Positions 1-64,000 of a stretch of 64,000 nt of DNA are shown piece after piece. The stretch lies in the NCBI GenBank assembly GCA_027262695.1, contig GCA_027262695.1_4722.1; one strand, 5' to 3'. The notes under the pieces are model-generated. The model ran no database searches. It worked only from the letters and a program-made list of their open reading frames with translations, and had not been told where the DNA came from. Numbering within the stretch: the first letter of the stretch is position 1; each line of letters starts with the position of its first letter. This DNA comes from a phage. A program made the position numbers and the translations under genes.

Positions 1-1451
1 AAATCAAACAAAGCTGGAAAGACGAATTACTTGCATTAGTTAACAGCAAAAACAGTTTACAACTGACATTAGACGACGTAAAGTTTGAATTAACCGAACC
101 GGTAAGCGAAGTGCCCGGAACGGTCGTTGTTACAATCAAACCGAACGATAATAGTCGCTACTTTAACGAGCAGTCTCTGACCTACGTCCGTCGAGACATT
201 GCTAAAAACTTCACCGGGATTCCGTTACGGGTTATCGTTAAGCAAGATACCGCTGTAAGGGATATCATCAATACGATTGCTGAACGTTACGGATTGGTAT
301 TTGACACAACCGTCGACTTCCTCGAATCAGAGCTGAATAAACAAATTACTTTCGCAGACACCGGTATTAAAGACGTTACTGTTCCGGTTGCAAACACGTC
401 TTATGTTTGGGCTGGTAATCTTCAGTTCAATATTGCGAACGATACGTTAAGCTTGATTACTATCATCAAGAAAACCAATCTTACGAATCTGGTTTATCTG
501 GATGGTGTTGAAGCTGACACATCGGGGTCGTTACTGTTAGCCACCACAGCACTTGTTAACGATAGCGTAAATAAGCCGATGGTTGAAAACGAAGATATCG
601 TCGATGAATTCTACAACGTTCTTAATGCTCTAGCCAAATATGGTGACATAACTGGCGATGAATTAAATGCCGCCTTACATGCGTACGATGCAGCAGAAAA
701 CAGGAATAAAACCACGGTAATAACTCTTGGTGATATCCAGTGTGTTGCAACAGAAAAAGACGATTGGGAAATTGGACGTTTACGCGGTCAGATGGTTCTC
801 GCGCTCAAATCCGATAAACAACCTGAGCGCGAGAACACGTTAAGGTTGTTTACGAATGGCGGTGACGTCTCACTAACGTTAAACACAATGAAAGATATCA
901 GTATCGATTGGGGTGATGGGAATAAAGTAACGTTGGATGCTGAAGAAAGATACGCGCACCACACATACGCCGACAATAACCAGTACCAAATCGAAATTGT
1001 GTCTCGTACGGACCCAGATGTGCTGCGACCAAATTATATTTCTGGGAGTGAGATAACCGAAGTAATTCACTGGGCTACTACTTCAACAATAGCTCTGAAT
1101 TTTGTTGGATGCGATAATTTAGCGACTGTTCCAGATGAGATCCCAACTTCGTGGACAACGTTGGACAGCATGTTTGAAAGTTGTACGAATTTGAATGATC
1201 CGTCTATCTCTAACTGGAATACAAGTAACATCACATCAATGAATGGTATGTTCGGCGGATGCACTAAATTTAACCAACCTTTAGCTGCCTGGGATGTCAG
1301 CTCAGTAACTGACATTGGTGGTATGTTTGTCGGATGTGACAGTTTTAACCAAGATTTAAGTGGGTGGCGATTACCGTCAGGAGTAAACCACACCAATTAC
1401 GATGATGGTGCTTTCTCGTGGCAGACGGAACATAAACCGACATTCCAGTAA
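1..1451 (+). CDS. BspA-type leucine-rich repeat (DUF285-like) protein, 5'-partial; possible adhesin or fibre component
   Basis: Frame is open from nt 3 to the stop at 1449-1451 with no upstream stop, so the gene starts before the window; the ORF track's GTG at 111 is probably internal. C-terminus carries tandem repeats 'SMFESCTNLNDPSISNWNTSNITSMNGMFGGCTKFNQPLAAWDVSSVTDIGGMFVGCDSFNQDLSGW' typical of the BspA/DUF285 family. Confidence 0.6.
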   Translation, partial: IKQSWKDELLALVNSKNSLQLTLDDVKFELTEPVSEVPGTVVVTIKPNDNSRYFNEQSLTYVRRDIAKNFTGIPLRVIVKQDTAVRDIINTIAERYGLVFDTTVDFLESELNKQITFADTGIKDVTVPVANTSYVWAGNLQFNIANDTLSLITIIKKTNLTNLVYLDGVEADTSGSLLLATTALVNDSVNKPMVENEDIVDEFYNVLNALAKYGDITGDELNAALHAYDAAENRNKTTVITLGDIQCVATEKDDWEIGRLRGQMVLALKSDKQPERENTLRLFTNGGDVSLTLNTMKDISIDWGDGNKVTLDAEERYAHHTYADNNQYQIEIVSRTDPDVLRPNYISGSEITEVIHWATTSTIALNFVGCDNLATVPDEIPTSWTTLDSMFESCTNLNDPSISNWNTSNITSMNGMFGGCTKFNQPLAAWDVSSVTDIGGMFVGCDSFNQDLSGWRLPSGVNHTNYDDGAFSWQTEHKPTFQ

Positions 1452-1470
1452 AAAAAAATAGTTAGCATAA

Positions 1471-1504
1471 CTTCCTCCCTACCCATAACGGGCGGGGAGG
1501 AAGG
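1471..1504. terminator. Bidirectional intrinsic terminator hairpin between convergent genes
   Basis: Stem CTTCCTCCC / GGGAGGAAG flanked by an A9 run upstream (T-run on minus strand) and TTTAT downstream; lies between the plus-strand stop at 1451 and the minus-strand gene end at 1521. Confidence 0.6.
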
Positions 1505-1520
1505 TTTATGTGGTTATGAC

Positions 1521-1859
1521 TTAGAACCAGAGTTCTTTCATGAAGTAGGCTTCCATATCGTAAATAAGCCACTCATCTGGGATTTCTAAAGGATCGTCTT
1601 CGGTTAAGGTGAGCATGTGCAGGGCGAACGCACGCTTAATATCTTCCAACAGCTTATCATCACCGTAACCTTCGGGTAGTTTACGGTCAACCAGCTGGGT
1701 TTGTTTATAGACATCGCGGAACGCTTCAGGATTATGTTTATCCATCGGGAATTGTTCAGCAGCCTGAACCATCGAAAGCGTCCAGCTTACAACATTGTAA
1801 CGCTCACCGTTAATTTCACTGAACTTATCATCGATTAAACAGATTTGTTGTATATTCAT
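1521..1859 (-). CDS. hypothetical protein (112 aa)
   Basis: ORF on the dominant coding strand; ATGA start/stop overlap with the upstream gene suggests translational coupling. No recognisable motif. Confidence 0.5.
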   Translation of the reverse strand: MNIQQICLIDDKFSEINGERYNVVSWTLSMVQAAEQFPMDKHNPEAFRDVYKQTQLVDRKLPEGYGDDKLLEDIKRAFALHMLTLTEDDPLEIPDEWLIYDMEAYFMKELWF

Positions 1860-2749
1860 ACATTTTCTCCATTCTTATCTTGGCCGCAATCACACTCTTC
1901 GGTGTCTTTCTTACTTAAACGTAAGACACCGAGTGCGGCATGCTTGAGTTCTTGCAAAGCGCTTTTCAGCTGACCTTCTTCATCGAAATCAAAATACTTC
2001 TCGTTGTAGCTTAATGCTGGAATCATATTTACGAGAGGTTCGATGGCAGGCATCAGCATCTCAATCACAACCTTAGGATCAACGAAACGTTCGAACCCTT
2101 CAGGAAGTTTACTGGTGATAACTTTGTCGTTCTTGATGAAGAATTTATTCTTGAACAGATCGTCAAGGATAGCATTCTCTTCATCGGTACGTTCAGCGTA
2201 AGGCCGATCGATCATCTGTACGAAAACACCGTTAAGGGCTTCAGGCATTGCGGGGTTCTCACGAAGGTTAAACCCTGCTGGGATTTCGATATCGATCTTC
2301 GCCCAGTCGATAACCTGATGGTCTCGCGTATAGATGACGTCAACCTCCCACGCCAAGCCATCGGTACCTTCTACGGTATAACGTGTTTTAGCTTGACCTT
2401 CTGGTGCCATACGCTCGATAGCATCGAACATCTCGACCGGAATTTCCACTTCGCTTTCCATGGCATCCCCTGGACCGCGATAAACCTTCGTGGTCATGAA
2501 GTACTTCGGTTCTTCGTTGTCGATCTGGATTGCTCGAGCACGTACCTGGCCTTTAACACCACCCACCGACGTGTTATCGTACAACCACTGGTGTTGCACC
2601 ATGTGTTCAATTTTCGTGGCGTTCTGACGTAGGATATCTACACCGTCTTCAGCCAGTTTACCAAAGAAGACCAGCTCACGTTCCTGCTGTGTCTCTCCGC
2701 TCAACATCATTAAATTGGCGATTTGTCTCACGCCTTTTACTTTCGACAT
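1856..2749 (-). CDS. hypothetical protein (297 aa)
   Basis: Long ORF on the minus strand, tightly packed with neighbours; no recognisable motif. Confidence 0.55.
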   Translation of the reverse strand: MSKVKGVRQIANLMMLSGETQQERELVFFGKLAEDGVDILRQNATKIEHMVQHQWLYDNTSVGGVKGQVRARAIQIDNEEPKYFMTTKVYRGPGDAMESEVEIPVEMFDAIERMAPEGQAKTRYTVEGTDGLAWEVDVIYTRDHQVIDWAKIDIEIPAGFNLRENPAMPEALNGVFVQMIDRPYAERTDEENAILDDLFKNKFFIKNDKVITSKLPEGFERFVDPKVVIEMLMPAIEPLVNMIPALSYNEKYFDFDEEGQLKSALQELKHAALGVLRLSKKDTEECDCGQDKNGENV

Positions 2750-2797
2750 ACATGCTCCGGTTACAAGGGCTTCATCGGAAGCCCTTCTGCTTTAATA

Positions 2798-5059
2798 TTA
2801 CAATTCGAAATCTTCATCGATAACGCGTTGGGTTAGCACCTTGTCGCTGAAGAACTCCACCTTACGTTGATGGTATTTCCGATGTGCTTCAATCGACGTA
2901 CACACCAGATACCAGAACGTGGGTGTCATACCCTCGAACTTCCCTTTCAGCTGACGTAGTCGACCTAACACCTGAATGTTACCAGTTCTCGACCCCATCG
3001 CTAACGTCATGAACGTCATCACCAAGTCAGGAAGATCGATTCCTGTACCAGCCGATTTCACCGTTGTCACACTGATATCATTATCCAGTAACACCATGAA
3101 ATCTTCTTCAGCGGTATAAGGACCTATCTCCAACTCAGGGATACGTTCACTTAAGTAATGCGATAACGACTTGCACATATCAACGGTTGCACAATACACC
3201 AACATCTTCATGCCTTCCTGATATTGGTTCATGAAACCTTTGATAATAACCGTATAGATAAAGTTGAAATAGGCGAGTTTGAGTTGCTTATTCTTCATGA
3301 TAGACTGTTCGAATACCGTGTGAGAATAAGAACCTCCAAAGCCTTTGTATCGGACTTTATCCGTACTGCGTAGTCGATACGTCACCGCATTTACCGCGAT
3401 GTATTTCTTGTATTCACATTTCGCATAACGTGCTTCTTTCGGATACATCAAATACAGCATCCGCTCGATGAACGGATCGTCAGACACCGCCGTTGCCGAC
3501 AGATAAATGATTTCCGGAATATTCGCGTAACACTTCACTTTGAACAAGAAATGCAGAGCTTCGTGACATTCATCGTGGATTAACAATCCAATGCCTGTTT
3601 TCTCCCAGAACTCGACTGGATGGAAAACATAAGGTGCGACACAGTTGTTCTTTTCATAATCGGTTATATAACGCTGAAACATGTTCAGTGAGAATAACGC
3701 AATTTTGAAATCCAACTCACCTTGTTCTACCAGCGTCTGAAATTCCAACATGCTGTAACGAGGAATGTCGGGATGCGGTGGGTCAGACTGGGCTGTACCA
3801 CGTATCTCGATAACATCACCTGGTTCCATACCGAAGAAACTTAGCAGTGAGCTACGCCATCCAGGCATGTACCTCGGTGACAGAATGATGCCCGTCCGTA
3901 CACCACGTCGGAAGGTGATCTCCTGCGACATTGCGGTGTTGTGCGTGACGATATGGTCTTTAATAACATAAAGGCTTTCGTCGTTGTCCACCGTGATGCA
4001 ACGTGCCTTCGCTTTCACCGTCGGCACGATGCCGCCAATCGCTAAACCAGGAAGCGTGTTAACGGGAAGATCATCTGGAATCTCAATGCCGTCAGGAATA
4101 AGCTTAAGCAAATCGGAATGGTAAATTAATGTCTCCATCGTGTAACTATTGATGGGGCATTTATACGCGATTCCCCCTAACCGATAAGCCAACTCCCAGA
4201 CCTCGGTCATTATCTGCGAATCGGTGGTTCTGACCGCAAGGTGAGCCCACCCTTCTTCAACACGCAGTACGCAACGATCTTTGATGAGTTCTCTGAAACG
4301 ATCAAGACCCACGAGTTCTTTCGGTTCGTAAAGTCGGATTCTTACCGGACGAGATCGTGACGATCTGTCATTAAGACGTTCCATGATTTCACTCGTGCTG
4401 AGCACCTTGTCAGGATCCGTGCATTGCCAGAGATGATCACCACACGCTTCAACCATTCGTCCATCTTCAAAGAAGACAGCGTAAAGCTGAATATCGTCAT
4501 GATCAAAGATAGCAGTTACGTTCGTCGGTAAACCATCCGCGCCGATGACCTCATCACCCACCTGGAGCTCACCAATCGGCTTCCAACCGCTTGGAACCTT
4601 AACGGGTGTATGGAGAGCCAATGCTTTCCCAGACCCCGTGCCTGCGGTGTTTAGGCTCATTCTGAAAGGGGTATCCTTACCCCCATCCATGTACTCCAAC
4701 CATTCTTGCTGATCTTCACGCCACGGAAACTTCCAGTTCTTCACAAACTCCACTTCCTTACCTGGAACCGGATCGTGGTAAACGATTTCCAACCACTCCT
4801 TTCGAATTCCTCGAGAAAAGATAAAATCCAAAAACGACTTCAGCTGTTCACGAAGTAAGTAGACCTCGCTATAATCGCTTCTTGCTGCGGCGTAGGTGTT
4901 GATGGTATCGGTGACCATTCTCCGTGTACGAGGGTCGCGTCGTTTCCGTAGATGCAAACAACGGTCTCGAAGGTAATGGCCAATCAAATGGGCAAATCGA
5001 AGTCCGTATCCGCTCAGCTTCATGCCATGCGAGAAGACGTCGATACGAGCTAACTTCAT
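2798..5059 (-). CDS. SF2 DExH-box helicase precursor containing an intein
   Basis: Walker A 'AGTGSGK' followed after a 229 aa insertion by 'T'; motif II 'LLIHDECHEA', motif III 'LSAT', motif VI-like 'QVLGRLRQ'. The Arg-rich N-terminal 47 aa look non-coding-like, so the true start may be the internal Met near 4918. Confidence 0.75.
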   Translation of the reverse strand: MKLARIDVFSHGMKLSGYGLRFAHLIGHYLRDRCLHLRKRRDPRTRRMVTDTINTYAAARSDYSEVYLLREQLKSFLDFIFSRGIRKEWLEIVYHDPVPGKEVEFVKNWKFPWREDQQEWLEYMDGGKDTPFRMSLNTAGTGSGKALALHTPVKVPSGWKPIGELQVGDEVIGADGLPTNVTAIFDHDDIQLYAVFFEDGRMVEACGDHLWQCTDPDKVLSTSEIMERLNDRSSRSRPVRIRLYEPKELVGLDRFRELIKDRCVLRVEEGWAHLAVRTTDSQIMTEVWELAYRLGGIAYKCPINSYTMETLIYHSDLLKLIPDGIEIPDDLPVNTLPGLAIGGIVPTVKAKARCITVDNDESLYVIKDHIVTHNTAMSQEITFRRGVRTGIILSPRYMPGWRSSLLSFFGMEPGDVIEIRGTAQSDPPHPDIPRYSMLEFQTLVEQGELDFKIALFSLNMFQRYITDYEKNNCVAPYVFHPVEFWEKTGIGLLIHDECHEALHFLFKVKCYANIPEIIYLSATAVSDDPFIERMLYLMYPKEARYAKCEYKKYIAVNAVTYRLRSTDKVRYKGFGGSYSHTVFEQSIMKNKQLKLAYFNFIYTVIIKGFMNQYQEGMKMLVYCATVDMCKSLSHYLSERIPELEIGPYTAEEDFMVLLDNDISVTTVKSAGTGIDLPDLVMTFMTLAMGSRTGNIQVLGRLRQLKGKFEGMTPTFWYLVCTSIEAHRKYHQRKVEFFSDKVLTQRVIDEDFEL
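3938..4624 (-). mobile_element. Intein (229 aa, class-3-like: Ala1, block B Trp, block F Cys, block G Thr-His-Asn, +1 Thr) in the helicase P-loop
   Basis: Insertion lies exactly between Lys and Thr of GSGK|T. N-terminal block A-like 'ALALHTPV...GEL', block B-like 'EACGDHLW', block F-like 'ARCITVDNDESLYV', C-terminal 'IVTHN' then Thr. Removing it restores a canonical 'GTGSGKT' P-loop. No endonuclease-sized domain is evident. Confidence 0.6.
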
Positions 5060-7095
5060 AACGTGATTACATCCTCCGGTTTAGGTTCTTTACGCGGTAG
5101 AAGCATGTAGTCGATCGGATGATCTGGCTTCATGGTTGGGATATAACTGTTCGGGTTTTGGAACGCATCCAGTTGCTCTTGGTGAGCGAACTTCATACTC
5201 AAGGAGCGCATGTTCATGTTCTTCTTGAAGGTACTGAAATAACGAGTCGTTCCCTGTTTCGGCATGCGGTAATCTTTCGTGTGTGGTGAACGAATCATAC
5301 TCGCGTAGAGAATAACGTCCAGATGCGATAGATTCATTCGTAAACGTTGCGCACACAGACGATGCCAATAATACAGTACGTTGGCTACTTCTTCTGGTGT
5401 CGCTTCATCTTCCGAAAGGAATCCTGCACTGAACGAACCTTTCCCGAATTTGAATTCACGTTCGATTTCTTTTGCGTATTCCATCATGTTTTTATGGATG
5501 AGTGGCATCTGGAATAGCGTCCGTGAATTGTCCCAATGTTTCAAGTCGAAGATCACAATCCCGTCTGCTGTTACTTCCCAGCTATGGCGTTTGAGATAAC
5601 GGATAAACGCTTTGCTTGGTACAACAGGACGTCCACAGAAATCGAAATTGACTTTGAGTTTACGGTAGCTCTCATCTTTCCTGTCGTAAATCTCCATATC
5701 GCAAAGCGTCATGTTGAACAGACGTTGCGGGATAAGCGAACTGATCTCTTCCGCTTCAGCTACATCGTACAACATGTTCGCCAGACCGAGTTTCATCTTA
5801 ATCAGCACGTGTTTGCCTTTCAGCTCACGGGCTAATTTGATGTCGTTCATGTTCTGGCTGTAACGAAGGATATGTTGATATTCCGGCGGGATTGGTGACG
5901 TAGACACGGTGGACGAACCATCGTGATGTTTGGTCGAAAGAATGTTCTGGGTAACCTGTTGTGAACCTGTACGTGCTGAGCAGTCTCCGATGTTGTCGGT
6001 CAATGCAAAGTTATGGCTTAATTCACCATAGCACGTTGTACAGACACCAGCAGGATCAGAATGATGACAGTAACAAACGGAACGCATGTTCACAATGGTA
6101 CCGATCAATTCTTTCATGTGAGGCTGTATCGACAACAGCGAACCATCTTCACGTAAGATGAATCGACCGTGGAAACCTTTAAGATCGGTTTCATCACGTA
6201 TCGGCATCGGAATGGTTTCTCTGCTTCCACAGTCACCAGGGTGCAGACGCTGTACAACCGCCGTTGCGATTTGCAGCTCACGTCCGAAATATTCTGACTT
6301 CTTAATCTGCTCCTTGTTGAACAACAATGATTTTGCCGCAGAGCGACTTTCTTTCAAACTGTCTGGAAGCGAGATCAAGCCTGCTGCATACGACCGCATC
6401 ACTGGGTCACGGAAGATCTCCGAGTTGATATCGGTTAAGAAGCCACGCATCCCAATACACTGCAATACCTGTCCGATCGATACGTGTTCGGTTCTTACCG
6501 CACGTGCGATAGGGTTGGCATGCAATGTTTTATCGGTACTTAAAACTTTTGTTAGTTTCTTGTATGCGCTCTCAATACCTTCGCGGGTGGGTTCCGCTTC
6601 AGCGATGATTTTCTTCACTTCGGGATGTACGGTAATCTGATAAAAATCATCCGCACAGATGGTCGTTACGTATTCCTCCAACGCATACGTAAAGAAGTTA
6701 TAAACGTGGTTAAACATATCGAACAACGCTTTCCAGAGAACCTCACGATTCTCTTGCGGATACGCATACATGCATTGACGATAGGCTGCGCTTTGTAATG
6801 CAACGGAAGAACCTGCCGTAAACTTGCGTTTATCCACCAGGTTCTCTTTCGTTAACGGTGTCTCAGGATACATGCGATGTAAAGACCAATGCATGTAGCT
6901 AAAGAAAATGCGTCGCGCACGCAATTCATGAACACCATCGTCCATCTCGATATACACACGGTCATTAGGCTGTGCCCACTCGAACACCTCATCAACCGGC
7001 CAATGCATAAGCTCTCGCGCCCGTACACGGCGTTTCGTGGTGATCGTCTGTACTGTATTCATTATTTTTACTTTCCGATTAAGTGGTTTTATCAT
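5056..7095 (-). CDS. Multisubunit RNA polymerase beta-prime subunit, C-terminal fragment
   Basis: 'GMRG' (cf. E. coli beta-prime QLAGMRGLM); zinc-site-like 'RSVCYCHHSDPAGVCTTCYG' (cf. RSVVSCDTDFGVCAHCYG); trigger-loop-like 'GDCSARTGSQQVTQNILSTKHHDG'. Alternative start at Met12 (7060-7062). Confidence 0.7.
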   Translation of the reverse strand: MIKPLNRKVKIMNTVQTITTKRRVRARELMHWPVDEVFEWAQPNDRVYIEMDDGVHELRARRIFFSYMHWSLHRMYPETPLTKENLVDKRKFTAGSSVALQSAAYRQCMYAYPQENREVLWKALFDMFNHVYNFFTYALEEYVTTICADDFYQITVHPEVKKIIAEAEPTREGIESAYKKLTKVLSTDKTLHANPIARAVRTEHVSIGQVLQCIGMRGFLTDINSEIFRDPVMRSYAAGLISLPDSLKESRSAAKSLLFNKEQIKKSEYFGRELQIATAVVQRLHPGDCGSRETIPMPIRDETDLKGFHGRFILREDGSLLSIQPHMKELIGTIVNMRSVCYCHHSDPAGVCTTCYGELSHNFALTDNIGDCSARTGSQQVTQNILSTKHHDGSSTVSTSPIPPEYQHILRYSQNMNDIKLARELKGKHVLIKMKLGLANMLYDVAEAEEISSLIPQRLFNMTLCDMEIYDRKDESYRKLKVNFDFCGRPVVPSKAFIRYLKRHSWEVTADGIVIFDLKHWDNSRTLFQMPLIHKNMMEYAKEIEREFKFGKGSFSAGFLSEDEATPEEVANVLYYWHRLCAQRLRMNLSHLDVILYASMIRSPHTKDYRMPKQGTTRYFSTFKKNMNMRSLSMKFAHQEQLDAFQNPNSYIPTMKPDHPIDYMLLPRKEPKPEDVITL

Positions 7096-7170
7096 ACAGT
7101 GTATTCATTCCGTTGGAATTTACTCCGGGAGTCCCTTCCCTTAGGTTATATAGGTGTTAATATATCTCGG

Positions 7171-7656
7171 TTATCCTGCTTTCTTCTGAAGGCTATAAGG
7201 ATCCATCGCATCGGAGCGGTCGGCAACGATGGTAAGAATGAAGCCTTTTATCTGTCTCACTTCGGTAACCCGGAGTCCCCTATCGTTACGATAAACATTT
7301 TCTTCGCCGACCAGTTTTGGTCGAATAACATAAACCCCATCAACGAACGGAAACGTTGAATACGGATAAATACCAATACGAATAATATTCGGATGATCAC
7401 CTCGAGGGTCACGTCCAAACACATCAACTCTACCGTAAATCGTGCCGTCCGCACCTTCCACTTCAATAAGGTCGTTGCGAATATCCTGAAACAGTTGTTC
7501 TAAGGTCTCTGCGGGATATGTATAAGCGACGCCTAATGCAACATCCTCAATGGTCTTAACGCTAAATCCGTTAAGCCAAATAATCCGATCATCTGTCCAT
7601 GTTTCTTCATACGCTGTTAATCCGTCGCCGTATATGTTGGCGTGTGCTATCTCCAT
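7171..7656 (-). CDS. hypothetical protein (161 aa)
   Basis: ORF on the dominant strand; no recognisable motif. Confidence 0.5.
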   Translation of the reverse strand: MEIAHANIYGDGLTAYEETWTDDRIIWLNGFSVKTIEDVALGVAYTYPAETLEQLFQDIRNDLIEVEGADGTIYGRVDVFGRDPRGDHPNIIRIGIYPYSTFPFVDGVYVIRPKLVGEENVYRNDRGLRVTEVRQIKGFILTIVADRSDAMDPYSLQKKAG

Positions 7657-7768
7657 AATCTCATTTCCTCTTCTCTGTTAGGATAAATGACATGCTGGAT
7701 AACGTTGCCTTTGCATATATTGCTTTATTTCCGTCAGAAATAACGGAAAATAAAAACAACGGCATAAA

Positions 7769-7799
7769 CCCCTCCCACCACCACATGGGAGAGGGAGGG
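7769..7799 (-). terminator. Intrinsic terminator hairpin (CCCCTCCC / GGGAGGG)
   Basis: GC-rich inverted repeat just downstream of the minus-strand gene ending at 7806, with an A-rich tract at lower coordinates on the plus strand (U-run for the minus transcript). Confidence 0.5.
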
Positions 7800-7805
7800 T
7801 GTATG

Positions 7806-8168
7806 TTATTCTACATTATCTTCTACGGCTTCGGATTCATCCGCTTCTGCGAAGCTTTCCTGAACCGCAGTGGTATCCCAGTTCGCTGCGTAATCAGCCA
7901 TGGCTTCGCGCAGCGCTTCTTCACCCGCATCACCAGCCAGGTCAAGTACAACCAACCCTTGTGCGACGTTCTGCGCTACGGTATCGATAACCGTTGCATC
8001 CTCTTCAAAGCTACGTACCGGTTCAATGGTACCAACATCAACAGCGTAGTTCGTGGTTGCGGTAAGGACAGCAACCTGTAATGCGTTGCTGTCTTCGTCA
8101 TGAAGTGCTGCTTCAATACCGATTGGACGGGCCAGTTCTTGCAGTGTCAATTTACGAATTAAGTTCAT
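7806..8168 (-). CDS. small highly acidic protein (120 aa)
   Basis: Asp/Glu-rich throughout, e.g. 'EADESEAVEDNVE' at the C-terminus; no catalytic motif. Confidence 0.5.
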   Translation of the reverse strand: MNLIRKLTLQELARPIGIEAALHDEDSNALQVAVLTATTNYAVDVGTIEPVRSFEEDATVIDTVAQNVAQGLVVLDLAGDAGEEALREAMADYAANWDTTAVQESFAEADESEAVEDNVE

Positions 8169-8191
8169 TATGTCTTTTCCTCAGGTGAATG

Positions 8192-8620
8192 TTAGCAATC
8201 GTTTAAAACTTTTTCGATACGATGGTTGACAAGCTCATTGAACGACTCTTCTGCTTGTTCGATAATTTCATCAACGTCAATATCTAATCGTTGGGGTTGG
8301 ATGACGTGCTCTTTCATGGTTTCCAGCCAGTATTCGGCTTTAATCATGACGTTAACAACATGTTCAACCTGACTGCGTAGGTCGATAATCTGGCAATCAG
8401 GATTATTAATATCGATGACGTGTCCGTGGTGGTTGATAAACCCAAGCTTATTCGATGCTTTTACGGCATCGCGAGTAAGTTCTTGCAGGATTAACGCATT
8501 TACGTAATTCACTGCGACGGAACGATTTTCTTTATCACTCATACCAGGGATCCTCTTTAAGTGTTCACATTCTAGTGTTAAGCAGTTAAAATAAACCGTT
8601 CCTTTAATCAGCATAAACAT
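8192..8620 (-). CDS. hypothetical protein (142 aa)
   Basis: ORF on the dominant strand; terminator-like hairpin downstream. Confidence 0.5.
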   Translation of the reverse strand: MFMLIKGTVYFNCLTLECEHLKRIPGMSDKENRSVAVNYVNALILQELTRDAVKASNKLGFINHHGHVIDINNPDCQIIDLRSQVEHVVNVMIKAEYWLETMKEHVIQPQRLDIDVDEIIEQAEESFNELVNHRIEKVLNDC

Positions 8621-8649
8621 CCTCCTCCCACCACACGGGCAGGAGGAGG
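8621..8649 (-). terminator. Intrinsic terminator hairpin (CCTCCTCC / GGAGGAGG)
   Basis: GC-rich inverted repeat immediately downstream of the minus-strand gene ending at 8661. Confidence 0.5.
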
Positions 8650-8660
8650 CGTAATATGCA

Positions 8661-9098
8661 TCAGAAAGGAGTACGGTTCTTATATTCGAATAGTGTCTGG
8701 AGGACGCATCGCGTTAACGCGTTTTGTAATTCGATACGTCCTTGTTCCCCTAACAGATCCAACACCATCATCCCTTTTGCTGTTTTCTCTGCCACTTCTT
8801 CACAAATCCGTAAATTGTACACATCATCGTCGTCAAGCTCCTTACGACGGTCAGAGCTGAAACGCATCAGCTCACCTTGACTATCACGAACATCAGCGAA
8901 TGCTTCATAGGCTGCATCAATGTTCGCAGAACGCGTCAAACCCTCCGCTTCGCGCCATTCTCGGTATGTACCATCAAGCGTTTGTTCCTCGCCTGAGGTT
9001 GTTGATTCACTGTTGGTGGTTGGGCGAATTAAATGGGGTGTTATCATCGCTATTACGCTATCGTAATGCTCCATCGTATACCTCGTTAGCTTTCGCAA
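8661..9098 (-). CDS. hypothetical protein (145 aa)
   Basis: ORF on the dominant strand; overlaps the upstream gene end by 13 nt. Confidence 0.5.
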   Translation of the reverse strand: MRKLTRYTMEHYDSVIAMITPHLIRPTTNSESTTSGEEQTLDGTYREWREAEGLTRSANIDAAYEAFADVRDSQGELMRFSSDRRKELDDDDVYNLRICEEVAEKTAKGMMVLDLLGEQGRIELQNALTRCVLQTLFEYKNRTPF

Positions 9099-11254
9099 TC
9101 ATCAGCATCGATGATCTGACCACCAGCAACGTTCAACTGATGATACAGAATCCTCAACGCACGGTTACCCCCAATGGGATACTTCTCGAAGTTGGTCGCA
9201 ATCGGAATCGCAGAGGGTTTGTCGGTTGCATAGATGCTTTCCGTGATGCTATCCACCTGTTTCGGGTTGTTCGCGTAATCCATGAATACGCTTGCGAACC
9301 ATCCACCGGCAAAGGCGGTGACTTCGCGATGCTCGGATTCACCACAATAACGTGTCGGTTGCTCTTTACCCGGCGAACTGTACTTATCACTGTTGCTGAG
9401 TTTCGACGGCAAACCGTGTGCTTGCAGTTTAGGAATACCCACCGCAGACCAATCGTTCGCTGTCTTCTCCAACATCATGATGTATGTATCACCAATCGCA
9501 ATATCGTTCTTGGTGGTTCGCCATTGGCCAGAACGTCCACGATAGCGTACTGGACCTTTCTTCAACGGGAACTCTCGGATTAGGTTCTCCATACGTTCCG
9601 AACCTGCTGCGATACTGTCTGTCGGAATATAGACTTCCGTACCGTGGCGTTGTACGTAACGGAGATGATCCCATTTATCTTCGTCTGTGATACAGTGCTT
9701 CTCAACAACCTGTTCCACAAACTCAGGACTAACAATATAGTAGTAACGCATCAATGTGTTCCATGCGGTTTCCAGATCGCCTGCATCCATTACTGGTTTC
9801 AGTTCACGCATAATCTGATCACCAACACCGTTGATATAAGGTGCGTTAACACGGCTTAAACTCATCCTTTTAATTACCGTGCTGTCGTCGAACATAAAGT
9901 CCGCGACATTCCCCCATTGGTCTACGGGCATCTCGTCATCTTCCATGATATCCGTTACGACGAATTTATCACCTGCCATACCGGTAAATTTAAATCCGAT
10001 ACCCGGGACTACATCGTAGGTATACGTGATAGTCACACGCCAGTCGTCAAGATTCTCCTTACGGTAATCACGGGTTGGCAACACATGACGTAGCTGACCG
10101 TTCGGATTGCGAATATCGATACCGTGCTCAGCATCAGCGAGGTTCAACCACCACATCACCGTCTGATGATGTCTGATGGGTGTACCAGCACGTTCACGTT
10201 CGTATTTACGCACCGCATCCTGAATACGGGTATACAGCAGACCGATGGCGTTCTCATATTTCAGGAATTGACGATACGGCGGACGCATCTTCTCTTCCAT
10301 CATAATCGCACGCTCACGGGCTTGACGTCCAGAACGACGATGGCGATCACTAACCACATCGATATCCGTCACACGCGCATTCGGTTCTGCGTAGGTAAGG
10401 TCATCGTAAACGTAGTCGACACGCTGCAGGTTGCAGGTCATCATGTCGACGACGCTCAGAATCGGATCGATTTCACGGGTTGCTGCTAACAGACCATCTT
10501 TACGAATACGTTCACCGTTCTCCGGGATTGCCTGATAGACCTCATCGTCGCCGTAGAGATTAATCGGATACCTCGACTTACCTGACGTGATCGTCCGTTT
10601 CTCGATACCGGTACTGGTGAAGTGTTTCAGTACGCCACGACGGGCAACACCCCCATCCTCAATACATTGATAGAAACTCCCAAAACACACCTTGCAATCA
10701 CGTCCGTAGCCCCACTCACGCGTTTCTTGATTGATCGCCGGGCTTTCCATCAAACGAGAGTATCGAGGTACGATCTGGCCTCGACGAAGGGAATGGAACA
10801 AATTGGTGGGTCGAAAACGGAAACCGTACTGCTGATGCATGATGTGATGCTCGGGCACTTCAAGCAAGCGCAGCTCATGGCGGTTACCATCTTCTTGGTT
10901 TTCATACAGCACGTAATGCATCGTGTTTGTCTTGATGCTATTCGCGGTATGCCCAGGTTGAAAACGTGGGATGATATCTATGACGCGAGATTCAACGGGG
11001 AATTCTACCGACCATGTATTCTGACCATACTGGTATTCAATCCCCGTCGTTAATCGGGACGGCTTCGCATCTTTGATAACCAACGCTTGGCTAAGATGTC
11101 CACCAAACATCGCAGCGCGCTGTGCTGAGTTATAATGCAATAGCCCGTTAAGTCCAGTCCCTACACCCGTATACTCCTGTTTAATGGGAATGATTTTACC
11201 TTCAGCGATTGCCTGCTTCACAGATTCATAAAGAGGTTTTTCTTTATAATGCAT
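9086..11254 (-). CDS. Multisubunit RNA polymerase beta subunit, C-terminal fragment
   Basis: 'NSAQRAAMFGGHLSQALV' (cf. [16 protein letters not shown]), 'KFTGMAGDKFVVTDIMEDDEMPVDQWGNVADFMFD' (cf. [36 protein letters not shown]), 'RYCGESEHREVTAFAGG' (cf. RFGEMEVWALEAYGA). Start trimmed to the ATG at 11252-11254, preceded by a GGAAG RBS; the track start at 11419 would overlap a divergent plus-strand gene. Confidence 0.7.
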   Translation of the reverse strand: MHYKEKPLYESVKQAIAEGKIIPIKQEYTGVGTGLNGLLHYNSAQRAAMFGGHLSQALVIKDAKPSRLTTGIEYQYGQNTWSVEFPVESRVIDIIPRFQPGHTANSIKTNTMHYVLYENQEDGNRHELRLLEVPEHHIMHQQYGFRFRPTNLFHSLRRGQIVPRYSRLMESPAINQETREWGYGRDCKVCFGSFYQCIEDGGVARRGVLKHFTSTGIEKRTITSGKSRYPINLYGDDEVYQAIPENGERIRKDGLLAATREIDPILSVVDMMTCNLQRVDYVYDDLTYAEPNARVTDIDVVSDRHRRSGRQARERAIMMEEKMRPPYRQFLKYENAIGLLYTRIQDAVRKYERERAGTPIRHHQTVMWWLNLADAEHGIDIRNPNGQLRHVLPTRDYRKENLDDWRVTITYTYDVVPGIGFKFTGMAGDKFVVTDIMEDDEMPVDQWGNVADFMFDDSTVIKRMSLSRVNAPYINGVGDQIMRELKPVMDAGDLETAWNTLMRYYYIVSPEFVEQVVEKHCITDEDKWDHLRYVQRHGTEVYIPTDSIAAGSERMENLIREFPLKKGPVRYRGRSGQWRTTKNDIAIGDTYIMMLEKTANDWSAVGIPKLQAHGLPSKLSNSDKYSSPGKEQPTRYCGESEHREVTAFAGGWFASVFMDYANNPKQVDSITESIYATDKPSAIPIATNFEKYPIGGNRALRILYHQLNVAGGQIIDADDCES

Positions 11255-11285
11255 AGGACTTCCTATTATCGAATTGAGGTACGTC

Positions 11286-11639
11286 ATGTCTAATACGCCC
11301 CTGAACGACTTCCTTAAAACAAACCCAGAAGACCTCATCCACAACCTTGATTTCAGGAACGTTGTTGAGATGCATCTGGAATATTTCAAAAATGCCGGTT
11401 TGGTTTCTACGATAGACATACCACCCGAACGCGCCTACGAATTCGATGGTAACTTTTATGGATTATGTCGGGTTATGCTTGGCGAAGGCAGTGAACCTAT
11501 GCACTGGGTTACCCTAAGAATCAACGGTTATCGTGATCCTACGGAATACACCGCCGATGTCCTAACGATGAAGATTGTCGATTCAAGCGCCATCAACACG
11601 TTAAAACAGCAATATCGCACAATCCACTACAGCGCTTAA
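11286..11639 (+). CDS. hypothetical protein (117 aa)
   Basis: Plus-strand ORF with a GAGGT RBS and its own downstream hairpin terminator at 11645-11673; divergent from the RNAP beta gene. Confidence 0.45.
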   Translation: MSNTPLNDFLKTNPEDLIHNLDFRNVVEMHLEYFKNAGLVSTIDIPPERAYEFDGNFYGLCRVMLGEGSEPMHWVTLRINGYRDPTEYTADVLTMKIVDSSAINTLKQQYRTIHYSA

Positions 11640-11644
11640 GATAA

Positions 11645-11673
11645 CCCTCCCACGGCGTAAAGCGGCGGGAGGG
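11645..11673. terminator. Bidirectional terminator hairpin (CCCTCCC / GGGAGGG)
   Basis: Inverted repeat followed by a T-rich tract; sits between the plus-strand gene end at 11639 and the minus-strand gene end at 11706. Confidence 0.55.
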
Positions 11674-11705
11674 CATTTATGCCGTCGTTCGATGCCTTTA
11701 GTGCA

Positions 11706-12986
11706 TCAGAAGCGATTGACGGGACGACCTGTCCACGCGTTCAGGATAGTGTTACGTTCCATCTCAGCGCGACGACGCAGCCCGTTCGGCGTCTGCGGTG
11801 CTGGTGGCATCCCCCATCCTGCAGGTTGCGCACCCATGCCTGGCCAAGCCCCAGTATTGAACATCGTACCGTTACGTTCCGCTACACGGTTCATCAGCAT
11901 ATCGAACGTACTATTACCTCCTGGTTGGTTAGCACCTCCTTCCCACGGATTAGGTTGAACCGGCGCGGTCTTACCTAACAGGTTATCGATGACATTACCT
12001 GATGCAGTAGGACGTGGTTGCATACCTTCATGTGCGGCGGCTGATGGATTTGGCTTAACCGTAGGTTGCGGTCGACTGTTGAGCGTTACACCCATGTTGT
12101 ATTTCGCTGGAGGAATCTGTCCGCGATGCTGATTAATCGGTTCAAAGTCCTCAACCCAGGTAACGTCGCAATACCCATTCTCTTTACCGTCGTACTTATC
12201 ACCAAACAGTTTGATGAGGTTATTCAACGGCTCCATCAGCTTAGCGAAGCTGTGGATAAGGCAATCGAAATACGGTGCATGCGGATCGCTTGACCCAGCG
12301 TTATACGTTTCACTGACTTCGCTTGCGTGCGGGATAACATACTCAACCAGGTTTCTCAGCATGTTAAGATCTTTCTTGGAGATCTCAACACCACACCAGT
12401 ACGTTTTCTTATCTTTCGTGCTGATGTGTTCTTCTTCCATGAACGGGAAAGTAACAACGGCAACACGGGTCATCTTCTTACCCATGTAGGTTGCACCAGT
12501 ACGACGAAGATAGATTTTAGACAGCGTATACGGTGTATCACGTTTCAGCCAAACGGTAACCAGTTTACCCAGGGTCGTTAACGTCTTATCGCTGGCGTCC
12601 GCAAGGATGTTGAAGAACTCTTTCTGCTTCGGACCGAAACGTTTTGCTTCTTTCGGGTTGATCGCGGTTTCAACCATCCAAATCAGCATGGAGCACAGCG
12701 TAGCGTTAAAACGGACAACCATCGCACGACGCAGGAACTGCAGCACTTCCGATTCGCCGTTCATCACGTCTTCACTTAACGGATGGAACAGCACACGTTC
12801 GGCAAGATGGCTTCCTGTACGCACTTCGGTAACCGGCATCAGCAACGGCATGCTTTCCACGGTAGCGGCAACTGCAACAACCTTACCATCACCATCTGTA
12901 AAGCGGTACTCTAACTCATGAGCATCGTTTTCAAAATAGTTAACGCTTTGTAGCGCTTTACGATAAGCTTCAATAAGCTTCGACAT
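11706..12986 (-). CDS. hypothetical protein (426 aa) with a Pro/Gly/Asn-rich low-complexity C-terminus
   Basis: Long ORF; C-terminal about 100 aa are compositionally biased. Confidence 0.55.
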   Translation of the reverse strand: MSKLIEAYRKALQSVNYFENDAHELEYRFTDGDGKVVAVAATVESMPLLMPVTEVRTGSHLAERVLFHPLSEDVMNGESEVLQFLRRAMVVRFNATLCSMLIWMVETAINPKEAKRFGPKQKEFFNILADASDKTLTTLGKLVTVWLKRDTPYTLSKIYLRRTGATYMGKKMTRVAVVTFPFMEEEHISTKDKKTYWCGVEISKKDLNMLRNLVEYVIPHASEVSETYNAGSSDPHAPYFDCLIHSFAKLMEPLNNLIKLFGDKYDGKENGYCDVTWVEDFEPINQHRGQIPPAKYNMGVTLNSRPQPTVKPNPSAAAHEGMQPRPTASGNVIDNLLGKTAPVQPNPWEGGANQPGGNSTFDMLMNRVAERNGTMFNTGAWPGMGAQPAGWGMPPAPQTPNGLRRRAEMERNTILNAWTGRPVNRF

Positions 12987-13004
12987 ATTGTATTTCCTTT
13001 TCTT

Positions 13005-13025
13005 TTACGACAATGGTCCCCCATG
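13005..13025 (-). terminator. Hairpin GGTCCCC-catgaca-GGGGACC
   Basis: Perfect 7 bp stem between two minus-strand genes. Confidence 0.45.
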
Positions 13026-13041
13026 ACAGGGGACCTATGGA

Positions 13042-14628
13042 TTAGAAGTTGCCTTTGGTGGTTACAGCATCAACCAGGTTGAACAAATCGATGCTCAGCT
13101 TATACACTTCCTGCTGGCTACGGTTGAGCAGCGGGCTATAAGCAGAAGGGTTGATGTTCGGCATGGTGTATGGAATCGGGGCAGAGCCATCAACGCTGAT
13201 CTTGAACTGGCTATCCAGGAACAGGTTAATTGCGCCACTTACCATAACCGCATTCGGGTTGTTCCCTAACATCGACGGTAAGATGTTGATGATCATATCG
13301 GAACGCATCTGCTCAGCAGCGCGGTTACAGTCGTAGCCTTTAATGAACGGTACCGCATCGGTAACCGCAACCGCCCACTGACCTGGCATGATACCCAGCT
13401 CTGGGTGACCGTGGTTGTCCGCAATGAAACGGAACGATTCCAGCATGCGGTACGTCATCGCCGCAGGCATCATGGACGCCAGCGAGGAGCAATAGATCGT
13501 TGGATAATCGATCACATCCCAGCTTTGGCTATCCGTTGGCATCCAACCGAATTCGGTGGTTGCTGATGTACCGCGACGGGCTTCCACATACGGGAACAGC
13601 GTCAGGACATCACGGATATGTTCACCGAAATGCCGTTTCATTTCACCCCAGCTCAGGCTACCGTTAAACGAAAAGCCCTCATCACGCATGATCTCATTGA
13701 ACATCGTGTGCGCAACCAGCGGTTGTTCACGGACGTATTGAGAAGCCTCAACGTAAACATCCTCGTTGTTGGCCTCGCCGGGATGAGAACCTAGCTCGAA
13801 GGTCTGACGAACGGTGCCCACGCTATCGAACGCTTTCTTCAGATAGATGGTTGGGATATTTGTATCGATGCTGGCGGGTTTTACCTTCTCTGTTGCAAAA
13901 CACAGCGCAGCATCCATCCCACGAACAACCGGTTCCTGTTGTGGTCGGTATGTTGAGTGGTTCACGACGTCCGCATACATCGGGTCGAACTGTTGCATCA
14001 CGTTCTGCATCGAAGGATCCATGAACTGATTGTCCATACCACCATTACCGAGCCAACGTGCAGTCGATGCGTAGGTCAGCGTATCCTGCACACGGGTACT
14101 GAACTGAACGTCGTTGTTCATTGGGTCATACGCCCCGGTAAGCAGATGGATAGCATCTTGAGGAGCTGCACGTACAACCTGTTTACCGAACATATCAACG
14201 GTGGTTGTTTCCAGCACGATAATGACGTTGGTGAAGAAGAACTGCAATTCGTTCGGCAGATCCTGTACGCGGGTTGTGTATGCATCCAACGGAACAGAAT
14301 AATCGGTGTATCCAGACACGTAATGAACACGTTTGCTTCCTGGAGCTAACGCAACCGATTCTTCTGCTGCCATCATGAAATGGAAACGACGGGTACCCCA
14401 ACCATTAGCAATCTCTGAAACCCCTTCCGGCTGTGCGGTTTGCTCTAACATCCCGGCAGCCAGTTTATTGATCGCTGATGGTGTTGTCGCGGTGCCGAAT
14501 CGCGTTGTGTTAATAAACTCTTCCAGGCTATGCATGCTGTCAGCGTGGAACTGAATTGGACGACGGTGCACATTGTTGTATGGTGCGGTTTCAACCATCA
14601 GGATTTCACGAACATTCATCGATACCAT
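13042..14628 (-). CDS. hypothetical protein (528 aa)
   Basis: Long ORF; start lies 1 nt from the stop of the upstream gene (coupled). Confidence 0.55.
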   Translation of the reverse strand: MVSMNVREILMVETAPYNNVHRRPIQFHADSMHSLEEFINTTRFGTATTPSAINKLAAGMLEQTAQPEGVSEIANGWGTRRFHFMMAAEESVALAPGSKRVHYVSGYTDYSVPLDAYTTRVQDLPNELQFFFTNVIIVLETTTVDMFGKQVVRAAPQDAIHLLTGAYDPMNNDVQFSTRVQDTLTYASTARWLGNGGMDNQFMDPSMQNVMQQFDPMYADVVNHSTYRPQQEPVVRGMDAALCFATEKVKPASIDTNIPTIYLKKAFDSVGTVRQTFELGSHPGEANNEDVYVEASQYVREQPLVAHTMFNEIMRDEGFSFNGSLSWGEMKRHFGEHIRDVLTLFPYVEARRGTSATTEFGWMPTDSQSWDVIDYPTIYCSSLASMMPAAMTYRMLESFRFIADNHGHPELGIMPGQWAVAVTDAVPFIKGYDCNRAAEQMRSDMIINILPSMLGNNPNAVMVSGAINLFLDSQFKISVDGSAPIPYTMPNINPSAYSPLLNRSQQEVYKLSIDLFNLVDAVTTKGNF

Positions 14629-14629
14629 T

Positions 14630-16216
14630 TTATTTTTTTCCTCTTAAATTTACTACATGTTCATTTAATCGAACAACTAATTGCACAAGCTGCTGACGGA
14701 TATCTGCTGGGCAAAGCATCAATCCTTTACGATCAGCGGGGACTTTCTCAAGGATTTCAGGGCCTGCTGCTGAAACATCCCAATCCCATTCACAAAACGC
14801 ATCGGCTACCATGTTAATACCGACAACCGGTAAAGTTGTACGTTCATCTTCATACATGGCATGCGGATACAATTTATTGACGGTAATAATCTCCTGTGGT
14901 TTTAATTGGTGGATAATCTGATAAACATCATCACGTTTAACCTGGATGCCTACGGTTAATGCGGCCAGTTGAGGGAAACCCCAATGGTCTAACAAGCATG
15001 CCGCAATCGCTAACGCTTTTGCCTGATGCACGGCTTCAATCGGTGCCAGACTTCTCGCCGGAAGATGGCTGTCCAACAACCATTGCGCCAGTGCTCGGCA
15101 TCCGCGATTGATCGGTTTTAACTCAACGGTATCATCATGCTTCGCGTAAGTGTATCCATCGTAACGTTTTGCGATACGCGCATACATGTCTTCAACCTTA
15201 CCGTACGGTGCGGTTTCATCAACGTCGTGTAACACCCGTTCCATCTGGGTAAGATAAGCGATATCAAGAATGAGTACACGTGGTGAACGTTTATCTTTCA
15301 CCATCAGCGCATCAATCACACCTTGGCTATCTTCATCTTGCGCATTCCCTCGCGGAGTTTTCTCACGTATGGGTCCGCTGAAACGACGTTCCGTACAGAG
15401 GTTATTCACATAACTGAAAATCAGCGTCACCAGATGCGTACAACTGACCAACACCCCATCTTTAACGACGGGCTGCACGGCTTGGTCCAAATCACGTACC
15501 GCAAGGCGTCTGACGATGGCTTGCGAACGCAACCAACCCGGCACTTTTTCTGTTGACATGTAATCCACGGTCATCGACAACGTGATCTTTTTATCGCCTG
15601 TCTGTGCACGGATATAGTCTTCCAGTCGGTCATAAGCTGCGATATCATGAATGCGTGTTTTATACATCAGCGACATCGCCACTTCTTCTTTACGTACTGT
15701 CCCGTACGTTTTCCCCGCATCAATCAGGAACTCAGCCCAGATAGGCACCATCAAACGAACGTAAATCGCTAACGCGGTTAACTCAACATAATCGTTTCGT
15801 AAATAGGTTTTCTCTGGGATATCATCCTCGCCTAATGTCGTTTTCATGTCTGGCGGTAATTTTACCCAACCTGGGGTATTACACAACGCCAGAATCTCTT
15901 CGTATACAACGGGTTTGTAGATTTCGCCAACGGCGCGACTCAGCTCCTCCATTTGTTGTTGCGGTGCAATGTAATTATCCATCGCTTCACGTGCTTTAAC
16001 GAACCCTTCAAAGATATCATCGGTTCGACGTGGGTTCTTTTGCTCTATCCAGGCAAGATACTTGTTAATCTCTCGCATCTGATTGCTGGCCATATCCCCA
16101 TCGATCTTGATATAACCTTGGCCTGAAAATTCCACGGTCCGTCCATCACGATGTTTGATAAGATAATGGTCTAGCTTTTCTTTGCCTTGCGTCGTAATGA
16201 CGGGCACAATGTGCAT
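14630..16216 (-). CDS. hypothetical protein (528 aa)
   Basis: Long ORF with an AAAAGAGG RBS and the conserved 11-mer about 50 nt upstream. Confidence 0.55.
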   Translation of the reverse strand: MHIVPVITTQGKEKLDHYLIKHRDGRTVEFSGQGYIKIDGDMASNQMREINKYLAWIEQKNPRRTDDIFEGFVKAREAMDNYIAPQQQMEELSRAVGEIYKPVVYEEILALCNTPGWVKLPPDMKTTLGEDDIPEKTYLRNDYVELTALAIYVRLMVPIWAEFLIDAGKTYGTVRKEEVAMSLMYKTRIHDIAAYDRLEDYIRAQTGDKKITLSMTVDYMSTEKVPGWLRSQAIVRRLAVRDLDQAVQPVVKDGVLVSCTHLVTLIFSYVNNLCTERRFSGPIREKTPRGNAQDEDSQGVIDALMVKDKRSPRVLILDIAYLTQMERVLHDVDETAPYGKVEDMYARIAKRYDGYTYAKHDDTVELKPINRGCRALAQWLLDSHLPARSLAPIEAVHQAKALAIAACLLDHWGFPQLAALTVGIQVKRDDVYQIIHQLKPQEIITVNKLYPHAMYEDERTTLPVVGINMVADAFCEWDWDVSAAGPEILEKVPADRKGLMLCPADIRQQLVQLVVRLNEHVVNLRGKK

Positions 16217-16269
16217 AACAACCTCTTTTCGCGGTTCCCTGTTAAACGTTTTCTATAACGCCATCAAGG

Positions 16270-16280
16270 AGGTAATATAA
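16270..16280 (-). promoter_or_regulatory. Candidate phage promoter element TTATATTACCT (minus-strand sense)
   Basis: Identical 11-mer also at 27417-27427, in both cases 50-70 nt upstream of a minus-strand start codon. Confidence 0.35.
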
Positions 16281-16418
16281 GCGTGAATAATTTTGGATTC
16301 CTGCTGAGTCATCGCTCAGCATGCAAGGCATCCCGCCGAAGCGAGACACCTTGCACTAACGGAAAATACTCGCGTTACCTTCTGAATCGAAGACCCAGAA
16401 TGCGATACTAAAGCATCA

Positions 16419-17207
16419 TTAGAATGCTAAGCCATCAAAGGCGATTGACGGATCATCATCGTCATTTGCGCTAGGCGCGTCCCAACGCGTGTCAGGGGCT
16501 GCTGGAGCCGAACTTGAGGCATTAGAGTTACCGTTGTACTGGCCGTTACCAGCATTACGGTTACCGCCACCGTTGTTATTGTTACGATTGTAGCTGTTGT
16601 TACCATTACTTACGCTACGGCTTTCACCGTCAAAGTTGGTTGCGAGGATGCTTGGTAACACCGCACGATGAATACGTACGAATTCCAGCGCACAAAGCGG
16701 AGAAACAACACCGATCTGCAAAGGTTGTCCAGACTCATCAACCAAAGCGTGGAAACGCGGTGGTTTGAACACGAATTGGATGTTCGGTTTTTGGTATGCG
16801 GTTACCGCGATGTACACCGAACCATCGTCATTCTTACCGACCCACGTTGTGCTCTCGGTAATCTGCTTTTTCTTACCTGGGTTATTGCGATCATCGATAA
16901 CCTTTTCGTTCTTCATCGCAAAGCGTTGACCAGGTTTACCCTTAGCAACCTGCTCAAGGATCGCCAGTAGGTTATAGAACGCGTATGAACTCATGCGTGC
17001 CCAAATGCTTTCAGCACGACCCTGTTGGTCTTTACGTCCTGTATAAACCGTAATACGTGGTTGATTTTTAGCGACGCTAATTTTCAATGATGGAATTGAA
17101 TTACCGCCCTCAACCTTCTCGTCCGCCCACAGTTTCCAGTTGTTGTCGTCATAAGCCGTAGGAATGATATTTCCTTGTGGTTTACTGCCCGAATTCCAAT
17201 TGCTCAT
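16419..17207 (-). CDS. putative ssDNA-binding-like protein with Gly/Asn-rich linker and acidic C-terminal tail
   Basis: Globular N-terminal about 190 aa, then 'NGNNSYNRNNNNGGGNRNAGNGQYNGNSNASSS' and a C-terminal 'NDDDDPSIAFDGLAF'. The architecture resembles bacterial SSB; this is inference from architecture, not from an OB-fold alignment. Confidence 0.3.
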   Translation of the reverse strand: MSNWNSGSKPQGNIIPTAYDDNNWKLWADEKVEGGNSIPSLKISVAKNQPRITVYTGRKDQQGRAESIWARMSSYAFYNLLAILEQVAKGKPGQRFAMKNEKVIDDRNNPGKKKQITESTTWVGKNDDGSVYIAVTAYQKPNIQFVFKPPRFHALVDESGQPLQIGVVSPLCALEFVRIHRAVLPSILATNFDGESRSVSNGNNSYNRNNNNGGGNRNAGNGQYNGNSNASSSAPAAPDTRWDAPSANDDDDPSIAFDGLAF

Positions 17208-17281
17208 TTTCAGCCTCGTTACGTAGTGTGAATCAATTTCTGACTTCAGATGATAGTCAATATTAGTTAAAAATTACAGCC

Positions 17282-18070
17282 TCAACGAAACATGTCTAAC
17301 AGAAAACGTTTCGCAAACGGGTCTCGTAATTGGTTAACGCCGAAGCGGGTACGGTCTTCCGTGGTTAACGGATTCCATTGACTTTGTTTCGCAAGGTCTA
17401 ATAACATCCTTTTTACTTTCACCGGTCCGCTATTGAACTGTACCGCTTGGTCACCGAACGTACCCAGGGTCATTTTCGTAAAGGGGAGGTTCGCAACCTC
17501 TGGACGATCACCCCCCGTCAGTTTGGTTGACCATTGATGTTTTCGTTTCAAAGTTCCGGTATGGCTCTCTACCAAAATAAGTTCACCAAAACCGGTTCTT
17601 GCTAACAGGTCAGAAACATAATGGGTGGTGATATACGACGTCTTGGTTATCGTGGGTAATTTACAATCCATTGATTCGATATTCGGAAACTTCTCTACCG
17701 ACGATAGCAACCCATGGTAAAGTGCTGCAAGCCCTTTTTGTTTTTCGGTATGCGGCTCCTTGTGTATGGCATGCGGATAAACACGCTTGATCGATGCGTA
17801 GGTTGGCGCATAAATCCGTAAACGAATATGCGGGATAACTTCGTTAGCCAGTTGTCGTAATTGCATCAGTTCGTTATGGAAATCGCCGTCAATCATTGAC
17901 ACCGGTAATCGGTGCTGCTCAACATCCTCGTAGCTTTCAACGAAGTTACGTGCTAACGTACGCAGGTTAAAAAGCCAATCCATCGGCGTCTCCGGCTGTT
18001 GCTGTATTGCCGTGAGTGTTACCGACGTCCCTACCGATAACGGATAATCACCTAACGAGCGGGTGTACAT
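17282..18070 (-). CDS. hypothetical protein (262 aa)
   Basis: ORF on the dominant strand. Confidence 0.5.
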   Translation of the reverse strand: MYTRSLGDYPLSVGTSVTLTAIQQQPETPMDWLFNLRTLARNFVESYEDVEQHRLPVSMIDGDFHNELMQLRQLANEVIPHIRLRIYAPTYASIKRVYPHAIHKEPHTEKQKGLAALYHGLLSSVEKFPNIESMDCKLPTITKTSYITTHYVSDLLARTGFGELILVESHTGTLKRKHQWSTKLTGGDRPEVANLPFTKMTLGTFGDQAVQFNSGPVKVKRMLLDLAKQSQWNPLTTEDRTRFGVNQLRDPFAKRFLLDMFR

Positions 18071-18081
18071 ATCACTCCCTC

Positions 18082-19227
18082 TTATAGCGGTAACGTATCA
18101 AGCCATGCAGAAACCTTCAGGGCATCAACGTTCGGATATTTATTGCGTACACGTTCAACCAATAAACGCTTCACGTTGTCTTTTGTCAAGTCTCCACCTT
18201 TCTCGATAACATTGTTAACAAAACTGTTCTTTAATAACGATTGGTTATTTTTGGCATCGGTTTTAATCGACCAAATGAAACCTGGGTATAAAGCAGGAAT
18301 AGAACGGAACGTTTTCGCTGCATCATCTTCCTTATCGCAACGGATTCGGATATGATCCCCTTTTTTCAATGAAGCAAGTTCCCGTTCCAAAACCCGTACG
18401 ATTTCATCGCCAACAAGACCATGCAATTTTATCGTCTTGTAGACATCGGCTTTCTTGTTCTCAACGAACTCCCATTGGTCATTGAACGATTCGGTTAATG
18501 CGTATCGAAGATAACCTTTCGGACCTTCTTCTCCATGCGCAAGACGTCCGAACGAACCTCCCACCATGATACGCCCTTTCTGCGACTGTAAGTGAATATG
18601 TCCACTTACAATCCATCCTTGCGTTTTCTCCACCATCGCATTATACGCATCGCTACTATGCACACACGTTGCTTTTAACGCTTCTGGTGGTAGCTGATAT
18701 TCAAACGCACCATGCATCAGAATAAAGTCAGGTGATCCTTTCTCGTCAATGAGTTTGTTCACTGCTGCTAACGTGACGTCTGGGTCATGGCTGTAGTTAT
18801 CAGGAAGATAAAGCACTTTCAACCCGAAGTCTTCATCGACCATGCAGAGATCGTCATAGTAACGAACTTTCGCACCGATTTCCATGACTTCATTCTGTTC
18901 CACAAACCACTGGCTTTGCTTCTGATCGTGTAAGTTGGTGCCCTCAAGAAAGATCAACGTAATATCGTGTTTTCTTGCGTATCTTAACAGCCAGGTACCC
19001 CAGGCACGAACAGCAACCACATCGCTTGTTACAAAGGTCGTAATACGGTCGAAGACATCACCACTGAATGTAATCACGTCGAGTAACGCCGGGTCCTCTT
19101 TCGTGATGTAATAACGCAGCTGGCTAATCAGGTTTACCGTTGGCGTTTGACGATGGATAAAATGAATATCCGATAAATTGATTCCTCGTAATACCCCAGG
19201 CGTTTTATTTCGGCTGAAGTCTCGCAT
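18082..19227 (-). CDS. Mre11/SbcD-like metallophosphoesterase nuclease
   Basis: Calcineurin-like phosphoesterase motifs in canonical order: 'LSDIHF', 'GDVFDR', 'GTNLHD', 'MHGAFE', 'GHIH'. Confidence 0.65.
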   Translation of the reverse strand: MRDFSRNKTPGVLRGINLSDIHFIHRQTPTVNLISQLRYYITKEDPALLDVITFSGDVFDRITTFVTSDVVAVRAWGTWLLRYARKHDITLIFLEGTNLHDQKQSQWFVEQNEVMEIGAKVRYYDDLCMVDEDFGLKVLYLPDNYSHDPDVTLAAVNKLIDEKGSPDFILMHGAFEYQLPPEALKATCVHSSDAYNAMVEKTQGWIVSGHIHLQSQKGRIMVGGSFGRLAHGEEGPKGYLRYALTESFNDQWEFVENKKADVYKTIKLHGLVGDEIVRVLERELASLKKGDHIRIRCDKEDDAAKTFRSIPALYPGFIWSIKTDAKNNQSLLKNSFVNNVIEKGGDLTKDNVKRLLVERVRNKYPNVDALKVSAWLDTLPL

Positions 19228-20003
19228 TAGAATTCCTCTAAATCGTTGCTGCTGATCGTCCCGGTTGTCGACGGAATATTGCTACGACCTGCTGTTGTCG
19301 AAGCCGGTGCGGCCAGGTTCAGTCCGTTCAATAACCCACGCTCTTTTACCGTACGACGTGAGCCGTCACGAACATCATAAAGAGGTACGTTATAATGGTC
19401 GAAAATCCGAAGCCATTGTACGTAATCCGCAACCACATGTTCTTTGCTCTCGTTCGGTGCAAAACGATCGAGTTGGTGGTCAACGTAAGCTTTTGCGCTT
19501 TCAGGATTGAAATTGTACTGTCGGCGGGCCTTGTCCACCATCGCAAGAAAACAGGTGTTAGGGTCGCGGTTGATATACGAACGCGTTCTGATGAAAATCG
19601 CTGGGACCGTAAACAGAACCTTGTTGTTATTTCCATCAGCAACAATGTTAACAGCACGGTGTGGCTGACCGGCGATTTTACACCAGTCATGAACGATGGT
19701 GCTATTACTCAGCATCTCTGCGTATTCAGGGTCCTGCGAAAACATGCCTGCGAACGGATGCAGGAAATGTCTCACGAACAACGATTCAGGCAGGATGTTG
19801 GGACGCGTCATCTCCTGTAACCCTTTTCGTAGAAGCTCGCTGTTGTCGACTAACTCCTGCCATATGTCCGGTCGTGTTTTCGGAATCGAAGGATCCTGAG
19901 CGCGACGGATACGTTCTTCCTCGTTTACAACCACTACCCCAGCCGGATACCCTAGTAAATCCGTTCCTTCGTTAACGTTGCTGTTAGTTTGGCGCGCCTT
20001 CAT
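19227..20003 (-). CDS. hypothetical protein (258 aa)
   Basis: ORF on the dominant strand. Confidence 0.5.
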   Translation of the reverse strand: MKARQTNSNVNEGTDLLGYPAGVVVVNEEERIRRAQDPSIPKTRPDIWQELVDNSELLRKGLQEMTRPNILPESLFVRHFLHPFAGMFSQDPEYAEMLSNSTIVHDWCKIAGQPHRAVNIVADGNNNKVLFTVPAIFIRTRSYINRDPNTCFLAMVDKARRQYNFNPESAKAYVDHQLDRFAPNESKEHVVADYVQWLRIFDHYNVPLYDVRDGSRRTVKERGLLNGLNLAAPASTTAGRSNIPSTTGTISSNDLEEF

Positions 20004-20391
20004 TTACTTCCTCCTGCCATTTAACAAAGTTACCGCGTTCAGATCGCAAAACACCGCTTAAATCGTACGACATGCCTTTCTCTGTGACAATCCCTCCAAT
20101 CTGGAGATCGACACGTTCCGTCGTTGAATCAATATACTTAACACGGACTTTTAGTTCCACGCGATCATAATACCGCATTAAATAGTCGTACAACATTCGA
20201 TACGTCGCATCTTCTAATTTAGGTGCGCTGTATTGCGATGTTGCAATCAGGTACGGTAATGAAACGATGGAACCTTGGTAACAATACGATTGGGAGTAGT
20301 TCGATATTGCAAAATTGGTCATGAGTCCATCTAGCTTCTTACCTGACGCTGTTAAAAAGCTTGATAGTCCTGGTAATGGATTCGACGCCAT
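19984..20391 (-). CDS. hypothetical protein (about 135 aa)
   Basis: Start trimmed to the internal ATG at 20389-20391, preceded by GAGGAG; the track start at 20619 would overlap the upstream gene by about 215 nt. Confidence 0.45.
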   Translation of the reverse strand: MASNPLPGLSSFLTASGKKLDGLMTNFAISNYSQSYCYQGSIVSLPYLIATSQYSAPKLEDATYRMLYDYLMRYYDRVELKVRVKYIDSTTERVDLQIGGIVTEKGMSYDLSGVLRSERGNFVKWQEEVNEGAPN

Positions 20392-20404
20392 GAGGAACTC
20401 CTCG

Positions 20405-20857
20405 TTATTTTCGGTTGAGCGCTGCCAGCGTTTCGTAATCAGGCATGTGCCCCAATTGAAGATCAACAGGAACAGATGTTTGTGCCGCTGGTCCGTGGAA
20501 TATTCGTTTATGCATATCGATATACCCGCATTCCAAACAAACAACATCAGCCAATTCCGACGGGTGATGTGGCGGGTCAATCCGTAAACGTTTATAATAT
20601 TCCAACTGCCACCAGGCATGGAAATAGTTGTTGTATGCTGCTGACTTCTGGTTCGCGCATTTAAGTCCGTAAAGCACCCAAAGCTCAGCCATGAATTTCT
20701 TCATGTTTTCAATCGCGGGTACATCAGGTTTCATCACGGTAGAAATAAAAAGCAACGGTGAGTTATTATCACCAAAACAACCTTGTAGTGTATTACCAAA
20801 ACGTTCAATATCCAGGCAAAGATACTCGCTTGATTTACCCTCAAAATGAACCGTCAT
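20405..20857 (-). CDS. hypothetical protein (150 aa)
   Basis: ORF on the dominant strand. Confidence 0.5.
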   Translation of the reverse strand: MTVHFEGKSSEYLCLDIERFGNTLQGCFGDNNSPLLFISTVMKPDVPAIENMKKFMAELWVLYGLKCANQKSAAYNNYFHAWWQLEYYKRLRIDPPHHPSELADVVCLECGYIDMHKRIFHGPAAQTSVPVDLQLGHMPDYETLAALNRK

Positions 20858-20981
20858 CGATATCTCCCATTAAAAACGTTTTCTATTTCATAGAGTGCTG
20901 GAAATTCGTAGAAAATTACAAAAAGAAAAAGAAGGGCGCGGCCCCTCCCCACCCGAGGGCAGGGAGAAACCGCAGATATAA

Positions 20982-21446
20982 TTAGACCAGCGCCGCGATA
21001 ACGTCGTTGACGTTGCGGCCGCGTAATTCAGCCGCTAAGCGAATCACTTCATCCAGGGAACGCGTTGTACGAATCTTGGCCACTTTCCAATTTTCAGGAT
21101 ACTGTTCGAAGTTCAGCAGCCAGGTCATGACTTTCGCTTGTTCCACACCGTTCAGCTTGATGGTCGTACGCGGATTGGCTTTAAACCACTTCTTGCTTAA
21201 CTGTGCCATACGGCGAACAGGGTAAGCATAAGCGCGAGTCCAGTCTTTGGACAGATTGTCGAGTAATTCACGATAGCTGCTGTCGTAGTCTTTGTTAATA
21301 CGACGTAACAGCCAGTTGGCGGTCATCTGGTAGAGTTTATCGTCTTCACGTAAACGCATACCTGCCATCGCTAAATAAACAATAAGGCCCGCACCCATAA
21401 TCAGAGACAGGATAAACAGAATTTGAGTTTCTTGAGCTAATGTCAT
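20982..21446 (-). CDS. putative membrane protein with one N-terminal transmembrane helix
   Basis: Start trimmed to the Met at 21444-21446 (GAGGAT RBS); hydrophobic segment 'ILFILSLIMGAGLIVYLAMAG'. Confidence 0.45.
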   Translation of the reverse strand: MTLAQETQILFILSLIMGAGLIVYLAMAGMRLREDDKLYQMTANWLLRRINKDYDSSYRELLDNLSKDWTRAYAYPVRRMAQLSKKWFKANPRTTIKLNGVEQAKVMTWLLNFEQYPENWKVAKIRTTRSLDEVIRLAAELRGRNVNDVIAALV

Positions 21447-21573
21447 TTTACTATCCTCGGATTTATTAGGATTTGATTTCCAATATAAGGACAACGCCTT
21501 ATACAGTCGATTGATGTTGTACATCGCATCTGTGATGTATCACAGAAGTAATATAGCCGTGAAAATTATTGTA

Positions 21574-22413
21574 TTAACGTGTTCTCCTGTCACGATGGGT
21601 ATATGACTGTAATCCGATGTCCATATGCGGTAACGTCAATGTTTGCCAGATCTGTTGTGCGTAGCGATCGAGTGTATAGTCGTTGGTAACGCAGTCAACC
21701 GGTTCAATGAGATGCGTCGTGTATTGACTTTTCTCTGAAAACGGATCAACGTTAGCAGTATCTCCTAGTCCGCTTTTCACCGTGAAAACAAGACGAGTAA
21801 CCACCATCGCTTTACGTTGTTGCTCGTTATAACGAAGGCCACGATAAATCGCATAGCTCGCGCCTTTCAGGCTTCGGGTATAACGAAGGTCAGACGTCGT
21901 CCCGCCAATTTGATGCAACATCCAGTCTAATGTATCCCGCCAGTATTTATCATCCGTGTCAGGTACCTCGATACCGTAACGGGTAGGAAGCAGATCCAAA
22001 AGCAGTTTGTAGAGTCCACGACGCAAACCGTGTTCTTCTGTTTCTGATAATGTGTTTCCTCCAACATAACGAGAAATACGTGTTCGTAAATACGCACGAA
22101 TAAACATGCACGTCATTACTGTTTTCGAGTGGCTGGTGATGTCTTCAAAAGTATCAACACTGAAACTCGTTTCGATCAATCGTCCGTTAAAGTACAATGC
22201 AGCTACATACATCGCGCTACTGCTGTCTCGGTCGATGTTCAAACGACCGCAGATATTGGCTGCGTCGTTCATGGTAAATTCGAGTTTGTCGTGTTCAATA
22301 TGGTAGATAATATCTTCTTGGGTTGCCAGGCTCGCAATACGACGATAGCCTGGAGTAGTACGTTTAACGCTCATAATGGTCCTCGATTTCAATTTTAGGA
22401 TTACAGACGGCAT
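21574..22413 (-). CDS. hypothetical protein (279 aa)
   Basis: ORF on the dominant strand. Confidence 0.5.
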   Translation of the reverse strand: MPSVILKLKSRTIMSVKRTTPGYRRIASLATQEDIIYHIEHDKLEFTMNDAANICGRLNIDRDSSSAMYVAALYFNGRLIETSFSVDTFEDITSHSKTVMTCMFIRAYLRTRISRYVGGNTLSETEEHGLRRGLYKLLLDLLPTRYGIEVPDTDDKYWRDTLDWMLHQIGGTTSDLRYTRSLKGASYAIYRGLRYNEQQRKAMVVTRLVFTVKSGLGDTANVDPFSEKSQYTTHLIEPVDCVTNDYTLDRYAQQIWQTLTLPHMDIGLQSYTHRDRRTR

Positions 22414-22425
22414 AAACCCTCCCCG

Positions 22426-22452
22426 CGCTATGCAGGGAGGGTAGCCATTGGT
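22426..22452 (-). terminator. Hairpin ACCCTCCCC / GGGAGGGT
   Basis: GC-rich inverted repeat between minus-strand genes. Confidence 0.4.
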
Positions 22453-22464
22453 TGTCTTCGCCGG

Positions 22465-23103
22465 TTAGCCTAATTTACCTCCGGCGATGTTCGTGAAGTC
22501 TTCACCATCAGGGACCTGCAACAGAATACGTGCCATGTCCCAGTTGGTCAATGTGATTGCTTTATCATCGATACTCAGTTCTGGTAGGTCGAGCTCATGA
22601 TCATCGAACTCGTAGGAAATGCTCCATGTTTCATCAGTTTTAGGATCAGTTATCAGCACACCGTCTGTTACACGCATGTAATCAGGGTGCAGCTCATTAC
22701 TGAACGTGCTGAACGGATCGGTGTAACATTCAGCATAACCCTCGATCTGCTGACGCTGTGCCTTCGTACGTAACTCAGGACACGCCATGATCAGCTGTCG
22801 GGAAATGCCGTTCGCCGCTCGGAAATCTTCCACGGTGATACACGGCATCACCACGTCGTCATGGAAGATATTCTCCGACTGTCTCAACAAGGTCTTACGA
22901 AGTTCAGTATAGTTGATCTGATTGAACGTATCGAATGTTGCTAACGATTCCGCGTAAAAATGCTTTACGTGTTCGTTTGCGCCACCGAGACTGTTCATCA
23001 GCTTATGACCATACTCCATAAAGCTTTTATCGAGCCCAGTATTCATTTCTCCGAACCGTAGTGCACGATAGCTGTCTCGTCCACCTGTAAATATTTGCGC
23101 CAT
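22465..23103 (-). CDS. possible RNAP beta subunit C-terminal piece (GEME-like motif) / hypothetical protein
   Basis: N-terminus 'FTGGRDSYRALRFGEMNTGLDKSFMEYGH' resembles beta 'FGGQRFGEMEVWALEAYGA'. Strong AAAGGAGG RBS; directly downstream of the beta-prime N-terminal gene. Confidence 0.35.
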   Translation of the reverse strand: MAQIFTGGRDSYRALRFGEMNTGLDKSFMEYGHKLMNSLGGANEHVKHFYAESLATFDTFNQINYTELRKTLLRQSENIFHDDVVMPCITVEDFRAANGISRQLIMACPELRTKAQRQQIEGYAECYTDPFSTFSNELHPDYMRVTDGVLITDPKTDETWSISYEFDDHELDLPELSIDDKAITLTNWDMARILLQVPDGEDFTNIAGGKLG

Positions 23104-23118
23104 TACAGGCGTCCTCCT

Positions 23119-23356
23119 TTAGCATTGGTTATTGATTGCTTCTATTTCATCGATATACGGTTCTACGTCATCGCCCTCCACGAATTCGTTGAACCAACAG
23201 TCAATCGTTGAGATAACCGGTGACTGATGTTCACATTTCTTAGATACCTTAAACGGAACGTTGTTATCCATCATACCGAGTTCGGGTCGGAATCGCCCGA
23301 AATGTTTCGCAGTCCAAATGTCTGGGACGATATGGTTGTTCATAGCGTCTCCGTCG
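23119..23356 (-). CDS. RNAP beta-prime N-terminal subunit, downstream exon (boundary approximate)
   Basis: The frame upstream of the annotated Met reads 'SDGDAMNNHIVPDIW...GMMDNNVPF', matching beta-prime 'DGDQMAVHVPL...LMMSTNNILSP' immediately after NADFDGD. The 5' boundary depends on the 3' splice site (candidates 23356-23370). Confidence 0.55.
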
Positions 23357-24248
23357 CTGTTTGTCGACTATATCTTCATCTTCATTGCGAAGAGACTCTC
23401 GTTTGGGTTTGTGTTTAACAAAGCCTACTCTACTCAACATCGCGTCTTTCGATAGTCTGTGAGCACACATCTTAACGAATATTCGTGGGTTCCTACAGAC
23501 AGGTGAATATTCTTGTTGAGATGCTTCGCTGCGGATTATTCCCGTCCTACCTCTTTTACCATACCCAGTTCATTACGCTGGCCCTCATCGATGTCACCAT
23601 GATGAGTTGGTGTGTAGTCCGATTACAGAAACTTCCCGTCAATTAGAGAGTTTTAACTATGCTCCTGTTACCAGGAACCAGATCCCGACGGTATCAATAA
23701 ATCAACGTAAGTTATTGATTTAATTGAAAAAACTGAAATCTGCATTATCTTAATCTTCGATATGGTTCGCTAAGCCATATCCGCACATACGTGCAGCTTA
23801 CGTCTTTCACGTAAGAAGAGACTATATCTTTCACCCTCAGCTTTACCTGTTAGGGGCTCCCATTTCGGCGGTCGTTTGACCGGTGGTTTCCCACGCCGCT
23901 TGGCCCTAACGCCCGTGAGCGATAGTCGTTGAGCACATCTCCGTTCTGGAGACTTCGCTGCGGATTCCTCAATCCTTACTGCTTTTACCGTACCTGAATG
24001 ATTAGTTCAGCCCCACGCTCTGTTCCCAGGCATGGTTGGTGAGCAAGGCTCTAAGTAGGTTCCCGCTATTAGAGAGTTCCTCGTGACAGCATTACTGTGT
24101 CACTGGGCCTAATGACCCTTTCAAGATCATCACGCTTAACCCGATGGTGTTATCCTGCGGGTCGCGTTTAACCTTGGTGATTTCAAGACATTGGTTACTG
24201 CTACGGTCAAGTGATGGATTTCGAACAAAGCCACACACAATCCCATCG
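23357..24248 (-). ncRNA. Two tandem ORF-less group I intron cores inside the beta-prime N-terminal gene (boundaries approximate)
   Basis: Minus-strand elements for core 1: P AATAGCGGGAA (24060-24070), Q AATCCGCAGC (23957-23966), R GCTCAACGACTATC (23921-23934), S AAGATATAGTC (23820-23830). Core 2: P AATTGACGGGAAG (23632-23644), Q AATCCGCAGC (23528-23537), R GCTCACAGACTATC (23451-23464), S AAGATATAGTC (23366-23376). Stops in all frames; no ORF over 70 aa. Confidence 0.65.
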
Positions 24249-25357
24249 AACGGTGTATCAGCAATAAGCTCGTCATGCAGCTCGCTCATCATCGGATGAT
24301 AATTGCGGACATGCTCTGCAACGAACGCACGGGCTGCTCTTGGTGAATAACCACGATGGAATAACTTGGATTGGATATGTTCTTTATTGGTTAGTGTAAA
24401 TGGTGCGTACGGAAAATGCAGATGATAATAACGATGGTTTGCTGTTATCGAACTGATGACCGTACGTGTGGTGAATGGATGTAATGTACCTAATATGTTC
24501 TTACGTGTGATCCCTTTCTTCTTACCAATGAACTCATCGAAAATCGCCGAGTGATACTGCAACAGCTTCAATTGCACTTTCGCCATCCAGTTTTCTTTCT
24601 TTCTGGCGCTTAGTGGCGTGGTTGGATGATAGATGCTATTCAATGTTCCGATGGCGTCTATCGCACCTTCCATTTTGCTGTCAGCGTAACGTCCTGTTGG
24701 CGTGTTCTCGATCACGAACATCATGGCTGCAGGAAAGCTGATGTACTGACTGAAGAATTTATCCCGATGAATACGGATGAATTCGCGTAGCGTATCAACC
24801 TTCTCCATGTTCTTCGGTCCACGTAGTGTGGGTCCTTTATACAAGATCTCCATGATACGATCGAAGTTCTGTATAAAGCTATTTATACCGCGTCGTATTC
24901 CGAATACATCGAATTGCTGTTCCAGATAGTTCTTAAGTTCGATCGGTCGTTTTACGTTCGGACGGTAACTGGCATCAATGAGCCACGTCATCGTTTCAAA
25001 GCTTTTGATATTCAACTCGCTTGCCAGCACGAGATGGACCAACGGGTTAATGAACGCATCGATACCTTCCGGTACGCGCGCCCAGACCGTTGAACGAATC
25101 TCTTGTTCTGCTGGATAAGTGACAACCGTTTTACAGTTCGGGCACACCGTCCCTAATAACTCACCGCGATTATAGAAACCACAACCGCATTGCGGGGTGA
25201 TATCCAAGGTATCGCTCGAGTAAACACGGGTGATGAAACTGTTTAATTTCTTCTTCTCTTCCACGACCTTCGTATCATAATCGTTCAACAATATCGGCGT
25301 AAAAGGAAGTTCTGCGAGCTGTCTATCGAAACTGACGATATCGAGCATGATGGCCAT
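24249..25357 (-). CDS. RNAP beta-prime N-terminal subunit, upstream exon (3' boundary approximate)
   Basis: Zinc ribbon 'CGCGFYNRGELLGTVCPNC' matches the spacing of E. coli beta-prime 'CLCGKYKRLKHRGVICEKC'; 'HPMMSELHDELIAD' resembles 'HPLVCAAYNAD'. The ORF reads on into the intron ('TPFDGIVCG...') to a stop at 24092. Confidence 0.6.
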
Positions 25358-25399
25358 GGGGTATCTCCTGCAAATGAAAAAGAACGTTAGGACGTATAA

Positions 25400-25424
25400 G
25401 GGAGGGAGGTTGCCCTCCCTCCCG
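25400..25424 (-). terminator. Hairpin GGGAGGGAGG / CCTCCCTCCC
   Basis: 10 bp GC-rich stem directly downstream of the 632 aa gene, followed on the minus strand by a T-rich tract. Confidence 0.55.
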
Positions 25425-25449
25425 TCAGTTTACATCGAACGTTCTTCCA

Positions 25450-27348
25450 TTAGAACAGGTTGAATGCCCCGCCCATGCCGTTACCGCCCACATTCGGACG
25501 ATCGTTACGTGCGTAGATGTTGCCGCTGATGGTACCCAGACCGCGAGCACGTGCTGCCATGTTACCACGAACAGCGGTGCCTGCCAGATGCTGGATGTTC
25601 TCAGGACGGATGGTGAAGCCTGCTTCAGCAGCCGCTTCAATCAGTGCCTGCAACGCCAGCGGATCGAAATCATAACGCATCGCCCAGCCGGTTTGTTCCC
25701 AGCTACCAGACAGAACGCGGTCGATGATTTCGTGACGAGCAACCACACGCTGAGACATCGACATATCGGTACGGTCGAAGCTGTCTTCCCAAGCTTCTAC
25801 GGTATCCGGGTTGGTGATGTTCATCATGTACAGATCGTCCATATCACGAATATCGTGACGGTTACCGTCCTGGTGGTTGTAGTGACCCAGCGGGATACGG
25901 TTACCGGTCGCGTAGACCAGCGGTGAGCCGTACGGATATTTCTTGCTGAAGCAACCCAGGGTAACATCATCGAACGCACGGAAGAGGGCTTTGTAGCCTT
26001 CGGAGTATTCCTGTACGTCCCCTTCAACATTACCCGAGAAGATCTTCTCAGCCGCCGGGATCATACGCAGCAGCCAGCTGTACTCGCCTTCTTCTGGTAC
26101 ATCGATAGAGATCAGCAGAGACGGATACAGAACCTGTTGCAGGAACTTGTAAATCTGCTCGTTGGTTTGCGTAGACAGATCCAGCGGTGCAGTCACTTCA
26201 GGATCCAGCACCATCGCCAGAGCACCTGGGTTATGCGGACCAATACCACGAGCCGCGTTGCTGATTAAAGACTGTGCCCATGCCATGCCGCTGTTCAGCG
26301 TAGCGATGGTACCAATCAGACCCAGCACGAAGCTGTTCGGCGTGAACGCATCCAGTTCCAGCGGATACATGCTGGTCATTACGTAGCGCGGCTGGTACTG
26401 AACAGTTGGCGGTACCGGATAACCGTTAACCAGAACAGGACCTTGCTGGAAGGTCGGGTTCTGCGGGCTGTAGGTCAGATCGATATAACCGGTGGATGCA
26501 ACCAGACGCTGCTGGCTATCGTAATCGCCCATCGCTTGACGGATGCGGTTAGAGATAGTTACAGTAATGTCGGAGCGTACCGGGTTACCCGCGATATCAC
26601 TGTCCTGCATGCCGCTGGTGTTATACTGAACGCTGCTGATCGGCTGGTCGCTTGCCATCATACCCAGGTTGAACTGAGGCAGGCCCAGTCTGTCAGCAAA
26701 ACGCATTTCGGTTGCCGTCTGGATCGCGTTATCTGCTGCAGACAGCAGGGTGGTTGCCAGATGCGCAGATTCAGCAGTGATTTCATTGGTCACAACAGCC
26801 AGACCAGCGATACGTACCGTACCGTTGGCTTTACCACCGATAGCCGCATACATCGCTGCCATGACTTCGTTGATGAACGTGCCGTTCAGGTTATCCACCC
26901 AAGTACATGGTACCAGGATGTTACCGTGAGGACCACGTTCTTCACGACGTGGCAGCGGAGCCAGGCCAGCAACCAGCGGAAGGACGTAACCGAAGAAGTG
27001 GTTATGATCGCCCACTTTTACACCGCTCATCACAACCAGGGTCGGATACGGTACGCTGTACTGGTTCGGGTCAACCGCAACAAAGATGAAGTCGTCTTTG
27101 AACTGGGTATCTTCCAGATATTTCTCCATCAGACGACGGAGATTCAGTACCTGCTCGGAGCCGGTATTACGGCTGATACGACGGCTCAGTGTACGGTTGA
27201 TCGTACGCATCGTATGAGTTACTTTAGGACGGTCAGCAAAATCTGCAGCGGTTTCGACCGCTTCGTTAGCGCGCTGCGCCGCGCGGGTTTCAGCTACGCG
27301 GATGTCTACGTTATCGTTACCGTTATTGTTACGTACGTCTAAGCCCAT
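25450..27348 (-). CDS. chmA: candidate chimallin (phage nucleus shell protein) / abundant 632 aa protein
   Basis: The 632 aa size matches known chimallins; the gene lies immediately upstream of the beta-prime N-terminal gene (the gp54-gp55 arrangement of phiKZ as I recall it) and within about 8 kb of PhuZ. It has an AAGAGGA RBS and the conserved 11-mer upstream. No alignment was performed. Confidence 0.45.
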   Translation of the reverse strand: MGLDVRNNNGNDNVDIRVAETRAAQRANEAVETAADFADRPKVTHTMRTINRTLSRRISRNTGSEQVLNLRRLMEKYLEDTQFKDDFIFVAVDPNQYSVPYPTLVVMSGVKVGDHNHFFGYVLPLVAGLAPLPRREERGPHGNILVPCTWVDNLNGTFINEVMAAMYAAIGGKANGTVRIAGLAVVTNEITAESAHLATTLLSAADNAIQTATEMRFADRLGLPQFNLGMMASDQPISSVQYNTSGMQDSDIAGNPVRSDITVTISNRIRQAMGDYDSQQRLVASTGYIDLTYSPQNPTFQQGPVLVNGYPVPPTVQYQPRYVMTSMYPLELDAFTPNSFVLGLIGTIATLNSGMAWAQSLISNAARGIGPHNPGALAMVLDPEVTAPLDLSTQTNEQIYKFLQQVLYPSLLISIDVPEEGEYSWLLRMIPAAEKIFSGNVEGDVQEYSEGYKALFRAFDDVTLGCFSKKYPYGSPLVYATGNRIPLGHYNHQDGNRHDIRDMDDLYMMNITNPDTVEAWEDSFDRTDMSMSQRVVARHEIIDRVLSGSWEQTGWAMRYDFDPLALQALIEAAAEAGFTIRPENIQHLAGTAVRGNMAARARGLGTISGNIYARNDRPNVGGNGMGGAFNLF

Positions 27349-27416
27349 TTGGGAATCCTCTTTTTCTTAACTTTTAAATGACGTCATTGAATCAGCTTTT
27401 TCTCGCTCATTCACCT

Positions 27417-27427
27417 AGGTAATATAA
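27417..27427 (-). promoter_or_regulatory. Candidate phage promoter element TTATATTACCT (minus-strand sense)
   Basis: About 70 nt upstream of the 632 aa gene start at 27348, inside a 238 bp AT-rich divergent intergenic region; identical 11-mer at 16270-16280. Confidence 0.35.
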
Positions 27428-27586
27428 CCCTGAAATTTTTTTCAATATTGGTGTAACCGTATTGAACGATATAAACCCCCAGGTGAATGCTGCCGAGAAG
27501 CAACATTCTATCTACATATAATCAGGATATGTCTGTAAACTTTTACTTCTCGTCATATCCGTTTACTATCTTCTTACGGAGTTCGT

Positions 27587-28681
27587 ATGTTTCGTGTTTT
27601 AAATAACCTCCCGCGAACATCATCGGGTGTGCAACCCATCCCTCAGAAAGACTACCTAATACGCGAAGTGCAAAGAAACCTACAGACAATCCAGAACCAC
27701 TACCAAGGGTTTACCTTCGCGGTTCAGAGCGATCACATCCTTGCATTGCTGCTCGCACAGCTCCCTATGAGATACGACATCTCAGTACAAACTTACTACG
27801 ACATGATCGCTGACCTTACACCAGAATTGGGGAATCGCGTTAAACTAACAACAGCGCGATACGCGGGTAAGTTATTTAACGGTGCGTTCTATCCGGGATT
27901 GCATGAAGCGATCATTGCAACCAGTGAAAGCCGTCTTATATCGCGTGACGTTCTCGATAACTGGCGTAACTGGTCTCCGGTCAGAATCGTGACACACCCC
28001 TACGCGAATCTTCGCTATATCCCTCTACATCGAAAACCGGTTGAAGAAGGACGGGGTTTTGCGGTCATCATGATCGATGTACCTTTATTAGCGTTGCAGT
28101 ATCGCATGTGGTCATTAGTCATGGGTCACAACGTCGATGGTAAATGGGTGGTTAAAGAACCTGTTACAAGTTTCATTGCCAGTTTTCCTTTGGTCAATGC
28201 ATTATACACACACAACGACGTGGCTATCCGCAATCGTTGCTTATGGGTACCTCCGGCTAAGAATCCGCTCAAGTCACCGATTTACGTCAACGATCTGGAT
28301 AACGTTTTCAGTCAAGTGGTGCTGACCGTCCAACATCAGCTATTACGAAGAAAACGTAGTTACACCGATATGTTGAAACAGATACCGAGTTTATACGAGG
28401 ATCAATTTCAAGCAACACGCATGGGTTACACCATCGATCTTCGACAAACACGGTGGGCAAGGGATCTCGGATGTTTGTCTTTATGGCAACAGCTTGTTAC
28501 CTTGCAAAACGTTTCAGAAAGCGTCGGCTTCAGTAGTCAAACCGACAACGACTTATATCGTGCAGCCGATCGAAGTCTAAAAGAAGGGAATTGGGAATCG
28601 TCTCCTTTACCCGGTGATCTACGACGCGAGGTTATCGCACAGGTTGCTGATCTTTTAAAAATACTTCCCGCTGGTGCATAA
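27587..28681 (+). CDS. hypothetical protein (364 aa)
   Basis: Plus-strand ORF with an ACGGAG RBS, divergent from the 632 aa gene; bidirectional hairpin downstream. Confidence 0.5.
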   Translation: MFRVLNNLPRTSSGVQPIPQKDYLIREVQRNLQTIQNHYQGFTFAVQSDHILALLLAQLPMRYDISVQTYYDMIADLTPELGNRVKLTTARYAGKLFNGAFYPGLHEAIIATSESRLISRDVLDNWRNWSPVRIVTHPYANLRYIPLHRKPVEEGRGFAVIMIDVPLLALQYRMWSLVMGHNVDGKWVVKEPVTSFIASFPLVNALYTHNDVAIRNRCLWVPPAKNPLKSPIYVNDLDNVFSQVVLTVQHQLLRRKRSYTDMLKQIPSLYEDQFQATRMGYTIDLRQTRWARDLGCLSLWQQLVTLQNVSESVGFSSQTDNDLYRAADRSLKEGNWESSPLPGDLRREVIAQVADLLKILPAGA

Positions 28682-28683
28682 TC

Positions 28684-28716
28684 CCCTCCTCCTTCCCTGA
28701 TGGGTTGGAGGAGGGT
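28684..28716. terminator. Bidirectional terminator hairpin (CCCTCCTCC / GGAGGAGGG)
   Basis: Between the convergent gene ends at 28681 (+) and 28721 (-). Confidence 0.55.
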
Positions 28717-28720
28717 TATG

Positions 28721-30874
28721 TTACTCTGCGGTTTCTTTTTTCGGTTGGTAGCTTGCAGCGATATCTTGGGCTAACAGTGTGTTGTTCTTATTCGAAATGA
28801 AAATACCGTAACTTTCCATTAATGCGTAATACGAGCGAACGAGTGTAGAAATCAATCGACGAATATCCATACCTTGGATGAAAATATCGGGAAGCCCAGA
28901 GGCTTCGATCACCGGTAATGGTATCGTTAAATTGCTTATCGTTTTCTTATCGTTACGTACAATCCAATCACGGAAACGTTGTTGTAACCCTTTATCCTCC
29001 CAGGAATCAATCCAATCATTAAGAAGCGTTTTGTTCTTCGTTGCCAATGGTACACGAACCCCAACATAAGGCGGTTCAGGGCAATGGCCGTACGATTGCG
29101 CAAACACCTCTTCCCACATGTCGTACGACTGCTTGGTAACCGCAACATGTGGTTTTACTTTAACGCGTGTTAAGAAATCAGGATCGCCGCGTTTCATCGA
29201 TTCCACGATTTCGTTTTCTAACGCGATGATATCATCAAGTACTAATCTGATACTGATCTTCTCGTTACGTAACAGTTTATCCATGATACCGCACATCATG
29301 CGCTCAACACGTTGTACGATCATTTTTGGTGCTGATGCGTCACGCATAACGGGACCTTTCAATTCCAGTTTCGGCGGATTGATTGGAACCCCTTCACGCA
29401 TGGTCATGTAACCGTAATAGTTTTTACCCATTGAAGTCAACGACAGAATCAAGAACATATACTCGTTCTTCATTTCCATCACGTACATATGCTCTTTCGC
29501 GACGCCGATATTACCCGAACACATTGCCATCAGATGAACCGTAATCTGCGTAACCAGGTAGATAAGCGTATTCGCTAAGCGCGTTGAAATCGGATTGATC
29601 TCCATGTTGCCAAACCGCCACTGAACCCACTCCTGACAGGTAAATACCGTTGAGTCGGTATCGGACAACACACCCACTTCACGGATGGCTGACGGAAACG
29701 CATAAACACCCGCGGGTTGGTTCTCGGTGCGCCAGAACGCCATAATCAGGTCAGCGTAACTCTGGATACGTTGTAACATTAATTTTGTCGTGGCAGCGGT
29801 AAGACGATAACCCAGTTCGTTGCCTTTTTCTAACGCAACGTAAATCGCTTCACCATTTAAGAACTCGGTACACTGTGCTGTAATCCAGGCAACCGTGTTA
29901 TTATCCATGGAGGCGATAATGGCTTTCGCCTCTTCCATCGTTTCAACAGGTTCGGTGGCCAATTCACATAACGAATCAAGGAAACCACAAACAAACTCAG
30001 GATTCAGTTCACGCAACGAATACAAGTTGTTACTATACATGTAACAGGCGCGTTCCAACGGCGTTAAACCGTTAATCAACTCCTGAATAACCAGTTCTTT
30101 TTCCGGGTCGAAAATATAGCGATGCAGGCATTTTGATACATTAGCCCAAACCTCTTCCGGTGTAGGGTAATGTAGCTGGTATTTTACCATCACCTGCTCA
30201 ATGGCTTTACGATCGCTGTTACGGACAATGCTTACGATATTTTCAATCGCGATATCACAATCGTAATAATGAAAATTACCCGCCAGGAACCGCTCGTTAT
30301 TCGCATTCGCCGAACCGGAAGCGCATCGGCATGTCGTGGTTAAACTCGGATGTGCGATCGGGTTATAAAACGGATTGAATTTAGATGCCTGTGTTCCCGA
30401 CAAACTGTTGTTGTCTAACTTGGTGTTAGTCTGTCGTTTATCATGCAGTTCCGCTTCGTCTTTACGTCCATGTGCTTGTGCAATAGACATTTGTTTCTTT
30501 TGTTTCTTACGCAACTTACCGTTTTCAACCGCGAAGTCGCTTAACACACTGGAACGTGTTTCACGTGGATAACAGTTCGCCCATACCGGGGTAATGATTA
30601 AATTATTTTCTTTGATATCGTTGATATACTGACTGAACTTAATAACTTCTTTTTCTCGGTTTCCTTCGGTACGTTGTGTTAAAACAAGACAGTCAGGATC
30701 AACCATCCCGTGTGCACCACCTGGCTTGATAGTATCAAGTACGAACCGTAATGCTTCTTGTTGAGAAATACCACGCATGCGCATTAAGAACAGGGTATAA
30801 TCCTGCACCGCTTCTTTGGTCATATCCAACGTACGACCGTATCCGTTTTCATCGTAAAAGAACGGATTTTCCAT
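28721..30874 (-). CDS. putative divergent family-B-like DNA polymerase (catalytic region)
   Basis: 'GVLSDTDSTVF' resembles pol B motif C (YGDTDS), followed about 70 aa later by 'SMGKNYYGY' (KxY-like). Motif A and B assignments ('YSNNLYSL', 'KLMLQRIQSYA') are weak; the motif A-like segment lacks the catalytic Asp. Confidence 0.3.
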   Translation of the reverse strand: MENPFFYDENGYGRTLDMTKEAVQDYTLFLMRMRGISQQEALRFVLDTIKPGGAHGMVDPDCLVLTQRTEGNREKEVIKFSQYINDIKENNLIITPVWANCYPRETRSSVLSDFAVENGKLRKKQKKQMSIAQAHGRKDEAELHDKRQTNTKLDNNSLSGTQASKFNPFYNPIAHPSLTTTCRCASGSANANNERFLAGNFHYYDCDIAIENIVSIVRNSDRKAIEQVMVKYQLHYPTPEEVWANVSKCLHRYIFDPEKELVIQELINGLTPLERACYMYSNNLYSLRELNPEFVCGFLDSLCELATEPVETMEEAKAIIASMDNNTVAWITAQCTEFLNGEAIYVALEKGNELGYRLTAATTKLMLQRIQSYADLIMAFWRTENQPAGVYAFPSAIREVGVLSDTDSTVFTCQEWVQWRFGNMEINPISTRLANTLIYLVTQITVHLMAMCSGNIGVAKEHMYVMEMKNEYMFLILSLTSMGKNYYGYMTMREGVPINPPKLELKGPVMRDASAPKMIVQRVERMMCGIMDKLLRNEKISIRLVLDDIIALENEIVESMKRGDPDFLTRVKVKPHVAVTKQSYDMWEEVFAQSYGHCPEPPYVGVRVPLATKNKTLLNDWIDSWEDKGLQQRFRDWIVRNDKKTISNLTIPLPVIEASGLPDIFIQGMDIRRLISTLVRSYYALMESYGIFISNKNNTLLAQDIAASYQPKKETAE

Positions 30875-31185
30875 AAACCCTCCAAAAGTCGTATAGCCTA
30901 TCTACATCATCTCGTATATCTGTTAAAAAAGAAAGACGGCATAAAAAAGAACCGATCCAGCCGAAGCCAGATCGGTTGAAAGGATAATTAATAACAGGGA
31001 AATGAAAGTGTGACTGAAAGATATCGATGATGTTCGTGAAATAAGATCTTCTCGTCTACAGTGATGCCAGATCAGAGGGAGGTTGTAAACGAGAGACGGT
31101 TCACTAAAGGAGTAACAAACGCGAACCTATCTTATTTCACCGATGGCGCTAACCACTCAAAATATATAGTACCATATGTAAAAGT

Positions 31186-31599
31186 TTACTGATTAATCAA
31201 GTCGTTAGCAACGATCTTGGTGTAACCTGCTTGATTAAGAATCTGATTAATTTTCGTCACATCGGTTGCATCATCAATAACGATGCTGGGTTTATAAATC
31301 AACGTCTTGGTAACAACGATCGTACTCTCCTTAATCCAGGGAATCCCTAGGATCACATACTCGCCATCAGCGGTGATGACCTCAACGTAGTTATATTTCG
31401 TTGGATCATTCGGAACGCTAGACGGAAGCCGGGAATAGATCTGCTGATGGATAGCGTCAACATCACGGCCGTTACGTACAGCGGTACGGTAGTTGTATAC
31501 CGCACTAATTTCCACTCCGTTGAAGTTAACCCCAAGTTCTGAGGCGTACACATCAAAACTCACAACAGAGCCAATCTTTTCTAAATCAGAAGCTGGCAT
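31186..31599 (-). CDS. hypothetical protein (137 aa)
   Basis: ORF on the dominant strand. Confidence 0.45.
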   Translation of the reverse strand: MPASDLEKIGSVVSFDVYASELGVNFNGVEISAVYNYRTAVRNGRDVDAIHQQIYSRLPSSVPNDPTKYNYVEVITADGEYVILGIPWIKESTIVVTKTLIYKPSIVIDDATDVTKINQILNQAGYTKIVANDLINQ

Positions 31600-31610
31600 A
31601 ATAGCATCCT

Positions 31611-32009
31611 TTATTCAAAAATGTATTCATATCCGAACGTTGTCGCTGACCAAACTCGGATAGATGATAATGTTCCGCCACGATAAAACGTTTTTGTAAA
31701 CTCCATATCCTGGACAACACGATAGTAAACACGTGCGATGATACGTACGACAAGATTTCGTGATAACGATCTCTCTTCGCAGTATTCGTCGATAAAGTCA
31801 TCGTCGATATCCGATAAGACAACATCTGCGATTTCTTGCAGGAGATTCCTCATCAGCATCTGCTTTCCTTCGATACCCCATCCAGACAAACAGTAATCGT
31901 CTTCTGCCTGACTGTAGATGTCATAGACCGCCTGTTCAAGCAGTTGCTCAAGATAGTGATCATCGCGTTTTATAACGTGGCGACGGCGCTCAGAGGCGTA
32001 TTTTTCCAT
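31611..32009 (-). CDS. hypothetical protein (132 aa)
   Basis: ORF on the dominant strand. Confidence 0.45.
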   Translation of the reverse strand: MEKYASERRRHVIKRDDHYLEQLLEQAVYDIYSQAEDDYCLSGWGIEGKQMLMRNLLQEIADVVLSDIDDDFIDEYCEERSLSRNLVVRIIARVYYRVVQDMEFTKTFYRGGTLSSIRVWSATTFGYEYIFE

Positions 32010-32452
32010 CCTGTGTTTCTCTTGTTAGGCGTATGTATTAACGACGCCACCGTCTTTTCTGGATCATCCCATAATGCGCGACGAAAACTGGACACCACCA
32101 TAACGGTAGGATAGATCTGTACGACCTCCCAACCGTAACGATGCGCATTCGTCGTGCGCCCAACATTGAACAAACACAATTGATTTAAGAAACAGAGCTG
32201 CATCTTCGTAAACAACAGCGTGTCTTCACGTTTCACGTAACCGAGGATGTAGGCGTTCTCGAACGCTTCACGTGCTAAGACAGGACGGTTAAGATAACGT
32301 AGCGACAACACCAACAACGCAGTGATACGCAACGGATCTTCGGGTCCTTTTAAATCATTCAGCTCGTTCTGCAACCAATCCGGAATCGCCACCGTTAGGC
32401 GATAGGTGTCTGTTCCACGGTCAACCACATTTAATGTTGAAAAAGGCAACAT
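31970..32452 (-). CDS. hypothetical protein (160 aa)
   Basis: ORF on the dominant strand; short overlaps with neighbours. Confidence 0.45.
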   Translation of the reverse strand: MLPFSTLNVVDRGTDTYRLTVAIPDWLQNELNDLKGPEDPLRITALLVLSLRYLNRPVLAREAFENAYILGYVKREDTLLFTKMQLCFLNQLCLFNVGRTTNAHRYGWEVVQIYPTVMVVSSFRRALWDDPEKTVASLIHTPNKRNTGWKNTPLSAVATL

Positions 32453-32933
32453 ACCCGTGAATTCCTTCTAACTCGAGGTCGTTCTCGTCGGTTTTCGGTA
32501 AAAGTCCGTTAGCTGCCAGCATCCTTGTCATCGCGCCATCGAAGCACGGGAAGATAAGGTTAATAGTTTCATTAATCGCATCAACGTAGCTATACACCGC
32601 TTCGAAGTAATCGCCGTCATGATCGATACTCACCAGATCTTGACATAGGTCTTCGGCAATCGTTTCATATACCGGCGGATACCACGAATGAAACGGTCGC
32701 TGCATACGTAACGACCAATACTCATACGTCGTATACTGAAGCACGTCATAGGCTGATACGTTAATGCAGTCAAAGAAAGCATACGTGTCCATGTGTTGGT
32801 ACAACATCGCCAACACGGTTTCCAAACACACAGCTATCCGCACGCCATCATCTTTCCCGTTAAGGAAATTCGGTTTCTGCCGGTAACGCACGAATGCCGA
32901 TAGCCTTGATTGTACTATTCCACCACCAACCAT
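32421..32933 (-). CDS. hypothetical protein (about 170 aa)
   Basis: Start trimmed to the internal Met at 32931-32933 to avoid a 130 nt overlap with the upstream gene. Confidence 0.4.
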   Translation of the reverse strand: MVGGGIVQSRLSAFVRYRQKPNFLNGKDDGVRIAVCLETVLAMLYQHMDTYAFFDCINVSAYDVLQYTTYEYWSLRMQRPFHSWYPPVYETIAEDLCQDLVSIDHDGDYFEAVYSYVDAINETINLIFPCFDGAMTRMLAANGLLPKTDENDLELEGIHGYVAFFNIKCG

Positions 32934-33472
32934 AATGTCATACTCGTATCTAACGTGAAATTGAAATGCCACCAATCTTCCACGCGTGGAATCCAGGTGC
33001 GGAGGATCTGATGAACCTCGCTTCGCATCACGGACAACCGACAACGGAAATCAAACTTCTCATCACGGCCGTAGTCTTCATGCAGGAAAACTTCATCCAA
33101 AACAAACTCAAGTTGTGTATCGACATCACGACCCGAGATATTTCGTTTGTACAGATAAAGTTCAATCGTGTCATAAAGCAACGTATGGATATCGTAATTG
33201 CCATTCGGTGAGAAATAAGGTAAGCGCTCATCGAACATCAAAAACAGATATTCACTGTAGTTTAAGAACGGGATGATGTACCGACGTCCTGTCTGTGGTG
33301 CGCGAATATGTATCGAAACCTGACCTGGACGCGGAATCGCCGACGGTTTAGCATCGTCTCTCTGAAATTGCTCTAAAGATCGCAACAAAGGTGGCCGCAT
33401 TGTAACTCTCCAACGCCCAATTGTAAGGCCCTTCCAACATATGTTCCCATACGTGAATAAACTCACTACCAA
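32915..33472 (-). CDS. hypothetical protein (185 aa)
   Basis: ORF on the dominant strand. Confidence 0.45.
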   Translation of the reverse strand: MVVSLFTYGNICWKGLTIGRWRVTMRPPLLRSLEQFQRDDAKPSAIPRPGQVSIHIRAPQTGRRYIIPFLNYSEYLFLMFDERLPYFSPNGNYDIHTLLYDTIELYLYKRNISGRDVDTQLEFVLDEVFLHEDYGRDEKFDFRCRLSVMRSEVHQILRTWIPRVEDWWHFNFTLDTSMTLWLVVE

Positions 33473-33977
33473 AAACCGGTTCTAACGTCATCGTAAGATG
33501 CGTAAGTTCAGAAGCTGCAGCGTGATACGCGTCCACGTGTCTTTCCATCGAAGGTTCGTCTTCGTTGAAAATCCGCTCGGTATCACCAGCGCATTCAATA
33601 AGTTCGGTAATGAGATCGATCCAGGTTTCGTGGCATGTCAGCGTTTCCTGTTCTCGACTTTGTATGCCGATGTCGGCGTGTACGCTGGACTCGAACCGGT
33701 CGAAAAGGACCCGAAGAACGTGCACCTTGTCGATGTATTTCACCGTTATCCAGGAAAGCGGTTGCCATCGACTCAGCATCCATCCGGTGCTCGGGAACCC
33801 CAAACTCATATAGTACGGGTTGCACGGGGCCAAGGACGGAACGGCGTTGTTTGTAGCGTTCCTTAACGGCGAGGCCTTGTTTAACATAAATGGGTTCATT
33901 GGCGAGTTCTGCGGCTTTTCGTTTTGCGTGGGCCAATCGAAGTTCTTCCAATTGTCCAAGCCATTCAAATTGTTCAT
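33348..33977 (-). CDS. hypothetical protein (start uncertain)
   Basis: Overlaps the 3' end of the next ORF by about 380 nt in another frame; its N-terminal part looks non-coding-like, so the true start is probably internal. Confidence 0.35.
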   Translation of the reverse strand: MNNLNGLDNWKNFDWPTQNEKPQNSPMNPFMLNKASPLRNATNNAVPSLAPCNPYYMSLGFPSTGWMLSRWQPLSWITVKYIDKVHVLRVLFDRFESSVHADIGIQSREQETLTCHETWIDLITELIECAGDTERIFNEDEPSMERHVDAYHAAASELTHLTMTLEPVFGSEFIHVWEHMLEGPYNWALESYNAATFVAIFRAISERRC

Positions 33978-34572
33978 CTGTTAGCTCCTGGGGACGTTCA
34001 ACAACCACGCCCGATGGGCAGACATTGATCGTAATGTTAATTGATGGCATCGCCATCACGCGAGGATGACTGTTGCGCATCCGAACAACGTGTTGACCTG
34101 CATTCTTACGATCGACATGAAATTCTGTTTCCTTAAAGTCAAAGGCTTGTACAGGAACAGGTTTCCTTTTACGTTTCGGAACGCGGCCAAGATCGACGAT
34201 GAAAATGTAATCACAAACACGCTCGACCCCATAAACACGATTTTCAGACCAACTCTTACCGAATACATTCGGATGGTAATACGACAAATACTCGGTTACC
34301 ATTCCCTGGACAAGATCGAAGTCTTCTCGAAATTCAGGTTGGTACCAAATCGGACCGAGGATTTCTGCAAACGCTTCATGTCGATAGCGGCAATCATGCC
34401 GTGTCCAGGGCATTCTCTGATTAAGATCGAAATCCACCAACAATTCGGTTAATTGCAGTTTTGCCTTCGGAGAAAGCTGGCGTTGATGATGCAAACTCAG
34501 GCAATCGATAAGCGGTAACGAAACCCACGACGCTAACGTATACAAATCGATCCTGGCTAATCTCTTGGTCAT
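33595..34572 (-). CDS. hypothetical protein (3' end uncertain)
   Basis: The Arg-rich C-terminal tail 'RPVRVQRTRRHRHTKSRTG' looks like out-of-frame read-through; possible frameshift or true overlap with the downstream ORF. Confidence 0.4.
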   Translation of the reverse strand: MTKRLARIDLYTLASWVSLPLIDCLSLHHQRQLSPKAKLQLTELLVDFDLNQRMPWTRHDCRYRHEAFAEILGPIWYQPEFREDFDLVQGMVTEYLSYYHPNVFGKSWSENRVYGVERVCDYIFIVDLGRVPKRKRKPVPVQAFDFKETEFHVDRKNAGQHVVRMRNSHPRVMAMPSINITINVCPSGVVVERPQELTDEQFEWLGQLEELRLAHAKRKAAELANEPIYVKQGLAVKERYKQRRSVLGPVQPVLYEFGVPEHRMDAESMATAFLDNGEIHRQGARSSGPFRPVRVQRTRRHRHTKSRTGNADMPRNLDRSHYRTY

Positions 34573-34663
34573 ACTCTTTTCCTAAGTCCCCATTGTTTAT
34601 ACACACGATATCTGGGAATAGTTAAAATATACGGCGTAAAACGAAACAGGAGAGTTTCTCGCG

Positions 34664-34984
34664 CTATTTTCTTCCTCTTTTGATACAACCGATACCCCTT
34701 TCATTTAAAGCCCCCCAGGCGCGGTTTATTTCATCTTCTGTTGCTCGCGTATCTCGCGGAACCACCATCACGCAGTCTTCTATCGGCCAATGCGTCGGTC
34801 GAGGATCAGCAAATAAATCGTCCCACTCAAACGTCCATTTCCTCTTCGAACGGTTATAGTAAAGCGTGAGGTACGTACGCGTATACGCTGGGTAGCCTTG
34901 TAACACGGCGAAGTCTTTTCGATCCTGATGTGCTTGATTCCATTCGTTAAAACGGTTTCTTATTCTTGTCCACCATTTTCCCAT
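34664..34984 (-). CDS. hypothetical protein (106 aa)
   Basis: ORF on the dominant strand. Confidence 0.45.
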   Translation of the reverse strand: MGKWWTRIRNRFNEWNQAHQDRKDFAVLQGYPAYTRTYLTLYYNRSKRKWTFEWDDLFADPRPTHWPIEDCVMVVPRDTRATEDEINRAWGALNERGIGCIKRGRK

Positions 34985-35041
34985 AAACTCTCCTACACGG
35001 CATAAAAGCCTGCCCCGAAGGACAGGCTCATCATGATACTT

Positions 35042-35239
35042 TTAACCTTCCATCTTCAATGAGGGATGGTTGACGATATGTGCATGTTTGGTTGGGTCGT
35101 ACGACTGATAAGGGAAATAGCCATGCCATTGACGGCCTTGACATTTCGTACACAGGAACTGACCATCACGGCGTTGATGCTCGTAGGCCAGTTCAGTGCT
35201 ATCAACGTGACCGCAACGTTCGCAGATAAACAGCGACAT
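35042..35239 (-). CDS. small zinc-ribbon protein (65 aa)
   Basis: Two CxxC pairs: 'CERCGH ... CTKCQG'. Confidence 0.45.
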   Translation of the reverse strand: MSLFICERCGHVDSTELAYEHQRRDGQFLCTKCQGRQWHGYFPYQSYDPTKHAHIVNHPSLKMEG

Positions 35240-35255
35240 AGCGCATCTCCATGGA

Positions 35256-36236
35256 TTAGAAAAGCAAGAAACCGCTGTTCTTCGCTTCCGCTACGGTTTC
35301 ATCACCCACCTTCGGTGCTTGTTGACGTGCGTTACGATGTTCAACAAAACGTTTTGCTTCGTCCGCGATTTGTTTGATAATACCCCCTAAACGATCGGTG
35401 CTTAATACGAACGATGTCGCTTCACGAATCGGGCTGCTTTCCGGCACAAAACCATCACAGCTATAAATAGCATTAACACCCATGACTTTCGTCGCGTCTT
35501 TCGGATACAACGTACAGAAAGCAATCGGGCTATCATGCTCTTTGGTCCACTCGTATCCCATGAACGTGTTCAATTCGGTGATGGTCGGTTCCAAACCGGT
35601 AACACGAGGATGGTTTAAGAAGTTCTCCAGATCAGCGCTATCCAAGCGACGGTTCTCACCAGAGAACAACACACAGAGTTGGCTGATAACGATCTGGACA
35701 TCCAGGTTAACGTCTTGCTCTGATTTTCCGTTTTCGCCATTCATGTGGTAGCTGACAATCACAGGACGTTTCAACCCTTCTGCGGCTGCCATCAGTCCTT
35801 TGAACGTACGGTCAGCATTGATGGTCTGACGTTCATCGTCAAAGGAGGCAACGATACAGCAAACAACACGCTCACCGCGTTCCAGCAGGTTAGCGACCAG
35901 CGCAGGGCCTGCAACGGAACCCGAACCACCGCTTAAGCTGAAGACGACGATGTTGAATTTACCTGGCGTATGCTTATTAAGAATACCTGGGATTTGTGAG
36001 CAGATCAGTTCAGCATTCTCATCGCGTTTCTTACCGGAACCATCAAGCTCGCGGCCTGCTGCATCTTTAAAGATGTAAATGTGATCATCGTCCAGTGCGC
36101 TATCACGTAGGTTAGCACGGCTGGTATCAACATACGTCATGCTGTGTAATCCTTTCGCGACTTCGCCTTCAAATGCTGAGCCGATTTCGCCACCACAACC
36201 ACCAACCGCCCAAATATGTACTTGGTTCTCTTGCAT
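35256..36236 (-). CDS. phuZ: PhuZ-like phage tubulin
   Basis: Tubulin-type GTP-binding loops 'AVGGCGGEIG' and 'FSLSGGSGSVAGP' (cf. PhuZ 'YSLGGGSGSVLGP'); 326 aa matches PhuZ size; AGGAG RBS. Confidence 0.75.
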   Translation of the reverse strand: MQENQVHIWAVGGCGGEIGSAFEGEVAKGLHSMTYVDTSRANLRDSALDDDHIYIFKDAAGRELDGSGKKRDENAELICSQIPGILNKHTPGKFNIVVFSLSGGSGSVAGPALVANLLERGERVVCCIVASFDDERQTINADRTFKGLMAAAEGLKRPVIVSYHMNGENGKSEQDVNLDVQIVISQLCVLFSGENRRLDSADLENFLNHPRVTGLEPTITELNTFMGYEWTKEHDSPIAFCTLYPKDATKVMGVNAIYSCDGFVPESSPIREATSFVLSTDRLGGIIKQIADEAKRFVEHRNARQQAPKVGDETVAEAKNSGFLLF

Positions 36237-36300
36237 GTGAACTCCTAACTTGATATGTATTTAACGCACAATGAATCTTTCTTTACTAAAGGGGTGACCC

Positions 36301-37143
36301 ATGGGTGCTATTGACTACAGTGTCGATCGTATCTGCCGTACAATACCGGCAGATATTCTACAGTATTGCTATATCGATCGTTACGATTGGCGTAACCGCT
36401 ATCCGCGTTCCGTTGAAGATATCATTACCGATTGGGTAATCCGTAAACGGGTTATCGGGGACATCGACATCTACGGGGGACTACAAACCGTTATCCCTCT
36501 TGATGATGCAGGCGTTACGATTGAAGAAGTCACCATTAACTGTTATGTTTTCCATATTCCGCTGGAAGCGACACAGGGACGTTACATCACGTCAGCCTTG
36601 TCGATTATCTCCGGAAGCGTGAATAACTACGGAATCAACTATAACGGTCAATGGGGGGCGTTCAACCAAACCCAGTTCCAACGTCAACTTTGCGGATGGA
36701 ACCCCGCAAGCAACGCATTGCAACAAGGAATGAATGCATTCGGTCCTGTGAACATCCTCAGTACCGCTAACGTTGACATCATCGCACCTAACACCATCAT
36801 GGTGAACAACGTCACACCGGTTCAATTCCCGTTGAGCTTACGCTGTTTCCTTGCCCATGATCCAGAACTAACCAACCTCAGCATGGAAGTCTGGAACGAC
36901 TTTTACAAGCTCTGTTTATACGCCACACAAAGTGACATCTATAACAGAACCGTTATTCGTCTCGATCGTGGTGTTACCGCACAAGGTCAAGAAGTCGGTG
37001 CATTCAAGGAATACATCGATCGCTTCGCTGATGCGGAAAACACCTACCAGGAATTCCTGAACGAGACGTGGGCAGGCGTTGCTGCATGGAACGACCCACA
37101 AACGAAACGTCGGGCAATACGTCTGCAAACCGGTTACTTCTAA
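36301..37143 (+). CDS. hypothetical protein (280 aa)
   Basis: Plus-strand ORF divergent from phuZ, with an RBS-like AAAGGGG upstream. Confidence 0.5.
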   Translation: MGAIDYSVDRICRTIPADILQYCYIDRYDWRNRYPRSVEDIITDWVIRKRVIGDIDIYGGLQTVIPLDDAGVTIEEVTINCYVFHIPLEATQGRYITSALSIISGSVNNYGINYNGQWGAFNQTQFQRQLCGWNPASNALQQGMNAFGPVNILSTANVDIIAPNTIMVNNVTPVQFPLSLRCFLAHDPELTNLSMEVWNDFYKLCLYATQSDIYNRTVIRLDRGVTAQGQEVGAFKEYIDRFADAENTYQEFLNETWAGVAAWNDPQTKRRAIRLQTGYF

Positions 37144-37146
37144 AGA

Positions 37147-37668
37147 CTATGCCGCCTTTTCCAACAATGTTGGTTGAGGCGGTTGTTGTTTGAAAACCAC
37201 CATCATATCAGCAAACATCGCAGCCACAGTCCCTACGGACGTCGCTAACTGAATGCTCAATTCGACATCAGGTGGAAGACAATCAAAATGAACACCGTAT
37301 TGCGTATGTGTCTGTTCAACAACGATACGGGGAACGATCTTGCTCTTAACCGCATCGGTCATGAACAAACGTAAGAACGTTTCACCGTCTTCGCTATCCG
37401 TAAAGCGATACGCGTTACCAGAAAACTCGACGCTTGGCGTAACGATAAACTGCACGCGATCGTCAGTCGGATGGATATTTAGCCACCGTGCAACATCGTC
37501 CGTGTTAACGTTACGCATACTCAGCACGGTATACGCAAACAACGTATCATGGTGTTTAGAATAATGCAGTACATAAGCCGCATCTTTCTTTTTGTGAACC
37601 CCTTCATTGTATTCTATTGTCGTGTAGCCTGATTTATATAGCTTTACTTGCGGTTTCTCGCTCATCAT
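37147..37668 (-). CDS. hypothetical protein (about 173 aa)
   Basis: Start trimmed to the Met at 37666-37668, which forms an ATGA overlap with the stop of the upstream gene. Confidence 0.45.
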   Translation of the reverse strand: MMSEKPQVKLYKSGYTTIEYNEGVHKKKDAAYVLHYSKHHDTLFAYTVLSMRNVNTDDVARWLNIHPTDDRVQFIVTPSVEFSGNAYRFTDSEDGETFLRLFMTDAVKSKIVPRIVVEQTHTQYGVHFDCLPPDVELSIQLATSVGTVAAMFADMMVVFKQQPPQPTLLEKAA

Positions 37669-37964
37669 AACAACCCTTCCCGTTTCATCGCAGAACGCAT
37701 ACTTGCGTAAAGCGCATTCTTCATTGCACCTGGACGTAACGGATAACAAATCTCATATCGACGTCCTTGTTTTACAGCGATCTTTCTTCCATTCAAAAAC
37801 AACGTTCCATTATCCAGCAAGAGCTCACCTTGCAATACCATGAGCCCTGCCTTAACATGCCGTCCTTCTTCTTTGGTTAACACTTTGTAGCCGTGTTTAT
37901 CCAATAACCACAACTCGTAAATACCGTGCGCAGCCTTTGGCGTTACTTTCTTTTTCGTCGTCAT
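37665..37964 (-). CDS. hypothetical protein (99 aa)
   Basis: ORF on the dominant strand. Confidence 0.45.
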   Translation of the reverse strand: MTTKKKVTPKAAHGIYELWLLDKHGYKVLTKEEGRHVKAGLMVLQGELLLDNGTLFLNGRKIAVKQGRRYEICYPLRPGAMKNALYASMRSAMKREGLL

Positions 37965-37976
37965 GATCGATCCTCC

Positions 37977-38357
37977 TTAAACTCCTTGTCGGATCATCAC
38001 CAACCGGAGCATATTGTATTCCAACGTGGCGCTTTCTAATTCGAATTCATATCGATACCAGAAATTCGGCTCCAATTGGTTTACAATACAACAACGCACC
38101 TTCGTTTGCACCTTCCTTGACAGCTCACGTAAGAAACGGGTTACCTCCGGTTTGAAGTAATACGCCAAACCTAACTGATCGGAATAAAACAGGCCGCTAT
38201 CATTCGCAGCCTGCAGGATAACATATTCGACCATCAGATGACGTACATTCGGTTCAGGTACCGACGAACATAACGCAAGATCCAACACATCAACGATCGG
38301 ACCAACGTACACGGCAGCACGGTATTCACGAATAACATCAACGTTATCCATGGCCAC
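37977..38357 (-). CDS. hypothetical protein (126 aa)
   Basis: ORF on the dominant strand. Confidence 0.45.
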   Translation of the reverse strand: MAMDNVDVIREYRAAVYVGPIVDVLDLALCSSVPEPNVRHLMVEYVILQAANDSGLFYSDQLGLAYYFKPEVTRFLRELSRKVQTKVRCCIVNQLEPNFWYRYEFELESATLEYNMLRLVMIRQGV

Positions 38358-38364
38358 CTACTGA

Positions 38365-39189
38365 TTAGTTGTTGTTTTCCGATAAGCTGATATAGTTAAA
38401 CGTACGATCGCGTAAACAGGCATAGCGCGGTAATGCGCTAAGGATGATCATCTTCAGCTGCATCGCAAGCGATGTGCGTTCTTCATCGGTCGCATCATCC
38501 CCCCATTTACCCGGTTTAACCTGGATGGGTTCCTGAGGATCCTGCGGAAAGATAAAACTCAACAGCAGGTAATCCGTGCGGAATTCCCATACCTCCCGTC
38601 CATCGCTATTGGTTTCTTTACGCAACGTGAACGGCTGACGCTCCGTGGTAGGATCCAACATCAGTGGACGACCACGAACAACCTCAAGTTTACGTGGGCT
38701 GACGAACGTTGTTCGTTCTGGAAGATGCTTTTCAACCTCGTCGGTATCTAACAAGAACAAAATGATATCATCAAAATGCTCGGGTGCGAACGTGTGTATT
38801 GGCTCACCGTCGGTGTAGGAACAGATCGCCTGGAGTATGGGTGTTTTATCCGAGAAGCTCTGGCATGACCCGCGCGTGATCGGTAAGGTATTCCAAAGAT
38901 GTTCTGTAGACAACTCCACCGGCACCAACGGCTGATCATCGATGAACACCACGCAGGTCATCCCAACAGGAATATGTCCGTCGTTATTCGGTTCGAAGAC
39001 CAAGCGAAGTTTACCGGTGATCAATGCTAACTCATCCGGCAGTAAACGATTCGCTGAACGCGCCAAACGGAATCCGGTTGCTTGGTGATACGGTTCGGGT
39101 TTATAACCACGGACAATAAGGGAAACCTCCGCAAGTTCGATGCTTACGAAGGCGTTTTTGATGTCCTTATTGTTCATCGTTAACGTCAT
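38365..39189 (-). CDS. hypothetical protein (274 aa)
   Basis: ORF on the dominant strand. Confidence 0.5.
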   Translation of the reverse strand: MTLTMNNKDIKNAFVSIELAEVSLIVRGYKPEPYHQATGFRLARSANRLLPDELALITGKLRLVFEPNNDGHIPVGMTCVVFIDDQPLVPVELSTEHLWNTLPITRGSCQSFSDKTPILQAICSYTDGEPIHTFAPEHFDDIILFLLDTDEVEKHLPERTTFVSPRKLEVVRGRPLMLDPTTERQPFTLRKETNSDGREVWEFRTDYLLLSFIFPQDPQEPIQVKPGKWGDDATDEERTSLAMQLKMIILSALPRYACLRDRTFNYISLSENNN

Positions 39190-40204
39190 TGTTCATTTTC
39201 TCCGTTGCAACAAATCGTTCAAGTTCATTCAGTAAACGTGCTTTTAACGTCGCATCCACGTCTGGTGCATGTTTATCACGGTACCATTCTGTTCCGTTGT
39301 ACTGTAAACTTACATGCCATGTGCCTAATGGACTATCTTCTGCCGCTGCGATGAAGTTCTTAACACCGGTTTTGGTTGGATACTTCATGATCGGCACGGC
39401 TTTATCTGGATCCATCAGTGTAAGATCCTGGAAGTTATAATCCAGAAGCGTCAACATGCGTTGCTTGCGTAATAACACCCCGCATTGCAGGATGGTAAAA
39501 TCGATTCCCCAGAAACGAAGTTTACCTCCTACGCCTATTGGCGTATGCCCACGATAAACCGCAAGATAGATTTCCCCTTTATCGGTTTCTTTGTTGTAGC
39601 CTGCGATGAATGCCGCGGTGATCAACGGTTGATCGCCTTTCGCTAAAAAAGCGGGATGGCTACGATACAACCAATCGCTACGGATCAAATCGGTAACCTG
39701 ACCTAAACGTGCGGTTGGTACCATCGTTGATCCTAAAGTTTCATCAACAGGAATCTGATAATACTCGAACAGAACCCCATCGATTTCTTCGGTTGCATAA
39801 GGCGTACGCTCTGGATCGTTAAGCACCTTACGAAGTTTCTCATCGATTTCGTTTACACGATCGTCATGCGCTTTCTCACGGCTTCCAACAACGAAAGCAA
39901 CCAGATTGCGTACACTTACGAAGACGTCATCTTTTTCGGTCTCGGTAAGATCTTCCGCATCAGGCATCGTTGTCCAGTGCAAAGGACCTTCTACCACCTT
40001 AAGCCACTTATCTTCACGTTCAGGATAAACAAACGGTTTATGAACAGGAACATCCGTGTGTTGAACACGTAACAGTAAATTGCATAACGGAGGTAATGTT
40101 TTCTCTAACGGTGGAACAATACCTGATGTAACAGCAATGACATAACGGTTAAGAACAAGAGAAGCGGAATAGGTAATGTTATCTAATCCTGGTAATTGAT
40201 CCAT
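39167..40204 (-). CDS. hypothetical protein (345 aa)
   Basis: ORF on the dominant strand; a 340 bp AT-rich non-coding region lies upstream. Confidence 0.5.
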   Translation of the reverse strand: MDQLPGLDNITYSASLVLNRYVIAVTSGIVPPLEKTLPPLCNLLLRVQHTDVPVHKPFVYPEREDKWLKVVEGPLHWTTMPDAEDLTETEKDDVFVSVRNLVAFVVGSREKAHDDRVNEIDEKLRKVLNDPERTPYATEEIDGVLFEYYQIPVDETLGSTMVPTARLGQVTDLIRSDWLYRSHPAFLAKGDQPLITAAFIAGYNKETDKGEIYLAVYRGHTPIGVGGKLRFWGIDFTILQCGVLLRKQRMLTLLDYNFQDLTLMDPDKAVPIMKYPTKTGVKNFIAAAEDSPLGTWHVSLQYNGTEWYRDKHAPDVDATLKARLLNELERFVATEKMNNDVNDEQ

Positions 40205-40541
40205 GATAGAAATCCTTATTGGTTTTGATCTGTTGTTTAATTAACATATTAAGTTTTAAAGAGGTTATGTTTTACGTCATATTCGATGTTTGTATTGATG
40301 AATTAGAATACTTGTATTTTTAAGCGAGTATAATAATAGTAATAAACCTAAATTAATCTCTGTTACTTACTGTTCTATCTAAAGATAGTAAACTGATATA
40401 ATGCTCCCCACCACCCCATTCTCCCAAGTAATACTGGCCTACCGGCCCTCTCCTTTTTAGGGAGAGAGGTAAGCAACCAGTATTGCTCAAATGAATAAGC
40501 AAAGCTGTAGAGATTTACTGCCGCTTTACCTCTCTTATCTA

Positions 40542-40892
40542 TCAACACCCTATCTCTGCATAAACCTTCAATGCTTCGAATGCATCTCCCTTCTTTGTCA
40601 TCGTCTTGTACAGACGTGATTGAGCAATGATTTTTACCCATTGCTTAGGATCATGAAAATTCACGTTTTCAAAATGAGGTGTGTGATCATCATTGAATTT
40701 GATGTACCCTAAAAGCAATCCGGTATGAGAACCTCGACGGAGTTCGATATGGGGTTTGAAGAAGATACGATTGTCTGGTGGATACCAGCTTACCGTGTAG
40801 TAATGGTTTCCCGAAACAACGATTTCATGAACCTGTTTTGTTTCGTCATCGATAACCGCGTTCACGCAAGGAATCATTAATTTTTGAAGCAT
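40542..40892 (-). CDS. hypothetical protein (116 aa)
   Basis: ORF on the dominant strand. Confidence 0.45.
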   Translation of the reverse strand: MLQKLMIPCVNAVIDDETKQVHEIVVSGNHYYTVSWYPPDNRIFFKPHIELRRGSHTGLLLGYIKFNDDHTPHFENVNFHDPKQWVKIIAQSRLYKTMTKKGDAFEALKVYAEIGC

Positions 40893-41476
40893 GGGACATA
40901 AACCTCCATCAACATCGCATAAAGCGCACCAAGCCCGTGTAGGACTCGGTTAGGGGCAAAGGTAGGTGTATAGCAGACTTGTTCAGTGGGCGCTTGCTGA
41001 CGCAGATCGAGAGGATCCCCGTTGATAAGCATTTGCAGAAGGTCGGTGTCGTCCTGTAAGGTATCTTCATCGATATATGCATCAACACAGAGCAGTCGAT
41101 GTAACTGTTCGGGTTTAATTGAAATGCCGACAACCATGCAGTTGTTGTAGGTCGCGTTGTCCAGAAAGAAGTGAATAACCCCTGCCTGCGGATCGCCGCT
41201 GTAATGTAGCCATTGAGTAAAACCCGCCGACATCATCCACAACGGGTTATGTTGCAATGCGCCGACAACACGGGTTTCGAATTCCAAACCGAACTTCTGG
41301 AAGATCGCGCCCATCTGGAAACGATCTTCATCCAAACGGTAACGGAAGATACAGGCATCAGAGCCTGTTGAGTTATCATACACCGAAAGATACCCACGAT
41401 GGATTTCCACGGTAACGTTGTTATCATTAAGCGTAGCGCTTGCGACGCCGTTAGCAAAGGTTGGTACAAAGCTCAT
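40877..41476 (-). CDS. hypothetical protein (199 aa)
   Basis: ORF on the dominant strand. Confidence 0.5.
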   Translation of the reverse strand: MSFVPTFANGVASATLNDNNVTVEIHRGYLSVYDNSTGSDACIFRYRLDEDRFQMGAIFQKFGLEFETRVVGALQHNPLWMMSAGFTQWLHYSGDPQAGVIHFFLDNATYNNCMVVGISIKPEQLHRLLCVDAYIDEDTLQDDTDLLQMLINGDPLDLRQQAPTEQVCYTPTFAPNRVLHGLGALYAMLMEVYVPCFKN

Positions 41477-42051
41477 CTTGTAATCCTTAATTTACCTGAA
41501 TGAATGATTGTTGTTGGGTCGACGACGCGACCGTATTTCGCGTTACGTAGTACACGATGCCCAAAGAAGTCAGCGGTTTCTAACACAACCGTATAACAAC
41601 CCAGTTGATGTTGGTGCCCCCAAAACCGCTCAATGGGAATCCAGCATGGTGTCATGCCTTTATGTCGCCAATCGGTAACGCAACCAAATTCAGCAAACTG
41701 CTCAGTAAACCACTCGTCGATATCGGTATCCGTAAAGAGAAAGACATGATCTCTAACCAGATAAGCGAATCCAGGATAAAAAAGCTGCGGGTCGTCAGCG
41801 TCACGAAGATAGACACGAAGTTTATCTAACGTGCCCTCGATAACGATCGTATCGGGTAATCCTGGCGGTGTGAATCGAAGTTGGAAATTATCCTCGTTTG
41901 CTGAAGCGTTAACCAAATACCCCAATTGAAGAGGTCGATGCAATTCGAAGAGATTGAACGTTAGTGCATATTCGATATACTCTAATCCTATATTCATGTT
42001 TGACCTATGTGGTATGGATGACATTACGTTGCCTTCCGCGGATATAATCAT
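41473..42051 (-). CDS. hypothetical protein (192 aa)
   Basis: ORF on the dominant strand; ATGA coupling with the downstream gene. Confidence 0.5.
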   Translation of the reverse strand: MIISAEGNVMSSIPHRSNMNIGLEYIEYALTFNLFELHRPLQLGYLVNASANEDNFQLRFTPPGLPDTIVIEGTLDKLRVYLRDADDPQLFYPGFAYLVRDHVFLFTDTDIDEWFTEQFAEFGCVTDWRHKGMTPCWIPIERFWGHQHQLGCYTVVLETADFFGHRVLRNAKYGRVVDPTTIIHSGKLRITR

Positions 42052-42135
42052 GAAGGTAATGTAGGTTTATTTTAATCTCCATTTCGCGATGATATGACAG
42101 TCTTTATTACGTTTACCATCTGAGGGAGCATGCTC

Positions 42136-43374
42136 ATGTCTTCTATTTTACAGGTGTTTAATGCGCATGCGGAAGGCATTGACATCGACGAGTATTTTGT
42201 TAATCAGGTTATCCGTTACGCAACACGCTTCCGTACGCAAGACCAAGAACACATGCGTTTTTTCGGTGGGGTTTTATTAGGCGTACAGAAAATCCGATTC
42301 ACAACAAGACATAACGATATGTGGTTTTCCGACGTCTTGATGATGGATGAAGAAAGCTTACGACGCGATTTAAGTAAACTACCTTTTTACAACACGCAAA
42401 CCAACCGTGTTGCGTCAAACGCGTTTAACCTTAGCTGCTGTTGGTTGCTTCATGCGATTTTCCACAGCAAACAGATCAAAAAAGAAAAGGTTCGTGAAGC
42501 CGGGATGCTTGCAGCAATGCAAGTCCTTCATTATAAATTCATTTGTGGCCTGGTGGCACGCCGTTATCCGTACAACGCTGATCCAGCGATTGCTATTAAG
42601 GCGTATGATGAGTTGACCCTCAAATCAGGCATCAAGCGCATGAACAGCTGGAACGAGTATATCGATGAACGCTGTAATGCCATCATTGCGCGTAACAGTA
42701 CCCACTTCAGTCGTTGGTCGACCTTAGAACCGGATAGCGTTGCTGAGCGTTTCGTACGTGACGTGAATACGGGGATTCGTAAAGTGATCAACCGTATCAC
42801 CGACACCTATTACGCGATGTATGAAGAAGGTAAGAAAATCGGCACGTCATCACAAACCGTAGAATTAGATGACGGTCTCGCTGTTCGCGACATTAAACGT
42901 AACGAAACCACCTACCGGCAATACCTGTTCGAAATCGCTTATGACCGAACAAGTTTCGTTAAACGCGAACTAATGGTGGTTATCCTCGACGTGCATCATA
43001 CAACCAACCTCCTGTCTCTTGAACGCGCATTAAGCTATATCAGCGCTAATGTAGAACGTCCAACGAAAGACGGAAAACAGGTCTCTCAAATGCTGCGGCT
43101 TGTAATGGAACATGCGATCGAATACATCATCTTGAATAAAGTCGATATGCGTGACTTAACGTTCTTATTCTACATGCGTAACGTCTACACGTCTAACCGT
43201 ACCAGCAACCCGAAACTGTTAGAACTTCGTAAGATCGGCTCTGAAGTCATTAAGAAAGCAACCAACGCAAGAAACGATGCTGAAGCAGCAGCAACCCGCA
43301 CCGGGGTCTTTCTGTATATCCTGCTTCGTGTGTTTAGTCGCAACTATTACGTTCGTCGTGCGATGTCACGGTAA
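42136..43374 (+). CDS. hypothetical protein (about 412 aa)
   Basis: Plus-strand ORF; the second ATG (42136) has better spacing from the GAGGGAG RBS than the track start at 42130. Confidence 0.5.
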   Translation: MSSILQVFNAHAEGIDIDEYFVNQVIRYATRFRTQDQEHMRFFGGVLLGVQKIRFTTRHNDMWFSDVLMMDEESLRRDLSKLPFYNTQTNRVASNAFNLSCCWLLHAIFHSKQIKKEKVREAGMLAAMQVLHYKFICGLVARRYPYNADPAIAIKAYDELTLKSGIKRMNSWNEYIDERCNAIIARNSTHFSRWSTLEPDSVAERFVRDVNTGIRKVINRITDTYYAMYEEGKKIGTSSQTVELDDGLAVRDIKRNETTYRQYLFEIAYDRTSFVKRELMVVILDVHHTTNLLSLERALSYISANVERPTKDGKQVSQMLRLVMEHAIEYIILNKVDMRDLTFLFYMRNVYTSNRTSNPKLLELRKIGSEVIKKATNARNDAEAAATRTGVFLYILLRVFSRNYYVRRAMSR

Positions 43375-43562
43375 AGTTTTACTGCCGTTGGTTATTATTT
43401 GAAGCATAGGGCTTCACCCAGGAGTACCATCCCTTTAAGCCATTTATCCTCTCCTGGTTAACTGTCGTTCTCTCACAGTGCTCGACAGACCAAAAATGCT
43501 CAGGCCCCATAGTCCTCCTCTGGGAATGGAACCCAGAGGAGGCTATGTTTATTATGCTGTCG

Positions 43563-43883
43563 TTAAAACTCAATTCGACCTTTTGTGGTAAATAATACAC
43601 CTCTTTGCCAACAGAAAAGATCCTCCGATTGCGCACATACACGAATACCCGCATCGAACAAATGTTTTGTTCTGGCGCTTAAACAATCTGAATCTTCTAC
43701 GTACAACAGAAGACGTTGACATTTATTCTGAATGCGTTCAACAAGAATGTTCTTATCGCTTAAAATAGAATGCGCGTTATCCGTTAAGTTATCGTCTGTT
43801 TCCAGCTGTTTAACAAGTTTGATTAAAATACGTAATTGCTCGAGTGTGTCATGATCAAGTGAATCGCCCATGGCGTACCTCAA
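43563..43883 (-). CDS. hypothetical protein (106 aa)
   Basis: GAGGT RBS; flanked by hairpins at 43914-43941 and 43514-43542. Confidence 0.4.
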   Translation of the reverse strand: MRYAMGDSLDHDTLEQLRILIKLVKQLETDDNLTDNAHSILSDKNILVERIQNKCQRLLLYVEDSDCLSARTKHLFDAGIRVCAQSEDLFCWQRGVLFTTKGRIEF

Positions 43884-43913
43884 CGTTATACGTCGTTCGT
43901 ATTATAATACTTA

Positions 43914-43941
43914 GACTCCCCATCGGAATTAACGGGGAGTC
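43914..43941 (-). terminator. Hairpin GACTCCCC / GGGGAGTC downstream of the terminase gene
   Basis: 8 bp perfect stem 13 nt downstream of the terminase stop. Confidence 0.5.
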
Positions 43942-43953
43942 TGCAAATCGTGC

Positions 43954-46185
43954 TTAGAAAAAACCTCCCGGACGGTATTGTCCCATCGTCATCCACGCGT
44001 TACGAGAAATATTCCGTTCGTTTGAGGAGCGGCTTATTTGACGATACGTGTTCGCGCGTTCTTCCCTTGCTTTCGTGATCATCGCGTCAATAGAAACAGA
44101 CGCTGAATCCTCCCCACGTATCTTCCCTTTATACGTAAGAAGCTCTGCCTCCAAACGATCCAAAATGAGGCCGTTGGTTTCGGTTTTGAGCAGCTCATAG
44201 ATTTCAGCAACACGTTGACGTAACTTCGCCTGCTGTTGGTTCAGATACGCTTCGTAGGGGTCTATTTCACCGGTCACCGATGCCGGTAAACGACTCATGA
44301 CTTTAAGGGGATCGATACCATAATGGATCTGTTTCTTAGCACGCTTAATGAACCACATCGCCAACATCCACGCAAAGGTCATGTCATCATGCATTCCATC
44401 TTGGTGGTCAACACGTCCGTCTTTAATCACCAGTCCGAGAATCTCAGAACACAGCATCTTGTCGCGTAATTGTCCACGCGTTTCTACAATACCTTCCATC
44501 AAGATGTCGGAATATAATTCCATACGTTTGCGCGCATCCGTGGTGAAACCCAGATGCTTCTTACGTTGTGCGTACCAGCTTTCATCACGCATGCTTAACG
44601 GTAATTTCAAGTCTTCAAACATCGCCGGGTTGTCAGCATGTCTGTCCACAATGGTGTTATAGACACGTTTGAATACATCGATACCCGCTTGTCTTAGGAA
44701 CTCCTCGATCGCGTCTAACAGCATAATCGCACTGCTTTTACGTTCAGGAATCAACGTCACATTTTTATATCGCATCAGGAAGTTCGCTATCCAGCGCGCA
44801 AATGAAAGCAAGCTTAACTTATTAAAACGACCTGTCGCCACAACCTCTGCTGTTTCCACGTCAACCATGACCAGACCGATAGCATCTCGACCAATCGCAT
44901 CACTGGTATCCAAACCCGCAACCACCTTATTGTTCTGCATGTAGGTTTCGATCTGACCTCGAGGGATATACCAGTTAACGCAGTAGCCTTCAGGTGAAAT
45001 CTCAATGTGGTCGATTTCACGTTGTCCCGCCATGATCATTTCAACCATCTCAGCGGTTAACGGGCTTTCTGCTGAACCGTTGGTCCAGATGTTCATGTAG
45101 TCGCGGTCTTTCTGGAGTTTGTCACCTTCCGTTTCGTTCATGGTTTTCGCTAACCATTCATCACTGAATCCCAGCTGGGCATGGTTCCATTGCGCACCAA
45201 TCCTGACGGTCGCCTTGCTAAGTTCGCACGGTACATTGTTCAATACCGTTTGATGTAAATGTTTTTCGTTACGGCAATCAAAGAAACTTTCAGAGAACGG
45301 CGCTGAACGCATGAAAACTTCATACGCCCATTTTCCTTCACGTTTATCCAATTCCCCAGCCGTTGTTGTGTAGATGATACTGGTTAAGTCACCGTTACTT
45401 AACGCTTCATCACGTGCCGCACCCATCGCACCGATACCGGCAGGAACAATGATTTCAATGTATTTCGTAAACGCGGTTTCGTCGCTATGGAATATCGGGG
45501 TGGTTAGACCACGGCCGATGTTCGTGGCTTGTTTCTTATCCGATCGCGGAATCTTCACCGAAAGCTTGTTCTTAAAACGCGTGTAGGTGACGTTTTCTTT
45601 GTTCGATGAGTCACGGCTATCCAGCGTCCAGAGATACGCCGGTAACAGATCACGGATACTACGCACGTCTTCTACTGTTTTCGTACGCGCATCACCGTCT
45701 TTTGTTAGCTGGATGACTTCGGTGTTACGACTGCGTACATACGTCAGATAGCAAAACAAACCTAACATGGTCATGGATTTACCAGTCTGACGTATCTGTA
45801 TCTGATACCAGTTCGTTCGTGTGAATATCCCCCACAGCATCGGAATATTACCGCGGTTAGCACGGAATGAGATTTTGTTGTCACCCGCTTTTGCTGGGAC
45901 ACGCATCACTTCACGGAAGAAGTACCATGGATTGAGGTAACATTCTGCACTGATCATCTGAATCTGTTCAGACGTCAAATTCGGCGCATGAGGATCCACA
46001 CCAATCAATCTTGGATTCAACAACGCCATGAAGAACGCGGAGTTACGAACGCCGAATTCACGACGGTATAAAATCGCTAAATCACGCCAACTTGTGTTTG
46101 TTGTTTCCCAGTGCGGAACCGCTTGAGGAAAATAATCCCAATCCTCCTCAAACAGAATGATTTTCTTCGGATCAACAATCGACAT
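43954..46185 (-). CDS. terL: terminase large subunit
   Basis: Walker A-like 'IRQTGKS', RNase H-like nuclease region 'VVAGLDTSDAIGRDAIGLVMVD', and C-terminal 'HQDGMHDDMTFAWMLAMW' typical of terminase nuclease domains. Confidence 0.7.
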   Translation of the reverse strand: MSIVDPKKIILFEEDWDYFPQAVPHWETTNTSWRDLAILYRREFGVRNSAFFMALLNPRLIGVDPHAPNLTSEQIQMISAECYLNPWYFFREVMRVPAKAGDNKISFRANRGNIPMLWGIFTRTNWYQIQIRQTGKSMTMLGLFCYLTYVRSRNTEVIQLTKDGDARTKTVEDVRSIRDLLPAYLWTLDSRDSSNKENVTYTRFKNKLSVKIPRSDKKQATNIGRGLTTPIFHSDETAFTKYIEIIVPAGIGAMGAARDEALSNGDLTSIIYTTTAGELDKREGKWAYEVFMRSAPFSESFFDCRNEKHLHQTVLNNVPCELSKATVRIGAQWNHAQLGFSDEWLAKTMNETEGDKLQKDRDYMNIWTNGSAESPLTAEMVEMIMAGQREIDHIEISPEGYCVNWYIPRGQIETYMQNNKVVAGLDTSDAIGRDAIGLVMVDVETAEVVATGRFNKLSLLSFARWIANFLMRYKNVTLIPERKSSAIMLLDAIEEFLRQAGIDVFKRVYNTIVDRHADNPAMFEDLKLPLSMRDESWYAQRKKHLGFTTDARKRMELYSDILMEGIVETRGQLRDKMLCSEILGLVIKDGRVDHQDGMHDDMTFAWMLAMWFIKRAKKQIHYGIDPLKVMSRLPASVTGEIDPYEAYLNQQQAKLRQRVAEIYELLKTETNGLILDRLEAELLTYKGKIRGEDSASVSIDAMITKAREERANTYRQISRSSNERNISRNAWMTMGQYRPGGFF

Positions 46186-46196
46186 ATAAACTCCTC

Positions 46197-46223
46197 CGAT
46201 GGAGGGTGCTCGGCACCCTCCAT
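46197..46223 (-). terminator. Hairpin GATGGAGGGTGC / GCACCCTCCATC
   Basis: 12 bp perfect inverted repeat between the gene ending at 46236 and the terminase start. Confidence 0.5.
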
Positions 46224-46235
46224 CGTTGTATTACC

Positions 46236-47975
46236 TTATGCGACTTTACTAATAACGACGGCAGTGATACCGAGATGGAGGTCAACGCCGTTCTGTACTT
46301 TAATCCAGCGGATATACAGGTTAGCGTTATCCTGTCCCGTACCACCTGGGACGTTATTGTTCTTATTCCATTGTGAGATTTCGAAACGTTTCTGCACGTT
46401 AGGGCCAACCATGATTTCAAAGTGGGTTGGTTCTGGTGCTTTCGATTCCGTCTTCTCAAGATAAAGCGGATGGGTTGAGTAGTAAAGCTGATTCAACCAT
46501 TCACCCAGGTCTGAGTGTTTGTTCGTCAAGTCAACGTACGCGTTACCGGCAACGTCGTAAGAGAACAACGCTTTCGTATTACGGCCGTATACATCCGTTG
46601 TTGTTGGGGTGGTCTGCGAACTGAAGGTAACTGTCCAGTAATCACCGGATGTTGCCGAACCGGCTTGCAGCAACGTCATGCGAATCGTCTGTGTATGACG
46701 TACACGTTTGTAAACGGTAGGGTCGACTTCATCCAGCCAGATGTTGTACGCAAACTCTTGAGGTTGTCCGTATTTCTTCGGACTGAACTCAGGACTGTTC
46801 AACGCTAATTGGACTTTGTCGGTAACGTTGTAATACCGTTCACGGTCAACGTTATACAGCCAGAACACCAGCTCGTAACCCACAGCGTCAGATACCCATT
46901 GCGGATAACAGAACAGCTTAACGCTATACGCGCCCTTCGCTTCTTTCGAAACGACGGTGTATGGAACACTGATGTGTTTCACTGCACCTGGTAATGCGTA
47001 GGAGGTATCTTCATCATCATCCAGGTAGTAGTGCAGCGCCAGTGGGTGTTTGCTGTTAATGACCTGAGACGTGAAGACGTTAAGGCCATCCAACACAACC
47101 TTGTTCCCGGTAACAGGCCAGTACTTGATAGAACCGTCGCTGTACGTGACTTCTGCCTGAAGGTCGACGGAGTCCAAGTTGACGTTGATTGGTAGCTCAA
47201 GGAGTTTGGAATCGCTGCTGCTAAGCCAGGTCGATTTCAGTCGTACTCCGTCTTCCAGGATGTACTTAATACCTTGGTCTGGTGTACGGACATAATCAGT
47301 AATACGAACGATCATGCGTTTCATCGACAACGGTTGTGGACCATCACCGTAACCGACCACCATCACTTGTTCGAAGTCTTCTACAGGTTTAATGCAGTAG
47401 CCTTCACGGGGTGCCCAGATGGCTTTGTTCGTTCCGTCTTTATAAGCGATAAGCTGACAGGGAATAAAATCGCTGATCTTATTACCGCTATTATCATACA
47501 TCGCACTGATGATTTCGCCGTTGGCGCTGATATCAGAACCACGGAAGACCGCAATACGTCGAATATCCGAACCGTGTAGATGGAAACGACGGTCGATGTT
47601 CATCGTTGCTGGAATAGTGTTCGTATTAATCAATACCCGCCAGGTATCGTACGACCAGGTTGGGTCGATCCCTTCAAAGGTTGTTGTTTCATCACCTTTG
47701 CCATCGAAGGGCGCTGACAATTGACCAATGAGCTTAAGGGTACTCAGTTTCGTTCTGTCATCAACAGCGATAACCCGATACACCGCGTTGGTGTCCCAGT
47801 CTTCAACTTTATCATCCACGTTAGGAACATAAAGCTTCCAGTCTTCTTCAACACCATTGTAGATCTCTTTATACGCATATGTGGTATAGCGTCTGTCGAG
47901 ATCCTGAATAGCGAGTTTATCCGGATGCTGTTGTGCGTAAAGCACCGGATTGGTAATCTCTCTTCCCATTATCAC
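46236..47975 (-). CDS. hypothetical protein (579 aa), possibly virion-associated
   Basis: Large ORF directly upstream of the terminase gene; no motif recognised. Confidence 0.5.
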   Translation of the reverse strand: MIMGREITNPVLYAQQHPDKLAIQDLDRRYTTYAYKEIYNGVEEDWKLYVPNVDDKVEDWDTNAVYRVIAVDDRTKLSTLKLIGQLSAPFDGKGDETTTFEGIDPTWSYDTWRVLINTNTIPATMNIDRRFHLHGSDIRRIAVFRGSDISANGEIISAMYDNSGNKISDFIPCQLIAYKDGTNKAIWAPREGYCIKPVEDFEQVMVVGYGDGPQPLSMKRMIVRITDYVRTPDQGIKYILEDGVRLKSTWLSSSDSKLLELPINVNLDSVDLQAEVTYSDGSIKYWPVTGNKVVLDGLNVFTSQVINSKHPLALHYYLDDDEDTSYALPGAVKHISVPYTVVSKEAKGAYSVKLFCYPQWVSDAVGYELVFWLYNVDRERYYNVTDKVQLALNSPEFSPKKYGQPQEFAYNIWLDEVDPTVYKRVRHTQTIRMTLLQAGSATSGDYWTVTFSSQTTPTTTDVYGRNTKALFSYDVAGNAYVDLTNKHSDLGEWLNQLYYSTHPLYLEKTESKAPEPTHFEIMVGPNVQKRFEISQWNKNNNVPGGTGQDNANLYIRWIKVQNGVDLHLGITAVVISKVA

Positions 47976-50566
47976 TCACCTTTGATTGTGTAAAACTTCG
48001 TGAAGTCCACGCGATCTTTCAAGAACTCACGACTGACACGTTCTAAGAACCGCAACTGTTTAACTGTGACTTCAAGCGGTGTCCAACTGTCGTGTGGATG
48101 AATAGAAACCATCCGCCAATCGTAATTGCGTAACGCAGGATCGTAATCATAGAACCATTTATACGGTTTCATGAAATCCATCAACTTAACGTCCTGCATA
48201 TCGGGATCGGGATCGATAACACCGTTGATAAGATCGTACGTTACCGCCATCAGCGTTGGACTGATCAGCTGATATTTGTTTTCGATCGTGACCGGCGTAT
48301 CGTACTGCACGCGAGGGAAATACAAGGACATATAGTCTTCAACGCGTTTGTCGGTTTCAAGACTCTTATCACGCAGGTAATACGTGTCTGTATTAACCAG
48401 ACCACGGATGGGGGCAATAACACGGTAAATCGCATAAGGCAATCCATCATTGACTTTGATGGTTGCTGGGTATTGGGTATCTTCAGCCAACACCACTTCG
48501 CTGCGATCCCAAATCCGACCACCGGCAACGATACGAACAACATGATCGTCACGAACGTTGAACACATCATCGTAAGACAGCTGACCATGCATCGTCCAAC
48601 CGGTGTCATACACGGTTTCACCGGTTAAGTCCGTACGTGGGAAACCCGTGCATCTTATCGTGACCGTATGTGTATTCCCTTCACCGAAATAACGCTTCGC
48701 ATTGATGACGATCGTTGGCCATTTTACGATATAGTCGATATCGCGTACCAGACTGTAGCTCTTAGTAGCTTTTTCGTCACCTAACCAGACTTCGATTTGA
48801 CCGGGTTCGAACGGCAGCGGGTATTCGATATCGATACCCGTAGTAACGTCCAACCACACGGTATGGTTACGATGTTGTATGGTGGTCTTGTAGGCCAAGA
48901 AGTAGGTGTCGAACAATACCAACCCGGTTTGTTTTCTTCCATCCAACGACCACTTAATCACACCGTTCTCTTCCGTTACCACAGAAGCATCATCGGTAAC
49001 ATCTTTCCATGTGTTTGCGACAGGTTGCCCATTACGAAGATTGACGCTATAGCAGCGATAACTTGCCCATTCACGAACAGGTACATCAGCAACACCCTTC
49101 ACGTAATCAAGCGTTCTTCCACCGACACCTGAACGACCCTCAACATACGACGTTGTTGGGTATTGTGGATAGAAATGTCGTCCAGCAGGATGTTGGGTGA
49201 TCCCTAACAAAAGGCCATTGCTATCATACTCGAAGAACGTTGCATTTGCACGCAACCCCCATGGGACTTCAGCAGCAGGCGTACCCATATCGTCGGTAAC
49301 ACGTTGTGGGCTATCCGCAACCAGTTTCGCCATCGCGTTATACCCGTAAGCAGAAGTCACCATGTCGATCGTGATATTGCTTTCCTTATTACGCATGATG
49401 CGTGTATAGTTGCTGGCTTCAAGTGTGCGTGCAAAGAACTCGGGTATATTCGCGTTCTGTTCTAACATCGCACCGATAATGACGTCGTCTGGAAGTTTAT
49501 ACAACTCGTGGATGCGATTATGTTCGAAGGTCAAATGCGTTTTCAAGCCGCTATCACGGACAATAACTTCCAACGTTAAATCGCGAAGTGATTCAGCCCC
49601 ATCAACACGTTCAACGAAATAGCTGACGTAATCAACAGGAATCCCGTAATCACGATGCGTAAGCATGCGGATACTATTTTCCTGGTTGGTGTGGTAGTAA
49701 CGTCCTTTTCCGTTAGGGCCTTTCACGTAAATATCGACATCATCACGATACTGAATCTTAATATCTTTCTCATCTTTCGGTGGATGAATCAGATACTTCA
49801 CTTTCTTGTCCAGATCGCTGTTATACGTTTTAAGGTCTTCGACACGGAAACTGTAACGATGGACAACCGTACCGTCGTAAACGACCTGAATGCTATCACC
49901 GATCTTAAAACTTGACGGCGGAATGTCTTCAACCGCTTCACCATTGATGCTGCAGTGCGTCCAGCCGATACCGGTTTCCTGGATCTTTTTACGCCATGCG
50001 TATAGCTGACGTTGCCACTGCAGAACCTGTGTGGAACTCGTCACGATACCGCCCAGGATATGCACTTCACGACCCGTCGGTTTTGTATACGCTGGATAAC
50101 CTTCAGCGAAGTCTGCGTTGAGATAGGTACGCCAGTAATAATCACCAACACCAAGATCGGCGATATTCGGTTGATCCAGTACGCAGATCAACATCGTTTC
50201 ATTTTCCAGGTTACCGGTCCACGTCAGTGTTAACGGGAATTCTTTACCGTCTTCGGTATAGATGTTGTAATAAGACCCTTTCACTTCGCAGAACTTGCTC
50301 AGTTCTCGCCACCATAACCGACCCGCCCCGACATTAAAATCCTCCCCCATATGGCGTCCGATAACAAACACATGGAACGTATTGGTATCATCAGGAAGAT
50401 TGAAGGTTCGATGCCAAGCGGTAAAATTTTTTACAGCGCCGGTTTTTCCGGTGATACGACGCATCTTGATACGATGCTGGTTGTCCATTAACGGACGGCA
50501 GTTCACGTTCAGCGCAGCATGATTGATCAAGTATTGCGCGGTAGGATTAGAAGCGTTCAACACCAC
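47972..50566 (-). CDS. hypothetical protein (864 aa), possibly virion-associated
   Basis: Large ORF, ATGA-coupled to the downstream gene. Confidence 0.55.
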   Translation of the reverse strand: MVLNASNPTAQYLINHAALNVNCRPLMDNQHRIKMRRITGKTGAVKNFTAWHRTFNLPDDTNTFHVFVIGRHMGEDFNVGAGRLWWRELSKFCEVKGSYYNIYTEDGKEFPLTLTWTGNLENETMLICVLDQPNIADLGVGDYYWRTYLNADFAEGYPAYTKPTGREVHILGGIVTSSTQVLQWQRQLYAWRKKIQETGIGWTHCSINGEAVEDIPPSSFKIGDSIQVVYDGTVVHRYSFRVEDLKTYNSDLDKKVKYLIHPPKDEKDIKIQYRDDVDIYVKGPNGKGRYYHTNQENSIRMLTHRDYGIPVDYVSYFVERVDGAESLRDLTLEVIVRDSGLKTHLTFEHNRIHELYKLPDDVIIGAMLEQNANIPEFFARTLEASNYTRIMRNKESNITIDMVTSAYGYNAMAKLVADSPQRVTDDMGTPAAEVPWGLRANATFFEYDSNGLLLGITQHPAGRHFYPQYPTTSYVEGRSGVGGRTLDYVKGVADVPVREWASYRCYSVNLRNGQPVANTWKDVTDDASVVTEENGVIKWSLDGRKQTGLVLFDTYFLAYKTTIQHRNHTVWLDVTTGIDIEYPLPFEPGQIEVWLGDEKATKSYSLVRDIDYIVKWPTIVINAKRYFGEGNTHTVTIRCTGFPRTDLTGETVYDTGWTMHGQLSYDDVFNVRDDHVVRIVAGGRIWDRSEVVLAEDTQYPATIKVNDGLPYAIYRVIAPIRGLVNTDTYYLRDKSLETDKRVEDYMSLYFPRVQYDTPVTIENKYQLISPTLMAVTYDLINGVIDPDPDMQDVKLMDFMKPYKWFYDYDPALRNYDWRMVSIHPHDSWTPLEVTVKQLRFLERVSREFLKDRVDFTKFYTIKGE

Positions 50567-51539
50567 GGCATGCCTCCAGGAGGTATTTCATGTTGGCTTG
50601 GAAGTCGTTGACGTCACGCGCCATGCGACGCTGATCCGCCATGAGACGAGCCAACACGGTATCACGATAACCACGGTCGTGGTCAGCAGCAGAGCATAAA
50701 AGAATAAATGTTGGCGGATGCTCTAAAGCGATCCCGGCAACTTCTTTACTGTACCCCCCAACCCAACTGTAGGCGGTAATCTCAAACAACAGCGCTTGCG
50801 TTAACGTGTTCAAACGTGGGCTGATATTGCTTTCTTTTAATGCGGTAACAAAAGCCGCCATGTTAGGGATAAAGCCCAGGTTCTCGGTAACGATTCCGAT
50901 GCTCGCAAAGTCGTAACGAAGCGTTGTCTGGATGGTGCGTACCATCGTGAGTCTTTCATTATTTGTAAGGCTATCTTTAAATAAGCAAAGATAGTACCAC
51001 GCTGTTATGATGGCAACATCACGACGTTGTTGGAGATCCAGACCTAAACGTTGAGTAATTTGTCCGCTGATCCAATCGCAGAAGACACGCATTGGGATAG
51101 GACCAAGGCGTTCAAAAGGACGTGTGCCCAAGGATTCCCATCCTACCTGAAGATACGCACGTGATTGAAGAAAGTTATATTCACGTTCGTTAACGACGGT
51201 AGTACGCGATCCTGGGCGTGAAGTGTCAGTTGGTGTGCGGGCATAGGCACGCTGGTCGATGACGACGCGTTGCCCATCCATCACCGTTTTAATCACCAGC
51301 GGATGACCGAAGGAAGGAATATCGTCTAACGTGTTTTTGTTACCGATAACTTCTAAGACGGGGGTGTTTACACCATTTTCTTCTCCGGGTGCGCTTAACA
51401 ACCCACCGACATAAGCAACCTCGATGGCGGTGCGAATACGGTCAATCCCTTTGAGTTTTGTTCCAACAGTTGTGTCGTAAGGAGAGATGAACATAGATAA
51501 TTCCTTTATTACGGCATAGTAAGAAAACGGGTTACGCAC
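50547..51539 (-). CDS. hypothetical protein (330 aa)
   Basis: ORF on the dominant strand; divergent from the plus-strand sheath-like gene. Confidence 0.5.
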   Translation of the reverse strand: MRNPFSYYAVIKELSMFISPYDTTVGTKLKGIDRIRTAIEVAYVGGLLSAPGEENGVNTPVLEVIGNKNTLDDIPSFGHPLVIKTVMDGQRVVIDQRAYARTPTDTSRPGSRTTVVNEREYNFLQSRAYLQVGWESLGTRPFERLGPIPMRVFCDWISGQITQRLGLDLQQRRDVAIITAWYYLCLFKDSLTNNERLTMVRTIQTTLRYDFASIGIVTENLGFIPNMAAFVTALKESNISPRLNTLTQALLFEITAYSWVGGYSKEVAGIALEHPPTFILLCSAADHDRGYRDTVLARLMADQRRMARDVNDFQANMKYLLEACRGVERF

Positions 51540-51640
51540 ACAGATTTAAGCATAATGGTAATATTTTACGTAATGCCTATGACATTGTGTCACGTGTGCA
51601 ATTATGTCATACAATTTCCTTAATTTAAGGAGAGTTATAA

Positions 51641-53718
51641 TGAGGCTCAAAAACAGTACGCCTCGCGCGATTTTCACGGGCTTTAAAGAGGGTCTCACTA
51701 CGGATCCGGTAACCGCCCCTGAGATCACGCCCATTCACCTCCCGTATGTATACATTCAGGGTGGTCGTGGTAAAGAGGATACCTTGCTTTTAACAGGGGA
51801 CGCCCTGTCCACCGTTTACGGTGACGAAATGTTGAATTACCGTAGTAAGTATGCTTCTCCTGCAACACTGATTGCACGTCAAGCGGCTTCAACCGGTAGC
51901 GCAATTTTCACCAAACGTTTGGTATCACCCGATGCAAAATACGCACGTATTCGTATCGGCGTAGAAGTGGTTGACGATGTTCTTCCGGTATGGCAACGTA
52001 ACCCCGACGGTTCCTATAAAAAGGATCAGGACGGCAACCGTATTCAGGACGGCGACAAAGTCACCAATAAAATCAAAATGCGTTGGGTCGTTAACCACGA
52101 CAAAGACGCTGACTCACCGCATGAATTCGGTAAAGATGAAGCCACTATCGGATCAATGACCGCAACCGCGGACGACGCTCAGAGTAACTACTATCCGATT
52201 CTGGATGGTCTGGTAAGCTGGCGCGGTGAGGAAGGTAACAATATCGGTCTGCGTTTAGAAGCGCCGACCGCATTGAGCAGCAATCCGACCCGTACCGACA
52301 TCATCGAACGCATCGGTGCATTCCTGTACCGCATCCAGTTCGTTGAACGTAAGTCTGCACGTACTGCGCCGACGGTCATCCGTACCATCAGCGGTATGGA
52401 GCAAGAAACGTTCGCATTGCAGACAGGTGTTATCCATCCGGACGACGAGACCGATCTGTCCTTTGATAAAGTCGTTGTTGATGCCTACGAGTACAATGAA
52501 ACGGGGAATACCCCGATCTTTGCACCGATGGATCAACTCCACATTTATCAGAAGAATATCGACGAGCTGACTAAGCGTCTGTATGATGCTGAGAAAGCGG
52601 AAGCCGGAAACCATCTGCTGACCGACGTGGAATTCGTTGAAGGTCAGATGAACATCCTTACCGGTGTTGACTATAACGGTATTCCGTACTACGCGGTGGA
52701 AGTCCTGGATGCAGACGAAGGCGGCGTTATCTTTGATGGCAGCAGCACCTTCTACGCGATCGACGGTAGCGATGGCACCGTTGACTGGGATACCTTCGAT
52801 GCGTTAGCGCAACAGCAGTTCGCGTCGTTCGGTAACATGGGTGAAGACCTGGAAGACATGGCGTATTATCCGTTCTCTATCGTGTACGACATTGGTTACA
52901 AAGTCGATACGAAGAAAGCAATGGCTAATGTCTTGTCCCTGCGTCCAGACGTCATGATCATTGCGTCAACCCATACCTGGAAAGGTGTGGAACTGAACGT
53001 CGACGAAGAAAGCTCCATGGGTGCAATGCTACGTAACTATTACCGCCTGCATCCAGAAAGCGTGCTTTACAACACCCCAGCGTGTCGTGCTGCTGTGTTC
53101 ATGCAGTACGGTGAAAGCATCGAAGCGCCGAGCTTAGGTAAAGTTCCATTAACCATGGAAGTGGCTAACAAGCTGGCAACCTACATGGGTGCTTCCGATG
53201 GGGTTATTCGTGGAACCCGCATCGATAACAACCCTGGTAACGTTGTCACAACGATGCGTAAAATCAACAAGACGTATCGTAACGCAACGGTTCGCGATCG
53301 TGATTGGGAAAACGGTTTGAACTATGTTCAGACTTATAACCGTAATTCCAACTTCTTCCCAGCGTGGGGCACGATATACAACAACGACCGTTCGGTATGG
53401 CGTTCGTTGATCAACGTGATCATCGGTTGCGATCTGACTCGCGTGTGCTATCGTCTCTGGGCAGAAACCACCGGTACAACAGGAATGGATGAAACCCTGT
53501 TCCTGAAACTGATGGGCGAACGCTTCCTGGAATACACCACGGGTCGTTATAACGACCACGTGACTGTTAAGGGACGTTTCTACCTGGATAAAGAAGACGG
53601 TTATAACGGCTTCAGCTATCATGGTGATATTAGCCTGATCGGTGATCCGGGTATGACCGTGGGTACGTTTACCATCACCGGGCTGCGTCGTAACACCGAA
53701 GCAGCTGAAGCGGCGTAA
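51641..53718 (+). CDS. candidate contractile tail sheath protein
   Basis: About 692 aa from the ATG at 51641, preceded by TAAGGAGAG; the track start at 51604 lacks an RBS. Size and the immediately following tube-sized gene fit the phiKZ sheath/tube pair as I recall it; no sequence motif was verified. Confidence 0.4.
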
Positions 53719-53733
53719 TGAGAGGAGTCCATA

Positions 53734-54624
53734 ATGCGTCCTGATAATACCCTACTCGGTGAACAGGGTGTTGGTGCTCTTAGCAACGCGGCTATGGTCG
53801 ATATTCGTGCAGGTGCCCAAAACGGGTACATCAGCAATATCGGTACGTACGTTGCTAACGCCAACTACATTCCGAACCAAATGTTCTGCCTCCTGCTGGA
53901 GGCACCACGTGGTTTCAACTACCTGCCTAACCCGGATGTCCAGATCGGCTATCTGAAAGCGCTGGTAGAAGAAGTTGCGCATTCGATTACCGGTCTGCAA
54001 CGTGGACTGGAAGTTGAATTCGTTAGCGTCCCGGTTTCTGGTTCCGGTGAAATCCAGGAAGAAGTCTCTGACGTTAAACGTCCTCGCTCTAACCCGACCT
54101 TCGGGATCTATGAGAAAGAAGGTCGTTCCGTTAGTTACTTCCTGGAACAATGGATCACGTATTTGTTGATGGATCCGGATGCCAAATACCCGATGTTGTC
54201 GTCTATCGTATCCACCGGTGGTCCAACCGACCTGCTGGCGGATTATCGTAGCGCAACAATGCTGTTCGTTGAGCCAGACCGTCAACACAAGAAAGTGGTT
54301 AACGCCTGGCTGTGCACGAACATGATGCCTCACGGTACCGGTGACTGGACATCACGTCGTAATAAGAACGACGCACCGAACGTTGTAGAACTGAGTATTC
54401 AGTTCACCGCGTTAACGCAGACCAACTACGGCGTGCGTGCATTTGCACAACGTCTGCTGGATAAGATGAACCTGCTCAAAGTTAACCCGGATTTCCGTCC
54501 GGCTTACTTAAGCGATATCGATCCGGCTGTTGCTGCACAGAAGGTGGGTTATACCTTCGACTTTGATAACAACGATACCTTCGAGGTACCGAGCGCTTAT
54601 CAAAACGTAACACCTCGCGTGTAA
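53734..54624 (+). CDS. candidate tail tube protein
   Basis: 296 aa ORF 15 nt after the sheath-like gene, with a GAGAGGAG RBS; followed by a strong bidirectional terminator. Confidence 0.35.
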   Translation: MRPDNTLLGEQGVGALSNAAMVDIRAGAQNGYISNIGTYVANANYIPNQMFCLLLEAPRGFNYLPNPDVQIGYLKALVEEVAHSITGLQRGLEVEFVSVPVSGSGEIQEEVSDVKRPRSNPTFGIYEKEGRSVSYFLEQWITYLLMDPDAKYPMLSSIVSTGGPTDLLADYRSATMLFVEPDRQHKKVVNAWLCTNMMPHGTGDWTSRRNKNDAPNVVELSIQFTALTQTNYGVRAFAQRLLDKMNLLKVNPDFRPAYLSDIDPAVAAQKVGYTFDFDNNDTFEVPSAYQNVTPRV

Positions 54625-54645
54625 CGTAAAAAAAAAAAATATTAC

Positions 54646-54683
54646 ATCCTCCTTCCCTAGCCATCAGGCCGGGGAAGGAGGAT
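54646..54683. terminator. Bidirectional terminator hairpin (ATCCTCCTTCCC / GGGAAGGAGGAT)
   Basis: 12 bp stem flanked by an A11 run and a T-rich tract, between convergent gene ends. Confidence 0.6.
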
Positions 54684-54693
54684 TATGGTTTAT

Positions 54694-55233
54694 TTACTGT
54701 TGGTTCTTAGCTTCACGAATGAAAATGACATCAGGGTATTCTTGGGATTCAATGAATTCAGGATTACGATAACGACGAATATGACGCATCGTCGTACAGG
54801 CAAGTTTGTAAAGGTGTTCCTCCTCACGTTGGGTTAACAACATCAATTGCGCATCAGGGATCACAAAAGGAAGCCTCTCATTCACGTATTCTCGCAGATC
54901 ATCGAGATCGTCATGATGTATCCCCTCTGAGAGTTTGTAGAGCGCTTCTAATAGCTCCAAACCACCGAACTGGTAGCTTCCTATTGTTGTTTTAAACAAT
55001 GCGCCAGAACGCGTGGTGGATGCCCTATCGGCAACATCGTACTGTTCTAGCATATAACCATAAACCATGCTGCGTTTATCTAGCGTATCCTTAACGAGAT
55101 TACGCCATCGTTCTAACCTTTCGAGTGCCTTGTCGATAGAATAGACGATCATACCGTGCTCATCTAACTCTTCGGCGATACCCAGAAGTTCTGTATCGTT
55201 AGGTTTTGCAGCACCGATAAGAAAAACGCTCAT
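54694..55233 (-). CDS. hypothetical protein (179 aa)
   Basis: ORF on the dominant strand. Confidence 0.5.
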   Translation of the reverse strand: MSVFLIGAAKPNDTELLGIAEELDEHGMIVYSIDKALERLERWRNLVKDTLDKRSMVYGYMLEQYDVADRASTTRSGALFKTTIGSYQFGGLELLEALYKLSEGIHHDDLDDLREYVNERLPFVIPDAQLMLLTQREEEHLYKLACTTMRHIRRYRNPEFIESQEYPDVIFIREAKNQQ

Positions 55234-55646
55234 TACTCAAACTCCTTATTCCAAAACTCGATTAATGAATCGAGCTGTTCCTTACTGGTTATCTCACCCC
55301 CTCTAACAAAATGGAATCGTTCTTGGATTGCGATCTTTTCAAGAATGTCGGTGAGTAAGTGACGGTGACAGAAACTCCCTGCCGGACAGTAACACCCTAA
55401 CACAACAACTGGATGGGAAAATAACGCCAGCCATGACGGGGTGTTTTCAACGAAGCTTTTACGCATCATCGCGTAAAAGCCTGCTGTGTATTCATCCTCG
55501 GTTAACGTTTTTGATTTGATTCCGGTAACAAGCTCCCATGAGGGTGCAAAAAGCGGGTTACCTGTTTTCACCGTCGTGTCCAGTAGGAACGCTCGTGTGT
55601 CTGAAAGCCAACGGTATTTGGCTAATTGAAGGGTATATAAAAACAC
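55233..55646 (-). CDS. hypothetical protein (137 aa)
   Basis: ORF on the dominant strand. Confidence 0.5.
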   Translation of the reverse strand: MFLYTLQLAKYRWLSDTRAFLLDTTVKTGNPLFAPSWELVTGIKSKTLTEDEYTAGFYAMMRKSFVENTPSWLALFSHPVVVLGCYCPAGSFCHRHLLTDILEKIAIQERFHFVRGGEITSKEQLDSLIEFWNKEFE

Positions 55647-55752
55647 AGCGCTAACCCCAAAGGATAAAAATAAAACCGTAACATAGCCACCACCGCAACC
55701 CCATGACAGGGCTACGGTGGGGTTTATACAGAGAGACGAGTTAAATTACAAA

Positions 55753-56232
55753 TTAGCCTTTCAGCAGCTCAGCGGCATATGCACTGATGTTATCGCGAAT
55801 ATGCTTAACCTGAGTTGTTGGGAAGGATTTCTTATACGCGGTAGTCAGACGTCCGTAAACCTGTTTCTTCTCGTTAGAACCGAAACCAACTTCAGCGCTA
55901 CGTTGAACGGTTGCTGATACAACGTCTTTACCCAGCGGCAGCGTAACAGAAACAACGTCAACCTGCTTGTTGTCTGCCATGAACTGCGCACCAACGCGAC
56001 CTACTGCCAGACCATGAGCCAGACCGATGTCTGTTGTCAGTTTCTGTGCTTTTTCCAGGATTTCTTTTTCTTCTGGTGTTACCAGCGTACCAATGAAATC
56101 ACTGCCCAGCTTCTGGCTACCTGATTCGTCCAGTTTGAGACCAGCAGCGATTTTATCAGAAAGAGCCTGAACTTCCGGACGTACGTTAGAAGTGGTTTCA
56201 GTCGCTACGGTGGTTTCTACAGCTTCAGACAT
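55753..56232 (-). CDS. hypothetical protein (about 159 aa)
   Basis: Start trimmed to the Met at 56230-56232, preceded by GGAG. Confidence 0.45.
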   Translation of the reverse strand: MSEAVETTVATETTSNVRPEVQALSDKIAAGLKLDESGSQKLGSDFIGTLVTPEEKEILEKAQKLTTDIGLAHGLAVGRVGAQFMADNKQVDVVSVTLPLGKDVVSATVQRSAEVGFGSNEKKQVYGRLTTAYKKSFPTTQVKHIRDNISAYAAELLKG

Positions 56233-56367
56233 GTTAATACTCCAATTAGTTTTTCGATCGATCAAAAGGATAAAATCAGAAGATTCATTTCTTCATAGGG
56301 AAAACACAAGTCGGTTAAGGTTTACTTCTCAAACTCCTTGCGTTCTATCAGTTAGGTAATATAGACC

Positions 56368-57165
56368 TCAACTTTTTTCCAATAATGTCGCAACGGAACG
56401 GGCGAATCGGATAACCTTGTAGTTGCGTGTCTGTGTGACATCTTCCCCATCGCTGTCCTCTTCGGACGGATCTTCCCACGTGAACTCTTGTTCCTCCGCT
56501 TTCTGGAGGTAACGATACAACTGCACCATACTGCGGGCTGTCGGAGAGATCGCTTGAAGTTCAGTTAAGTCATCTTCCGTCAACAACACGTGCGGTGAAC
56601 GCAGCGGTTCCATCGTGGTATTGCATAACAGACGAATCAGAAGATCCACGCATGGAATAATCGAACCTGGTGACGCGATTTCAGGATGCAGCGTATACTG
56701 CCAATATACGGTGTTGTAATACGTCAATACCGCAGGTAACGACGGGTGTTCCATTACACGTGCGATTTGCTGTCTTACGATAGAAGCGCGATCATTCAGA
56801 ACATCAAGCGTGATCTGTTGTGGTTCCATCACCGCCATTGAAATGCCGTATGCGTCAGCCACGCCCAGGATTTCATGAAGGGACTGACGTTCTTCTTCAA
56901 CAGATGTTGTTCCAACGGCTTTACGTCCAGCCAGCTCAATAAGCATGGGTGTAACGGTCTCTTTAACCGCGTTAAAAGAAGCCTGGTAAGCATGCTTGTG
57001 GAGATACAACGTCCAGGCTAATGCACGTTCTGCCGTATGCAGAAGATCAACATAAGACAGATCTTGATAACAAGGTCCGTATACGCTTACGGCAAGCTTG
57101 GTGGCTTTCTCGGATGCAGCCATAATAGCATCTGGTGATTTAGGCATATCGCGTTCTTCTTGCAT
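56368..57165 (-). CDS. hypothetical protein (265 aa)
   Basis: ORF on the dominant strand. Confidence 0.5.
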   Translation of the reverse strand: MQEERDMPKSPDAIMAASEKATKLAVSVYGPCYQDLSYVDLLHTAERALAWTLYLHKHAYQASFNAVKETVTPMLIELAGRKAVGTTSVEEERQSLHEILGVADAYGISMAVMEPQQITLDVLNDRASIVRQQIARVMEHPSLPAVLTYYNTVYWQYTLHPEIASPGSIIPCVDLLIRLLCNTTMEPLRSPHVLLTEDDLTELQAISPTARSMVQLYRYLQKAEEQEFTWEDPSEEDSDGEDVTQTRNYKVIRFARSVATLLEKS

Positions 57166-57449
57166 CTTTTTAATTCCTACTCAACAAAAGGTTCATGTTC
57201 GACATCACGTGTCATGTATCCGTAGAATAATGAGTCCTGGTAAGCTTTTACATCAAAAGGCGGCATAAAAAGTACCTCCTCACCCACAAGGGGCAAGGAG
57301 GTTCGTCCATCACGACGGAAGGACGTTATGTGACGCGGTGTCCATAACGGCCCTGGTAGCAGGCATTAAAGATAACAAAAAGGATGTAAGTTGAGCTAAA
57401 CCACCTAAATACGGTAACGATGACTTCCGTACACAATATACTGCAACAC

Positions 57450-58259
57450 TTACCACTGATTAAAGCTTCCTGCTTTAACGACGTCGCAACGCAGATGGTT
57501 ACGTAATTGATCCAGGAAGACAACCGGGCTATCGCCGGATAGCATGGTCAGGGCGTGCTGCCCACCGGAACGAACAACCAGCTCATCAACCATCGGTGCG
57601 GTAATCGGAAGATCGTACGCATCCATGATGGCTTTAGCTTCCTGTTCGAGGTCTTTCTGGAAGCCTTCCATCGTCGGAGAGTCGTATTTGGTTGCAAACT
57701 CGATCCCAGGTAAGTTGACATAATCGTACGTCATAACGCGGGTCATTACACGACGTCGCTCACGTTGCCAAATCTGAGGATCGGTTAACGCACGTACTGA
57801 AAAACACACGTTCACCAACGGCGTTTCAAAGTCTTTACGTAACGCATCGCCATACGGACCACAAGGAATAACATCCCCCATCACCATCACGACAGGACGA
57901 CCGCGACGATCGCGTCCCGATTCCTCTAACCAAATCTTAGAAAAGCAATGGCTTACCTTGGTTTCTTCGATTCGTAACGCACGCTGTAAAAAACTGGTTG
58001 CGTCCTGCCCAACTTCTGGTTTCGGATGACCGTACTCACCTTTCAATGAACGGTTACGTGCGTTCGTTTGCAACAAGCTGTTTTCTAAGAACAGCGGTTT
58101 CGAACGTTCAAGTTCGTAATATTCTTCGGTATTGTTAAAGCAGTTAAATCCGCCTATGACACAGGTGTAGGCACCGTCGGCGTTAGGACGGATAATGCCT
58201 TTCTTATTCACACCAAGATAACTGGTGCAAACAAGATTACTAATTGGTGGTTGCATCAT
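57450..58259 (-). CDS. hypothetical protein (269 aa)
   Basis: ORF on the dominant strand. Confidence 0.5.
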   Translation of the reverse strand: MMQPPISNLVCTSYLGVNKKGIIRPNADGAYTCVIGGFNCFNNTEEYYELERSKPLFLENSLLQTNARNRSLKGEYGHPKPEVGQDATSFLQRALRIEETKVSHCFSKIWLEESGRDRRGRPVVMVMGDVIPCGPYGDALRKDFETPLVNVCFSVRALTDPQIWQRERRRVMTRVMTYDYVNLPGIEFATKYDSPTMEGFQKDLEQEAKAIMDAYDLPITAPMVDELVVRSGGQHALTMLSGDSPVVFLDQLRNHLRCDVVKAGSFNQW

Positions 58260-58292
58260 AACCCCTTAATAAGCAACTAAATGAAAACACGA

Positions 58293-59024
58293 TTACCACG
58301 CATACGATCCAGCGCTTTGATGTCCTAAAAGGACTAACGCATCATCTTTAGCAGCCAGGTATTTATCCATTGTAATTTTCGTTACCGACACATTGGAAAA
58401 ATCCATAACCCCCAATCGATGATCGTAATGGTTAATTTGCATTCGGTAATACCCTTTCTTTACAACCAGGAACTCACCTTGACGCAACCATAACGGAACA
58501 TCATCGACTTCCGCATGAATGTAGAACACAGGACACTCTGTCGATACGGAGCTGTCTTTTCCGTCTTTGTCCTTGATCTTACCTTTGGGTATAGCCGCAA
58601 TAAAACATTCGCCAATACGCTTGGTGTGATAACCTTCCGGGTATCGTGGGTCGTGAAATAACCAATGTTCGTCACTGATATCAACATCAGATAACAGCGT
58701 ACGATGAGGACGTAATGCAAGATCGAATGGAACCCGATAGATGACATACCCGCCCAACCAGTGCGCGAGATTACCACCGGAATAGTACTGCTTAATGGCG
58801 GTGCTATAACCGTATATGCAACCCATCAGGCTGCTGGATACACAAATCCGTGGAAATGAACCATCCTCCATTCTCAAGGTACGCTGAGGAATACGAGGTG
58901 TCATCGTTTTCAATTCGGTATCGGTGCTGATGTGTAATAAGCCGAACGGTAACGTTCTGCTGGGTACCCACGCACAGCGTTCCATAATTGCTCTTGGGAC
59001 AATTGTCTCGATAGCCGATAACAT
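58293..59024 (-). CDS. hypothetical protein (243 aa)
   Basis: ORF on the dominant strand. Confidence 0.5.
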   Translation of the reverse strand: MLSAIETIVPRAIMERCAWVPSRTLPFGLLHISTDTELKTMTPRIPQRTLRMEDGSFPRICVSSSLMGCIYGYSTAIKQYYSGGNLAHWLGGYVIYRVPFDLALRPHRTLLSDVDISDEHWLFHDPRYPEGYHTKRIGECFIAAIPKGKIKDKDGKDSSVSTECPVFYIHAEVDDVPLWLRQGEFLVVKKGYYRMQINHYDHRLGVMDFSNVSVTKITMDKYLAAKDDALVLLGHQSAGSYAW

Positions 59025-59025
59025 A

Positions 59026-59736
59026 TTACCCCCTCAGAATCGCTTCTGTTTCGCTGATCGTATCCGCAGGATAAACCAAACTACTGTCGATGGCGTTATT
59101 GACGTAACCACCCATTAAGTTGGTGATGGTGTTTGTACCGCTATCGATGATGTTTCGTAATCCGATATCGATGGCTTTTAACGTACTGCGTTCCTCATCA
59201 GAAAGCAAACGCCAGGCTCGACGACGGTCGTTGGGATCACGCGTGGTGATAGACGCCAGAACAGAATAAATGCTGCTGTCTGCGTTCAGCTTAACCCCAG
59301 CTAATTTTGCAGAGGTATACAACAACTGATATTTCTCTTTCTCGGTGTACCACCATGGCACCTTACCGAGTGTATAGATCTCGTTATACATCAACCAAGG
59401 AAAAGAGTTGCGCATAACAACATCGGTCGATACCAACACGGTATCACCTGGAAGAAAGACAAATTCATAAAACGGTTGACCATCCATGGTAATCTCACGG
59501 ATGTCGGACGGGTCGATATGGAGCTGGGTCAATGCGTGGCTGACACCATACTGACCATCGGGAAGAATAATCGGGCAGCACGCACAAACCCGGTTCTCAC
59601 TCCCGATGATAGATAAACCCAATCCCTCGTAACGGACGGGTGTCAGAATCGAACACCCGCCACGAGTAACAACAGATTTATCTTCTTGTATGTCCCAGTC
59701 CGCAAGCACCGCAGCACCGTTGCGGACAAGCGCCAT
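59026..59736 (-). CDS. hypothetical protein (236 aa)
   Basis: ORF on the dominant strand. Confidence 0.5.
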   Translation of the reverse strand: MALVRNGAAVLADWDIQEDKSVVTRGGCSILTPVRYEGLGLSIIGSENRVCACCPIILPDGQYGVSHALTQLHIDPSDIREITMDGQPFYEFVFLPGDTVLVSTDVVMRNSFPWLMYNEIYTLGKVPWWYTEKEKYQLLYTSAKLAGVKLNADSSIYSVLASITTRDPNDRRRAWRLLSDEERSTLKAIDIGLRNIIDSGTNTITNLMGGYVNNAIDSSLVYPADTISETEAILRG

Positions 59737-61257
59737 TTACACCTCGCTAATCTGGATAACGTAAAGCTGCTGGGCCACGTAATCGGTGGTCAGATGCATC
59801 GTTGCGATCGTTGCAGCTTCGAAAACGGTAAGCTCCGGACGTTCGCGCATGATCAAATCGATCTCGTCGATCAAACGGTTAACGCCCTGGGCGTCTTCAT
59901 GATGCATGACTTTGACGTATAGCGTACGGAAGTATTGCTGGAAGTTAGCCACGTCGGTATCGGTCAGATTAGCCACTTCACCACGCACGATTTCCAACAC
60001 TTTCTTACGGGTGTCTTCATCAAGGTCTACCGTAATCAAATCAGCAAATACGCCTTGCAGCGCCAACGCGTATGCGCGTAAGCGGTTTGCAGCTTGCTGG
60101 CTGGCTTTCATGTTAATATAATTACGATAGTGCTGCATGAAGCCTGCACCGTTCGCTAACAGTTCATCTTTGCTGATGAGTTCACGTTCCAACAGAACCG
60201 CTGCGGTTAATGCTTCTGGTGATCCACCTTCTTGCAGATAACTCATGTAGACGTCAGCATTCACGAAGATCGTCATCGTTGATGCATCTTCGGCGCGTTG
60301 AATCTGAGACACGGATGGCGCAGAAAGAATCAGTTCGCCACGCTCCATACGCAGGATACGATCACGACCAATACGTGCCATCCCGTTGATCGCTGCACTA
60401 CGGGCCTGTTGCATCTTCGCACGATAGTTCTCGAGCATCATGTCGTTACCGTCCTGGATATCTTCCAGTAGGTTAACCGCCCACATATAGCAGAGGAAAG
60501 CCGGTGTTGCAGCAGCACGTGAACCCTGGAAGGCGACGTTGTCGCTATCTGGATACGTGATCAGGAAAACGTTGTTGGTAGCGGACGCCGAACCACGGAA
60601 GAAATGATTGTAAATATCTTCCAGTGCTTGATCGCTCATTCCTTCGGTCGCTTGCTGTACGAAACGATCCAGGTTTTCATTACCGGTATACAACAAATTG
60701 CGGAGTTTGTCGCCGGTGATATAAGCCAGCTTCTCGGTTGGGGTAAATTCATTGTTAACATCGATCAGGCCGTTAAGGTTATACTCGCCCACCAACGCCT
60801 GATATTCTTCAGAGTTATAAAACTCAGGATAGTAACTCAAACTTACTGTCGGGATCAGTTTAGGTGCCAGGATGATCGCGTCGATGCGTTTCTCCAGTTC
60901 CGGGTACAAGGCACGGCATTTCGGCAGGATGGTATTACGTGCCAGCTCTTTGGCATACACCACCTTTTCCACCACGTCTTGAACTGCGGTCTGTAGAACT
61001 TCATCATGGATATAAACCTCGCGTTCACCAGCAGGTCGTACGGCACCGTCCTCGGTTTCATCAAGGGTTTCAGCGACCATCACACGCTCAGCACTCAGCT
61101 GTACTAACGCATCAGCATCTTCTGGCGGTTGGTTCCAATGCATGGTTTCACAAACCGCAGCAAGCGGGGTACCTGGAATTGCTGCAACGATTTGATTGCG
61201 TTTAATAAACCCTTCAACGATCGGCTCAACAGCATAAACGGTTTTATTGGTAATCAT
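59737..61257 (-). CDS. hypothetical protein (506 aa)
   Basis: ORF on the dominant strand. Confidence 0.5.
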   Translation of the reverse strand: MITNKTVYAVEPIVEGFIKRNQIVAAIPGTPLAAVCETMHWNQPPEDADALVQLSAERVMVAETLDETEDGAVRPAGEREVYIHDEVLQTAVQDVVEKVVYAKELARNTILPKCRALYPELEKRIDAIILAPKLIPTVSLSYYPEFYNSEEYQALVGEYNLNGLIDVNNEFTPTEKLAYITGDKLRNLLYTGNENLDRFVQQATEGMSDQALEDIYNHFFRGSASATNNVFLITYPDSDNVAFQGSRAAATPAFLCYMWAVNLLEDIQDGNDMMLENYRAKMQQARSAAINGMARIGRDRILRMERGELILSAPSVSQIQRAEDASTMTIFVNADVYMSYLQEGGSPEALTAAVLLERELISKDELLANGAGFMQHYRNYINMKASQQAANRLRAYALALQGVFADLITVDLDEDTRKKVLEIVRGEVANLTDTDVANFQQYFRTLYVKVMHHEDAQGVNRLIDEIDLIMRERPELTVFEAATIATMHLTTDYVAQQLYVIQISEV

Positions 61258-61490
61258 TACTGCGCTCCCTCCAACGCGTTATTACGTACCGGCTCTTTGG
61301 TTTCCAGACGGCTGTTCAAGCGCGCAGCAACCGCATCTTCCAATCCCAACGGCATAACCTTTTTATTCACATCAGGATCCGCTGCATCGTTACCGACGGT
61401 CTGACGGACGACCTCAGCAACCAACGTTACCGCGTTCGTCAGCGCAACAAAGCTCGCTGCCCGAGCCGTATTAAGTTGTTCTTGGTTCAT
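61257..61490 (-). CDS. hypothetical protein (77 aa)
   Basis: Small ORF, ATGA-coupled to the downstream gene. Confidence 0.4.
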   Translation of the reverse strand: MNQEQLNTARAASFVALTNAVTLVAEVVRQTVGNDAADPDVNKKVMPLGLEDAVAARLNSRLETKEPVRNNALEGAQ

Positions 61491-61524
61491 TCACTTTTCC
61501 TTTACCACGTTCAGCGAAATAAAT

Positions 61525-61550
61525 GAGCAGGGGCATAACGCCCCTTGCTC
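61525..61550 (-). terminator. Hairpin GAGCAGGGGC / GCCCCTTGCTC
   Basis: Immediately downstream of the beta gene stop at 61551, followed on the minus strand by a T-rich tract. Confidence 0.5.
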
Positions 61551-62696
61551 TTATTTGGCTTCGTTAAAATAAATATCAACGGCACGTTCCGTTGCGTAGA
61601 GAAGACCCAGATTCACGGTCCCTACCACTTCCGGTGAACCGATGATACGGTTAGCGATACTGGTGCCACTGAAGATAGCATCAAGGGTGTGCCCGTCTTC
61701 GGTTTTGTTCACACCATGACCCACGGAAGAGACAACGGATTTTGCCTGTGCTGCGAAGGTACCTTTATCCCCCATTCCCGCACCCAGGTCGTAACGCATG
61801 AAAATACGGATGGCGATCTGGTTCTCGCCTAACGGATTACCGTCTATTCTCACGTTACTGTTGTTGATGCGTCCCGTTGTTGCTTCGTTGAGTTTCAGTT
61901 CCTTAACGCGTTTAGCTCGCGCTTTATCCGCTTCACCCACAAGTGCTGCCATGGTTTCACTCATGTCTTCAATCTGGGCACGATACAACACATCGATCTG
62001 TACGACTTCACCATGCACGTCAGCCCGTGGGTTATACTGACTCATACGGCGTAACGCTTCAACCGCTTCCTGACTTTCATCGCTCAGATCGGTCGCAATC
62101 GGTTCTTCCAGTGTTGCCAGGATCGTCCGAGGTTCAACATGATCGCCGATTTTCACCAAACCACGAATGTTGAGATGAGCGTCAACAATGAGCGTACGAC
62201 TCTTAATCGATGGTGTTACGAGACGATCAGCGAGATTGTCGAAGATATACGAACTGTCCTCGTGCGTTTCTGGAATATCCAAAATACCAACCAAAGACAG
62301 AACGCCTGCGCGCCAAACCACCTGACCTGGGTTCCACCAATCCCGTTTGAAATAAAGACGATGGAATACCACTACATCCTGATCCTTAACGCGATCACCA
62401 ACTTTATAATCGGTAATGAGATCGTGAGGATAATACTTACCTGGTCCTTTCCCGATTATCGTACCGAGTTGGAAAACCTCTTCCCCTAATTCTGGATCGT
62501 CGTATTGTATCGTAAGCGCTGTTTTGGTGACCTTCTTCACAACACCATCGCCTTGAGCAGCTGCTGCGAAGAGTTTACCAACACGATGCGCGATAACAGT
62601 CTCACCACCTGTACGCCATGGTTGTACGTCGTAACCTTCAGCAGCTATCATGCGGTTGTGCTGTATACCTATAAATACGAGACGCTTTGGCGAAAT
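61551..62696 (-). CDS. RNAP beta subunit fragment, downstream exon (5' boundary approximate)
   Basis: The frame opened upstream of the annotated Met reads 'RLVFIGIQHNRMIAAEGYDVQPW' (cf. beta '[25 protein letters not shown]'); also 'HEDSSYIF' (cf. NFEDSI) and 'GAGMGDKGTFAAQA' (cf. [13 protein letters not shown]). Confidence 0.55.
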   Translation of the reverse strand: MSPKRLVFIGIQHNRMIAAEGYDVQPWRTGGETVIAHRVGKLFAAAAQGDGVVKKVTKTALTIQYDDPELGEEVFQLGTIIGKGPGKYYPHDLITDYKVGDRVKDQDVVVFHRLYFKRDWWNPGQVVWRAGVLSLVGILDIPETHEDSSYIFDNLADRLVTPSIKSRTLIVDAHLNIRGLVKIGDHVEPRTILATLEEPIATDLSDESQEAVEALRRMSQYNPRADVHGEVVQIDVLYRAQIEDMSETMAALVGEADKARAKRVKELKLNEATTGRINNSNVRIDGNPLGENQIAIRIFMRYDLGAGMGDKGTFAAQAKSVVSSVGHGVNKTEDGHTLDAIFSGTSIANRIIGSPEVVGTVNLGLLYATERAVDIYFNEAK

Positions 62697-63208
62697 CCAG
62701 CAAAATACAATTACTGTGCGTCTAGATTGTTCAGATAAGGTCGTTAATCTTATCCCGGTGGTGATGATAGGTGCATCACCAACCCGCTTGCGCTCTCACG
62801 CAAGAGCAGACTATATCACATCTCGTTTCAAACGGTGCTTCTTCAGCGCCTCAACGAGAGTTCACTTCTTCCCAGCGCATCCAGCGCCATTCTCTTATCC
62901 AAGGAGAATGCCTCACTCGAGGGGTACAGGGGGATGAATCCCTTAGTCGTTGAACCGTCACCCTAGAACGTTTCACAACGATCCTTAGGCGATTGGCTGC
63001 GGATTGTCCTTAAGCTATTATCTGTTTTATAACCATACCGTCTTTCTTTTCAGAATCCGTTTTGGTCGATAACAGCGATGGATGTCTTCGCAATTCAGTG
63101 AATCTCATCTACATGTCGCCATATAGACGGACCCTGCTATTAAAAGCGTTAATCATCTCTGTCGGCAGCAGGTACTGCAAGTGCCGATGTACTCATTATT
63201 GACGAGCT
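62697..63208 (-). ncRNA. ORF-less group I intron in the RNAP beta gene (boundaries approximate)
   Basis: Minus-strand P AATAGCAGGGT (63131-63141), Q AATCCGCAGC (62996-63005), R GGTTCAACGACTAAGG (62941-62956), S GATATAGTC (62809-62817), then three P9-like hairpins (CTTGCG/CGCAAG, GGTGATG/CATCACC, GATAAG/CTTATC). It separates two in-frame beta segments. Confidence 0.6.
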
Positions 63209-64000
63209 ACCATCCGTTTTCTCGTCGTAAGGTTTTGTTTCACCGTATACAGACACGATGTTTGCGTTAGGTGCAAGATAAGCAGAGATACCTACATCGC
63301 CACTGTCCTTCGTACCTTCAGATACCACACCGATGTCTGACTTGTCGTATTCACGATCGCGTGCGCGTCGAAGCGATGTTTTCGAACGACCCCCGATACC
63401 GGTCATCGTTGCTTCTTCACCCTGCTTGATATCCAACATCGGGTTGGTTTCATCGATGACAATAGAAGCACTGTCGTCAAGGATTTGGTTCCAAACGCTC
63501 ACCGGACTGATTGAGATCTTCTGTCGGTTGCCTTGGCTGCTGTTCTCGTTTTGACGAATAGCACCAACCAGATCCTTATACACCAACTCAGCGAACTTAT
63601 CGTACGTTTTGAAGCGCTGGTAGTTCACATCGTTCGTGTTCGGTGCCCAATCATCCAGAAGCAGTTCAACAGCACGTAATAACAACATGGCGAAATCAGT
63701 CGGTTCACCCATGTTCTGCAATAATGTACGACTTACCGGGTCGACGAAAAGACGCTCCATGAGTTCAAGTTCGCGAAGATGACGAACCTTAAGACCTGCA
63801 CCATCGACAACGTTAAAATAGATATCCCGATTGTCAAAAGCGCCGCGAGCGTAACCGATGTAATTACGGTATTCGTTAAATCCACCCAACAACAATGTCG
63901 TCATTCGATCATCTTTACTGAAGATCAAACTTTCATCGTCGAAGCTTACCGCGAATTCATCCGATGCTAAGCCCATACGAGAACCACGAACTACCGTACG
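63209..64000 (-). CDS. RNAP beta subunit fragment, upstream exon (5'-partial; continues beyond the window)
   Basis: 'GIGGRSKTSLRRARDREYDKSDIGVVSEGTKDSGDVGISAYLAPNANIVSVYGETKPYDEKTDG' aligns with E. coli beta '[64 protein letters not shown]'. The frame is open to nt 64000; after 'KTDG' it runs into the intron and stops at 63149. Confidence 0.6.

Follow-up and report, generated by a model that had tools for sequence, protein, structure and literature searches.

The locus and its host gene

The stretch of DNA analysed here (the window, 64,000 nt) ends within a minus-strand gene that is interrupted by a gap of about 0.5 kb. As the initial annotation had it, no credible ORF lies in this gap, which separates an upstream ORF (63149-63976, minus strand) from a downstream frame containing ...RLVFIGIQHNRMIAAEG. 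Here, we report that 62691-63151 (minus strand) very probably constitutes a td-like, ORF-less group I intron inserted in phase 0 in the virion RNA polymerase (vRNAP) beta subunit gene of a Goslar-like phage. The nearest isolate is phage Goslar, with about 92% identity to the window, and the window phage is a Goslar-like nucleus-forming jumbo phage with E. coli as its host. The gene and its intron are arranged as follows.

63152..64000, minus strand: exon 1, partial since the gene runs past the window end; collinear with Goslar gp207 (positions 3001-3849 of locus L001)
62691..63151, minus strand: predicted group I intron, 461 nt, phase 0, ORF-less; RF00028 match, with no counterpart in Goslar at this position
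61551..62690, minus strand: exon 2, from CCA AAG CGU (PKRLVFIGIQHNRMIAAEG...) to the stop codon; collinear with Goslar L001 3852-5032

Judged by homology, the split gene encodes a homologue of the phiKZ virion RNAP beta subunit, gp178, and belongs to the Goslar gp207 family; gp178 homologues of chimalliviruses comprise 293 records. Its product is 46% identical to phiKZ gp178 and matches PHROG phrog_3148 'RNA polymerase beta subunit' with an E-value of 1e-153, and Goslar gp207 is itself annotated as 'RNA polymerase beta subunit'. Searches of Pfam and PDB sequences with the spliced protein gave no match; the beta identity draws on PHROGs, the homology to phiKZ gp178 and the literature. The two conserved Asp codons at the insertion point align to D674/D675 of E. 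coli RpoB according to Birkholz et al. (PMC11620839).

Exon 1 ends in ...SALAVPAADRDD with the codons GAU GAU, U63152 being its final base, and the intron runs from UAACGC to ...GGAUUUCG with G62691 as omega-G. The initial UAA terminates the exon-1 frame, so that unspliced RNA would yield a truncated protein only. The upstream ORF had been thought to end just after ...YGETKPYDEKTDG; it continues for 19 more codons (SSSIMSTSALAVPAADRDD), and its TAA is made up of the first three intron bases. A 5' splice site near 63209-63212 had likewise been proposed and is rejected, as homology to Goslar extends to 63152 and the ORF reaches ...DRDD; the predicted site lies at 63152|63151, about 57 nt downstream. 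The range given for the 3' site, 62660-62700, does include 62691|62690, and the limits of the element move from 62697-63208 to 62691-63151.

When the two exons are joined, the product is free of stops and has the same length as that of Goslar (...AVPAADRDD|PKRLVFIGIQHNRM versus ...AVPAVDRDDGKRLVFVGIQHNRM in Goslar). The predicted ligated RNA junction reads GAUGAU|CCAAAGCG, and the uninterrupted site in Goslar gp207 reads GACCGTGACGAT|GGAAAACGT. If the intron is overlooked, an essential virion RNAP beta subunit is annotated as two false genes, the second starting 13 codons late, and the beta'-like gene at 23-25 kb is subject to the same annotation error.

Identification of the intron and its predicted splice sites

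The initial annotation had recognized an ORF-less group I intron in an RNAP beta gene and had suggested a covariance-model scan and an alignment of the predicted spliced protein to an intron-less phage beta subunit as checks. Both bear it out: the spliced protein is collinear with the intron-less Goslar gp207, and Rfam RF00028 matches at 62787-63153 (minus strand) over model positions 1-253 of 253, with no truncation, at 51.0 bits and E 5e-10, which is 1 bit above the gathering score of 50 bits. Sister copies score 49.7-54 bits and the Pseudomonas-phage homologues 68-87 bits, and all same-site homologues are matched (E 8e-10 to 4e-21). The minimum free energy of the intron has a z-score of -3.26, none of 100 shuffled sequences being equally stable.

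Homology to Goslar breaks exactly at 63152 and 62688. The 63152/62690 junction was chosen because it alone satisfies both U(-1) and omega-G and preserves the length of the Goslar product. With the pair 63151/62689 the intron would end in C, and the pairs 63155/62684 and 63152/62684 both shorten the protein. A terminal G is common to all six same-site homologues, and the alignment sets the terminal heptamer GAUUUCG against GAUCUCG| in PhiPA3 and UAUCACG| in 201phi2-1.

A functional group I intron could also use another 3' site, either G62697, which keeps the frame and follows another G, or the td-like position after CUAG at G62722, where 'CUGAACAAUCUAG' is similar to 'CUGAACAUAAUG|' at the end of the td intron; such a reading would also fit the atypical length of the intron's 3' end, which is due to a 32-nt insert. 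Use of G62697 adds two residues to the product (DRDD-IS-PKR), and use of G62722, as reasoned from the sequence, is out of frame and runs into a stop. Only 62691|62690 matches the Goslar length, and it produces the same DD|PKR junction as in HPP-Temi; the heptamer coincides with the intron ends of PhiPA3 and 201phi2-1, and the putative P10 helix is located 2 nt past 62690. Either alternative 3' site is thus very unlikely.

Predicted ribozyme structure

The elements of the predicted ribozyme, all on the minus strand, are listed in 5' to 3' order of the RNA.

63143..63149: putative P10 guide, intron nt 3-9 (ACGCUUU), complementing exon-2 positions +3 to +9 (AAAGCGU)
63127..63134: putative P1 internal guide sequence (IGS), intron nt 18-25, GGGUCCGU, from the homologue alignment
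63109..63126: P2 hairpin CUAUAUG-GCGA-CAUGUAG with a GNRA loop; covariation
63097..63102: P3 5' strand UUCACU, partner 62861-62866; by eye on the six-way alignment A1
63087..63095: 'P' element, J3/4 and P4 5' strand (AAUUGCGAA); RF00028 and homologue alignments
63006..63086: P5 and its extension, with P5a CUGUUAUC/GAUAAUAG, an A-rich bulge and an ACCA/UGGU helix; RNAfold
62995..63005: 'Q' element, P4 3' strand (AAUCCGCAGCC); RF00028 and homologue alignments
62955..62996: P6, P6a and P6b; covariation
62944..62955: 'R' element GUUCAACGACUA, J6/7 and P7 5' strand, the helix of the G-binding site; Rfam consensus match
62875..62942: peripheral hairpin region from P7 to P3'; RNAfold
62931-62942: P7.1; RNAfold, covaries with Pseudomonas-phage homologues
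62911-62922: P7.2; RNAfold, covaries with Pseudomonas-phage homologues
62888-62910 and 62875-62887: two extra hairpins between P7 and P3'; RNAfold
62861..62866: P3 3' strand AGUGAA; by eye on alignment A1
62822..62858: P8 (CUCGUU.../...AACGAG) and distal helix GGCGCU/AGCACC; RF00028 alignment, RNAfold
62809..62817: 'S' element GAUAUAGUC, J8/7 and P7 3' strand; unchanged in all homologues
62734..62804: P9 (62787-62804), P9.1 (62760-62780) and P9.2 (62734-62754); RNAfold, P9 and P9.2 covary
62691..62733: 3' tail, with the 32-nt insert at 62698-62729 and the terminal heptamer GAUUUCG holding omega-G; alignment

The P, Q, R and S elements and the three hairpins after S had all been noticed on the coding strand in the initial annotation and are recovered at these positions. 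With P7.1/P7.2 between P7 and P3' and P9.1/P9.2 after P9, the architecture points to an IA2-type (td-like) subgroup.

Splicing is proposed to follow common group I chemistry. The pre-mRNA would fold into the P3-P8 core, and in P1 the 5' exon end GAU would pair with the guide GUC (intron nt 20-22), leaving a U63152.G20 wobble after which exogenous guanosine would attack. Exon 2 would be aligned by the 7-bp P10 (AAAGCGU/ACGCUUU), and the exon-1 3'-OH would attack after omega-G62691 to give ...GAU GAU|CCA AAG..., encoding ...DRDD|PKRLVF.... According to RNAduplex the P10 pairing is worth -8.1 kcal/mol; exon-2 bases +1 and +2 stay outside it, and an analogous P10 is found in 201phi2-1 (AUGAAGCG/CGCUACAU). 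The putative P1 pairs are G20.U(-1), U21-A(-2) and C22-G(-3), followed by a bulged C, G24.U(-4) and U25-A(-5). This P1 is a short helix of 3 bp and the wobble (3-4 bp unbulged), which could be lengthened only across the bulge and at the cost of the lowest part of the P2 helix; the same arrangement in 201phi2-1 amounts to 7 bp. The introns of PhiPA3, 201phi2-1 and HPP-Temi have a GUC aligned to that of this IGS, and in these three it pairs with the same exon GAU together with the first intron bases. The P1/P2 alignment of Rfam itself contained many non-canonical pairs, and the homology-based IGS and P2 were used instead. As a candidate for P1, AUUAA/UUAAU around the splice site was discarded since U(-1) would then be paired to A; in the Pseudomonas-phage introns the counterpart of this candidate is at best the P1-extension helix UAUUGAAU/AUUUAAUA.

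Some features are specific to lineages. PhiPA3 and HPP-Temi share a homologous P5 extension, which 201phi2-1 lacks, and the two extra hairpins are confined to the E. coli-phage lineage in alignment A1. The 32-nt tail insert occurs in all four E. coli-phage copies, namely the window and the Goslar-like genomes L013, L014 and L015, and is absent from PhiPA3, 201phi2-1, HPP-Temi and T4 td; no other copy of it was found in the window or in any fetched locus. It may form a hairpin CAGUAA/UUGCUG, the sequence of which is invariant. Another tail hairpin, ACAAU/AUUGU, is disrupted by a U-to-A change in L015 and was rejected.

Covariation

In the six-sequence alignment 97.7% of the cells are paired and double changes occur in 27 of 51 core pairs, a level reached in none of 500 shuffles and set against 34-43% in slid controls; the structure was derived from the very alignment tested, and half of the six sequences are closely related to one another. 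These pairs cover P2, P4, P5, P6, P7.1, P7.2, P8, P9 and P9.2, with P7 invariant and the R element unchanged across all six homologues. P3 was left out of the count because MAFFT had set the two lineages one column out of register, and was checked by eye: the window has UUCACU/AGUGAA, L014 has UUCAUU/AGUGAA (C-G to U.G) and PhiPA3 has CUUCUC/GGGAAG.

Two-sided changes among the homologues are seen in 7 of the 9 P2 pairs. The introns of the window and L013 differ at nine positions, and all six of the differences that fall in helices keep pairing, two double compensations included. For example, A30G in P2 of L013 retains a G.U pair, and in the P6 region C161-G193 becomes U-A, G162.U192 becomes A-U and U174-A181 becomes C-G. 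The P5 pair U70-A145 is C-G in L015, and a U-A in P9.1 is A-U in L014. Mismatches in the window copy are A64xC150 in P4, shared with L013 and an A-U in L015, and a C.A in distal P8, which is U-A in both L014 and L015.

These data bear on the possibility that the intron is a dead relic and that the beta subunit is made as two polypeptides, one ending in DRDD* and one starting from Met 62651 (MIAAEG...). RNAP beta and beta' of chimalliviruses are naturally fragmented (PMC11620839, PMC12908238), an ATG-started ORF of 366 aa does exist at 61551-62651, P1 is weak, and P4 and P8 carry the mismatches mentioned. Also, the predicted introns of phiKZ itself showed no splicing in long-read (ONT) RNA-seq (PMC10914365), and a predicted intron in this phage group is thus no proof of splicing. 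However, the helix substitutions among the four E. coli-phage copies all preserve or restore pairing, a pattern that a non-functional RNA would not show, which argues that the intron is not a dead relic. The 39 nt before the ATG of Met 62651 (PKRLVFIGIQHNR) are in frame and conserved with the continuous ORF of Goslar, and no Shine-Dalgarno-like sequence lies upstream of that ATG. The coding strand of the gap holds no sigma-70-type promoter or terminator, in a scan that did not extend to the phage's own promoter types. Splicing of the 201phi2-1 intron at the same site has proteomic and read-level support (PMC11512511). Production of two separate polypeptides is very unlikely.

Distribution, endonuclease and probable origin

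The same intron is found in three other Goslar-like genomes, two of them with ORF-less copies and one with an endonuclease. Its presence at an identical position in three independent assemblies, two IMG/VR UViGs and ENA contig OGZS01000006.1, argues against an assembly artefact or some other non-coding mobile insert in the gap, for which the mere 92% or so of identity between the window and its nearest isolate might speak; so do the full group I core with its covariation and the nucleotide-exact excision relative to Goslar, and we regard such an origin as next to negligible. Goslar has the uninterrupted gene, and by blastn none of the isolates among 50,697 phage records has the window's intron.

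The introns of the window and L013 are 98% identical and their exons 90-93%. Mismatches to Goslar peak at the site: the 100 nt directly flanking it hold 27 on one side and 16 on the other, compared with a background of about 3-12, and this clustering in the exon flanks is, by its pattern, a signature of co-conversion. The GAT GAT| insertion point is identical in the window, L013, L014, L015, PhiPA3, 201phi2-1 and HPP-Temi, and on sequence grounds the window intron is assigned to the chimallivirus vRNAP-beta 'DD-site' lineage, that of the PhiPA3 gp210 intron.

In L014 (IMG/VR contig 3300011560_000001) the P1 loop contains an intact HNH/NUMOD1 endonuclease ORF of 403 aa, which is 36% identical to PhiPA3 gp210 (E 3e-56). 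No intact homing endonuclease ORF is present in the window intron, where tblastn with the L014 endonuclease revealed only a stop-interrupted remnant.

63040..63150, minus strand: remnant of the 3' end of an HNH endonuclease ORF, over the IGS-to-P5 region

The remnant corresponds to aa 331-367 of the L014 endonuclease (37 codons, 49% identity, E 1e-7) with an in-frame stop inside, and no other homologue of this enzyme was found within the 64 kb window. The intron is thus likely to be the descendant of a mobile intron that has lost its endonuclease and is probably still splicing. The lineage would owe its mobility at the DD site to a nicking endonuclease of the HNH/NUMOD type with its ORF in the P1 loop, examples being PhiPA3 gp210 and the 403-aa ORF. 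The window copy would have lost about 1.07 kb of this ORF, retaining only the 3' end that overlaps the ribozyme, and could no longer home by itself; it may persist since it splices and since an occupied site is a destroyed target.

A possible immunity allele

It is possible, although we propose it tentatively, that the ORF-less intron has been selected as an immunity allele and is not a mere relic, and that Goslar-like phages engage in intron 'warfare' at RNAP catalytic motifs. With its GAT GAT|NNN AAR CG target split, the essential vRNAP gene could not be cut by the HNH nickase that co-infecting relatives bring along, and this protection would come without the cost of an endonuclease. PhiPA3 gp210 is said to be such an enzyme, able to cripple an intron-less competitor. 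These phages transcribe in a protein nucleus, apart from ribosomes, and T4 introns need assistance from translation; in the nucleus the window intron would thus have to fold and splice without such help.

The states of a homing cycle are all represented among sequenced relatives: empty in Goslar, endonuclease-plus in IMG/VR 3300011560 and endonuclease-minus in the window, L013 and L015. Among nucleus-forming phages, the DD site (PhiPA3 gp210/phiKZ gp178) is the sole 'weaponised' intron site to have been studied by experiment. Our observations extend it from Pseudomonas phages to the Goslar group of E. coli phages, a tractable model system in which natural endonuclease-plus, endonuclease-minus and empty alleles are available for competition experiments.

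Comparison with known introns

In PhiPA3 the intron and its nicking endonuclease have been characterised at the DD site, immediately after the two conserved Asp (PMC11620839). This intron, in beta gene gp211/gp209, shares gene family and GAT GAT insertion point with that of the window, and blastn aligned its ribozyme to the window at 65.8% identity over 240 nt (E 5e-13). Common to both are the IGS 'GUC', a GCGA-capped P2, the P5 extension and a UAACGA loop in P9.2, and the endonuclease is placed in the P1 loop in PhiPA3 as in L014. The window copy measures 461 nt without an endonuclease, versus 1352 nt in PhiPA3, and has the two extra hairpins after P7.2 and the 32-nt insert before the 3' end, which PhiPA3 lacks. 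PhiPA3 is a Pseudomonas phage studied by experiment, whereas the window belongs to an E. coli Goslar-like phage.

The best experimental precedent is the 201phi2-1 gp273/274 intron, whose splicing is backed by proteomics and two spliced ONT reads (PMC11512511). This ORF-less intron of 336 nt lies in a joined CDS with the same site and core, and its splicing restores DD|xKR...; it differs from the window intron in a retained P1 loop of 85 nt, the lack of a P5 extension and a shorter 3' end. Neither BLAST comparison matched it to the window intron, and the homology was seen only in alignment A1.

The td intron (IA2) of T4 and the T-even phages has the same P7.1/P7.2 and P9.1/P9.2 architecture. 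It is identical to the window at 31 of 31 nt over P9.2 and its flanks (window 62728-62758), with no other BLAST-level similarity, and this 31-nt match to T-even td introns was the only one in a 'distant' blastn of the intron against the 50,697 phage records. Over 151 nt, td and the related 201phi2-1 intron share 67.5% identity. The host gene of td encodes thymidylate synthase, and its endonuclease is the GIY-YIG enzyme I-TevI in P6, as opposed to HNH in P1 in the window lineage.

Goslar, a phage of the same clade, itself carries two annotated introns in RNAP genes, Intron_gpI gs001 and gs002 (NC_048170), at NADF|DGD of two beta'-like subunits. Segments of gs002 are 72-91% identical to the window intron; both occupy other genes and sites, however, and are accompanied by the HNH ORFs gp186 and gp206. 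In the window, as had been noticed before, the Q core (AAUCCGCAGC) and the S core recur about 39 kb away, where two further group I introns are located (intron X, 23357-23735, and intron Y, 23749-24114). The proposal of an intron family in the RNAP genes holds as far as the shared Q and S go; these are generic group I consensus, so that the family is a loose one. By BLAST the beta intron has a 33-nt stretch in common with intron X and none with intron Y. From these comparisons of sequence and insertion point, its true relatives are introns that occupy this site in other phages and not introns X and Y, and the element is a new example of an already known kind, not a new class.

A group I intron in the virion RNA polymerase gene

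The window harbours, at 62691-63151 on the minus strand, a genuine group I intron that lacks an endonuclease and occupies a known homing site in the chimallivirus virion RNA polymerase (vRNAP) beta-subunit gene. A minus-strand ORF that runs off the window end (product C-terminus ...YGETKPYDEKTDGSSSIMSTSALAVPAADRDD) closes with a stop codon at 63149-63151, and the next long minus-strand frame, containing ...PKRLVFIGIQHNRMIAAEG..., extends to 61551; the gap of about 0.5 kb between two beta-gene frames reported in the initial annotation is thus present. The upstream ORF had wrongly been taken to end just after ...EKTDG, and the proposed 5' splice site therefore lay about 57 nt too far upstream. 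In Escherichia phage Goslar (NC_048170), to which the window is about 92% identical, one gene, gp207 (1448 aa; annotated 'RNA polymerase beta subunit'), covers the counterpart region. Window 64000-63152 aligns with positions 3001-3849 of this Goslar locus (L001) and window 62688-61508 with 3852-5032, so that the window holds about 461 nt extra between two collinear blocks. When every in-frame junction was enumerated, only one had a U before the 5' site and a G closing the intron and also gave a product as long as that of Goslar: exon 1 ends at U63152, exon 2 starts at C62690 and the last intron base is G62691. The intron is thus delimited as follows.

62691-63151, minus strand: group I intron, 461 nt, phase 0, with a unique junction by comparison with Goslar

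The predicted spliced product, ...AVPAADRDD/PKRLVFIGIQHNRM (the slash marks the junction) against ...AVPAVDRDDGKRLVFVGIQHNRM in Goslar, bears out the suggested comparison with an intron-less beta subunit by matching gp207 in length, and the exon-1 frame is closed by UAA, the first three bases of the intron. Alternative 3' sites at G62697 and G62722 are less consistent, agreeing more poorly with the homologues and the reading frame, and an artefact is excluded by the presence of the intron in three independent assemblies. The spliced protein belongs to phrog_3148 'RNA polymerase beta subunit' (PHROGs, E 1e-153) and had no match in Pfam or PDB sequence searches; with tblastn it matched 293 jumbo-phage records, including, at 46% identity, phiKZ gp178, which serves as the beta-like subunit in the virion-packaged RNAP (PMC11620839; PMC11512511).

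The Rfam group I intron model RF00028 matched 62787-63153 (minus strand) at full length with 51.0 bits (gathering threshold 50, E 5e-10), the sole gathering-level RNA match in the 64 kb, this being the covariance-model scan called for in the initial annotation; the P, Q, R and S elements and three terminal hairpins described there were all located. The minimum free energy, -146.3 kcal/mol, was 3.3 SD under that of dinucleotide shuffles.

Related copies and the fate of the endonuclease

Three more Goslar-like genomes with same-site introns, none identical to the window (0/3), were recovered by scanning collections.

L013, IMGVR_UViG_3300045988_173921: same 461-nt ORF-less intron, 98% identical; flanking exons 90-93%
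L015, ENA OGZS01000006.1: 503-nt ORF-less version with two small hairpin insertions
L014, IMGVR_UViG_3300011560_000001: 1583-nt version; 403-aa ORF in the P1 loop, reading through the core to P6

The L014 ORF encodes an HNH/NUMOD1 endonuclease that is 36% identical over its whole length to PhiPA3 gp210 (E 3e-56). Window 63150-63040 translates as residues 331-367 of this endonuclease at 49% identity with an in-frame stop, its last eight codons are also recognisable in the window intron, and no other homologue of it is encoded within the window. The ORF-less form therefore most likely derives from an ORF-bearing intron that lost about 1.07 kb from L1 and about 90 nt from the P5 extension. The intron could have an immunity role.

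Compared with intron-less Goslar, mismatches per 100 nt numbered 27, 17, 6, 4... upstream of the site and 16, 3, 5... downstream, on a background of about 3-12; divergence near the intron (62950-63350 and 62590-62690) was far above that in the rest of the gene and mostly synonymous. Against intron-bearing L013 there were no mismatches within 55 nt upstream and 44 nt downstream. This pattern looks like the footprint that exon co-conversion would be expected to leave when an intron homes in from a more distant donor.

Ribozyme fold and covariation

Six same-site introns were aligned with their ORFs trimmed off, and RNAalifold yielded P2, P4, P5, P6/6a, P7, P7.1, P7.2, P8, P9 and P9.2. Standard pairs filled 97.7% of cells and 27 of the 51 pairs had changed on both sides, in a structure derived from the same alignment, three rows of which are close relatives. 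None of 500 column shuffles equalled any pairing measure, and pairing fell to 34-43% when the 3' partner was shifted by 1-3 columns. P3 was judged by eye because MAFFT was one column out of register there; between the window, with UUCACU/AGUGAA, and PhiPA3, with CUUCUC/GGGAAG, it covaries. Independent comparisons on a smaller scale point the same way: of nine differences between the introns of the window and L013, six lie in helices, and pairing is kept at all six (A30G, giving G.U in P2; C161-G193 to U-A; G162.U192 to A-U; U174-A181 to C-G); in P5, U70-A145 of the window is C-G in L015. Window and L013 share two mismatches: A64xC150 in P4 (63088/63002), which is A-U in L015 and properly paired also in L014, and C.A in distal P8 (about 62848/62835), which is U-A in both L014 and L015. 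The ORF-less lineage of the window may thus have a slightly weakened ribozyme.

The serious alternative is that the gene is split, the intron dead and beta made as separate pieces, since such RNAPs are naturally fragmented and predicted introns of phiKZ showed no splicing in ONT data (PMC10914365). However, 13 conserved codons, in frame with the continuous ORF of Goslar, precede the sole ATG, which has no ribosome-binding site; the coding strand lacks a sigma-70-type promoter or terminator (a scan that excludes the phage's own promoter types); and the RNA structure is under purifying selection in four diverged copies. The intron is very probably functional, and its splicing is the reading that we favour.

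P1, P10 and the 3' tail

All copies retain the guide GUC, which directly precedes P2. Window P1, as we infer it, comprises U(-1).G20, A-U21 and G-C22 plus U(+1).G19, with a possible extension to GAU(-6..-4) over a bulged C; the putative P1 of 201phi2-1 has 7 bp (GAU/UGUG with UACAGUC, U(-1).G included). Being short, P1 is the weakest element of the window copy. The predicted P10 is good, pairing exon-2 nt +3 to +9 (AAAGCGU) with intron nt 3-9 (ACGCUUU) at -8.1 kcal/mol, and is comparable in 201phi2-1.

RNAalifold also pairs the guide (63130-63132) with GAU of the final intron heptamer (62695-62697) in 5/6 homologues; exon 1 ends in this same trinucleotide, and the guide could thus be contested between the 5' exon and the 3' tail. 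A 32-nt segment (62698-62729) separates P9.2 from the terminal GAUUUCG; it is specific to the E. coli-phage lineage, near-invariant in four copies and perhaps able to fold into a CAGUAA/UUGCUG hairpin. The sequence 'CUGAACAAUCUAG', just upstream of it, mimics the 3' end of the td intron, as though a former 3' splice site had been displaced. At 62728-62758, 31/31 nt are identical to the P9.2 region of td (thymidylate synthase) introns in about 40 T-even-like coliphages; 2 of these bases are different in L014, and in L015 the loop contains a 24-nt insertion. Such identity could have arisen when a short stem converged by chance on a conserved loop, or when introns of co-infecting coliphages exchanged sequence.

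Other introns in RNAP genes

When the window was scanned with Rfam at permissive settings, a beta'-like gene homologous to Goslar gp247 proved to contain two further group I introns, one at 23357-23726 (49.2 bits) and the other at 23798-24135 (26.9 bits).

24115-25357, minus strand: exon 1 of the beta'-like gene
23749-24114, minus strand: intron X, ORF-less group I, 366 nt, absent from Goslar
23736-23748, minus strand: mini-exon between X and Y, 13 nt, AUAAUGCAGAUUU
23357-23735, minus strand: intron Y, ORF-less group I, 379 nt, 92% identical to a Goslar intron

The Goslar homologue of Y contains the HNH gene gp186, which is missing from Y. The initial annotation had proposed a family of related introns in the RNAP genes of this phage: the Q and S cores do equal those of the beta intron but are generic consensus, and by BLAST the beta intron shares only one 33-nt stretch with X and nothing with Y. 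With the same-site intron of phage HPP-Temi as query, 94 phage records of many genera and genes were matched. All these introns are therefore members of a td-like phage intron pool that is broad and promiscuous, and not of a family specific to one phage.

Excision of X and Y restores ...LSVMILKGYNADFDGDAMNNHIVPD..., with the universal Mg-binding NADFDGD motif. The intron pattern differs in the Goslar gene (about 2890-4702 of locus L003, which is Goslar 165553-172548), where intron A, carrying gp186, follows NADF, a 12-nt mini-exon GACGGTGACGCT encoding DGDA comes next, and intron B after it is 355 nt, ORF-less, unannotated and absent from the window; RefSeq lists the pieces as separate genes. 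Counting window and Goslar together, three distinct insertion points fall within some 30 coding nucleotides around NADFDGD. Another Goslar locus (L008, 211000-216500), beyond the window's end at 64000, holds gp205, a beta'-like vRNAP subunit, gp206, an HNH protein of 490 aa, and the ncRNA gs002, which look like one intron with an endonuclease in the P1 loop; gs002 is followed by an unannotated exon, DGDTVSVNVLYSMEAIDE..., whose stop lies immediately ahead of the gp207 ATG, and the locus appears to be another NADF/DGD insertion. Directly upstream of the beta'-like gene, a 632-aa ORF (25450-27348, minus strand) is a homologue of Goslar gp246 'nuclear shell protein' (chimallin), which confirms that the window is from a nucleus-forming jumbo phage.

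The same insertion point in other phages

Insertion points were read from the DNA of three phages and are those of the window to the nucleotide.

Junctions of same-site introns (slashes mark splice sites)
Window: ...AGA GAT GAT/TAACGC ... GATTTCG/CCA AAG CGT
PhiPA3: ...AAC GAT GAT/TGTTATTG ... GATCTCG/ATG AAA CGC
201phi2-1: ...CAC GAT GAT/TGTGTATT ... TATCACG/ATG AAG CGG
HPP-Temi: ...AAC GAT GAT/TGAGGTTA ... GACAAGG/CCG AAA CGT

RF00028 recognises every same-site copy. In an E. coli phage, the intron is absent from a 50,697-record phage collection and from the literature searched. The PhiPA3 intron, coding for the HNH nickase gp210, was described by Birkholz et al. (PMC11620839); it is 66% identical to the window intron over 240 nt (E 5e-13), and the ribozymes are homologous. 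For the 201phi2-1 intron, within gp273/274 (a joined CDS in the annotation), support comes from proteomics and from two ONT reads with exact splicing (PMC11512511). The intron of the window shares its architecture, with P7.1/P7.2 and P9.1/P9.2, with the T4 td-type IA2 introns, and is a further instance of a known element rather than a new kind of element.
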